Notes under the pieces: model-generated
Database searches by the model: none
The model's input: the letters and a program-made list of their open reading frames with translations, nothing else
Told to the model about the DNA's origin: nothing
Program-made: the position numbers and the translations under genes
Shown here: piece after piece, positions 1-64,000 of the stretch
Position numbering within the stretch: position 1 is the stretch's first letter
How the letters are laid out: each line of letters begins with the position of its first letter
Assembly: GCF_963921235.1 (NCBI RefSeq)
Contig: NC_086097.1
Location: 141,610,001 to 141,674,000, forward strand
Origin: Mobula hypostoma
Taxonomy: Eukaryota
DNA: 64,000 nt
Direction of reading: 5' to 3'

Positions 1-2466
1 AGGTCCCGGGAATTTATCCACTTTAATTTTCCTCAAGACAGCAAGGACCTCCTCCTTTTTGATCTGTACAGTTTCCATGATCTCACTACTTGTTTCCCTT
101 AATTCCATAGACTTCATGCCAGTTTCCTTAGTAAATACAGACGCAAAAAACCCATTTAAGATCTCCCCCATTTCCTTTGGTTCCGCACACAGCCGACCAC
201 TCTGATCTCCAAGAGGACCAACTTTATCCCTCACAATCCTTTTGCTCTTAATATACCTGTCAAAGCTCTTTGGATTATCCTTCACTTTGACTGCCAAGGC
301 AACCTCATGTCTTCTTTTAGCCCTCCTGATTTCTTTCTTAAGTATTTTCTTGCACTTCTTATACTCCTCAAGCACCTTACTTACTCCCTGCTTCCTATAC
401 ATGTCATACAACTCCCCCTTCTTCTTTATCAGAGTTGCAATATCCTTTGAGAACCAAGGTTCCTTATTCCTATTCACTTTGCCTTTAATCCTGACAGGAA
501 CATACAAATTCTGCACTCTCAAAATTTCTCCTTTGAAGGCTTCCCACCTACCGACCACATCCTTGCCAGAGAACAACCTGTCCCAATCCACGCTTTTTAG
601 ATCCTTTCTCATTTCTTCAAATTTGGCCTTCTTCCAGTTAAGAACCTCAACCCTCTGACCAGATCTATCCTTGTCCATGATCAAGTTGAAACTAATGGTG
701 TTATGATCACTGGAACCAAAGTGCTCCCCTACACAGACTTCTGTCACTTGTCCTAACTCGTTTCCTAACAGGAGATCCAATATTGCATCCCCTCTAGTTG
801 GTCCCTCTATATATTGATTTAGAAAACTTTCCTGAACACATTTTACAAACTCTAAACCATCTAGACCCCTAACAGTATAGGAGTCCCAATCAATGTATGG
901 AAAATTAAAATCCCCTACCACCACAACTTTATGTTTCCTGCAGTTGCCTGCTATCTCTCTGCAAATTTGCTCTTCCAAGTCTCGTTGACTATTGGGTGGT
1001 CTGTAATACAATCCCACTAATGTGGCCATACCTTTCCTGTTTCTCAGCTCCACCCATAAGGACTCAGTAGACAAGCCCTCTAATCTGTCCTGCCTGAGCA
1101 CTGCTGTAATATTTTCCCTAACAAGCAATGCTACTTCCCCCACCTTTCATTCCTCTGCCTCGATCACATCTGAAACATCGGAACCCTGGAATATTAAGCT
1201 GCCAGTCCTGCCCCTCCTGTAGCCAAGTTTCACTAATTGCTATAACGTCATAATTCCACGTGTCAATCCACGCCCTCAACTCATCTGCCTTCCCCGCCAT
1301 ACTCCTAGCATTGAAATATATACACCTCAGAAGATTTTTACCACCACTCACAACCTTTCTATTAGCGGATTTGCTTGAACTTTTAACATCATTTATTTTT
1401 ACCCCAGCCACACTGTCAGCTCTGGCACTCTGGTTCCCATCCCCCTGCAAATCTAGTTTAAAGCCCCCCCCAATAGCATTAACAAACCTCCCTGAAACGA
1501 TATTGGTCCCCCTGTAGTTCAAGTGTAACCCGTCTCTCTTGTACAGGTCCCACCTGCCCCAGAAGATGTCCCAATTATCCTGAAATCTGAAACCCTGCTC
1601 CCTACACCAGTTCCTCAGCCACTTGTTCATCCTCCAGTGCATCTTATTCCTACCCTCACTGGCATGTAGCACAGGTAGCAATCCTGAGATTACCACCCTC
1701 GAGGTCCTGCTTTTCAACTTCCTACCAAGCTCTCTATACTCACTCTCCAGGACCTCCTCACTCTTCCTTGCTATGTCATTGGTACCAATGTGCACCATGA
1801 CATCTGGCTGATCACCCTCCCACTTCAGAATGTCATGCAATCGATCAGAGACATCCTTGACCCTGGCACCCGGGAGGCAACAAACCATCCTGGATTCTCT
1901 GTCACGACCACAGAACCTCCTATCTGCACCTCTAACTATCGAGTCCCCTATCACTACCGCTCTCCTCTTTTCCCCCCTCCCTTCTGCACTGCAGAGCCAG
2001 ACTCAGTGCCGGAGATCCGGCTACTGCAGCTTGTCCCAGGTAAGTCATCCCCCCCCAACAGTATCCAATGCGGTATATGCGGTATACTTGTTGTTGAGGG
2101 GAATGGCCACAGGGGAAACCTGCTCTGCCTGCCCTTTCCTCTTCCCTCGCCCGACAGTGACCCAATTTCCTGTCCTCTGCTCCTTTGGCGTAACTACCTC
2201 CCTGTAGCTACTATCTATAATCTCCTCATTCTCCCGAATGATCCGCAGGTCATCCAGCTCCTGCTCCAGTTCCCTAACGCAGTTTGTTAGGAGCTGCAGC
2301 TGGATGCACTTCTTGCAGGTGTCATTGTCAGGGACACCAGAGGGCTCCCTGACTTCCCACATCCTGCAAGAGGAGCATTCCAACATCCTGCCTGGCATTC
2401 TCTCTACGCTAGACAATCTGAATAAAAAACTTACCAGAACCTACCCTGGCCTCTGCCTGTTCTCGC
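1..2466 (-). mobile_element. Young CR1 LINE, 5' part: Zn-finger/coiled coil, SGNH esterase, APE endonuclease; continues beyond window start
   Basis: ORF 2045..2416 has CxxC..CxxC plus a coiled coil; ORF 1118..1954 has GDS, GTND and DGLH blocks then 'CIYFNARS..AISETW' (APE); 1-283 is nearly identical to 58019-58300. Confidence 0.93.
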
Positions 2467-3056
2467 CTTTAAACTAGATTTGCAGGGGGATGGGGACCAG
2501 AGTGCCAGAGCTGACAGTGTGGCTGGGGTGAAAATAAATGATGTTAAAAGTTCAAGCAAATTCGCTAATGTTGAAGAACTGCAATTTGTATTCACTTTGG
2601 AGGTTCCCATTACAGTCTGAAAAGAAAGTCTTCCCTTGCCAAATAATATATCAACACTGTTAAAATTACAAAACTGTAGGAATGGGAACATTCCATGTTT
2701 ATCTCATTATTACAGTCTATGCAAGGGAACTGAGATTATTCTTTAAATTATCTTGTTTCTTATAGAGATGATATTTAACTATGAAATGAACCAAAGCATA
2801 TTTTGATGTTTTGACACATTGATTTCATATTGGAAAACAAACTGAGTTTAACATTATCCTCATCCCTGAACCTTGATTTTCACTACTACATAGCTGATGA
2901 GTATATAGATCTGATCAGAAATGGAGCCAGCAGACAAATAATGCAACTGTACAAGTTCAGAAGTATTTCATCTCCTAATTAGAAAAGTATAGGAAATTCG
3001 AATCTCTTCATTACTAACAAAATCTATAAAGTGTTATATCAGATAAAGTGCTCTAC

Positions 3057-3164
3057 CTTGACGGGTAATCCTGCTTTGCTTGTTCAACATCATCAGGTCC
3101 CAGTAAATTTCGCCAGTGTTTTATTGCATTGTCTCTAAACAATGCTAATACCAATATTGGACCG
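3057..3164 (-). CDS. NME8: NME8-like exon: (S)GPILVLALFRDNAIKHWRNLLGPDDVEQAKQDYPS(S)
   Basis: Acceptor aattacag, donor gtagag; 108 nt, phase 2 to 2; typical NDK 'SGP....L..dNAi..WR.llGP....Ak...P.S' motif. Downstream exons lie outside the window. Confidence 0.9.
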
Positions 3165-4635
3165 CTGTAATTTACACAAATTATACATGATTTTATGAGC
3201 TTTAAATAAATCATTAACATTAGACCTTTATATTCATGACGCAGTTACCAAGAATGAAAAGTTACTTTATATGGGCAGTTTAAACAAGGAAAAGGAAAAA
3301 TTGCATTGATTTTAGTTTTCCACGTCATTAGGACTTTCCAAAGCACTTACAAAAAATTATGTGCTTTTGAAAAATAGTCACTGGATAATATAAAGAATGC
3401 AGCTGTTAAATTGCAATTAGCTCATGTATGCAAAGAAAACAATGTAATAATAACTAAATAATTGACTTTAAATATGGCTGTATTATTTAGTACATGCATA
3501 TTTGCAGTAGGAATAGTGAGAGTCATATGGAAAGAGAGGCTGAAAAAAGTTAGTGATGTGATGCTCTTGCATGCTGGATGTCTGTAGAATAGGCAGATTG
3601 TGGCATCAGTATAAGGTATGGAAAAATTAGAGTTCAGCGAGGTGGCGAACAACACATATTCAATTTATATGTAGCTAGGTGAGTATACGTGTTTAATTTA
3701 GTACCTTTTCTCCTTTTTGACATTTTCAGAGCTAATTTTTGCCCAGTATCCTCAAATATATGGGTCAAGAAATTCAATTTTGCTGCAGTTGCTATGGGAT
3801 ACTAAATGGGCAGTTAATTGACAAGGAGGTGGGTTGTACTTGCTTTCTTCCTGACACACATAGGGCTTCTAGCATTTTATATTTTTGTTTTAATTGCCTG
3901 CAGTGCAGTAATACAACAATCATAAAAATGTTTGATGTTAATCTTGATATTTCTCATATGTTTATTTTTATATTCACTTGATGTACGGTATCTTCAATGC
4001 ATTTTTTTGTTCTTTAAATCCATTTCAGTCTTGATGTTTTATAATTCATGCGTTATATCTCAACCCTCTTGTTTCCCATGGCTGCTTTATTTGGTAGGAA
4101 AGTTCTTTTTATCTGTGCCATATATTGATTTCTAATTAAACTACATAACTTCTGTTAAAAATATTTCTTAGCCTGCATTTTCAGTTTTATTTGATGAGTG
4201 AATCAAAAGTATAAAAGTGAAAATAAAAGGGAAGCAGGAAAGCAAAGAGTAGACATAAGAGCAGACATATTGATAAGTAAGACCAATGATACTCCAGAGC
4301 AGTTGTAAAAATACACAAAGAGCAAAATGTACAGAGTCAGAGGAATTTGTGTAAAGTTCTAAATTAGTATTTTGTGACAGTCTTCGGAAGGTAGGTAAAG
4401 TACTGATTTTTTAAAATTATTTTTTAAGGATATTTGAAGACCTAACATTTATTGTGCATTTCTAACTGGCTTTAAGTGTAATTACAAAAGTCCTAATTAA
4501 GATAAGTGAGTGTGAAATAATATAGGGATAAACATATTGAAAAGAAGTATTAAAAGTATTAAAGATAAAATGACATTCCGAAATGAAAAATATTCCTGAT
4601 GTGAAAAAAGAAAAGGGAAAAGACAATTTCTTTCT

Positions 4636-6290
4636 TTCTCTTTGATTGGGACAGGTTGCTTTCTTGCAAAGGTGTGCTTGATAAGTGGGAGGCCTTCAAA
4701 AGTGAAATTTTGAGAGTACAGAATTTGTATGTTCTTGTCTGAAAGAAAAGCAAGATTAATAGGTTTATAGAACCTTTGTTTTCAGGAGATACTGATGGCA
4801 TGGACCAGATAACAGAGTAGTGTTTGCTATCTTGAGGCAAATTAGGGTGGATAAATCCCCAGGGCCTGACCAGGTGATCCTTCGGTCCTTGTGGTAGGCT
4901 GGTGCAGAAATTGAAAGAGCCCTTGCTGAGATCTTTAAAATGTCCTTAGCAATGGGTGAGGTGCCAGACGATTGGAAGGTAGCTAATGTTGACCCTTTGT
5001 TTAAGAAAGGCTCTAAGAATAAGCTGGGGAAGTATAGGCTAGTGAGCCTTACATTAGTAGTGTGTAAGTTATTGGAAAGTATTCTAAGGTACCGAATATA
5101 TAAGTACCGAGACTGATTATGGATAGTCAATGTGGTTTTGTGCATAGTAGGTTGTGTGTAACCAATTTTACAGAATTTTCGAGGAAGTTACCAGGAAAGT
5201 TGATGAAGGCAAGGCAGTGGATATGGTCTACATGAACTTTAGCAAGGCCTTTGACAAGATCCCACATGGGAGGTTGGTCAAGAAGGTTCAGTCACTTGGC
5301 ATTCAGGATGAGTCAGTAAATTGGATTAGACTTTGGCTTCATGGGAGAAGCCCGAGAGCAGTAGTAGATGATTGCCTCTCTGACTGTAGGCCCATGGTGT
5401 GCAGCAGGGATTGGTGATGGGTCCATTTTTGTTTGTCATTTATATCTATGATCTGGATATTAATGTGGTTAACTGGATCAGCAAATTTCTGGATGGTGCC
5501 AAGATTAAGGGGGTAGTGGAGAGCATGTAAGGCTTTCAAAGCTTGCAACGGATCTGGACCAGCTGGAAAATGAGCTGAAAATGGCAAATGGAAATAACTG
5601 CATAAAAATTTGAGGTTTTGCACTTTGGGTGGACAAATAGTAGGGCATCAAGGAGTGTGGTAGAACAGAGGGATCTGGGCATAAAGATCCCCAATTCCTT
5701 GAAAGTGGTGCCTCAGGTAGTTAGGGTCATAAAGAGAGCTCTTGGCACATTGGCCTTCTTAAATCAAAGCATTTAGTATAGGAGTTGGATATTATGTTGA
5801 AGTTGTATAAAACATTAGTGAGGCCTAATCTGGAGCATTGGGCGCAGTTCTAGTCACCTACCTGCAGGAAAGATATCAATCAGATTGAAAGAGTGAAGAT
5901 AGTTCACAAGGATGTTGCCAGGACCTAAGTTAAGGGGAAAGGTTAAGAGGTTAGGACTTTATTCCCTGGGGCATAGGAGAATGATGGAATATTTGACGGA
6001 GATACATAAAATTATGAGGAGTATAGATAAGGCAAATGCAAACAGTCTTTTTCCACTGAGGTTGGGGTGAGACGAGAACTAGAGGTTATGGGTTAAGGGT
6101 GAAGGATGAAAGGTGAAATGTGATGAAAGATGAAGGGAATATGAGGGGGATGTTAAGAGTGTGGAGAAGCTGCCAGTGGAAGTGGTGGATGTGGATCCAA
6201 TTTAAACATTTAAGAGAGAATTGGATAAGAACATGAATGGCAGGGGCATGGAGGGAAATGGTCCAGATGCAGCTCAATGGGACTAGGCAG
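4636..6290 (+). mobile_element. Degraded CR1 LINE (ORF2 RT to 3' end, with internal deletion)
   Basis: ORF 5154..5417 'EEVTRKVDEGKAVDMVYMNFSKAFDKIPHGRL'; KSPGPD motif near 4853. Confidence 0.88.
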
Positions 6291-6339
6291 ATTATAAGTA
6301 GATGAGATGCAAAGACTCCATATAAGAAATACTGTTCAA

Positions 6340-7475
6340 AATATGGTGCTCTTACTTAACAAAGGAAATAACAGCAATGGACGTAATTTAAAGAAGATTT
6401 GCCAGGCGAATTGCTGGGATAAGTGAACCTCATGCAGTATGATAGAATAGGCATTTAGATATTTTCATTAGTGGGACAGTCTCAGTTAAGAGATTATAGG
6501 TTCAAGAAAATGGCTAATTAAAACTGAGATGCACATAAATTTATTCTCACAAAGGGGAGTCTCTCTTTTAATCTTGCACTAATGTCATTATGTTTATTTT
6601 GTTAAGTTTTGCAAATCTGTAAATTATGTATGATCAATGTCAACGTAAGTTTATTTTAACTTATGTTCACCCCAGGGAGTTGTGGTGATTAGATCATTAG
6701 AAGTGCTTAAAGTGGGTCTAGATTAATTTTTTAGACAATGGGAAATTAGCGTTATGGAGCAGTGCCACAAAAGAGGAATTGAGATCTAACTTAAATCAGC
6801 CATGGCCATTTTAAATAGGGGAACAGTCTTAAGAGGCCAGTTGTCCTATTCCTGCACCTGCAGTGCTTTCTTGTCTTGTGTACAAAACTATGAGGAGCAG
6901 AGATGGGATAGCTAGAAGGAAAGTACTCCTAAAAGCAGAGATGTCGAAAATTAGAGTTTCAGAGAGGAATTAAGGGGATCACCCAGAGGGTGGTTGGAAT
7001 CTAGAACATACTGGTCTCCTTAACTTAGAAAGAATGTGCTGAAACAGGAGAGGGTTCAAAGGAGGTTCACAAAAATGATTTCAGGATTGAATGGCTTGTC
7101 ACATGAAGAACATTTGACAGCCCTGTATTAACTAGAATTCAGAAGAATGAGGGGTGACCTAATTGAAACCTACTGAATGGTGAAAGGCCTTGATAGAGTT
7201 CCTTTCAGAATGGAGATGAGGAGGAATTTCTGTAGCAAGAGAGTGGTAAATCTGTGATCTTCTTTGCCACAAGCAGCTGTGGAGGCTAAGTCTTTATGTA
7301 TATTTAAGGCAGAGATTGATAGATCCTTGATTGGTCAGGCCATGTAAGGATAAGGGGACATAGCAGGAGATTTGGGGCTGAGAGGAAAATTGGATCAGTC
7401 ATGACGAAATGGCGGAGCAGACTTGATGGGCCAAATGGCCTAACTCTGCTCCTATATCTTATGGTCTTATGGTTA
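6340..7475 (+). mobile_element. Stack of old CR1 3'-end fragments
   Basis: RVQRRFT-like coding remnants; 3' UTR ending cttatggtcttatgg at about 7470. Confidence 0.75.
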
Positions 7476-7735
7476 TACTACCTGAAGTGAAGGCAGATAC
7501 TCTCACAACATGTAACATTTTTCTTCACATTTTTTATAGGTTGCAGTATAGGTTAACTTATTCATTTGTACTGAATCAATGTTGGATCATAGGCATATGG
7601 ATCAATTCTTGGATGACTGAGTGTAGGTAGTCTCTTGTATTCCGACTCAGCCAGGCATGTCACAGGTTTCCGGACCATGTTTTGAATATCTTTGATGTCT
7701 AATTTCATCCCCTGTATTTTATGACAAGAAATTAC

Positions 7736-7880
7736 CTTATCATATATTCCACAAATTCTGCAGGCAAGTCACTTTTCTCACTCAAGCTGTAAAATGCTGT
7801 CACTTGCCGCTCATTGAGAGTAATTTCTTTTTGCCGTCCAACAGTAAACCTAGCATTTGCGATCTCCTCCAATATCTCAG
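7736..7880 (-). CDS. NME8: NME8-like exon: (A)EILEEIANARFTVGRQKEITLNERQVTAFYSLSEKSDLPAEFVEYMI(S)
   Basis: Inside ORF 7732..8022; acceptor atttcctttag, donor gtaatt; 145 nt, phase 1 to 2; body of NDK2. Confidence 0.88.
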
Positions 7881-8139
7881 CTAAAGGAAATATTGCATAA
7901 ATCATTAAATACAGGACGTCCTCAGATAACAAAAGAGTTGCATTTTTACAAAATGTCCATGAATCTTTTTTGTCCATGTCAGAAAATGAATATATGCTGC
8001 CTGACCTGCTGAGTATTTCCACTATTTTCTGCTCAAAAATAATTTCAAATTAGTGAAACAGTCAGATTTTAACATAGTCTAGTTAATTGGTAAACTGGAT
8101 TGGATTTTTAAGATAATTTGGTGACATATTGTTACATTT

Positions 8140-8460
8140 GTAGAGCCACTGGCTCAGGACCAAAGACTCAGGTTTAATCCTGACCTCAGGTGCTGCCCGA
8201 GTGGAGTTTGCATGTTCTCCTTGTGATAATATGGGTTTCCTCATGTGTTCCATTTTCCATCCACATTCAAAAGATGTGTAGTTGGTAGATCAATTGACCA
8301 GTGCAAATTTCCTCTAGTTAGTAGATGGGAGGTAGAATCTGGGGGCATTGATGGGCAGTACAAAAAATGGGATTAACTGGAATTAGTACAAATGGATACT
8401 TGATCGTTGGTGCAGACTCGGCTGGCCAAATAGCCTGTTTCCACGCTGTATCTCTCTAAG
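8140..8460 (+). mobile_element. tRNA-derived V-domain SINE (HE1-like)
   Basis: B-box-like ggtttaatcc followed by gtggagtttgcatgttctcc...gggtttcctc; related copies at 26875 and 39535. Confidence 0.75.
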
Positions 8461-9557
8461 ATTTAATGGTAGTTTCAGGGGTATTATTACATGATCTACT
8501 TTGAATTTGTTTATTAACTATATTTACTAACACAATTGATAGCTGGGTTTCCATGTACTGTATAACCTAGGCTTCTCTCTGAAGGTTTTCCAGAACATGG
8601 ACCATAGAACAGTAGAGGGCAGGAAGAGGCATTTTGACCCACAATGTCTGTGCCAATCATAATGCCATATTAAACATGCTCAAACTAGGACCACTCAATT
8701 GTACAATTTAATACATCAAGAAAATCTATGTTATGATGACGTCAGAGTCCCAAAGTTTTGGATTTCTTAAGCATTGTCATTTTGTTATCAACAACATGTC
8801 GATACCAAATTTAGAAGTGAAAAAGACTATTTTCCTGTATAAGGTTGTGTTCCGAAATTTTACTAATTAACATAGAACATAGAATACTGAACACGACAGC
8901 ACAATACCATCTTTTCAGACCATGATGTTGTGCCAGCCTTATAGATAACTCTAAAATCAATCTAATTCTTCCTGCCTATATTTTTCTATCATCCATGTGC
9001 CTATCTAAGAACTTCTTAAACGTCCCTAATGTATCTGCCTCTACTACCACTCCTGGCAGGAACTTCCACGCATCCACCACTCTGCAAAAAAAATTACCTT
9101 TGATATCCCCCTATATGTTCCTGCAATCACCTTAAAATTATGCCCCTTGTGCTAGCTATTTTTACCTGGTAATGGTCTCTGGTTATCCACCTAATCTATG
9201 CCTTTTATCATCTTGTACACCTCTATCAAGTCACCTCTCATCCTCTTTCACTACAAAAAGAAAAGACCATCAGACCATAGGATATAGGAGCAGAATTAGG
9301 TCATTTGGCCCATTGAGTCTGCTCCACCATTTTATCATGGCTGATCCATTTTTCTTCTCAGCCCCAATCTCCTGCCTTTTCCCCATATCCCTTCATGCCC
9401 TGACATAGCTTGCTCAACCTGTCTTCATAAGACATGCTCTCTAATTCAGGTAGAATCCTTGATAAAACTCTTCTGCACCCTCTCTAAAGCTTCTGCATCC
9501 TTTCCATAATGATGTGAGTAGAATGGAATACAATATTCCAAGTGTTGTCTAACTAGG

Positions 9558-10290
9558 GTTCAAAGTTCACGGTAAATTTATTATCAAAGTATGTACTGTA
9601 TACATCACAATATACAACCCAGAAATTCATTTTCTTATGAGCATTCACAGTAAATACAAAGAAACAAATAGTAATAATAATAAATAAGCAATAAATATTG
9701 AAACATGAGATGAAGAGTCCTTAAAAGTAAGTCCATTGGTTATGGGGACAGTTTAGTGTTGGGGTGAGTGAAAATGAGTGAAGTTATCCCCTGTGGTTCA
9801 ACAGCCTGACGGCTGAGGGGTAATAACTATTCCTGAACCTGGTATTTTGGGTCATAAGGCTCCTGTACTTTCTTCCTGATCACAGAGCGGGAAGAAAGCA
9901 TAGCCTGGATGTTGGGGGTTCCTTGAAGATGGATGCTGCTTTCTTGCGACAGCACTCCATGTAAATGTACTCAATGGTGGGGAAGGCTTTAAGCATGATA
10001 GTCTGGGCTGCATCCACTACTTTTCCATTCAAGGGTATTGGTGTTTCCATAACAGGCCATGATGCAACCAGTCTCCATGACACATCTATGGAAGTTTGTC
10101 AAAGTTTTAGATGACATGCTGAATCTTTGCAAACTTCAATGAGAGTAGAGGCACTGCTGCGCCTACTTTGTAATAACACTTATGTGCAGGACCAGGACAG
10201 ATCCTCTGAAATAATAACATTTAAAGTTATTGACCCTACTGTCTTCTGATCCCCAGATTAGGACTTGCTCATGAACCTCCAGCTTCCAGC
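9558..10290 (-). mobile_element. Rex/Babar-type LINE 3' fragment
   Basis: ORF 9880..10083 'KVVDAAQTIM...CRKKAASIFKEP'; tail reads aaagttca..aaatttattatc on +. Confidence 0.75.
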
Positions 10291-11828
10291 TACTGATATC
10301 AGACTCACTGGACTATAAATATGCCGCTTATCACTGCTGCCCTCCCTTGTTAAAGGTACCACAATTGCTGTCCTTCAGGTATCTGGCTACTCCTCCATGC
10401 TTGCCAGATATCTGAAGGACAGGAAATGAGGTATATTCTCTGGCTGTCCACTCCATCTGTAATTGATATAGGTATCATTAATTCTGGATGAAGAGTCTCA
10501 GCCCAAAATCTGGATTGTTTATTCCTCTCCAAAGACCTACCTGACCTACTGAGTTCCTCTAGTATTTTGTGTGTCTTGAATTCAATCCCCAACTAATGAA
10601 AGACAACACACCATACAGTAGACCTTCTTAACCATCCTATCAATTTGTGCGGCAACTTTGAGAGATCTATTTTCATGGACCCCAAAATCCTTCTGTTCCT
10701 CCACACTATTAAGAATCCTGCCTGTAGTGGTGATTTTAAAACAAACCAAAACTGCTGATAGACTAAGTCAGGAATTCAACACTGTATTACGTGCTTCCAA
10801 ACCACGAAGTTCCAAAATCAAAAAAAAGTACTTTTGATCATTTATTACAAACCCTGCAAAGGTGAACAATCTAAAAGCGATTAAAAAATAATAAAACTAA
10901 ATTAGCGATATAATGATCTTAGCATTCAAATCAGCGTAACCAAGCATTCTAATTAGTCATATCAGAATTAGCATTCTATACATATTTAAGTGGAGTGAGT
11001 GATCTAGTTAGCATTCCAATAACATCCCAATTAATGGTCAACAAAACAAAATCATTCTCCTTGGCTCAACCCCTCCTCACTAGACTAAACTAAACAACTA
11101 AGAAAAAACGAGAATATGTAACTAAACTCACTTGCTTCATTCACACCCCAAACCATTTGACAGATTACCCTAATAAACGCGCCACAAAATACAATACAAA
11201 CAGAAAATAGATACATGGTTCCTTCATCCCAGCCCCTTAATTATTACACAGCAATAATTAAAACCCAATGATATCCATTTCTGCCTTTCTGAGCTCCTCC
11301 GCTGTGAGACAATCTTGGCTGATCTGACATTTGCTCTTCCCAATCTCTCTCTTCAAAGTATATAATTCTTGTTCTTTATCCAAGTCAGACCGAGCAAGAG
11401 CAATGTTCAAATGCTTCCTCTTCCAACTAATAAACAAGAGCAAGTTCATAAATCTAAGAATCCAGGCCATTCTCTTCCTCAAAAGGGTTCCAGATGAGAA
11501 GAGATGGATTATACATGTTACTGTGTCCACCTGCTCTTCAATCTACTTGGCATTCATTGTAACACACCTCTTGACTTCCAGATCATCTAGGAAGAGTTCT
11601 CCAGAACAATTGGGATTCACTGACCATTTGTTTGAGGCTGAAGGAGATACTGAGGCCCTGACACCCATGTCTCATTCATCAGGAATGCGTTCACCTTCCA
11701 CCTTCAAGACACTACATCTCCTGGCTTGCCTGAAGCATATACATACCTCCATTGAGAAGCTTGTGTGACCTTAAAAAACTCTGAAACTCTGTTTGCGACA
11801 AAGCTTTGAAATCTGAAAGTTCCATTTT

Positions 11829-13060
11829 TCATAGAAACCATAGAAACTACAGCACAGAAACAGGCCTTTTGGCCCTTCTTGGCTGTGCCGAACCATTTTC
11901 TGCTTAGTCCCACTGACCTGCACACGGACCATATCCCTCCATACACCTATTTATTCTTAAATGTTAAAAAAGAACCCGCATTTACCACCTCATCTGGCAG
12001 CACATTCCATATTCCCACCACTCTGTGTGAAGAAGCCCCCCCTAATGTTCCCTTTAAACTTTTCCCCCCTCACCCTTAACCCATGTCCTCTGGTTTTTTT
12101 CTCCCCTTGCCTCAGTGGAAAAAGCCTGCTTGCATTCACTCTATCTATACCCATCGTAATTTTATATACCTCTATCAAATCTCCCCTCATTCTTCTACGC
12201 TCCAGGGAATAAAGTCCCAACCTATTCAATCTTTCTCTGTAACTGAGCTTCTCAAGTCCCGGCAACATCCTTGTAAACCTTCTCTGCACTCTTTCAACCT
12301 TATTTATATCCTTCCTGTAATTTGGTGACCAAAACTGAACACAATACTCCAGATTCGGCCTCACCAATGCCTTATACAACCTCATCATAACATTCCAGCT
12401 CTTATAGTCAAAACTTTGATTAATAAAGGCCAATGTACCAAAGGCTCTCTTTACAACCCTATCTACCTGTGACGCCACTTTTAGGGAATTTTGTATCTGT
12501 ATTCCCAGATCCCTCTGTTCCACTGAACTCCTCAGTGCCTTACCATTAACCCTGTATGTTCTACCTTGGTTTGTCCTTCCAACATGCAATACCTCACACT
12601 TGTCTGTATTAAACTCCATCTGCCATTTTTCAGCCCATTTTTCCAGCTGGTCCAAGTCCCTCTGCAGGCTCTGAAAACCTTCCTCACTGTCTACTACTCC
12701 TCCAATCTTTGTATCATCAGCAAATTTGCTGATCCAATTTACCACATTATCATCCAGATCATTGATATAGATGACAAATAACAATGGACCCAGCACTGAT
12801 CCCTGTGGCACACCACTAGTCACAGGGCCTCCACTCGGAGAAGCAATTCTCTATTACCACTCTTTGGCTTCTTCCATTGAGCCAATGTCTAATCCAATTT
12901 ACCACCTCTCCATGTATACCTAGCGACTGAATTTTCCTAACAAACCTCCCATGCGGGACCTTGTCAAAGGCCTTACTGAAGTCCATGTAGACAATATCCA
13001 CTGCCTTCCCTTCATCCACTTTCCTGGTAACCTCCTCGAAAAACTCCTATAGATTGGTTA
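11829..13060 (-). mobile_element. Young 5'-truncated CR1 (RT to 3' tail)
   Basis: ORFs 11990..12823 (GVPQGSVLGP, FADD) and 12816..13019; near-identical to the copy at 56477-58300. Confidence 0.95.
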
Positions 13061-13945
13061 ATAGATTGGCGTGGGTGGGACAGGCGGATACAAAGTTGTG
13101 AACATCCTGGGACATAGTTGGCCACTAAAATTGTCTCTTTATAAACTCCTGAATCCAATGAATTCCCAGGTACTCAGCCAGACGAGAGGAGTGACCCCAT
13201 TCCAACACTTTGAACGCACCGCAGCAGGGATAAACAGCCAGTTGGGAGGAACCCCATCCGGGCCTGGATCTGGTTGTTGGGTGGCCCTCACCTCTGCCTC
13301 TATTCCCCAGATCACCTGAGCAGCGATACATGAGTGAGGAAGAATGGACTCTGGATCAGTATTGTCCTCAGATCTGTCAAACTGCCGGGAGGATGATAAG
13401 TGAGGACGAAAATGAACCGTGTGAAGAAGAGAGCCCACCGGACTTGACGAGAGTTGAGTCTCTTAGCATCCTGGATTTAAGGGAGGTTCTTGTGATTTGT
13501 CCAGACCAAGAATGGATGCTCTGTTCCCTCCAGCCAGTGTTGCCATTCTTCCAGGGCCTCCTTGACAGCCAGAAGCTCCCAGTTCCCAAAGTCGTAATTC
13601 TCGGCCGGAGTCAAGCAATGGGAAAGAAAGGCACAGGGGTGCAGCCGGCTATCTGCAGATGAGCGCCGAGAGAGGGCAGCTCCAATGCCTACATCGGATG
13701 CATCCACCTCGACAATGAATAGCTGAGATGGGTCTGGGTGTTACAGCAGTGGGGCAGTGGTGAAATGTCGCTTTAGCTTGGAAAATGCTTGGTTGGCTTC
13801 GTCCATCCAGTGGAATCCTGACGAGATCTCCTTGGTGAATGCATTAATTGGAGCCATGATAAAGCCAAAATTCCAGATGAAGCGGCAATAAAAGTTCACA
13901 AACCCCATGAAGCGCCGTACCTGTTTGTCTGTAGATGGTTTGGGG

Positions 13946-14701
13946 TGTTACGTGTCCACAGTTTCGTTTTCCTGGGAGTCCATAGTTTTGTTTACTGTGG
14001 GCGTCACGTGTCCCCAGTTTCGTTACTGGGAGTTCACAGTTTCATTTCTGTGAGCGTTACCTTATGACGTATGCCGACGGTATAAAAGAAAGGTGGACAG
14101 TGCTGAGGAGTCGAAGGAAAGAGAGAGAGAGTGAAGATCACAGGCTTCGAGCTATCTGGGAACAGCTCACGATCGAGAAGGGTAAAGTCTAATGCTTACC
14201 CAAACCCAAAGGATTGGGTTAATCAGCAGCACACTGTGCATTGTGGAGACGTGTCTGTCCTTCGTATGATCCATGGGCGTGGATTTCGTGACAGTCACTT
14301 TGTGAAATTGCTCTTAGTGGGCTTCGGAACAGTATTCCTCGGCTGGGATCTTCGGTAACCGTCTCTTTGTTCGTTAGCCGTGGAATCTTTGGAATTCATC
14401 GTGATCGCCTTGTCGCTGCATTGTGAATCCACAAGTCTCTCCTCTCACCTATTTCACGAATTACTGGGACTCTCTGAACTGCTACTTTAAGACTGTGCTT
14501 GAGTAAAATTTGTTAAGAACACGTTGTAAGTTTGACTGTAAGGGAGCTATAGACGCATAACACTGTTAATTTCTGTTTAAGAAAGTAGTTTATTTAATTT
14601 TCTATATTTTTGAGTAGACGTAAATAAATATAGTGGTTTTAATATTAAAACCCAACTCAATTTGTCATCTCTTGCTGCTGGTACGTTACGAATTTGTAAC
14701 G
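13946..14701 (+). mobile_element. Probable solo LTR inserted in the Gypsy pol
   Basis: Begins tgttac, ends gtaac(g); flanked by G-runs; TATAAAA at 14081, AATAAA at 14623; host pol 'AVAEWP|KPSTDKQVRRF' is split here. Confidence 0.7.
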
Positions 14702-14798
14702 GGGCCACTCTGCAACTGCCTGAACTTTAGGAGGGTCAATTTGAACAATGGGTGGGGTAAGTATATAGCCCATAAAAACACCTGGTCTTTATGGAATA

Positions 14799-16360
14799 CA
14801 GGTTTCCCCCGCCATCCGAAGGTACAGCGTTCCTGTGAAACGGTTCGTAAGCCGAAATGTCGTAAAGCAAAGAAGCAAATACCATTTATTTATATGGGAA
14901 AATTTTGTGAGCGTTCGCAGACGCAAAAATAACCTACCAAATCGTGCCAAATAACACATAAAACCTAAAATAACAGTAACATATAGTAAAAGCAGAAATG
15001 ATATGATAAATACACAGCCTATATAAAATAGAAATACTTCTCTACAACGATTGCCTGCACAGATCTCCGTAGCAAAAATCTCATGCAAGCGCTCTCGGCA
15101 GAAAATCTCACGCAAGCACTGTTGGCATAAACGCACTCTCCGGTAACCTTTAAACTATGAAGCAGCCAAATGTACCAAATAACACGTAAAAATACACAGC
15201 CTATATAAAGTAGAAATAATATATGTACAGTGTAGTATCACTTACCGGAATTGGGAAAACAGCGCCGAGCACACTGATGATGGTGTGTTAGACTGAGTCG
15301 TCGCAGACTGGGTGGTGCAGTAGCCCCCACCCTCCGGGCTGCAACCCGATACATTGCCGCGAAGAACGCAGTGGTAGCCAGGAGGCACACAGCACATCGT
15401 TAAGAAAAAAGCCTAAATAAAAATGGTAATTAATTAGGTGCTGCCCGGCACGTAAATGTCGGCGCAGATCAGAGGCGATTGTCGATTGCATCGCCTCTGA
15501 TCTGGGCTGACAATTACGTGCTAGGCGTCATCTAATTAATTAGCATGTTTATTTCAACTTTTTTCTTAAAGATGTGCTGTGTGCCTCCCGGCTACTGCTG
15601 TGTTCTTCGCGAATCGGTACAGTATCTGTCCGGGGCCTGGGTGTTGGGGTGGTGGGACACAGGGGTGTCATCTCATCGTCGATCAGGGCAGGCAGCTCAT
15701 CTTCTCCTGTGACTGCCCACCTCGAATGTCAAAGGTTGAGGTTCATCATCTGCTGTGGCTGATGTGGAAGGCCTGCTTGACTGCTGAGCTTCATGCATTT
15801 TTCTATCATACAGTTGTTTGTAAGCACTCAAACCATCCTGCAAATATCCCCTAAACCTACGTACCCTTTCAAAATTAAAGTCGTACTTTATCATTGCAGC
15901 GAAAATCTCACGCAGTTGCTTCACTTTCTGCATTCGGTTTCAAGTGTTATCCTTTCCTCTTCCAATTGCATCAGCTCTTCATCTATCAGTTCTTGGTCAT
16001 GGGATGCCAAAACCTCTTCAACATCATCCTCGTCAACTTCCACAAGCCAAACTCACTTTGTCCTTGCTTCGTTCACCACGATCGAAACGCTTAATTATGT
16101 CTAGTTTTATGCTAAGTGTAACACCCTTACTCTTCCAGGCTTTTCCAACACCTTAGAACTCATCTTGCTAATGGCTGCTCAATGCAATGTGTTAAGGCAA
16201 TGCCGTTCCGAATCCGAGGGAGAGCGGCTGCTCGGGGCACGCGCTGCCTTTCTTCGTAACAGTGAAAACACCTTCTGAAAGCAAAAACAGGGTACTAATG
16301 TAGGTCTTTCGTAACAGTGAGGTTTCATAAAGCGTACGTTCGAAAAGCGGGGGACACCTG
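14799..16360 (-). mobile_element. Tigger/pogo-like DNA transposon deletion derivative
   Basis: TIRs caggtttcccccgc / gcgggggacacctg; TA TSDs; host RT 'EKCV|FHKDQV' rejoins exactly; acidic transposase C-terminal remnant 'EVDEDDVEEVLASHDQEL'. Confidence 0.88.
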
Positions 16361-19300
16361 TACACATTTTTCAGGCTTGGCATACCGGTTATTTTCAAGA
16401 AGGCATCTGAGTACTCTTCGGACATGCTCCTGATGAGAGCCGGAATAGATAAGGATGTCATCTAAATACACAAACCGGTTCAACATGTCCCTGAGCACAT
16501 CATTAACCAAGGCCTGGAATACAGCCAAACCAAAAGGCATCACCAGGTATTCATAGTGGCTATTAGAGGTGCTGAAAGCCGTTTTCCACTCATCCCCTTC
16601 TCTTATGCGAATCAGATTGTAAGCATTGCGCAGATCAATTTTAGAAAATATTGTTGCTCCCTGGAGATGTTCAAATGCAGATGCCAGCAAGGGAAGAGGG
16701 TAGCAGTTCTTCACAGTGATGCTGTTCAGGGTCTGATAATTGATGCAGGGATGGAGCTTGCCATCTTTCTTGCTCACAAAGAAGAAGCCTGCTCCTGCCT
16801 GCAAGGTTGACAGATGGATAAACTCCATGCTCAGTTCCTTCTTAATGCACTCCTCCATGGCCACCGTTTCAGGACGAGAGAGCTAAAAGAGCTGGCCCTG
16901 GGGAGGACTAGTGCCAGGTAGGAGGTCTATGGCACAGTCACATGGCCGGTGTGGGGGCAGGGTGGTGGCTCTTCTTTTACTGAAAACATCAAGGAGATCC
17001 GCATATTCAGCCGGAATCCCAGACAGGTCCACATCCTTAGCTGACACAGGAGGGGATTCATGGAACGGAGCTTGAATTGGACGTAGACAGGCATGCCGGG
17101 CCCCACACTTGGAGTACCTTCAGAGACCAATCGACCCGTGGGTTATGTCGGGATACCAGGGGAGACTAAATACCAGTGGCAGTTCAGGTGAATTAACCAG
17201 ATAGAAAGATATTTCTTCATGATGGTTGCCTTCGAGCACCAGTTGGAGGGGTTGGGTGGAAAGGTGGATCTGGCCGGAACCCAGAGGTCGACCATCCAGT
17301 GCCTTGACATTGATCTTTTCTCTTAATCCCTGAGTTGGAACTCCCCATCTTTGAGCAAGAGAAATGTCCATAAGATTCCCGGCTGCACCGGAGTCAATAA
17401 ATGCCTTAAGTTCATGGGTCTGAGACCTCCATGACGAGGAAGCTGCAAGCATTACAGAATTAGGGGAAGCTGACTGACTGAAGAGAGAACTGACCCGTCA
17501 GGATGCCCCTCCCTGCTGACGGGTATTCTCTTTTACTGGACGCTTGGAACATGCCACCCAGAAGTGACCTGAATCACCACAGTAAAGGCAGGAACCCATT
17601 CTCCGGCGCCACTTTCATTCGTCCTGAGACAGGCGCATGGGCCCCACTTGCATAAGCTCCTCCATGGGCTGGGTGCTGGGTGGTGAGGGAGGTGAGGGCG
17701 AGGAAAGATGGTGATCTGGCGGCGCATAGGAAATTTGAAACATTCTTTCCCTGCGCCACTCAATTACCCAGTCGTCAACTCGAATAGCCAGATCAATCAG
17801 ATCATCCAGACTATCCTGCTCATCCCAGACAGCGATCTCATGCCGGACCCCTATATTCAGTCCACGCCGGAAGGCAGTGATGAGAGATCTCTCATTCCAT
17901 ACTGTCTCTACTGCAAGGGAATAGAATTTGACTGCATAGACTCACCGTTCCTCTGCCTTGGTGCAGATCCAAGAGTTGGCGGGAAGCCTCCTGACCCTGT
18001 ACCGGAAGATCGAAAACCCTCCTTAACTCCACCACAAAATGTCAGAACAACTGGGCTGCGGGGTATCCTTGCTCCCGTAAAGCGTTGAATAGGCTGAGTG
18101 GAGGTCCGTCAAGAAAATTGACCATGTACGCCAATTTTCTCGCATCATCACCAAAATGACCAGGCTGGGCTTGGAATGTCAGCTCGCATTGGGTAATAAA
18201 ATTCCTGCAAACATCAGGATCATGAGAATATCTGCCTGGTGGTGGAATATTCGGTTCCTGAACAGTCGTGGGAGTCGGATCTGGTCCAGGTGCAGGAGCG
18301 GGAGCATTAGTAGCAGAGATTGTCGGGGCAGCAGGAAAGGAGAACCTGTGAGATGCTGGAAGTGGGACTGAAGTGGCCTGACGCTGCTGAATTGAGCTGG
18401 CAAGAACGTTAATGACTGTCAGCTGATGCTGGCTGTTCACAGTAAGTAAGTACGTGGACGGTGGCTGTGAGTGCAGAAATCGCAAACACCTGAGTCCGAT
18501 TGTCTGAGGTGAGCTGTTGAACAGCTGTGGCTATGGACGATACCTGTTCCTCCAAGTGAGATGGGTTTATTGGCACGAGGTTATCTGCCTCATTGCCTCC
18601 GTAACTTCACTGAGAACAGATTCCATTGCCTGTGGCTTGTCTCCTACCTGACCAATGAACCTCACAGCCAAGTTAAGCTGCTCTCTCTCTGCTGGGTCCA
18701 TCTTTGTTTTTCGAGACTTGCTGTTACTGTGTTCAGATATGGCGCAAGTGCGAGTGAGAGACACTGAGGCAGACTTTAATACAAACAGTATTAAAGGGAA
18801 AATAAAACAATAAACGCTAGGCCAAACAGGGTTGTTAACTAAAACTCTCAAAAGGAAAACGAAGCCTATACTGCGGCTGAAAAGAATATCTAAACATTAA
18901 ACGAATACTACTAGTCTTCAGGGTCAGTTGATTTGAAAGTCCAGTAGCTTAGGGAAGGCCGAATGCAAGACACCAGCAAAGCGTTCCTTTGCTCTGTCCA
19001 AGTCTCGACAAGCACTACGATGACAAGAATGGAGTTAAATACTATCACAATTAAATAATAATTACCTGACACGTGCAAATTCACAAGCGTAATTTCCATA
19101 TCTACTGTGCTGCCGAATCCATGATTGTGACAATAACCTTTGGAAATTACATTCTTCATGGAAGCTGTGTAGTCAAAATGACAAATCCTTCTTAAACCTC
19201 ACTTTTAGATTTAGAGCATACTGTTCAGCAATCTTCCTATTATTAGGCAAGTTAACCTCTTTCTTTCTCAAAGGTAAACTAATCTGATAGTGGCCATCAA

Positions 19301-22300
19301 CCAGTTTTGCAGAATTCATAACCATCTCCATGAACTTGTGATCTTCTCTTGACAAACCAGGTTATTCATCCAGAATGCATTCAGGGAAGTCTGCCTTGAA
19401 CTACCACTGCTAAAGTTCATCCAAGTTCAAAACTGAGATCCTGTTATCTGTCAGCTCTGGCTGTGCAGTCCCTTCCATCACCATGGTCTCCTTTCAGTGG
19501 TCCATTCACAGTCCAACCCAACATTGTTCTAATTCCATAATGTCCATTATTAACACTGTGAATCACTGGCAATGGCTGCAATGCTTTAGGTACATTTGTC
19601 CATATTAGCAGGTCAATTTCTGAATCTATCTCTGGCAGTTGGACATGTTTCTAGTGAGACCATCCTTGGAGATCCCTCTATCATCGAATGTTCGCTTTGT
19701 TGGCAGGTATACTTTCCTGCATATAAATACGAGGTAGTTCACAATAGATTTCACCATCTAAGCCAGCCACTTCCAACCCTGAAACAATGTAGCTACTCAA
19801 GATCTTCTCTTGACCCATGGTGTGTAAGAGAAAGCATGTTCTTTTTCCTATGAGGTTGAGCTTGTTCATGAGGCTCGTTGTGCAGAATACCGCTGTACTT
19901 TCTTGATCTAGGAAGGCATAAGTAACCACTGTCCTGTTACCCTTCTCAGACTACACCTGTACTGGAACTATGGGAAGTTTACAATCATGATCACCAGCCC
20001 CTGTAAGGCCATTAGGTACCAGTGCACTACTCACTACTGTGTGTGCTTCTATCAAAGATTGTTTTGGTTCTCCTCCCTTTTCATTAGAGTGAATATGCTG
20101 GAATGTTTGCTTTTGCATACTTTGCATGAAAGACGCTTCCTGCAGTCCTTGCTGATGTCTCCTGTACACAAACAGCCAAAGCAGACACCATTTTCTTTTA
20201 GGAAGGCAATCTTCTGCAATGAGCCCATTTCTCCAGCACAGGGCATGAATCCAATTCATGTTCAACCTCATAGAACAGACAAACCCTTCTGGCTGATGAA
20301 ACCCTTCCATTAGTTCCAGGTTCAGTTTTAGTTTTACCTCTCACAGTGGCCACAGTAGTGGCAAAGTAGTTCCTTTAGCCTTAGAACAATGCTATATCAC
20401 TGCTTATTGACGATGATATAGCCTCCTGTGTATTCGTACATACTGAGTGTGTAGCAATCTTTACTTGCCTTTCTATAAAATCAGCAATATCAGTGAAGGC
20501 AATCTTACATTTGTGCCTTTCTTACAGTTTAGAGACCACCATTCTCTGCTTATTCCTAAGCATATAGGGAAATTGTTTTACAACAATCAACATATTAGCA
20601 GGCATGCCATGGCATTACAACAGCCTCTAAGAGAACAACTGTAGTCTTGAAGAGCTCTCAATTCTTCAGATTTGATAGATACTCAAGAAAGAGCCTTTTG
20701 TATTTAGGTGGATACAATTTTCTGTTCAAGATAAAATGTTCCTGTAGTAAAGCCTTAGCTTTTAGATATCCTAGCTTAGGGTCAACCTGCTGGCAACTTA
20801 TAACAAATTCTAAAGGGCAACCTCTAGTGTACTGTTCAAAGAAATAGAAGCAGTCATTAAAGCTACCATCAAAGATTTGAACCTCTCTTTTAGGCAAAGA
20901 TGAAACGTATTACATTTCATTTCATTTTTCTTCCTCATAATATCAACAGTACTATTTTGACTTCTATCATCTAAAACAAGCGAGTTTCCATGCTATAAGT
21001 TAATGTCCCCATGAGCACTTTGAACTTCTGGTTATGATATAGGTTCAGAGTGCCTCATTAGTGCGGGATTTGAGTAAACACCCTGAACTACTTCTTGGGG
21101 GTCTTATTCATGTTTCCCAGACACTTGAGGAGTGGATAAATCAGCATTGGTATTGGGTGTTTCTGTTTTCCTTGTACCTTTTCAAAATAGGAACTCACAC
21201 AGTAGGATTGTCCTGCTGGAGCATTTTGAGTACTTGCCATACCAAGCCCTTAGCACATTAACTTTAGCCAGATGTGTGACAATTCTCTTCCAACTTAAGC
21301 TGCTCCTTACTTTTCCGTAGCTGCTCCTTTTGCTCTTCCAGTGCATGTGTGTTCTTTAATCATCATGTGATTATTGCAGCTAAATCAGCCTCTGTTTTAA
21401 TATAACGCATGCAGAGGAGGTAGTAGATACAGAAGATATTCTTCCTGCAACAGAGCTTCAAGCACTGACATTAGACACTCTGTTGTTTGGTTTCTTGTCA
21501 TCCTGTGGGTCACCTGCTGAATGAAAAGTCAAAATATGCCTTGGAATTTGAGAAACATTGTCTAATGGAAGGTGAGACACATATTCACTTGTTGCAGCAA
21601 TATGACCTTCAATGGAACGTTTGGTTCAACCATTGTTTCACATCCCCAATGAATGCCTTACAATAGCTATCAATGTCTGAAAAACATCCATTTTGTTATT
21701 CTTGTTTAAGCTTGCAAAGAAATGAGATTAACATGTGATGTTGCTTTGCTATAGCCTCACAGAGATTAGTCAAATCCACAAGATAAGATTGCACTTGTAA
21801 GGTGTGTTCTTTAATTTTCATAACATCATTAATTAATTGTATTAAACCTATAATTTTGTTCACATTTGTTTCATGCTCTTTTTGAAAACTTTCAATTAGA
21901 TTAGCCTTCGTTTAGCTTCAGTTTCTCTTTTGCAAGCCCAAACTGCAGGGTGTTTGGGACCAATTCCATGCTTCAATACACTCATGTTACTTCCTCTAGT
22001 TAAGCAACTTGCAATTAACTCTTTGTTCACCCACAACTCCGGCAGTATTCGATTCAATAAATGTAGTCAATAAACAAAATGTCCACGTATCCACTGCACT
22101 TAAACCAGGCCGAACAAACAGCCTTCAATTCAAATACTGGCAACCGGAACATTTCATCACTTCAATAAAACAAGGTGACAAACCCTTAGGGAAACACCAC
22201 ATAATTAAGCAGTGGTCCCCCAATGGATAGACAGCACTGATCATTGAAACTATGCTCAAAGCACAAATGCATAGCATGAATCAACAAAAGATTGCAGATA

Positions 22301-23289
22301 ATCTTACTGTAAAATGCTCCTGTTTCTGGCATATTGTCCTCAGAAATGAATTCTAATTTCACCAATGGGTCCAAGGTAATCCTTTGCCATAGACTAGTGT
22401 TCATTTCGTATAATTATTTGTTTGTTGACAAAATATAGCAGTCACTTTAAAACAAACCAAAACCGCTCAGAGACTAAGCCAGGAGATCAACTGTATTGCT
22501 TCCGAATCTCGAAGTTCCACAGTCAAGAAAGGTACCTGCGATCTTTTATTATGAAACCAGCAAAGATGAATGATAATATAGTGGTAAAAAACTAACAAAA
22601 CTAAATTAGCGAGTTAGTGATCTTAGCGTTCAAATCAGTTTAGATAAGCATTCTAATTAGCGATATCAGAATTTGTGTTCTATATGTATTTAAGCGAAAT
22701 TAGCAATTTAGTTAGCATACCTATAATGGCCCATTAGCAGTCGACAAAAAATATCATTCTCCATGACTCAACCACTCTCCACCAGACTAAACTAAACAAC
22801 TAAGACAAAGCGAAAATACGTAACTATACTCACTTGCTTCTACCATATCCCAACCTACATGGCAGATTACCATAATAAACATGCCACAAAATACCACACA
22901 GACAGAAAATAGATACATGGCTCCTCACTGCCATTAATTCTGTATTCTACCTTAAAATTCAACCCTCCAAAGTGAATCACTTCACAATTTCTGAGTTGAA
23001 TTCCACCTGCGACTTCTCAGTTCAGCTCTGCATCCTATCAATATTCAGCTGTAATCTATGACAACCTTCTACACTATCCACACCACTGACCTTTGCATCA
23101 TCTGCAAACTTACTAACCTACCCTTCTATTTATTCATTTAAATCATTTATATAAGTCACAAAGAACAGGGGTTCCAGAACAGATTCCTGCAGAACACCAC
23201 TGGTACTGACCTCCAGGCAGAATATGTCCATCTACTATGACACTCTTGTCTTCAGTGGACAAGCCAATTCTAAATCCACACAGCCAACA

Positions 23290-23690
23290 TGGATTTCAGT
23301 AAAGCCTTTGAAGATTGGTTCAAAAGGTTCAAGGCCTAGGGATCCAGGACAATTTGGCAAATTGGATTCAAAATTAGCTTGCTGATGGGAGGCAGGGGCT
23401 GATTGTTGAGGGTTACTTTGTGATTAGAAGCAAGTGATGAATACCATACTAAAAGGATTGGTATAGGAACCGTTGTTTTTTGTTATAACCATTTATGATA
23501 TGTATTTGAATGTAGGAAGTATAATTGGAATGACAACTAATAGAGAGGAGAATTGTGTTCAGCTACAGAACAATATTAATGAGTTGGTAAGATGAGTAGA
23601 TGAACAGCTGATAAAATAAATTTTGTAAAATGTGATTTGATACATTTGGGAGGACTATAAAAACTAAGATATAGATAATAAATACATGTA
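23290..23690 (+). mobile_element. Old CR1 RT fragment
   Basis: atggatttcagtaaagcctttga (MDFSKAF) and downstream RT remnants. Confidence 0.7.
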
Positions 23691-23806
23691 AGACCCCACT
23701 TAAAATATGATCTAAGCAGAATAATAATACCCTTAGATTAATTTCCGAGTTACTTTCATTAATGAAAAGTATACAATCATTCTAGGAGCCTTGTACAGTA
23801 CCATAC

Positions 23807-23928
23807 CTTTTTGTAATTCAAGAAGTTGTGGTCTGATGATTGCTAAGGTTCTTTCAACTTTTTTGTACTTTTCATAAATCGTGGGAAAGAAGAAACTGAA
23901 TAGCTTGTGGGCTAGGTCCCTAATGTCA
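23807..23928 (-). CDS. NME8: NME8-like exon: (S)DIRDLAHKLFSFFFPTIYEKYKKVERTLAIIRPQLLELQK
   Basis: Acceptor ttttatttattttctctag, donor gtatgg; 122 nt, phase 2 to 1; FFP end of NDK1 and ERTLAIIRP start of NDK2. Confidence 0.9.
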
Positions 23929-24839
23929 CTAGAGAAAATAAATAAAACAGCTTATTTCCTTCAGAGTTGCTTACAAATCTTAAGCAACTAAAATAAATCT
24001 ACTTTTGAAATTCTTAAGTAAGGCAGAAAAAGTAAAATATCCATGTAGTTATCTGTTGCTACAGGCAGATTGTGCAGAAGACAATCATTGAAATAATATC
24101 TCAATATGGTATTTCAATCCTACATTTCAGCTCAAGCAAATTCCACAGCAGGGAAATTGGACTCTTCCAATCAAGTGACAATTTCAAGTGGCATTCATCT
24201 GGGGAGAATTCAAACCGCAATTTATTTGAAACTTAGTATTATGAGGAAAAGTTCAAAGAGAATTTCACCACTTATTTTCAACATAATATACAGTAACTGT
24301 GGCTCTCTTTTTAGGAGTGATAAACTGCTTCTCTGGTACTTTATAATGGTTGGTGTCTGCGGGGATAGAGACAGAAACCAGGTGATAGGGCACCTGCCTT
24401 GTGTCTGCAGGATGGATGGGAATGGATTTCCTAGCTGCTGTGTAGCTGCAGGCACCTTCTACCAGCTGTGAATAGAGTATTTTTGACTGCCTTCTATCCC
24501 CTTCCTTCCCCCCAATACCCTGAACCACAAAAATCAGGGGTCTGATGGAGCCGGGAAGGGCTGGAGGTGCAGAGCAGAATCAATTGCTCACTCACTGAGT
24601 CTATGATGTCAAATGGGAGCCACTATTCCTGCACCTACCTGTTCACTCTCCCTTCACAGCCGTTTTTGACCTAAAGAACTTTGTCAGGATTACAGATCTC
24701 AATTCTGAGCCAATATTCTTCTGATAAAGAGGAACTGAAATATTCTTTTGGATTGAGTGAGGTTAGTGGTGAAGAAACATACTGTTATTCATAATTGTAA
24801 ACACAAGTATTAAATTTGCAAAACTACGGAAGTTTCAGC

Positions 24840-25110
24840 ATAAAGCAATGGAAGAAAGAAATTAGAAAGAAAGGAGATGGGTGACCAGCAGAAAGGGCAG
24901 ATAGTGTGCATAGATAATGTAGGAGTTACCTGTGGCCATTCCCTTCTCAAGCAGATATATCGTCTGTATTCAAAACTGTTGGGGGATGAAGCAGGAGGGT
25001 GGGGAAGGAGGGGGAATGGGCTCTCAAAAGAAAGTGGCAACAGTAGCAAAGTTTATGGCACCATAGTTGGCTCTGATGCATAGCAGGAAAAGAAAAAGTT
25101 ATGGTGAGCA
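24840..25110 (+). mobile_element. CR1 ORF1 relic
   Basis: cctgtggccattccctt..gatatat..actgttggggg resembles the ORF1 segment of the element at about 2050-2110. Confidence 0.55.
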
Positions 25111-25114
25111 ATAG

Positions 25115-26830
25115 AACTCACCTCTTCACACCTTGATTCTATCTTGTACCCCCTTGTCCATTCCTTTTCCACTTACATCCAGGATATCTAGCATGTTCTC
25201 CACCACTGCCCCTCCCCCAGAGCATAATCTTCACAATCATCCAATCTCTATATACCTCCATTTCCTCAGAAAGACCTCAGAGCTCTCCACTTCTTTCCAG
25301 AACACAGATCCAAACAGTCTCTACTAACACTCTCTTCTGGGTGGCTGAACTTGTTCTTACCCTGAACATCTCCTTTGATTCTGCTCACTTTCTACAAATC
25401 AGAAGTGCAGCCATGGGCACTCACATGGGCCCTCCTTTTTGTTGGCTACATCGAGCTGTTCTTGTTCAAAATCTACTCTAACACCACTCCCCAACTCTTC
25501 TTCTGCTAAGTCAATGACTACATTAGTTCTGTAACCTGTAACTACGCAGAACCCATCAATGTCATCGGCTTTGCTGCTAACTTCTACCCATCCTCAAATT
25601 TACTTGTAGTATTTCTGATACTTCGCTCTTCTTATGGATCTCTTTGCCTCCATCTTAGGAGTCAAACTAATCACTGACATTTACTATAAGCCCACTGACT
25701 CCATTGCTAACCAGACAACACCTCCTCCTACTTTGTCTCTTGTAAAGACGCCATCTCTTTTAGTTTCTCCATTGTTTCTACATCTGTTCTCAAGATGATG
25801 CTTTCTGTTCCAGGACATATGAAATGTTATCTTTCAGAAAAAATAATTTTGCCTCTACTGTGGCTGATAGTCCTCAGCCATATCCCTCTATTTCCTGTGC
25901 TTCTGTTCTCACCCTAAATTTCCCTTGGTTTCTATGTTTCACCCCACTCCACCCCCACCAGCCTCAGCACCCAGCATATCACTCTTCATAATTTCTGCCA
26001 GCTGAATCACCATCCCAACATTTGACATATCTTTCTCTCCCCACTCCTTTTAGCTTTCTGCAAGGTCCACTCTCTCAATGACTCCCTAATTCATTCATTC
26101 CTCCACACTTAACACCTCCCCCAATCCCCAGGCATTTTTTCCTTGTAATCGTAGGGAAAACTGTCACTACACCTCTTCTCTCACCAATATTGAAACTTAA
26201 ACAATTCTCCCAGATGAGGTAGAGATTCACATACACATCTTCCAACCTTGTCAATTGCAGTTGGTGTTGCCAATGTGAGACAAGCACAGACAGGGTAACC
26301 TCTTTGTCAACAACTTGCTCTCTGTCTCAAAAGACCATCTCAAACCCCCAGCTTCAACTCCTCTCCCCATTCTTGCACAAACATGTCTGTCCTTGGTATC
26401 CTCCACTGCTGGGGTGAGGCAAAGGCAAGCAAGAGGAAGAGCACTTCATATTCATCCTGTGTCATAAACAATCAAATGGTATGAGCATTGACTTCTCCAA
26501 TTTCAAGTCATTTGCACCCACACTGTTCCTTTCTTTCTCTCCTCCCATATATCCCCTTCTTACCAACCCGTTACCCCCAACATAAAGCCTATTTCTCAGT
26601 TTCTTTATTCTCCCAGCTTTATGCTCTTCAACTCCTCCTCACTTGGAATAAACTATCACTGCCAATTCCTGTCTCACGCCTCCACCTCATTATTTTTATA
26701 CTGGCTAACATTCTTTACACACTTAGTCCTGATGCAAGACCTTGGTCTGAAATATTGACTATCACTTTGTCTTCACAGGTACTGCCTGAGCCATCGGGTT
26801 CTTATGGCAACTTATTTTTTTTGGTTCTTT
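25115..26830 (+). mobile_element. Degraded Penelope-like element (RT, GIY-YIG remnants, terminal repeat)
   Basis: 'gcagccatgggcactcacatgggccc' (AMGT.MGP), 'FTYTSSNLV..C' GIY-YIG-type segment near 26220, pyrimidine-rich tail and hammerhead-like end. Confidence 0.75.
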
Positions 26831-26874
26831 GATGCCAAGGTCAGGGATGACTGGGAATTGGTATAAAATATTGG

Positions 26875-27085
26875 ACAGCACGATAGTGTAGCCATTATTG
26901 TACGCTATCACAGCTGAAGTGACCCAGGTTCAATTCCCGCCGCTGACTGTAAGGAGTTTGTACATTCCCCCTGTGACTGTGTGTGTGTTTCCTCCAGGTG
27001 CTCCAGTTTCCTTCCAAATTTCAAAGAGATATAGATTAGTAGGTTAATTGATCATATGGGTATAATTACACTGTGCGGACTCATC
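26875..27085 (+). mobile_element. V-domain tRNA-derived SINE
   Basis: B box ggttcaattcc, then aggagtttgtacattcccc..tttcctccaggtgctccagtttcc. Confidence 0.75.
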
Positions 27086-29436
27086 AACCAGATGCTGAGG
27101 TACACATTGATACTAATAACATAGATAAAGAGGGATGAAGTCCTGCAAGGTGAGTTAAGCAGATGGTTTAAAAAAGTTTGAGCATAGTAATCTCAGAATT
27201 ACAGTCTGCACGACATGTTAATGAGTAGAAAGAGGAGAATGGTATAGTTGAACATGTGACTAAAGAACTGAAACAGGAGGCACTTGGATCATTAGGACGC
27301 CTCCGAGTGCAGGTAATATCTGTACAAAAACGATGGGTTGTACCCGAACTGAAAGAGGACCAATATCTTTGCACTCTTCAAGAGGTTTTAAATTAACAAG
27401 CAGGCAGGAAACATGCATAGATACATTCCAATGAGACAGGGAAAGGATGGTAGGTACAGGAATCATGGTGTACAAAGGCTGTTGTGAATCTAGTCAAGAA
27501 GAAAAGAAGAGCTTACGAAAGGTTCAAAAAACTAAGTAATGATAGAGATCTAAGGAGCTTAAGAATGAAATTAGGAGAGCCAGAAGGGGCCATGAGAAGG
27601 CTTTGGCGGACAGGATTAAGGAAAACCCCAAGGCATTCTACAAGTATGTGAAGAGCAAGAGGATAAGATGTGAGAGAATAGGACCAATCAGTGGAAAAGT
27701 ATGTATGAAACTGGAGGGGATAGCAGAGGTACTTACTGAATACTTTGCTTCAGTATTCACTACGGAAAAGGATCTTGGCGATTGTAGGGATGACTTGCAG
27801 CGGACTAAAAAGCTTGAGCATGTAGATATTAAGGAAGAGGATGTGCTGGAGCTTTTGGAAAGCATCAAGTTGGATAAGTCACCGGGACCGGACGGGATGT
27901 ACCCCAGACTACTGTGGGAAGCGAGGGAGGAGATTGCTGAGCCTCTGGTGATGATCTTTGTATCATCAATGAGGACGGGAGAGGTTCCAGAGGATTGGAG
28001 GGTTGCAGATGTTGTTCCTTTTATCAAGAAAGGGAGTAGGATTAGCCCAGGAAATTATAGACCAGTGAATCTTACTTCAGTGGTTGGTAAGTTGATGGAG
28101 AAGATCCTGAGAGGCAGGATTTATGAACATTTGGAGAGACATAACATGATTAGGAATAGTCACTATGGCTTTGTCAAAGGCAGGTCATGCCTTATGAGCC
28201 TGATTGAATTTTTTGAGGATGTGACTAAACACCCTGATGAAGGTAGAGCAGTAAATGTAGTGTATATGGATTTCAGTAAGGCATTTGATAAGGTACCCCA
28301 TGCAAGGCTTATTGAGAAGTAAGGAAGCATGGAATCCAAGGGAACATTGCTTTGTGGATCCAGAACTGGCATGCCCACAGAAGGCAAAGAGTGGTTGTAG
28401 ACAGGTCATATTCTGCATGGTGGCCGGTGACCAGTGGTGCGCCTCAGGGATCTGTTCTGGGAACCCTACTCTTTGTGATTTTTATAAATGACCTGGATGA
28501 GGAAGTGGAGGGATGGGTTAGTAAAGTTCCTGTTGACGCAAAGGTTGGGGGTGTTGTGGATAGTGTGGAGGGCTGTCAGAGGTTGCAGCGGGACACTGAT
28601 AGGATGTAAAAATGTGCTGAGAAGTGCCAGATGGAGTTCAACCCAGATCAGTGTGAGTTGGTTCATTTTGGTAGGTCAAGTATGGTGGCAGAATATAGTA
28701 TTAATGGTAAGACTCTTGGCTGTGTGGAGGATCAGAGGGATTTGGGGTCTGAGTTCATAGGGCATTCAAAGTTGCTACGCAGGTTGACTCTGTGGTTAAG
28801 AAGACATACAGTACATTGGCATTCATCAGTCGTGGAATTGAGTTTAAGAGCTGAGAGGTAATGTTGCAGCTATATAGGACCCTGGTCAGACCCCACTTGG
28901 GGTACTGTGCTCAATTCTGGTCGCCTCACTACAGGAAGGACGTGGAAACCATAGAAAGGGTGCAGAGGAGATTTACAAGGACGTTGCCTGGATTGGGGAG
29001 CATGCCTTATGAGAATAGGTTGAGTGAACTTGGCCTTTTCTCCTTGGAGCAACGGAGGATTAGAGGTGACCTGATAGAGGTGTACAAGATGACAAGAGGC
29101 ATTGATCGTGTGGATAGTCAGAGGCTTTTTCCCAGGGCTGAAATGGCTAATGCTAAAGGGCATATTTTTAAGGTGCTTGGAACGAGGTGCAGAGGGGATG
29201 TCAGGGGTAAGTTTTTTTTACGCAGAGAGTGGTGAGTGTGTGGAATGGGCTGTCGGCAGCGGTGGTAGAGGCAGAAACTATAGGGTCTTTTAAGAGGCTC
29301 CTGGATGGATACATGGAACTTAGAAAAATAGAGGGCTATGGGTAAGCCTATGTAGTTCTAAGTTAAGGGCATGTTCAGCACAGCTTTGTGGGCTGAAGGG
29401 CCTGTATTGTGCTGTAGGTTTTCTATGTTTCTATGT
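27085..29436 (+). mobile_element. CR1 ORF2 to 3' end (from about 27375), preceded by an esterase relic
   Basis: ORFs 27603..28322, 28352..28609, 28861..29235; tail ttctatgtttctatgtt. Confidence 0.9.
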
Positions 29437-29804
29437 TAGCAGTGAAGTGGGTGGGACAGAAAAATGTAAAGAATAAATCAAGCAAGTCCAGTTTAGATGG
29501 AGGGATGCGCTATTGAGGCCATTTTAGCAGGATTTAAGAATAAGACAATAGGCAGAACATATTTTAAGAAGGGTAGCTAAGATAAGCCAGAGAACTGCAG
29601 ACCATTCAGCCTGCCACCACTAGTGGGGAAATTACAGGGGAAATTTTTGAGGGACAAGATCTACCAGCATTTGGATAGGAGGAAACAGCATGCTTTGTGT
29701 GTCCAAAGTCATGTTTGAAGGATCTTTTCGATATTTTTGAACAGGTTACCTAATAAAGGGCAGATGAGAATAATGCTTTTCAAAATGTCTTTTTTAATTT
29801 TAAC

Positions 29805-30040
29805 AAGGGAGGGGAGGGAACGTCGACTCAAACCATGAGAGGCCTGCGTCGGGCATTTTCATGCCTTACAAGGTGCAGGTTGTAAGTCTGTGTGGGGCGC
29901 CACTCCTCGCACAGACACTACAGCAATGTGTGATTAAGTGCTTTGCTCAAGGGACACAAACACGCTGCCACAACTGAGGCTTGAACTAGCGACCTTCAAA
30001 TCACTAGATGAATGCTTTAACCACTTGGCCACGTGCCCAA
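29805..30040 (-). mobile_element. tRNA-derived SINE with CORE-like domain
   Basis: Minus strand: A box tggccaagtggtt, B box agttcaagcc, then gtcccttgagcaaagcacttaa; same head as 55414-55707. Confidence 0.75.
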
Positions 30041-30240
30041 CACAATTTCAACAAGTCTTTTGACAACATCCTTGATGGTAAACTGGTCTGGAAGGTTAGT
30101 TCCCAAGGATCCCAGAGCAAGCTAATTGGATCCAAAATTGGCTCAGAGGTAGGGATCAGAGGGTAGTGGTGAAAGGTTGTTTTCCAGGATGGTGGTATGC
30201 CACAGTGGTCAGAATTGAGACCCTTGCTACTCATTATCTA

Positions 30241-33200
30241 CAATGCCTATAAAAGTATTCACCCCCTTTAGAAACTTTCATCCTTCATTGTTTTACAACA
30301 CTGAATCTCAGTGGATTTAATTTGGCTTTTTTGACACTGATCAACAGAACAAGACTCCTTCCTGTCAAAGTGAAAACAGATCTCCATAAGGTGATCAAAA
30401 TTAATTACAAATATAAAGCACAAAATAATTGATTGCATAAGTATTCACCCCCCCCCCCTTTAATATGGCACATCAATTCATCACTGGTGCAGCCAATTGG
30501 TTTTAAAAGTCACATAATTCGTTAAATAGAGATCTGATTTTGGAGACCTGTATGCAGTCAAGGTGCTTCAATTGTTTATAGCAAAAATACACCTGTATCT
30601 GGAAAGTCCAACTATTGGTGAGTCCGTATCCTGGCAAAAACTACACAATGAAGCCAAAAGAACACTCCAAGCAACTCCGCGAAAAGATTATCGAAAAGCA
30701 CAAGAAAATTTCCAAGTCACTGAATATTCCTTGGAGTACAGTTAAGTCAATCCTCAAGAAATGGAAAGAATATGGCACAGCTGTAAATCTGCTGAGAGCA
30801 GGGCGTCCTCAAAAACTCAGTGACCATGCAAGAAGGGGACTAGTGAATGAGGCAACGAGGAGACCTATGACAACTCTGGAGGAGTTACAAGCTTCAGTAG
30901 TTGAGATGAGAGAGACTGTGTATACAACAACTGTTGCTTGGGTGCTTCACCAGTCGCAGCTTTATGGGAGAATGGAAAAGAGAAAGTCACTGTTGAAAAA
31001 AAATTCACATGAACTCTCGGCTAGAGTTTGCCAGAAGGCATGTGAGAGACTCTAAAATCAGCTGGAAGAAGATTCTAAGCTCTGCTGAAACCAAAATTGA
31101 GCTCTTTGGAGAAAAGATGGAAATTATAGGCCAGTTAGCCTAACCTCAGTGGTTGAGCAAGTGTTGGGAGTCCATTATTAAGGACGAGGCTTTGGGGTAC
31201 TTGGAGACTAACGATAAAATAAGTCAAAGTCAGCATGGTTTCTGTAAAGGGAAATCTTGCCTGATAAATCTGTTAGAAATCTTCGAGGAAGTGACAAGCA
31301 GGGTGAACAACAGAGATGCAGTGGATGTCCTTTACTTAGATTTTCAGAAGGCATTTGATTAAGGTGCCGCTCATGAGGCTGCTTAACAAGATAAAATCAT
31401 ATGGTGTTACAGGAAATATACTGTCATAGATAGAGGAACGGCTGACAGGCAGGAGCAGCGAGAGGGAATAAAGGGGGCCTTTTCTGGTTGGCTGCTAGTG
31501 ACTAGTGGTGTTCCTTGGGGTCAGTATTGGGATTGCTACTTTTCACATTGTTTGTCAATGATTTAGATAGTGAAATTGATGGCTTTGTGGCAAAGTTTGC
31601 GGATGATATGAAGGTAGGTGGAGGGGTAGGTAGTGCTGAGGAAGCAATGAAATTGTGGCAGGACTTAGACAAATTGGAAGAATGGGCAAAATGTGGCTGA
31701 TGGAATACAGTGTTAGGAAATGTATGATAACGTGTTTTGGTAAAAGGAACAATAGCACAGACTATTAGCTAAATGGGGAGAAAATTCAAACACCAGTGGT
31801 GCAAAGGGACCTAGGAGTCCTCATGCAAGACTTCCCAAAGGTTAATTCAGAGCTTGAGTCTGTGGTAAAGGCAAATGTAATTTTGGCATTTATTTCTAGG
31901 GGAATAAAGTATTAAAAAAATAGGAGATAATGCTAAAGCTTTATATCAGCCAGGCTGCATTTGGAGTATTGTCAACAGTTTTGGGCCCCTTATGTCAGAA
32001 AGGATGTACAGTATAGTCCTTGGAGAGAATCCAAAGGAGGTTCTCCCAAAGATGATTCTGGGAATGAAGGGTTAACATATGAGGAGCCATTGGCAGCTTT
32101 GGGCCTGTACTCACTGGAATTTAGAAGAATGCGTGGGGATTTCATTGGAACCTACTGAATGTTGAAAGGACTAGATAAGGTGGATATGGAAAGGATATTT
32201 CCTGTGGTTGGGGTATCCAGAACTAGAGGGCACAGCCTCAAAATTGAGGGGTGGCCTTTTAAAACAGAAGGAAGGAGGAATTTTTTTAGCCAAAGAGTGG
32301 TGAATCCGTGGAATGCTCTGCCACAGACTGTGGTGGAGGCCAAGTCCGTGGGTATATTCAAAGCGGAAGTTAATAGATTCCTGATTGATTGGGGCATCAA
32401 GGGATATGGTGAGAGGGCAGGTGTGTGGGTTGAATGGAATCTGGGATCAGTCATGACAAAATGGTGGAGCAGACTCGATGGGCTGAATAGCCTAATTCTG
32501 CTCTTATGTATGTCCTATGGTCTGATGGTCTTACGGTTTTTTTTGGCCATCAGACTAAACGCTACACATCATTAAAAACTCACCATCCCTACCATGAAGC
32601 ATGGTACTGGCTGCATTATGCTGTGGGGATGCTTCACTGCAGCAGCCCTGGAAGGCTTGTGAAGGTAGATACTAAAATGAATGCAGCAATATACAGGGAA
32701 ATCCTGGAGGAAAACCTAATGCAGTATGTAAGAGAACTGTGATTTGGACGAAGATTTATTTTCCAAAAAGACAATAACCTCAAGCACAAAGCCAAAGCTA
32801 CATGAGAATGGCTAAAAAACAACAAAGTTAATGTCCTGGAGTGGCCAAGTCAGAGTCTGAACCTCAATCCAATTGGGAATTTGTGACTGGACTTGAAAAG
32901 GGCTGTTCACTCACTATCCCAGGCAATCTGACAAAGCTTGAGCAGTTTTGTAAAGAAGAATGGGGAAAAATTGCAGAGTCCAGATGTGCAAAGCTGATAG
33001 AGACCTATCCACACAAGTTGTAATTGCTCCCAAAGGTGCCTACACTAAATACTGATTTCAAGGGGGTGAATACATATGCAATCAATTATATTGCGTTTTT
33101 TATTTATAATTAATATCACTTTGTAGAGATTTGTTTTCACTTTGACACGAACGAGTCTTTTTCTGTAGATCAGTGTTAAAAAAAGCCAAATTAAATCCAC

Positions 33201-33270
33201 CATGATTCAAAGTTGTAAAACAATAAAACATGAAAACTTCCAAGGAGGGTGAATACATTTTTAGGCACTG
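30241..33270 (+). mobile_element. Tc1-family transposon (long IR/DR TIRs) interrupted by a CR1
   Basis: TIRs of about 210 bp beginning caatgcctataaaagtattcacccc; TA TSDs; transposase 'AGRPQKLS..' (30615..31055), 'KHG.G.IMLWGCF', 'QKDNNLKH', 'WPSQS.NLNPIGN'. Confidence 0.93.
31110..32535 (+). mobile_element. CR1 RT/3' end nested in the Tc1 transposase
   Basis: ORFs 31153..31362, 31515..31700 (FADD), 32159..32575; flanked by tttgg on both sides. Confidence 0.88.
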
Positions 33271-33599
33271 TATATGAATTAATTGAATACAAATCCACAA
33301 GGCTTGATTGTTAAGTTTGCAACGACACAAAATTGGAAATTGTTGTTAATAGTGAAGAAGCTTACCTTGATCAGTTAAGGAAATGGAGTGAGGAGTGGCA
33401 AATGTATTTCAATAGAACTATGAAGTGATGCACTTTGGAAAGCATAGGATTTACAAGGCAGGAAATCAGGGAGTGCAATGGAAAAGAGGGATGCAAGGAG
33501 TAAAAGTGCATGTTCATTGAAAGCATTGTCACAGATAGACAGGCTGGTGAAAAAGGCAGCACACATCAGTAAGGCATTGAGTAAAAGAGTCAGGGCATT

Positions 33600-33825
33600 G
33601 TGTATTTGTTTGTTTATTTATTTATTGAGATACAGTGCAGAACAGGCTCTTCTGGCCCTTCGAGCCATGTTGCCCAGCAACTCCAATTTAATCCTAACCT
33701 ATTCACATGACAATTTACAATGATCGATTAACTGACCAACTAATACGTCTTTCGACTGTGGGAGGAAATCGGAGTACTGTATTCAGAGGAAACCCATGCA
33801 GACATGGGAGAATGTACAAACTCTT
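33600..33825 (-). mobile_element. V-domain SINE fragment
   Basis: Reverse complement of the V domain (ggaaacccatgcagacatgggagaatgtacaaactc); A-rich tail. Confidence 0.65.
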
Positions 33826-34143
33826 GCAGTTGCTGCAGTTGCTTAAGTCATTTGTGATGCTGAACTTGGAGTACAGCGTACAGTTTTGGTCACAATTTTA
33901 GCATATCCAGTTTATGATGTGCTTAAACTGGAAAAGGTGCAAAAAAAGATTTATAAGGACATTGCATGGACTAGAGGGCCTGAGGTACAAGGAGAGGGAG
34001 GCCAAGCTACATCTTTGTTCCTTGAAACATAGGAGAATGAGTGGTGAACTTATAGAAAAGATTAAAATTATGAGAGGCATGGATGAGGTGGACAGTAACA
34101 GTCTTTTCCCCAGGGTAGGGGAATCCAAAACTAAGGGGCATAT

Positions 34144-34507
34144 TCCACCTTCTGATAAATAAATTTCTCTCCCCTCCCTTTCTGTATTCCTCATTCTGAC
34201 CTTTTACCTCTTTTCACCTGCCAATTACTTCCCCCCGGTCATCTCCTCCTTCCCTTTTTCCTATGATCCACTCCCCTCTCCTATCAGATTCCTTCTTCTC
34301 CAGCCCTTGACTTTTCCATCCCACCTGGCTTCACCTATCACTTTCCCTCTAGCTTCCTTCCCCTCCCCCATCTTTTTATTCTGGCATCTTCCCCTTTCCT
34401 TTTCAGTCCTGAAGAAGGGTCTCGGCCTAAAACACCGATTGCCTTTTCATTTTCATAGATGCTGCCTGACCTGCTGAATTCCTCCAGCATTTTGTGTGTG
34501 TTGCTTG
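34144..34507 (+). mobile_element. Short Penelope-derived insert with a decayed hammerhead motif
   Basis: 9-bp TSD ggggcatat (34135-34143, 34508-34516); pyrimidine-rich body; same terminal block as about 10480-10580 and 26724-26830. Confidence 0.75.
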
Positions 34508-37500
34508 GGGGCATATGTTTAGGGTGATAGAAGAAAGAGTTAAAAGGGACCTGAAGGGCAACTTTTTCATGCAGAGGTTGTTGAGTATTTGGAATGAGAT
34601 ACCAGAGGAATAGCTGAGATGGGTACAATAGTTTAATCATTTAAGAAGCTCTTGGATAGCCTCATTGCGGGGCAAGGCTTAGAGGGATGCTGGCTGAATG
34701 CAGGAAATTGTGACCAGACAGGTAGTCAGATTGGACTGATTTGGCCAAAGGGTCTGTATCCATGCTTCATTGCACTATGATGCTCTGACTCCTCATGATT
34801 ACCACCTAGTCTCCTCGACTGATGAAAGAGTACTCCTTCATATTGCACAACAATTGGCTGAAGCACTGAGACCTCTGCCATGATGGAAACCAGTCTTTAA
34901 CCAGCCCATTCATGTCTCCATGGCATTAAGAAATGATTTAAGGCACTGGATACTGCTATTATTATTGGGCTATACAACATTTCCATTGTAATGTTGAAGG
35001 CTTGTAATACAGAACTATCTGTACAAGTAGCTCAGCTGTTCCAGCTTAGTTACTGTATTGGCACCAAAGTGACGTGTGAAAAATTGCCAAGGTAAGCCTT
35101 GTTTTCAAAATAACAGGACAACTCCAATCTGACTAATTTGCCCAATAAGCCAGTCTGAAATATCAGCAGGGTGATGGTAGGTACCATCTAGTGAAGTTGC
35201 AAAGCATAACCACATGTGGCTATAAGCAACACATATTCATCAATAATTTGATCACCAATCCTAGTTTGGGCTTCACCAGGACCACTCGACCTGAGGCATC
35301 TTTCTTTTTATAATCATTTTCAGAATCTGGGTGTTTCTCAGCAAGGCCAGCATTTATTGTCCATAATTGCCTCTGGGAAATTGAAGGTGAGCTGTCTTCT
35401 TAAGTGTTCCAATTCTTCTTGTGAAGTTTAGTAGGGACTTCTGGGTTTTAGACTCAATGATAATGAAGGATTAGTGACATATTTCCAATTTGTAAAGTCA
35501 TATAGGGGATGTTCCTTGATGACTGCACGATACCCAATTCCATCAGCAACTCTTCAGCAAATAAATCAGCAAGATCTACAGGACATTCAGGTATGGGCTC
35601 ATAAGGGCCGAGAAACATTTGCACAGCAAAGTTATAAATACTTATAACAGAAGAGAGTGTGTTAACTTATCCTTGATATTTTATTTTCCCCACTATTCAC
35701 ATATCAGTGAGCACTGATCACATATTCAAGCAGAGGTGGAGGAGTATGCCTCATGATCAACTCTTCTTGGTGCATGAATATATCAGTGCTGTCCAAATTC
35801 TGCTCACCAGACCTGGAAGATCTAGCAGTAAAGTGTCGTTCATTTTACTTACCACAGGAGTTCTCTGGGGTCTTTCTGGTAGCAGTTTACATTCCACCTC
35901 AGGCCAATGTCAAGCAGGTTTTAGATGATCTGAGCAATGGGATCAACATGCACGAAGCAGCGCACCCTAACACCTTCACCATCATTTTGGGAGATTTTAA
36001 CAAGGCCAGTCTGAAAAAATCACTAAGCAATTACCATCAACAGATAACTTACAATATCAGAGGAAACAACACACTGGACCATTGTTACACCGCCATCAAG
36101 AATGCCTACCGTGTTATTCCACGCCCCCACTTTGGGAAGTCAGATCACCTAGCTGTACTTCTACTCCCTGAGTATAGACAGAGACTGAAGACTGCAGCAC
36201 CAGTAATAAGGGCCAAGCAGGTTTGGACAAGGGAAGCACAGGAGCACCAACAGGACTGCTTTGAATCGGTGGACTGTACTGTATTCAGGGATTTATCTTT
36301 GAGTATGCTGCAGTTGTTACCGACTTCATTAAAACCTGTGTGGATGAGTGTGTGCCTACAAAGACTTACTGTACATTCCCAAACCAAAAGCCGTGGATGA
36401 ACCAGGAGGTACGTCGTCTGCTGAAGGCTAGATCTGTGGCATGCAAGTCTGGCAACCCAGGCCTGTATCAGAAACCCAAGTATGATTTGCGGAGGACTAT
36501 TTCAAGGGCGAAGAGACAATTTCAAACGAGGTTGGAGACGATATCAGATGCACGGCAACTCTTGCAGGGACTGCAAGACATTACTTCCTACAAAGTGAAA
36601 CCCAATAGTATGAATGGCAGCGATGCTTCACTACCAGATGAACTCAACACCTTCTATGTACGCTTTGAAAGGGGGAACACAACTGCAGCTGTGAAGATCC
36701 CTGCTGCACCTGATGACCCTGTGATCTCTGTCTCAGAGGCCGATGTTAGATTGTCTTTAAAGACAGTGAACTCTTGCAAGGCCTCACTGCTACAGGCAGA
36801 ATTTCCCACTTGCTTCAAAAAGGCAACAATTATACCAGTGCCAAAGAAGAATAATGTGGGCTGCCTTAATGAATATCGCCCAGTATCACTCACATCAACA
36901 GTGATGAAATACTTTGAGAGGTTGGTTATGACTAGACTGAGCTCCTGTTTCAGCAAGGACCTGGATCCATTGCAATATGCCTATCGTTACAATAGGTCAA
37001 CAGCAGACGCAATCTCCATGGCTCTTCACACAGCTTTAAACCACCTAGACAACACAAGCACCTAAGTCAGGATGCTGTTCATCGACTATAGCTCAGCATT
37101 TAATACCATCATTCCCACAATCCTGAATGAGAAGTTGAATGGGCCTCTGTACCTTCCTCTGTAACTGGAATCTCGACTTCCTAGCCAAAAGACCACAGAC
37201 TGTGCGGATTGGTGATAACATATCTTCTTCGCTGACGATCAACTCTGTCACACCTCAGGGGTGTGTGCTCACTGCTCTACTCTCTGTATACATATGACTG
37301 TGTGGATAAGTATAGCTCAAATACCATCTACAAATTTGCCGATGATACAACCATTTTTGGTAGAATCTCAGGTGGTGACAAGAGGACGTACAGGAGTGAG
37401 ATATGCCAACTAGTGGAGTGGTGCCGCAACAACAACCTGGTACTCAACGTCAATAAGACGAAAGAGCTAATTGTGGACTTCAGGAAGGGTAAGACGAAGG

Positions 37501-37799
37501 AACATATACCAATCCTCAAAGAGAGATCAGAAGTGGAGAGAGTGAGCAGCTTCAAGTTCCTGGGTGTCAAGATCTCTGTCACAACAGACCCAAATGCAAG
37601 ACACAGACACTGAAGTACAAGGAACAGGACTTGACTAGAGTGGGGACGTGACAGGATACAGACAAGGAGCAGGGACAAGAACGCAGACTTGGGCTTGGAA
37701 CCCGAGCCAGAGACTGGACAAGGACCCAGAACCTGGGTCTTGCCTCGGGCTCCAGAATCAGGCATGGACATGATATGACTGCAGGACTGCAGGCTGGGG

Positions 37800-37990
37800 T
37801 CTTGAGGCTTGAAGCTTGCGGCCTTGAGGCTTGGAGACAAGCTTGGGGACTTGAGGCTTGAGGCTTGGAGACAAGCTTGGGGACTTGAGGCTTGAGGCTT
37901 GGAGACAGGCTTGGGGTTGTGAGGCTTGAGGCTTGAGGTCTTGAGGCTTGGAATGCGGAGGCTGATAACTCAGAGGCTGGAGCTTGGAGA
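37800..37990. repeat. (CTTGAGG)n 7-mer with a 35-bp higher-order unit
   Basis: Visible tandem array cttgaggcttgaggcttggagacaagcttggggac. Confidence 0.9.
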
Positions 37991-38221
37991 CAGACTGGGA
38001 ACTGAACATCAACATGGAGCTGGGACTTACCCTTCGAAAAGCTGGGACTCATCTTCAACACGACACCAACATGTGACAGGACAGTGCATAGACATAGAGC
38101 CGGGACTTATACTTAGACAAGCCGGGACTCAACTTCATCTCCACACCAAGGTGGGACAGGACCACCCGTCGCGTAACAGCAGAACCGCCGGACTTACCCA
38201 ACAGAGGCAAAGACAAGACAA

Positions 38222-38410
38222 CACAAGACAGGTCCCCCCGCAGGGCAACGGCAGAACGGCCTGACTTACCCCACGGAGGTGAGGACAAGACAGATCCCCC
38301 TGCAGGGCAACGGCAGAACGGCCTGACTTACCCCACAGAGGTGAGGACAAGACAGATACCCTCTCAGGGCAACGGCAGAACAGCCTGATCTACCCTATGG
38401 AGGCAAGGAC
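38222..38410. repeat. About 61-bp minisatellite, three copies
   Basis: Unit caagacag..ccc..cagggcaacggcagaacggcctgacttacccca.ggaggtgagga. Confidence 0.9.
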
Positions 38411-39534
38411 AAGAAGAGACAAGCACCGAAGAACGACAGACAGTTCCATCTCTGCACTGGCGATTGAACTTGACAGTGGTGCAGGCGAGGTATCCAGGCA
38501 GAGAGTCAGGCGAAGGGGGAAAAGACAAGGAGGGGAACAGAACAGTCCAGCAGGGAATCCCTGATTTGCAGAGGTATTTATGTCTCAGTCCCAAAATGAG
38601 AATCATGTGCCCACAACAGAAACTGGGGAAAACCAGAAACCCCGGAACAAGGGACCATGGACTGGACCGTGAACCGGAACACGGACTGGACCATGACAAT
38701 CTCTGAGGATCTAACCTGGTTCCAACACATTGATGTAGTCATAAAGAAGGCAAGACAGCAGCTACACTTTATTAGGAGTTTGAAGCGATTTGGCATGTCA
38801 GCAAATACACTCAAAAGCTTCTATAGCTGTACCGTGGAGAGCATTCTGACAGGCTGCATCACTGTCTGGTATGGAGGGGCTACTGCACAGGACTGAAAGA
38901 AGCTGCAAAAGGTTGTAAATCGAGTCAGCTCCATTTTGGGCACTAGCCTACAAGATACCCAGGATATCTTTAGGGAGCGGTGTCTCAGAAAGGCAGCATC
39001 CATTATTAAGGACCTCCAGCACCCAGGGCATGCCCTTTTCTCATTGTTACCATCAGGTAGGAGATACATAACCCTGAAGGCACACACTCAGTGATTCAGG
39101 GACAGCTTCTTCCCCTCTGCCATTCGATTCCTGAATGGACTTTGAAGCTTTGGATACTACCTCACTACAGCATTTCTGTTTTTGCACATTTTTAATAACC
39201 TATTCAATATACATAATTGATTTACTTGTTTATTTATTATTATGATTTATTTTATTTGTTATTTTTTCTCTCTCTCTGCTAGGTTATGTATTGCATTGAA
39301 CTGCTGCTGCTAAGTTAACAAATTTCACGTCACATGCCGGTGATAATAAACCTGATTCTGATTCTGATTCTAGATTAGCCATTATAAGACTGTAATAACA
39401 AATTACAGTGAGAGGCTGGATATATTGTGATTAGTGACTTTCTTCCAAATGCTCCAAAATCTATCCACAATTACAAGCCAAAGTCAAGAATGTGATAGAA
39501 TATTCTCCATTTGCCTGGATTAACAGTAACAACT

Positions 39535-39760
39535 AGCACAACACTTTACGGTACCAGTGACTCAGGTTCAATTCCCGCCACGGTTTGTACATTCCGTGAC
39601 TGTGTGAGTTCCCTCCTGGTGCTCTGGTTTCTTCCCACAGTCCAAAGATGTACTGGTTGGTAGGTTAATTAGTCATTGTAAATTGTCCCAGGGTTAAATA
39701 GGGGTTTGCTGGGCAGGAAGAACCTATTCCGTGCTATCTCTGAATAAATAAATAAAATAA
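39535..39760 (+). mobile_element. V-domain SINE
   Basis: ggttcaattcccgcc B box, V-domain remnant, (aaat)n tail. Confidence 0.7.
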
Positions 39761-41392
39761 ATACCTCTCAAAAATCTCAACACCATTAAGGACAGCATTT
39801 GAGTGGTAGCCCATCCATCATTCTAAATATTCGTTCACTATACCACTGGTGCAAGGACTGCTGTTTGAGCCATCAGTGAAATTCACTTCAGTCATTCACT
39901 TAGGTTACTTCGATAATACCTACCATGCCTACGATCTCTTCCATCAAAAACTACAAGGACAGTACATTTATTGAAACACTCCAAGCTGCAGGTTCCCCTC
40001 CAAGTCACATATTATATTAGTTGGAAATAAGAGTGCTGGTCCTCCATCATTAAGGGTCTAAATTATGAAGCACCCCACCCAAATGAACTACTGGTGTCTG
40101 TTGAAGAACCACAGCAATTCAGGAGACCTATCATCTTTTTCTCTGTGGTAAACAGGGGTGGACAATAAATACTGACCTTGCCAAGATGACCAGATCCTGA
40201 AAAATTAATAAATGAAATAAAAAATCAGAAGGCGTGATGAGGGAATAAAATGGTTTAAAAATAATAACTAGCCTCTGTCCAAAACAGAGATTGGAGTGAC
40301 TTGCTGGATAAAATGATTATATCAGTGATGAAGTCCAGAAGCCTTTTCAAGTTTTTGTAGAACCCCCATCAGTTCTCAGATGGCAAGATTTCTGCAAAAT
40401 GGGAAGCATTTTTCGGGTAGCCTACCTACAAAACATTGACAAGGAAGATGAAGGACTGAAATTCTATCCCACAGATTTCTCACTGGAAGCTTTATGGCCT
40501 TTCTAAATGGCATGATTTTCCTGTGTAGCTGTGTCCATTCTTATCTTAATGGTGGTGCTCCTCATGTAGAGCATAGACTACAAGTTACCCCGAAAATAAA
40601 ATCATATCACAAAATAAATGATGTCAACTCATTTATAACCGGTGTGTTATTTTTAGTTTGTCATAATTATCACTAATATCACCTTATTCTGACCATATGT
40701 TATTCTTACCAGAGGTCAGTGTGATGTTCACAGGGATCAGTGCAAGGACCTCTTTTATATGTGTGTATATATATATATATAAAATTTAGAAGCAAGATAT
40801 AATTGAAAATGTGGGCAGAGAAATAGCTGATGGAATTTAATTCAGGTAACCGTGATATGTTGCACTTTGGGTGGTCAAATGTAAGAGGAAGATATACAGT
40901 AAATAGTAGAACTCTCAAAGTATCTACGTACAGAGGCAGTATGGGTTGCAAGTCCATAGCTCCCTGAACTATCTTGCATTTGCATAAGATTAGGATATAA
41001 ACTCTTTCCATAAATCTGGAAAGAGTACAAAGAAGATTTATGAGAATGTTGCCAAAGTTCAAGGACTCTATAGGGAGAGGTTAGTAAAATCCAACCTATA
41101 TGATCTTTATACATTGGATTGGAGAAGACAGAGGGTTGACCTTACAGGGGTGTATAAAATCGTTAGAGGTATAAATAGGGTGAATGCACACAGTATCTTT
41201 CCCAGGGACAGAAATCAAAAACTGAAGGGCAGAGGTACAAGGTCAGAGGGTAAATATTTTAAAGGGACCTGAAGGGCAAGTTCTTCATGCATAATGTGGT
41301 GTATATTTGGAATGAGCTGAGTGGTTTAGGCAAGTACAATAATAAAATTTAATGGACAGTAGGATAAGTACATGGATAGAAAAGGTTTAGTG

Positions 41393-41472
41393 CAGGGGTT
41401 CCCAACCTGGGGTTCATGAACTCCTTGTTTAATGGTATTGGTCCATGGCATAAAAAAGGTTGGGAACCCCTA
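41393..41472. mobile_element. 80-bp hAT (Charlie-like) MITE
   Basis: TIRs caggggttcccaacct / aggttgggaaccccta; 8-bp TSD gtttagtg/gtttagag (one mismatch). Confidence 0.85.
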
Positions 41473-42328
41473 GTTTAGAGGGATATGGGCCAAACGCAAA
41501 CAAATGGGACTAATTTAGAAGTCCATTTTGTTTTTCATGGACAGGTTGGACTAAAGGGCCCGTTTTCATTCTGTTTTGCTCTATGACGATGAAATTGGCA
41601 ACACACATGTGATAGGGTGGTAAAGAAGGCATACCACATATTTGCCTTCACCAATCTGTGTGTAGAGTTAGAAGTTGGAAATTCATGTTACAACTTCATA
41701 AAATTTTGATTAGGTCACATTCGGAATTTTGCTCTGTTCTGGTCACTGAAAGGCAAGAAGAATGTGGAGGCTTTGAAATCGAATTGAATCTATTACTTAC
41801 ATCCTTCATACAGTAGAGGATACAGAAGAGGTTCACCAGAATGTTGCCTGGATTAGAGAGTATTAGCTATAAGGGAAGGTTGGACAAACTTGGATTGTTT
41901 CGGTCTCTATAACTGTAACACTTTATTCTGCACTGACATGATGAAATTACATGTAAGCAAAACAAAGTTTTTCACTGTACCTCAGTATATGTGGCAATAA
42001 TAAACCGATTTACCAATGCTTTTTCTGGAGCATCAGAAGTTGAGGAGCAATCTGATATACATTTATAAAATTATGAAAGGCATAGAGAGAAAAGATATTA
42101 ATCCTCCCTCCCCCACCCCAGGTAGAAATGTGAAATACTAGCAGGCATAGCTTCAAAGTGACAGAGATAAACTTTAAAGGAGATTTTTAAGGCTCTTTTT
42201 TTCACAAAGAGAATGGTAAGTACCTGGAATACACTGCCAGGGTAAGGGATGTAAGCAGATATAAAAGCAATGCTTAAGAGACATTTAGACGGGCATATGA
42301 ACAATCAGGGAATGGAGGAATATACGTA

Positions 42329-42385
42329 CACTCAATGGCCACATTATTAGGCACAGAAAATACCTAATTAAGTGGCCACTGAGCG
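42329..42385. mobile_element. 57-bp Tc1/mariner-type palindromic MITE
   Basis: cactcaatggccacattattagg...cctaattaagtggccactgagcg flanked by TA on both sides. Confidence 0.8.
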
Positions 42386-42580
42386 TATACCATGTGCAAA
42401 GTGATGGGATTAGTTTCAATAGCATAATGCACAGTGCAGACATCATGGGCTGCACTGTTTCTGCACTACACCTATTCCATGTTCTAATTACAAAGTTTAC
42501 TGGAATGTGTAAGTGTTCTTCAATATTACACATTAAACTAATTCAGTTACTGTTGTTCATTACAATTATACAGTTCATAC

Positions 42581-42711
42581 CTGTCATCATCATTTGTTTT
42601 GGCAATTTCAGCTTCATCCACATCAAATTCAAAATCTTTCATTTCATCTGATAATAACAGTACATCACAAACACCACTTGACATTGTTTGCATAATTTCT
42701 TCATAGTTTCG
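42581..42711 (-). CDS. NME8: NME8-like exon: RNYEEIMQTMSSGVCDVLLLSDEMKDFEFDVDEAEIAKTNDDD(S)
   Basis: Inside ORF 42547..42735; acceptor gagcag, donor gtatga; 131 nt, phase 0 to 2; NDK 'f..lv..MsSG' motif followed by an acidic linker. Confidence 0.82.
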
Positions 42712-43569
42712 CTGCTCAACAGAATGATTTATCATAAGAATCAGGAAGACATTATGCTACCATCACCTTCACATATTTTAAATATACTGTATTATAAATT
42801 TTATTGCACGAGGACTTCAATGTCTACTAGCTCTCCAGCCTCCCCTTCAAAATCCTTAATGTAGAATTCACATTAGTTCTCAGATGGCAAGATTTCTGCA
42901 AAGTGGGGAACATTTTTGGGGTAGCCTAGCTACAAATCATTGACAAGGAAGGTGAAGGACTGACATTCTATCTCACAGATTTCTCATTTCTCAACTTCAT
43001 CTTACCAACTTCTCAGGTAATTGCCTTACTGAAAGTGTTCAGCTACTTCTCAAATTTTCTCACTTTTCAGTTTACTTACTTGACTCTGTACTAAATTCAG
43101 AACTACATTTTACTTATTTTGTTCTCCTGACACCTGTATCCTTATTAACTTTTATTGCTTACACATCCATTTCTATCTTACAGAACATTCTCAAAGAGAA
43201 AGGTAGGAGTCCTCCTTGTTGCTTCATGTGAGGATGAGGTAGGATAATCAAATGAACTGTGGCACCATTGTTCAGGAAACCATACAACAAGTGCAGAGAA
43301 GAGCAATGTAGTTGTAGTTGGAAAGAGTATATTTAGGGGAATAGACACAATTCTCTGTCACGAGGATTAAGAGTTCCGAAGGTTGTGTTGTCTGGATGGT
43401 GCCTGGATTTGGGTTATGTCATCTAACCTGCAGAGGAATTTGGAGTGGGAGGAGAAAGATCCAGTTGTCATGGTCCATGTGGGTACCAATGACGGAGGAA
43501 TAACATGGAAGAAAGGTCTGCTGAGGAAATTTGAGCAGCTAGGACTAAATTAAAACACAGAACTAATAA

Positions 43570-44785
43570 AACCATAAGACCGTAAGATATAGGAGCAGAA
43601 TTAGGCCATTTAGCCCAGCGAATCTGCTCCGCCATTCAATCATGGCTGATCCTTTTTTCCTCCTCCTCAACCACAATTCCCAGCCTTCTCCACGTAACCT
43701 TTGATGCCACATCCAATCAAGAACCTATCAATCTCTGCCTTAAGTACACCCAACAACTTGGCCTCCACAGCTGCATGTGGCAATAAATTTCACAAATTCA
43801 ACCCTTTGGCTGAAGAAACTTTTCTGAATCTCTGTTTTGAAAGGGTGCCCCTCTATCCTGAGTCTGTGCCTTCTTGTCCTAGACTCTCCCATCATGGGAA
43901 ACATCCTTTCCACATCTACTCTGTCTAGGTTTTTCAACATTTGAAAGGTTTTAATGAGATCCCCCCTCATCCTTCTGAATTCCAGTGAGTACAGACCTAG
44001 AGCCATCAAACGTTCCTCGTATGATAACCCTTTCATGCCTGGAATTATCCTTGCGAACCTCCTCTGGACCCTCTCCAATGCCAGCACATCTTTTCTAAGA
44101 TGAGGTGCCCAAAACTGTTCACAGTACTCAAGGTGAGGCCTCACCAGTGCCTTATAAAGCCTCAGTATCACATCCTTGCTCTTGTATTCTAGACTTCTTG
44201 ATATAAATGCTAACGTGGCATTTGCCTTCCTCACCACGGACTCAACCTGCAAGTTAACCTTTAGGGTGTTCTGCACAAGAACTCCCAAGTCCCTTTGCAT
44301 CTCAAACTTTTGGATTTTCTCCCTGTTTAGAAATAGTCTGAACATTTATTTCTACTACCAAAGTGCACAACCATGCATTTTCCAATATTGTATTTCAGTT
44401 GCCACTTTCTTGCCCATTCTCCGAATCTGTCTAAGTCCTTATGCATCCTACCTGCTTCCTCAACACGACTTGCCCCTCCACCAATCCTTGTATCATCTGC
44501 AAACTTGGCAACAAAGCCATCTACTCCATCATCTAAATCATTTATATACAGCATAAAAAGAAGTGGTCCCAACACCGACCCATGCAGAACACCACTAGTC
44601 ACTGGCAGCCAACCAAAAAAGGATCCTTTTATTCCCACTTGTTGCCTCCTACCAATCAGCCAATACTCTAACCATGTTAGTAACTTTCCTGTAACATCAT
44701 GGGCTCTTAACTTGGTAAACAGCCTCATGTGTGGCACCTTTTCAAAGGCCTTCTAAAAGTCCAAATATACAACATCCACTGCATA
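43570..44785 (-). mobile_element. Younger CR1 RT/3' end nested in the old CR1
   Basis: ORFs 43740..44345 and 44327..44737 (FADD). Confidence 0.92.
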
Positions 44786-46135
44786 ACCCCTGGATTGTTA
44801 CCTGAGTCATGTGCATATTAGAAAAGGATAAGAATTTAAATTCAGACAACATGGAAACAACACTGGTGAATAGACGACTGTAGGTGTTATATTTGAATGC
44901 ATGTGGTATATGAAATAAGGTAGATGATCTTGTAGTGTACTTACAAATTGATGGGTATGACATTGTGAGCATCACTTGGTCATAGTTGAAAGAAGATCAC
45001 AGCAAGGATATATATCGTATTGAAAGGACAGGCAGGTGAGCAGAGGGAGTGGGCTAGTTTTGTTAGTTAAAAATGAAATCAAATCCTTAGAAAGAAGTGG
45101 CATAGGATCAGATGATGTAGAATCCTGTGGGTAGAGTTAAGAAGTTCCTGATGGGAATTATATACAGGATTCCAAACAGTAGCCATGATGTGAGGTAAAA
45201 ATTTAAAAATGAGAAATTAAAAAGGGGAATGTTACGAGGGCCATAGGGGATATCAATATGCAGGTAGATTAAGAAAATCAGGTTAGTGCTGAACTGAGAA
45301 GACAAAGTTTGTAGAATGCCTACGAGATGGCTTTTTGGAGCAGCTTGTAGTCAAGCCCATTAGGGAAAAGGATGTTGTACAATGAACCAGATTTGATTAG
45401 GAAGATTAAGGTAAAGGAACCCCAAGCAGGCAGTGATCATAGTATGACTGAATTCACCCTGCGTTTGACAGGGAGAAGCTAAAATCAGATGTATCAAGAT
45501 TACAGCAGAATAAAGGGAACTACAGAGGCATGAGAGAGAAGCTGGTTAAAGATAATTGGAAGGGGATATCAGCGGTCATAATGGTAGAGCAGCAATGGCA
45601 GGAATTTCTGGGAATAACTTAGAAGACGCAGGGTCACTTCATTCCAAAGAAGAAGAAGAAGCATACTAAAGGGAGGATGAGGCAGCTTTTGCTGACAGGG
45701 AAAGTCAAAGACAGCATAAAAGCAAAAGAATGGCATACCATATAGCAAAAATTAGAGAGAACCTGGGGGACTGGAAAGCCTTTAAAAAACAACAAAAGAT
45801 TGGCAATAAGGAGATAACATGAAATATGAAGGTCATCTAGCTAATAATATAAAAGGCATATAAAGCATAAAAGAGATGAAAGAGTGGACATTAGACCATT
45901 GGAAAATAATGCCTGGGAGGTAGTATTGGGAACGAAGAAATGGTAGATGAACTGAATAAGTATTTATGTTGCTTTTCACTGTAGAAGATACCAGCAGGAC
46001 ACCAGAAATTCAAGAGTACCAGGGGGCATAAGTGAGTTTAGTTGCTATCACTAAGAAGAAGTCAAGTGGACCAGATGGACTTCATCCCAGGTTTCTCTAA
46101 CAGATTCTGGAATGGTTCAAGAAGTCTGGAAAACT

Positions 46136-47025
46136 CAGAGTTGGAGTCAATGGCGACTCCTTCATGTTCATCTATGAAAATAGCTTAGTTTTTACCTTTG
46201 ATGTCTCTCTTTTTCCTTTCCAGGGTGGATGGGGTTCTGTCACAGACCCTAACCTGGAGTTACACTCAGACTTCGGTACTTTGCGGTGGTGGGACCCGTT
46301 TCCAGGGGCTTACATCCAACCACTTTTCAATATCCCAAGGCCATGCCCTAGAAGACGAGCACACCTTTGGGATTCCGAAGTTTTGCAGCCCTGTGGATAG
46401 CCTGATTCTAAGCTGGTGCCACCGACTGAAGCATCGCGGAAAAAAATGGAACACTGGGAACATTGGATCAGTGCCAGAGGCTCTGTACTCGGCGAATCGT
46501 GCTCTCTCTCTCTCTCTCTCTCTCTCTCGTTGGTGGGGAAAAGATTGTTGCTGATTCTCTGAGCAGAGAACTTAGAAAAAAAATTAACGTGACAGACTTT
46601 TAACCCCATAAATCAGCAAGTTGTTTTGTTATGTCAACCCTCTCACTGTGAAAGGGAACACCTCTTTTTCCCTTTATTGGGGAGAAAGAGAGCCTGTGGC
46701 ATGTTGAATTGTCATGCGAACGATTAGTTTTGGTTGTACTGCAGATCATGGTCTTTATTGGAGGCTTTAATATTTCATGCTTGGTGGGTGGAGGGTGATG
46801 TTTTTTTTGCAGATGGGTGGGGGTGGGGGAGGGTTATTGCTTTTTTGCTGCCTGTGCATGGGAGCGAGGAGGAGTGGGCGGCTTTGGGGTTCTAACATTT
46901 TTATCTGTCACTCATTCTTTGGGACACTCTTCTGTTTTCATGGATGTCTGTGAAGAACAAGAATTTCAGGATGTATATTGTATGCATTTCTCTGATATTA
47001 AATGGGACTATTGAACTACTGAACT
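46136..47025 (+). mobile_element. Non-coding non-autonomous retroelement-like insert
   Basis: Interrupts the CR1 'EDWK|.ANVTP' region; begins near atggcgac, has (CT)n, ends attaaa..attgaactactgaact; no convincing ORF. Confidence 0.55.
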
Positions 47026-48739
47026 TTCAAACGCCACTCTACTCTTTAAGAAGGGAGAGAGACAAAAGACAGGATATTATACACCAATTAGCTTGATTTC
47101 AGTGGCTGGCTACATGTTAAGAGTCTATTATTAAAGATGAGGTTTCAGGGTATTTGGAAGCACATACAGTATTAAAAAAGGATGAAGTCAGCTTGGTTTC
47201 CTTAAGAGGAAATCCTGTTTGACAAATCTGTTGAAATTCTTTGAGGAAATAACAGGCAGGAAAGACAAAGTAGAATCTGTGGATATTGTTTATTTTGATT
47301 TTCAGAAGGCCTTTGAGAAGGCGCTGTACATGAAGCTGTAAAACAAGTTAAGAACCCAAGATATTACAGGAAAGGTATTAGCATGGATGGAAGATTGGCT
47401 GACTGACAGAAAACAGAGTGGGAATAAAGGGAGCCTTTTCTTGTTGGCTGCCAGTGACTAGCAGTGTACCTCAAGGGTCAGTGCCGGGTCTACATTTCAC
47501 GTTATATATCAATGATCTGGATGATGAATTGATGACTTTATAGCCAAGTTTGCGAATGATACATAGGTCGGTGGAGAGGCAGGTAGTGTTAGTAAATCAG
47601 GGAGTCTGCAGAAGGACTTGGGCAGATTAGAAGAAAGGGAAAGGAAGTGGCAGATGGAATATAACAAAGAGAAGTGTATGGTCATGCACTTTGGTAGAAT
47701 GAATAAAGACATAGACTATTTTTTAAAGGGGGAGCAGAATCTAAGTGCAAAGGGACTTAGGAATCCTGGTGCATTCGTTTTGAGAGGACTAGAATATAAA
47801 AGCAAGAACAAATACGGAGACTTTATAAGGCATTGGTCAGACCACATTTGGAGTATTTTGAGCAGATTGGGACCTCATATCTAAGACAGGATATGCTAAT
47901 ATTGGAGACAGTCAAGAGGATGTTCCCAAGAATAATCCCAGGAATGAAAGTATTAATGTATGAGGAGCGTTTGATGACTCTAGGCCCGTACCCACTGGAG
48001 TTTAAAAGAACAAGAAGGATCTCATTGAAAGGCCTAGACAGAATAGATCAGGAAAGGATGTTTCCAGTAATGAGAGTCTAGGACCAGAAGCAGAGACTCA
48101 GGAAACAAGGACGTCCCTTTAGAACAGAGATAAGGAAGAATTTCTTAAGCCAGAGGGTGTTGAATCTGTGGAACTCATTGCAACAAACAGCTTTGGAGGT
48201 TAGGTTGGTGGGTATATTTACAGCAGAGATTGATAGGTTCTTCATTAGTAAAGGCATCAAAGGTTATGGGGAGAAGGAAGGAGAATACGACCAAGAAGGA
48301 AAATAAATCATGATAGAAAGGCAGAGCAGACTCGATAGGCCGAATGGTCAAATTTTGTTCCTATGTCTTATGTTCTTATGGTTAGTCAAGGGTCATTGTA
48401 AACATGGGTACCAATGACATTGGTAGAAAAAGGGAAGAGATTCTGTAGAGTCAATATAGGGAGTTAGGAAGAAGGTTAAAAACCAAGAACTAATGTGTTG
48501 TAATCTGTGGATTACTCCCAGTGCCACATGGTTGTGAGGGTAGAAATATGAGGGCAGGATATTGTATTGCTGAGAGGCTGGTGCAGCAGGGGAGCATTCA
48601 GGTTCTTGAACAATTGGGATTTCCTCTGGGGAAAAGCTGACCTGTATAAGGGTGACCAATATCCAGGCAGAGAGATTTGCTAGAGTTACTCAGAAAGCTT
48701 TAGACTAGTTTGGCAGATGAGAAGATGGAGGCAAATATA

Positions 48740-49870
48740 GATGTTCCACACGGTGGGCTTATCCAGAAAGTCAGAAGGCATGGGATCTGGGGAAGTTTGG
48801 CCAGGTGGATTCAGAATTGATTTGCCTGCAGAAGGCAGAGGGTCGTGTCGGAGGGAGTACATTCGGATTGGAGGGTTGTGACTAGTGGTGTTCCACAAGG
48901 ATCGGTTCTGGGACCTCTACTTTTCGTGATTTTTATTAATGACCTGGATGTGGGGGTAGAAGGGTGTGTTGGCAAGTTTGCAGACGACACAAAGGTTGGT
49001 GGTGTTGTAGATAGTGTAGAGGATTGTCGAAGATTGCAGGGAGACATTGATAGGTTGCAGAAGTGGGCTGAGAAGTGGCAGATGGAGTTCAACCCGGAGA
49101 AGTGTGAAGTAGTACACTTTGGTAGGACAAACTCCAAGGCAGAGTACAAAGTAAATGGCAGGATACTTGGTAGTGTGGAGGAGCAGAGGGATCGGGGGGT
49201 AGATGTCCACAGATCCCTGAAAGTTGCCTCACAGGTAGATAGGGTAGTTAAGAAAGCTTATGGGGTGTTAGCTTTCATAAGTCGAGGGATACAGTTTAAG
49301 AGTCGCAATGTAATGATGCAACTCTATAAAACTCTGGTTAGGCCACACTTGGAGTACTGTGTACAGCTCTGGTCACCTCATTATAGGAAGGATGAGGCAG
49401 GATTGGAAAGGGTACAGAGGAGCTTTACCAGGACGCTGCCTGGTTTAGAGAGTATGGATTATGATCAGAGATTAAGGGAGCTAGGGCTTTACTCTTTGGA
49501 GAGAAGGATGATGAGAGGAGACATGATAAAGGTATACAAGATATTAAGAGGAATAGATAGAGTGGATAGCCAACGCCTCTTCCCCAGGGCACCACTGCTC
49601 AATACAAGGGGACATGCCTTTAAGGTAAGGGGTGGGAAGTTCAAGGGGGATATTGGAGGAAGGTTTTTTACTCAGAGAGTGGTTGGTGCGTGGAATACAC
49701 TGCCTGAGTCAGTGGTGGAGGCAGATACACTAGTGAAATTTAAGAGACTACTAGACAGGTATATGGAGGAATTTAAGGTGCGGGTTATATGGGAGACAGG
49801 GTTTGAGGGTCAGTACAACAATGTGGGCCGAAGGGCCTGTACTGTGCTGTACTATTCTATGTTCTATGTT
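48740..49870 (+). mobile_element. Young CR1 3' portion with open RT C-terminal ORF
   Basis: ORF 48845..49921 with GVPQGSVLGP and FADD; tail ctattctatgttctatgtt; sits in an older esterase/APE relic (48385-48740, 49870-50005). Confidence 0.93.
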
Positions 49871-50904
49871 AAAGTGAGCAAGTCCAATCGGCAGGACAGG
49901 ACAGGAGTGAAGAAAGCATGAAAGGCTAAAACTGCCTTTATTTTAATAAAAGAAGCATGGCAGGTAAGGTTGACGAACCCAGGGTATGGATAGCGTTCAC
50001 TGGATCCCAATTGCCTGAATCTGACATATATATCCTTTTCCCTCACCCGAGCCTCAATATCCCTCATCAGCCAGCTTTCCATAATCTTGCCAGCCTTGTC
50101 CTTCACTCTAGAAGGAATATGTTGTCCTTGAACAGTCCCTATCTCACTTTTAAAATCCTCCCATCTGCCAGACAACTCTTTACTTGCAAACATCATCTGC
50201 TTATCAACTATTCCAAGTTTTTGTCTAATGCCTTCAGAATTTGATCTTCTCAATTTAGGGCAATTTGTGAACCAGTCCTATCTTTCTCCATAACTAATTA
50301 AAAACTAATAGAATCGCTGGTCCCAATGTATTCTCCAACTGCCACATTAACCTCTTGCCCAGCTTCATTTTCCTAGAGAAGTGTCGAGTATTGCACTGTG
50401 TCTAGTAGACCCATCAATGATTGTTTTAGAAAACTTTCTTAGGCACACTAAACAAATTTTCTGCCCCATCTTATCCCTTAACAACAGACCCAATCTGTCG
50501 TGTCTGTGCAACTACATATCAATGAAATAAAAGCACACATTGCAGTGACAGAGAGAGCGAGGGAGCAATGCACATGTGTAGACAACAGATCAATGCGCAT
50601 TCAACGGATAAACACGTAGTGCTAAGGGGGAGTGGTCACTGCTTTAAAAGAAATAGATCCATATATTACACATCTTCCCCCTTTAGATTAATGCAACGTA
50701 AAACAGTATATGTACAAAATGTTCAATTTCCCTTTCATAAACCATTTTCCAAACAAACATGCTTTCACAATAATGGTCCATAACTAAAGATTCACTATAC
50801 TAAAGATTCAGTCTTTTGGGTGGCACTCTGTTTCTTTCGGGATAGTGCCTCTGGACCCATGGATTGGCAACAGGCTTGGTAGGTGTCTTGTCAACCATTC
50901 CCAT

Positions 50905-51222
50905 GGGAGGGGATTCTAGGCCAAGAGGGCATGACTTCAGGATTGAAGGACATCCCTTTTAGAACTGAGATGGGGAGAAATTACTTTAGTCAGAGGGTGG
51001 TAAATCTGTGGAATTGTTGCCACGAGCAGCTATGGAGGCCAAGTCATTGAGTGTATTTAAGGCAGAGATAGATAGTTTCTTGATTAGCCAGGGCATCAAA
51101 GGGTATGGGGTGAAAGCAGGGGAGTGGGGATGACTGGAAGAATTGGATCAGCCCATGATTGAATGGCGGAGAAGATTCAACGGGCCGAATGGCCTACTTC
51201 TGCTTCTATATCTTATGGTCTT
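50905..51222 (+). mobile_element. CR1 3' tail fragment
   Basis: 'SRPRGHDFRIEGHPFRTEMGRNYFSQRVVNLWN' and tcttatggtctt tail. Confidence 0.85.
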
Positions 51223-52910
51223 TTAACATTCTCGTACCACCTCTGGACCTGTGGAGTGGAAACAGGCTTGGTAGGTGCCTTGTCTAAGACAGTGTTCTCG
51301 GTTGCTGGTGTTACATTGCTGTTAGTGACATGACCATCACTGAAAGGTAAAACTGGTGGCTGTAATGTGTCCGCCTTGTCGGATGCAATCAACTCAGGTG
51401 TATTCTTTGGTTGAGTATCCAGTATCTCGGCCACATGACATCTCCGTGCACGATCTCCAACATCCACTGTGTACATCAGTTGTCCAGTTCTTGGGTGTCC
51501 CCTTATCTCCTCGGTAATCACGCACTAGAACTTCCTGTCTAATCTCAAAGCTCCTTGCTGATTCACTTGGCAACTGGTTGAACTATTTAATCTGCACTTC
51601 CCTCTGTAGGTCTGTTTTCAGAAAGTCTATGCGAGATCTGATTCCTGCTCATGAACAGCATTGAAGGCATTTGTCGTCACATGCTCAGAGTTCCGATACA
51701 CAAAAAGGAAGCTGTCCACCTTGTGCTGTAGAGAAGTGTCCTCCTTGTCCCTTGCTTTAATGGACTTCTTGAATGTTTGGATAAACCTTTCAGCTAACCC
51801 TTTCATTGCTGGGTGGTGAGGAGCTGACTTGAAATGCCTGATGCTATTTTTCTTCATTAACATTCAGAATTATTCTGATGTGTGTTGTGGTCTGTTGTCA
51901 CTCCCAATTTGTTCTGGTAAGCCATTTCTGGTGAAGATTGTGCTCAGGGCAGAGACAGTCTTTGCTGAAGTGGTTGACTTCATTGATATAATCTCCGGCC
52001 ACTTCGAATGAGCATCCACAGCAATCAGAAACATGGAGTCCATGAATAACTCAGCAAAGATAATATGTAGTCTTTGCCATGGTGACAATGGACACTCCTA
52101 TAATGTTATGGTGCCTGTGGGGATGCATTTTGAACTTCTTGGCATCCCAAACAGCTTTTGACCAAGTCTTCAATCTGTTTATCTATTCCCTGCCACCACA
52201 CATTGCTCTGGTGAGTCTCTTCATCGATTGTACCCAGGTGTCCTTCATGCACATTCTCCAACACTCTGATATGTAGTTTAGAGGGAACCACAACACGAGA
52301 TCCACACATCAGCGTTCTTTGACATACCAACAGTTCGTCTCATCTCACTGAGAACTTTGAAAACATAGGGTTACCATTAACTGGCCATCCTTGCATGGTG
52401 ATTTCATATACACTTCTGACAATGTCTGGTCATTCCTTGTTTCCCTTTATATCTCAGAACTTGTTACTGGTAACTGGTCCATAAATTTAGTGTGGAACAC
52501 TTCTGCTGGGTCACAGTTGCTGTGTTGTTTGGTACCCTTGAACTCTGTGTCGTAAGAGTGGGCTCCTGGGAACAATGCCCAACATTGGAGTTCCCCGTCT
52601 GGGATTGAAAATAGACAAAAGGGGCTGGTGATCTGTCACTAGTGTAAACTTTTGTCTGTAGAGGTAGTGATGGAACTTCTTTATTCCACAGACTAAACTA
52701 AGGGCCTCTCAGTCAATCTATGTGTAGTTGCATTCTGTGCTTGTCAGTGATCTTGAAGCAAATGCAATCAGACGTTTAGATCTATCGTTCATAATGTGTG
52801 ACAAACGGCCCCAATGCCATAAGGGGACGCATCACATGCCAGTCTGATGGGCAGTGATGGGTCATAATGGGTGAACAGTTCATCTGATGTTATTCATCTC
52901 TGTTTCCTTA

Positions 52911-55278
52911 ATAGTCATAGTCATAGTCATACTTTATTGATCCCGGGGGAAATTTGTTTTCGTTACAGTTGCACCATAAATAATAAATAGTAATAAAACC
53001 ATAAATAGTTAAATAGTAATATGTAAATTATGCCAGGGAATAAGTCCAGGACCAGCCTATTTGCTCAGGGTGTCTGACCCTCCAAGAGAGGAGTTGTAAA
53101 GTTTGATGGCCACAGGCAGGAATGACTTCCTATGGCGCTCTGCGTTGCATCTCGGTGGAATGAGTCTCTGGCTGAATGTACTCCTGTGCCCAACCAGTAC
53201 ATGTAGTGGATGGGAGACATTGTCCAAGATGGCATGCAACTTGGACAGCATCCTCTTTTCAGACACCACCGTCAGAGAGTCCAGTCCATCCCCACAACAT
53301 CACTGGCCTTACGAATGAGTTTGTTGATTCTGTTGGTGTCTGCTACCCTCAGCCTGCTGCCCCAGCACACAACAGCAAACATGATAGCACTGGCCACCAC
53401 AGACTTGTAGAACATCCTCAGCATCGTCCGGCAGATGTTAAAGGACCTCAGTCTCCTCAGGAAATAGAGACGGCTCTGACCCTTCTTGTAGACAGCCTCA
53501 GTGTTCTTTAACCAGTCGAGTTTATTGTCAACCTGTATCCCTAGGTGTTTGTAATCCTCCACCATGGATGGAAACAGGGGTCACCAGTACCTTAGCTCTC
53601 CTCAGGTCTACCACCAGCTCCTTAGTCTTTTTCACATTAAGCTGCAGATAATTCTGCTCACACCATGTGACAAAGTTTCCTACCGTAGCCCTGTACTCAG
53701 CCTCATCTCCCTTGCTGATGCATCCAACTATGGCAGAGCCATCAGAAAACTTCTGAAGTTGACAAGACCCTGTGCAGTAGTTGAAGTCCAAGGTGTAAAT
53801 GGTGAAGAGAAAGGGAGACAAGACAGTCCCCTGTGGAGCCCCAGTGCTGTTGATCACTCTGTCAGACACACAGTGTTGCAAGCACATGTACTGTGGTCTG
53901 CCAGTCAGGTAATCAAGAATCCATGACACCAGGAAAGCATCCACCTGCATCGCTGTCAGCTTCTCCCCCAGCAGAGCAGGGCGGATGGTGTTGAACGCAC
54001 TGGAGAAGTCAAAAAACATGACCCTCACAGTGCTCGCTGGCTTGACCAGATGGGCGTAGACATGGCTCAGCAGGTAGACGATGGCATCCTTAACTCCTAG
54101 TCGGGGCTGGTAGGCGAACTGGAGGGAATCTAAGTGTGGCCTGACCATAGGCCGGAGCAGCTCCAGAACAAGTCTCTCCAGGGTCTTCATGATGTGGGAG
54201 GTCAATGCCACCGGTCTGTAGTCATTGAGGCTGCTGGGGCGCGGCGTCTTCGGCACAGGGACAAGGCAGGACGTCTTCCACAGCACAGGAACCCTCAGGA
54301 GCCTCAGGCTCAGGTTGAATACATGGCGAAGTACTCCACATAGCTGAGGGGCACAGGCTATGAGCACCTTGGTACTGACACCATCCGGTCCTGCAGCCTT
54401 GCTTGGGTTGAGACGTTTCAGCTGTCTTCTCACCTATTCAGCCGTGAAGCCCACCGTGGTGGTTTCGTGTGGAGAAGGGGTATAGTCATGAGAGCAGGAT
54501 GGGGGACTGTGAGGAGGGGTAGGAGGGGAGAATGGAATATGTGTTGGTTGGGGGCCGACAACAGATGACTCATGTGGGGGATGGGCAGGGGCCACGATGT
54601 CAATTCTGTTAAAGAACAGGTTAAGTTCGTTGGCCCTGTCCACACTGCCTTCAGCTCCTCTGTTGCTAGTTTGCCGGAACCCAGTGATGGTCCTCATACC
54701 CCTCCAGACCTCTCTCATGTTGTTCTGCTGGAGGTTCCACTCAAGCTTCCTCCTGTACCTGTTTTTAGCCTCCCTGATCCTGGCTTTCAGGTCCCTCTGT
54801 ACTGCCCTCAGCTCCTCCCTATTTCCATCTCTAAACGCCCTCTTTTTAGCGTTCAGTATGTCCTTAATGTCCTTTGTTACCCATGGCTTGTTATTTGAAT
54901 AACAAAGGACAGTTCTTGTCGGAACATTGCAATCCACACAGAAGTTGATGTAATGAGTGATGCACTCTGTGAGCCCATCAATATCCTCTCCATGTGGCTC
55001 ACAGAGTGCCTGCCAGTCTGTCACCTCAAAACAACCCTCATAAGCCTCCTCTGACCATTTTCTCACTGTCCTCGAGGTTGCAGGTTTACTCTTCACCAGA
55101 GGCACGTAGCAGGGTTTTAGATGCACCAGGTTGTGATCTGACCTTCCCAGTGGGGGGAGGGGAGAGGAGCTGTATGCATCCTTAACGCTAGCGTACATCA
55201 AATCCAGAGTCCTCTCCCCTCTGGTTGTACAGCTCATATACCGCGTGAAGTTGGGCAGTGTTCTAGCCATGGTAACAT
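52911..55278 (-). mobile_element. Rex1/Babar-type LINE nested in the Mag pol
   Basis: ORFs 54434..55270 and 53528..54433 (GAPQG, KFSD), 53272..53565; tail (gactat)n at 52911-52930. Confidence 0.92.
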
Positions 55279-55413
55279 GCTAAATGCTCTTCCACATCTT
55301 TCTGACCATTCCCACTTTGCTCCTGTCTGCAAAAGTGCATTCAATAGGTGCAGCACTGTAGCAATATTTGGGAGAAACCGGTGGTAGTAATTTACAAGGC
55401 CCAAGTATGATCT

Positions 55414-55707
55414 GTGGCGTGTGGCCAAGTGGTTAAGGCGTTGGACTAGCGAGCTGAAGGTCGTGAGTTCGAGCCCCAGACGAGGCAGTGTGTTGTGACC
55501 TTGAGCAAGGCACTTAACCACACACTGCTCCAGTCCACCCAGCTGAAAGTGGGTACTGCCAAAACGCTGGGGGTTAACCTTGCGATAGACTGGCGTCCCA
55601 TCCTGGGGTGGGGGGGGGGAAGTCTCGTACTCTCAGTCGCTTCGCGCCACGGAAACTGGCATAAGCACTGGCCTGATGAGCCTATAAGGCTCAGGACAGA
55701 CTTTAAC
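55414..55707 (+). mobile_element. tRNA-derived SINE with CORE-like domain
   Basis: A box tggccaagtggtt, B box gagttcgagcc, ccttgagcaaggcacttaacc; imperfect TSD aagtatgatctg/aagtataacctg. Confidence 0.82.
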
Positions 55708-56476
55708 TAAGTATAACCTGAGTTGTGACAGTTTCCGGTTTGGGTGCCTGTAGCACTGCTTCAGTCTTCTCTTGTGACTTACGTAAGCCATGCTTGTCAA
55801 TGACATGTCCACAATATGAAATTTCATTCTTGAAAAACTCACATTTCTCTCTATTTGCATGCAGACCATACTCAGTCAGCCTGTTAAGCACTTTACCAAG
55901 GTTCTGGAGGTGCTCTTCATCATTTTTGCCAGTCACGATCATGTCATCAAGGTAACATTGTGTTCCTGGGATATCTTGGAGCATTTGGTCCATTACTCTT
56001 TGCCAAATTGCTGGAGCTGACGTGACACCAAAGATGAGATGATTATATTGGAATATATGAGTTTTGATGGTGAGGAACCTCCTGCTTGATTCCTCAATCT
56101 CTATTTGCAGATAGGCTTGTGACAAGTCAATCTTTGAAAACCTGTCCCCGCCTGCCAAAGATGCAAAAATGTCTTCTATTTGTGGCAGGGTATACTTCAC
56201 AGTATGCAACATCGGGTTGACACTCACTTTGAAATCCCCACATATGTGAACAACTCTGGTCTTCCCTTTGTTGATGACTGGGACAATTGGCATGGTCCAA
56301 TCTCTCCACTCAACCTTGGAGAAAATTCCAGAAGCCTCCAAGCTCAGCATCACTTTATGATGTAGTTTGTAAGGCACTGGACACGCTTTATGGAATCTTG
56401 GGGTTGCTGCCTCATTCAATTCAATTCTGGCCTTCATACCTTTGAGTTTTCCAATCCCCTTCTCAAACACCTTATC

Positions 56477-58300
56477 CATAGAACCATAGAAACTACAGAA
56501 CAGAAACAGGCCCTTTGGCCCTTCTTGGCTGTGCCGAACCATTTTCTGCCTAGTCCCACTGACCTGCACACGGACCATATCCCTCCATACACCTCCCATC
56601 CATGTATCTGTCCAATTTATTCTTAAATGTTAAAAAAGAACCCGCATTTACCACCTCGTCTGGCAGCTCATTCCATACTCCCATCACTCTCTGTGTGAAG
56701 AAGCCCCCCCTAATGTTCCCTTTAAACTTTTCCCCCCTCACCCTTAACCCATGTCCTCTGGTTTTTTTCTCCCCTTGCCTCAGTGGAAAAAGCCTGCTTG
56801 CATTCACTCTATCTATACCCATCATAATTTTATATACCTCTATCAAATCTCCCCTCATTCTTCTACGCTCCAGGGAATAAAGTCCTAACCTATTCAACCT
56901 TTCTCTGTAACTGAGTTTCTCAAGTCCCGGCAACATCCTTGTAAACCTTCTCTGCACTCTTTCAACCTTATTTATATCCTTCCTGTAATTTGGTGACCAA
57001 AACTGAACACAATACTCCAGATTCGGCCTCACCAATGCCTTATACAACCTCATCATAACATTCCAGCTCTTATACTCAATACGTTGATTAATAAAGGCCA
57101 ATGTACCAAAAGCTTTCTTTACGACCCTATCTACCTGTGACGACACTTTTAGGGAATTTTGTATCTGTATTCCCAGATCCCTCTATTCCACTGCATTCCT
57201 CAGTGCCTTACCATTAACCCTGTATGTTCGACTTTGGTTTGTCCCTCCAACGTGCAATACCTCACACTTGTCTGTATTAAACTCCATCTGCCATTTTTCA
57301 GCCCATTTTCGCAGCTGGTCCAAGTCCCTCTGCAGGTTCTGAAAACCTTCCTCACTGTCTACTACACCTCCAATCTTTGTATCATCAGCAAACTTGCTGA
57401 TCCAATTTACCACATTATCATCCAGATCATTGATATAGATGACAAATAACAATGGACCCAGCACTGACCCCTGTGGCACACCACTAGTCACAGGCCTCCA
57501 CTCAGAGAAGCAATTCTCTACCACCACTCTCTGGCTTCTTCCATCGAGCCAATGTCTAATCCAATTTACCACCTCTCCATGTATACCTAGCGACTGAATT
57601 TTCCTAACTAACCTCCCATGCGGGACCTTGTCAAAGGCCTTACTGTAGTCCATGTAGACAATATCTACTGCCTTCCCTTCATCCACTTTCCTCGAAAAAC
57701 TCCAACAGATTGGTCAAACATGACCTACCACGCACAAAGGCATGTTAACTCTCCCTAATAAGCCCCTGTCTATCCAAATGCTTGTAGATTCTGTCCCTTA
57801 GTACTCCCTCCAATAACTTACCTACTACTGACATTAAACTCACCGGCCTATAATTTCCCGGATTACTTTTCGATCCTTTTTTAAACAACGGAACAACATG
57901 AGCCACTCTCCAATCCTCCGGCACTTCACCTGTAGACAGTGACATTTTAAATATGTCTGGCAGGGCCTCCGCAATTTCAACACTAGTCTCCTTCAAGGTC
58001 CGAGGGAACACTCTGTCAGGTCCAGGGGATTTATCCACTTTAATTTTCCTCAAGACAGCAAGCACCTCCTCCTTTTCAATCTGTACAGTTTCCATGTTCT
58101 CACTACTTGATTCCCTCAATTCCATAGATTTCATGCCAGCTTCCTTAGTAAATACAGACGCAAAAATCCTATTTAGGATCTTCCCCATTTCCTTTGGTTC
58201 CGCACAAAGCCGACCACTCTGATCTTCAAGAGGACCAATTTTATCCCTTACAATCCTTTTGCTCTTAATATACTTGTAAAAGCTCTTTGGATTATCCTTC
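56477..58300 (-). mobile_element. Young 5'-truncated CR1 nested in the Mag element
   Basis: ORFs 56550..57146, 57183..57686, 57745..58188; same family as the copies at 1-2466 and 11829-13060. Confidence 0.95.
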
Positions 58301-60049
58301 TCATTAGCATTAAGCAGCTCTAACAGTCTCTAGTTAGTACTACCATTTGGGTTGCCGTTACCTGTTGATGCCACCATGAGAGCTTTGACTGAGTGCCAGT
58401 CTAGTTGGATTTTTCTCAACCATTCACGTCTGAAAAGTATTGGCCGTCCATTTTTCAATACATCAAGCTCTAACTGCTGTGTTTGGCCTCCATGCGTCAC
58501 ATTCACCTATTTGCCTTTGGGGACACTTTTTCGCCTGTGTAGGCTTTAGTATCACTGAAGGTCTTCTCTAATAGCATCTTAGAAAACAATCTATTGTAGT
58601 CAGCCTCTGGAATTATGGACAAAGCTAACCCTGTATCCAGCTCTATTTTTAGTTTTGCACCAGACAAATCTATGGTGATCCATATAATATTGTGATCTGC
58701 TTCGGTAATACTATGCAGCTCTAGGCATGACAGCTCCCCTTTGTCAGACTCTGTGGTGTCACATTTACTTTCGGTCACTTTATGCATCTGCTTAGTTTTG
58801 TGTTTGAGACTTTTCACTTGGTTGCACTTTTTGTCTGCCTTGCACACTCTCTCTCTATGTGACCCTGTCTGTGACACTTTCTCATACTCTTTCTTTGAAC
58901 CAACAGTCATTTGCATCATGGGATGATTTACCACATTGAAGACATTTTTGGCTTTTTGCAGCATTCGAGAATATTTTGAGCACTTCACGTTCTAACCTCC
59001 TTTTCTGTAATTCTGTTGTATTCTTTGTTGCAGTCTCTAACGATATTGCAATGGTCAATGCCTGTTCTAAGGTTAGGTCTCTTTCTGAAAATAGCCTCTT
59101 TTGGGTGCTTTGGCTATGCATGCCACATACAAGCCTGTCCCTTAATGCATCAGAAGTTCCATCTCTTAAGTCACAATACTGGGAAAGTTTGGGTAGTTCT
59201 ACAGTATATTCAGAAATGCTTTATGTTTGACTGGTTCCTTTTGTAAAATCTAAATCTCTCAGCTATTACCAGCAGTTTAGGGCTCAAGTGATTTTGTAAA
59301 ATTGTAACAATTTTGTCAAATGTCCTGCTTGCTGGCTTTTCAGAGGTTACTAGGTTGCGTAAGAGACTAATCCTAGTACTCATTAAGCTAAGAAGCGTGG
59401 GGCGTTTCTTTTGTTCCTCCATGTTGTTCGCATTATAATACAGTTCCACCCTCTTGATATATGACTCCCAGCCTTCGTTAGTGCTATCAAATTCATCAAC
59501 TTTCCTGGCCAAAGCCATTGCCATGTTATTTTCACTTTAAATTTTGCAAGTTGCACGCCTTTCATTGTGTACTATGCTGTACTTATGCAGCCCTTTGTTA
59601 CTGTCCGTGACGGCTTCCATATTGTTTAACTTTTTCCTCTCGCTGTTTTGTCCCGTAACTGTCGATGCAGTTCATGATATTTTCTGACATTCAGGTTCAT
59701 TCTTGTCACCAGTTTTTTGTGTCTGCGCAACTACATATTGATTAAATAAAAGCACACACACTGGAGATGGTTTCAACTGATGTATTCACGTTACAGCAAG
59801 AGAGAGAGAGAGGAAGCAATGCGCATGCATAGACGACAGAGCAATGCACATGCACAGACAACAGATCAATACGTAGTGATAAGGGGGGCTATTGCTCTAA
59901 AAGAAATAGATCCATAGATTACACAATCAGTATTATGGTCAATAAAAAATCTCCTACCATTACAACCCTATTATCCCTGCATTTATCTGCAATCTCTGTC
60001 ATATTTGCTCCTTGAATTCCCAGTGGTTAAAGGAAGGGGGGATTACAGT

Positions 60050-60650
60050 AGAGCAGTGGATGTTGTCAGCATGGATTTTAGTAAGGCATTCAACAAGGTC
60101 CCTTGTGGTTGGCTCAGTCAGAAGAATAAGATGCATAGGATCCCTGGTGTCTTGGCCGTTTGGATTTAAAATTGGCTTGCCCTAGAAGACAGAGGTTAGT
60201 GGGCAATGGTTCTTATTCGAGCTGGAGGTTCATGGCAGACTGTCCTCTGAAGAGATCTGTACTGAGTTCTCTGCTGTTTGTGACATACTCTATATCGATG
60301 ACCTGGATGAACGTATGCATGGGCTTAGACCATAAGACATAGGACCAGAATGAGGCTATTAGGTCCATTGTAACTGCTCCATCATTTTGTCGCAGCGGAT
60401 TTATTATCCCTCTCAACCCCATTTCCCTGCTTTCTCCCTGTAACCTTTAACACTTTTACTAACTACGAATCAACCAACTTCCACTTTAAATATACCCAAT
60501 GACTTGGCCTCCACAACTATTTGTAGAAATAAATTCCACAAATTCACCACTCTCTGGCAGAGGAAATTCCTCCTCATTTGTTATAAAAGGGCATCATTCT
60601 ATTCTGAGACTGTGCCCTCTAATCCTTGATTCCCCACTGTAGGAAGCTTT
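60050..60650. mobile_element. CR1 fragments (+ RT piece, then - 3' tail)
   Basis: MDFSKAFNKVP near 60070; reverse 3' UTR starting gaccataagacatagg at 60329. Confidence 0.7.
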
Positions 60651-60819
60651 TCCTTTCGTAACTTTTCCAGTGAAAGTGTTATTGTCTAGCTATATCCAGC
60701 AGTAGATAGAGTGTATTTTAATATAAAGTAAGACAACAGCTTAATGCTTGTTAAATGAAGTGTTAAAATATTCTATAATAGGAATATTAATTTAACTGGA
60801 TCGGGAGAGGATTGTTGTG

Positions 60820-61135
60820 GTTAGCATTTATTGCCCATCCCGAGTTAAACTTTGACAACTAATAGGTTTGTTAGACCATTTCAGAAGGCATTTTAAGAGT
60901 CAATCACAATGTTGAGACTTCAGTTGCTTATGAGACAAACCAGATAAGGATTATAGATTTTCTCCTCTGAAGAACTTTAATGAACCAGATGGGGCTTTAC
61001 AATAATTCAGTAGTTTTTTTTTGGTTATTGTTACTAAAACTAGTGGTTGCTGCTATTCCAAATTCAACATTATTCACTGACTACAAATTCAACAACTACT
61101 ATGTTAAGATCTGAATTCAGGCCTATAGATTGAAG
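60820..61135 (-). mobile_element. Ancient SINE-like relic
   Basis: gcattttattgcccatcc shared with the repeat at about 35345; family not identified. Confidence 0.4.
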
Positions 61136-61400
61136 TCACTTAACTTAATCACTTATATCCTATAACTATTAACAATAGAACACAATTTTTAAATGCAATA
61201 ATTACAAAATATACAATATGCATTGTTTCTTTTCCCACTAATAAGGATATAATCACTGTGTGAATTTACAGTATGCTTATTTCAGTATACCCCTCTTAAA
61301 CTTCTAATATACAGAAATTATTTTACAACATAATCTGATGTTTAAATGCCATGTAACCTTATCAGATAATCTTCTATTGTCTTTCTAGATAAGTAATTAC

Positions 61401-61493
61401 CTGGTGCTTTTTATACTCATACAATTCCTTGGCTTCTTCCTCAGTTAATTGTGCTGTTTCTTCTGCCATAATTTGTAATCCTGTCTCACTAAT
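61401..61493 (-). CDS. NME8: NME8-like exon: ISETGLQIMAEETAQLTEEEAKELYEYKKHQ
   Basis: Acceptor tttttttctctgcaaag, donor gtaatt; 93 nt, phase 0 to 0; matches the NDK 'I..aGf.I......LTeEea..fY' segment. Confidence 0.88.
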
Positions 61494-61870
61494 CTTTGCA
61501 GAGAAAAAAAACCAAATAATTGTTTATTAATAAGCAGTAGAATTACAGGATAACTGGATTATGTTGTACAGAGAAAGCAAGAGGAACAAGAGTTAATCAG
61601 GCTGCAAAGGGATATAAGTCGGTTAATTTGTGGGTAAAGATCTGACTAATTCAGTATAATGCTGGAAAATGTGAAAATGCTCACTTGGTAGGAAAAAAAT
61701 ATCTGCAAAAAACATTTACCAAAATAGTCAGAAGTTTGAGGTACCATGGGATCTGGGTATCCTAACATGTGATTCTCAAAAAAATCTAGCATGCAGGTAC
61801 CAAATAGGAAAGCTAACAGAATGTTAATACTTAATGGAAGAGAAACTGAATACAAAAATAACAAGGTTAT

Positions 61871-62745
61871 TAAAGTTCAAAGTACATTTATTATCTAAGT
61901 ATGTATAAATTATACAACCTAGAGATTCATCTCCTTATAGACAGCCACAAAGCAAGAAATCTGAAAGAACCCAATTTTAAAAAAAGACCAACACCCAATG
62001 TGCAGAGAGAGAGAAAAAAAACACAAATCATACAAACAATAAAAGGAAGCAATAGCATTAAGAACCAAATTGAGTCCATAGACGCAGAACCCAGAGCAGC
62101 CAGAGTAGGCCCATAGCCCCAGTCTCAGTTCATCAGACAGTGGGGCAAATCACCGCAAAGTTTGCAGATCCGAGCCCTGGAGAAACTGGAGTAGTCTCAC
62201 AGCCTTAGTGCTATGGAGAGAGGAGAAAACGTCACAGAAGAGTGAGCAGAATTGGCCTAATCTTCGCCTCCATTCCTGACACCCTGCCTTTTCAGTCTAT
62301 CTGGGCCAGCACTTAAATCATCCAAACACCAGATTGTCCCTCACATTAGGACCCCGGCCCAACGCAGCAGTAGCTTCTGGGTCTGCCCATACTCAACCTT
62401 TCCAAATCAACCCGGCACTTAGACCGATCCAACCTCACTCCTGGTTTCAGTGGACGGGCTCTGGAACTCCTCCGCTCCAACTCCTCTCCGATTCGTTACC
62501 TCCAACTCTGTCTTGAACATGCCTCAACCTTGCTCCAACCACTTCTCCTCAAACACTCCGACTTTGCATCGCACCCACACAGTTGAATCCTCAACTCAGC
62601 CTCGCCTCTTCATTGTTTGTGGTGATAGTTTACCACAATTTACCATAGAAAAAGTGTTATTAATGAAGTATTTAGTTGTAGTTCTTGCCTTATGAATTAC
62701 TAGTAAGCTGTCACCCAACTTCAGTAGTGACATCTTAAACCAGAA
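61871..62745 (-). mobile_element. Non-coding non-autonomous insert with Rex/Babar-like tail, inside an old + CR1 (61560-63260)
   Basis: aaagttcaaagtacatttattatc..acaacctagagattcat closely resembles 9562-9630; the rest is non-coding. Confidence 0.6.
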
Positions 62746-63268
62746 GAGCATTATTGAAATTACATCGTTAGTAGTGTGTGCAGTATCAGTTTCCTTATAA
62801 AAAGAATGGATGTTAACATGTCAGAAGCAGTTCAGAGGTTTACTACACTCATTTCTGAAAACGGCAAATAGTCTTATGAGAAAAGGTTGACAGGCTGGGT
62901 CTGTACCTGCTGGAGTTTCAAAATGTGAGAGGTAACTTCAATGAAACATACAAGTTCCAAATCTATTGGGTATTTCTATATTCTTTTTTGTTGTCGTATT
63001 CTCTTCAGAACTTATGACCCTAAGGGTGGATAGGGAAAGGATATTTATCTTGCGGAGAATTTAGAAGTAGGAGTTACTATTTAAAAATTGGAATCAGCTT
63101 TTAAGGGAGAGAAAGATAATTTATAAGTAAAGGGGTTAAGGCTACCAATGAAGAGTGAGGTTACAGTTAGGTCAGCCAAGATCTTGTGAATTGACAGGAC
63201 AGACCTGAGGAGCTGAGTAGCCTATTCTTGTTTTTCATTGGCATTTAGTATGTTCCTATATCACTTAC

Positions 63269-63342
63269 CTTTTCTTTGATGTTATTATCAATTCCAGTAA
63301 TGACTGCATTTGGTTTGATTACCACCACTGTAAAAATTTTGT
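63269..63342 (-). CDS. NME8: NME8/TXNDC3-like exon (start of NDK domain 1): xKIFTVVVIKPNAVITGIDNNIKEK
   Basis: Acceptor ttaatttcttttcag, donor gtaagt; 74 nt, phase 1 to 0; carries the NDK N-terminal IKP(D/N)AV motif; splices in frame to 61401-61493. Confidence 0.88.
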
Positions 63343-63567
63343 CTGAAAAGAAATTAAAACTTCTTGTAATCTTGCCAAAACATACATACTATAGTCCTTA
63401 GAGTAAGTAAAACCTTTCTTTTGGTTTGATGACAATTCCAGAAGAGTCTATGCCAGCGATCCCAGCAACCATATTATGATAATATCCCTAGGCAATCTCT
63501 GCTGCTCCACAGGCTTTTGTAGAGAAAATAGAATGGAATGAATGGTGGCCATGCCACCAATAGTATT

Positions 63568-64000
63568 CAGTACCTAGACAAAGTATTCATCTCCCCTTGG
63601 AAGTTTTCATGTTTTATTGTTTTACAACTTTGAATCTCAGTGGATTTGGCTTTTTTGACACTGATCAATAGAAAAAGACTCTTTCGTGTCAAAGTGAAAA
63701 CAGATCTCTAAAAAGATAACTAAATTAATTAGAAATATAAAATTCAAAATAATTGATTGTGTAAGTATTCATCTCTTTTAGTATGGCACAGTAAATCATC
63801 ATTGATGTAGCCAATTGGTTTTAGAAGTCACATAATTAGTTAAATGGAGATCACCATGTTCAGTCAAGGTGTAGTTCTGAAAGGTCCAACTGCTGGTGAG
63901 TCAGTATCCTGGCAAAAACTACGCCATGAAGTCAAAAGAACACTCCAAGCAACTCCACGAAAAGGTTATTGAAAAGCACAAGTCAGGAGATGGATACATG
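63568..64000 (+). mobile_element. Second Tc1 copy (left TIR and transposase start), runs off the window
   Basis: Collinear with 30241-30700; 'MKSKEHSKQLHEKVIEKHKSGDGY' from about 63926. Confidence 0.9.

Follow-up and report, generated by a model that had tools for sequence, protein, structure and literature searches.

The window, by which we mean the whole stretch of 64,000 nucleotides that was analysed, contains on its minus strand the 5' end of a dead vertebrate sushi-type Gypsy retrotransposon. The features of this copy are given below in the order in which the element reads them.

18722..19132, minus strand: 5' LTR, 411 nt, of the form TG...CA
19051..19057, minus strand: upstream TATTTAA box, 49 nt before the self-primer and identical to the box at 19041
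19035..19041, minus strand: TATTTAA box, predicted TATA box, 33 nt before the self-primer
18999..19008, minus strand: predicted self-primer, equal to the predicted RNA 5' end; exact complement of 18711-18720
18968..18981, minus strand: LTR half of a candidate leader helix whose other half is 18687-18699; its status as a family feature is doubtful
18886..18896, minus strand: LTR half of a candidate U5 helix whose other half is 18730-18740, with a stability at chance level
18775..18780, minus strand: ATTAAA, predicted polyadenylation signal, 59 nt before the LTR end
18711..18720, minus strand: primer-binding position without TGG, read from the sequence
17498..18701, minus strand: broken gag with frameshifts and stops, from translation and similarity to the gag of the relatives L022-L024
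16361..17497, minus strand: broken protease and reverse transcriptase (gag-asp_proteas, below the curated cut-off; RVT_1, E 4e-21)
13053..13945, minus strand: RNase H and integrase zinc finger (RT_RNaseH, RT_RNaseH_2, Integrase_H2C2)

On the minus strand, the LTR begins with TGTCAC at 19132 and ends with TAACA at 18722. The 5' boundary is marked by loose contig ends at 19132 in all four of the runs aligned (75, 57, 84 and 5 contigs) and also by a drop in depth. The flanks of the contigs that leave at this position are unrelated, with a flank agreement of 0.33-0.57. No second LTR was found within the 64-kb window and, thus, the 3' boundary is taken to lie at 18722 on the basis of the CA end and the same arrangement in relatives. 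The surroundings of the element at 19133-20700 (minus strand) are a decayed coding region, which we take to resemble a BEL/Pao gag-protease; this region gave no Pfam hit.

The order of the parts is that of Ty3/Gypsy elements: LTR, gag, protease, reverse transcriptase (RT), RNase H and integrase, the last being present as its zinc finger only. The gag translation gave no Pfam hit and has a CX2CX4HX4C knuckle near its end. The element ends with the 13053..13945 part, and the integrase core, the chromodomain and the 3' LTR are all missing; similarity to the full-length relatives L022-L024 stops at 13053-13086. This similarity skips two insertions, at about 16360-14799 and about 14701-13946. The former (14799-16360) interrupts the RT gene with 1.56 kb of sequence that has terminal inverted repeats, is flanked by TA at either end and contains an inner palindrome with 122-nt arms (15358-15611); it is presumably a Tigger/pogo-type DNA transposon. 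The latter (13946-14701), of about 755 nt, has short inverted ends and short internal repeats and resembles a solo LTR from a different family. Due to the stops, frameshifts, insertions and lack of a 3' LTR, the window copy cannot self-prime itself. Elsewhere, the window is filled with many LINE-like RT fragments, and this LINE content hints at a cartilaginous fish as a possible host. At 1118-2002 (minus strand), an open reading frame has a GDSL esterase domain followed by the start of an endonuclease, as at LINE ORF1/ORF2 junctions, and a 62-nt unit is found in four tandem copies at 38151-38408.

The family was placed with an RT tree of 56 segments and 161 residues, which contained no named sushi-ichi or Tf1 sequence. 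The window RT fell in a 100/97 clade of 18 rows, consisting of named fish and Xenopus proteins, two unnamed proteins and the relatives L022, L023, L024 and L030; all the named members are from fish or Xenopus. The best named RT matches were from teleosts and Xenopus (59-71% identity). Chromo and SH3_Tf2-1 domains are present in L022, L023 and L024, and DUF4939 is also present in L022 and L023. The chromodomain is therefore carried by all three full-length relatives (59-65% RT identity), and the corresponding region has been lost from the window copy. By RT placement and the domains of its relatives, the family is consistent with membership in the vertebrate branch of the Tf1/sushi chromoviruses, which supports the sushi-type label of the original prediction.

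It had also been claimed that, 1 nt past the 5' LTR, there is no TGG-starting tRNA primer-binding site (PBS) and that the sequence at this position has an exact 10-nt complement inside the LTR, extending to 12 of 13 nt. Both claims were confirmed from the letters. After a 1-nt spacer at 18721, the minus strand at 18720-18711 reads CAAGTCTCGA, and its exact complement, TCGAGACTTG, is found at 19008-18999. With extension, 12 of 13 nt pair, and 14 of 16 do so over the arms 18705-18720/18999-19014. A complement of at least 10 nt starting at most 4 nt from the LTR end was obtained in 36 of 20,000 dinucleotide shuffles of the LTR, and in 3 of 1,000 when the shuffling of the window LTR was repeated. 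When the whole LTR was scanned in 16-nt windows, the PBS formed its best duplex (-16.6 kcal/mol) with the windows over 19008. tRNA-primed Gypsy elements have a TGG-starting PBS complementary to a tRNA 3' end, and the window element does not. What it has is the arrangement of Tf1/sushi elements, with no tRNA PBS and a PBS complementary to its own LTR.

Taken from one old copy, such a complement could be a chance match or the remains of a decayed TGG site. The window copy is heavily decayed and, although a 10-mer has only a chance of about 0.2% per element, many elements were read. The check that the original prediction had proposed, covariation between the LTR 10-mer and the PBS, was run across relatives. 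Alignment scans provided 21 and 79 loci, the second scan covering 2 of 64 parts; a single-protein scan of viral_contigs gave no match. LTR pairs were looked for in 64 of these 100 loci, and the 10 with a 5' LTR end fixed at CA were used. L029 was excluded, as its repeat has no CA end and looks like coding sequence, and its pairing of 6-7 nt is at chance level. L026, L066, L071 and contigs with terminal overlaps only were excluded because the LTR end was not fixed, as were loci without a repeat.

Eight of the 10 relatives pair with their own LTR over 9-12 contiguous Watson-Crick bases. Counting L046/L059 and L070/L085 once each, seven of eight distinct families pair. L070 and L085, which are one family, have 6 Watson-Crick pairs only, and L070 reaches 9 with two G-U pairs. 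The 3' LTRs of L022 and L099 match in full, but their 5' LTRs do so over 7 nt only (118 of 1,000 shuffles each), and for L023, L024 and L087, only the 3' LTR is complete. The two LTRs of L022 (873-1262 and 5597-6058) are alike in their last 114 nt only (87% agreement), and L022 is either a recombinant element or a chimeric contig. The paired letters vary between families, and none of 106 cross pairings reached 9 nt (mean 5.1, maximum 8). The pairing is thus specific to each element's own LTR and covaries across relatives. That seven of eight related families pair likewise with other letters largely refutes a chance or decayed match, which we consider extremely improbable; the family copies described next also speak against it.

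Part of the stretch is present in twenty runs of nine organisms, and the family is high-copy in three organisms. Four of 24 runs were aligned to 18560-19200 at 80% likeness, with 4,620-5,489 contigs aligned per DNA run. Among the 40 variant rows listed of 207, none falls in 18711-18720 or 18990-19064; the contigs behind these rows are short, with the two 10-mers never on one piece, and rare variants were dropped. The original prediction would have been refuted by loss of the complementarity in other copies, and on the rows listed both 10-mers appear to be kept in the three organisms. In each DNA run, 50-64 contigs diverge from the window copy exactly at 18999, the 3' end of the primer, which may only be the mark of a subfamily indel. 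In 8-10 contigs per DNA run, one additional base adjoins the PBS and would add an 11th pair, the length found in Tf1.

A different primer is conceivable for the same site. A fragment of a host tRNA could prime the family, with the LTR complement being incidental, and half-tRNA priming is known in Ty1/copia lineages (PMC6317226, available in part). Without TGG, no intact tRNA 3' end can bind. Furthermore, the PBS letters vary by relative and track the relative's own LTR, as a shared host primer would not, and Rfam gave no match over the LTR; ARAGORN returned nothing relevant. Priming by a tRNA fragment is, therefore, very hard to credit.

The start of the transcript bears on how the complement would be used. 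The TATTTAA box at 19041-19035 was correctly reported in the original prediction, but the second, identical box at 19057 was overlooked; the distance to 19008 is 33 nt from the former and 49 nt from the latter. Since there are two identical boxes, the start site is less clear than was claimed. Judging from the spacing, the transcript probably begins at about 19008-19011, which is 30-33 nt past the box at 19041. A start from the box at 19057 would fall near 19025 and leave the LTR complement internal. A TATA-like box lies 29-34 nt upstream of the pairing in the window and in 6 of 10 relatives, namely L022 (a weak word), L023, L024, L046, L059 and L076, in which it is the best TATA-like word within the 15-55 nt searched. 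The spacing is 42 nt in L099, 49 nt in L070 and about 60 nt in L087. The geometry of TATA box, start site and PBS, which had been called unusually clear, is instead typical of the clade, as most relatives have the 29-34 nt spacing.

These spacings also apply to the possibility that the pairing is real but forms a structural helix within a longer RNA, with an internal cut or another small RNA providing the primer. The two identical boxes and the spacings in L099, L070 and L087 would allow for this. On the other hand, the distance from the best TATA-like word to the first paired base is 29-30 nt in the three vertebrate relatives, as expected for an RNA tip, and Tf1 uses its first 11 bases (PMC7175516, available in part). 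We regard an internal helix of this kind as quite unlikely.

The family very likely self-primes, with the 5' tip of the RNA at about 19008-19011 pairing with the PBS, RNase H cutting and the freed end acting as the primer. Support for this reading, which was that of the original prediction, comes from the PBS/LTR pairing and its covariation across relatives. The RNA would start at about 19008-19011, and its first 10-11 bases would fold onto 18711-18720 across a 278-nt loop. By analogy with Tf1, the RNase H of the element would then cut the RNA just after the primer (PMC7175516 and PMC5341516, both available in part), and the freed 3' end would prime minus-strand DNA through U5 and R, again as in Tf1.

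Splicing was considered separately. A primer made by splicing was ruled out, as the complement is contiguous in the DNA, and no splice joint was seen among the 15 listed of 80 in X19, a run guessed to be RNA. At 18878-18872 (minus strand), past the self-primer and ahead of the poly(A) signal, there is a pyrimidine run with GCCGCAG that resembles a splice acceptor. Such an acceptor-like run is found in three of four vertebrate families: the window, the 3' LTR of L022 (about 5838) and L024 (about 4742). It is absent from L023, the 5' LTR of L022 and two LTRs outside the vertebrate clade, and no clear splice donor was found in the window copy.

Tf1 needs three helices: the primer pairs with the PBS, and sequence next to the PBS forms two further helices with the LTR (PMC10085805, in the part available). 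In the window copy, both candidate flanking helices are nested as the Tf1 pretzel requires. The leader helix (18981-18968/18699-18687) was equally stable in 3 of 150 shuffles and the U5 helix (18896-18886/18740-18730) in 35 of 150, although the real sequence was scanned more finely than the shuffles, a bias in its favour. Across six elements, a count of at most 7 of 150 shuffles was reached on the leader side in the window, L023 and L059, and on the U5 side in L059 only. Most family copies differ at 18969, 18973 and 18978, and the changes at 18973 and 18978 break two pairs of the leader helix; most also differ at 18730 and 18735 in the U5 helix. No compensating changes were found in either candidate helix among the 40 variant rows listed of 207. 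An unconstrained fold of 19014-18680 contained no primer/PBS helix and did not outperform shuffles (z 0.24); since the pretzel is a pseudoknot, little weight can be given to this result. Neither flanking helix of the pretzel can, therefore, be regarded as established for the window family.

One could suppose that the compact Tf1 pretzel is dispensable for self-priming in vertebrate sushi elements, with no conserved flanking helices and a primer that reaches its site over a loop of about 280-400 nt, which an intron in R might shorten. We consider this general statement unlikely. If it were true, the window family, which is high-copy and common to several related species, would be a natural test set.

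Self-priming is described as a common feature of Tf1/sushi elements (PMC10085805), self-primers have been described in such elements of yeast and vertebrates (PMC6317226), and the mechanism, demonstrated for Tf1, has been implicated in elements ranging from fungi to vertebrates (PMC4600332). Butler 2001, as cited in PMC10085805 and PMC6317226, proposed self-priming in vertebrates from an LTR-complementary PBS. These sources, each available in part, agree with the original prediction, which had referred to self-priming in Tf1 and its proposed extension to vertebrate Tf1/sushi elements while giving too little weight to the fact that this is a textbook signature. In the literature searched, outside of which most subscription papers lay, we found no experimental test of self-priming in a vertebrate and nothing on self-priming in cartilaginous fish.

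The window element resembles the vertebrate Tf1/sushi elements in its Gypsy domain order, CCHC gag knuckle, lack of a tRNA site and LTR-complementary PBS, and its RT belongs to a vertebrate clade in which the full-length members have a chromodomain. It differs only in its own primer letters and probably its host lineage, in a comparison that included no named sushi-ichi sequence, and, unlike full elements, the window copy is truncated before the chromodomain. As in Tf1 and Tf2 of Schizosaccharomyces pombe and Tj1 of S. japonicus, the PBS lies just after the 5' LTR and is complementary to a stretch of the LTR. The window has 10 pairs (11 in some family copies) compared to 11 in Tf1 (PMC7175516, available in part). 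According to the available part of PMC10085805, self-priming in Tf1 has been shown by experiment and needs the three-helix pretzel, whereas for the window family the two flanking helices are not established. The same source describes the fission-yeast gags as having no CCHC motif, in contrast to the window gag.

The element is what is expected for its clade, and the mechanism is already published for the Tf1/sushi group. The finding adds one vertebrate family, probably from a lineage little studied in this respect, to a mechanism proposed for the whole Tf1/sushi group. The many copies of the family give an exact prediction, that capped 5' ends would be found at 19008-19011.
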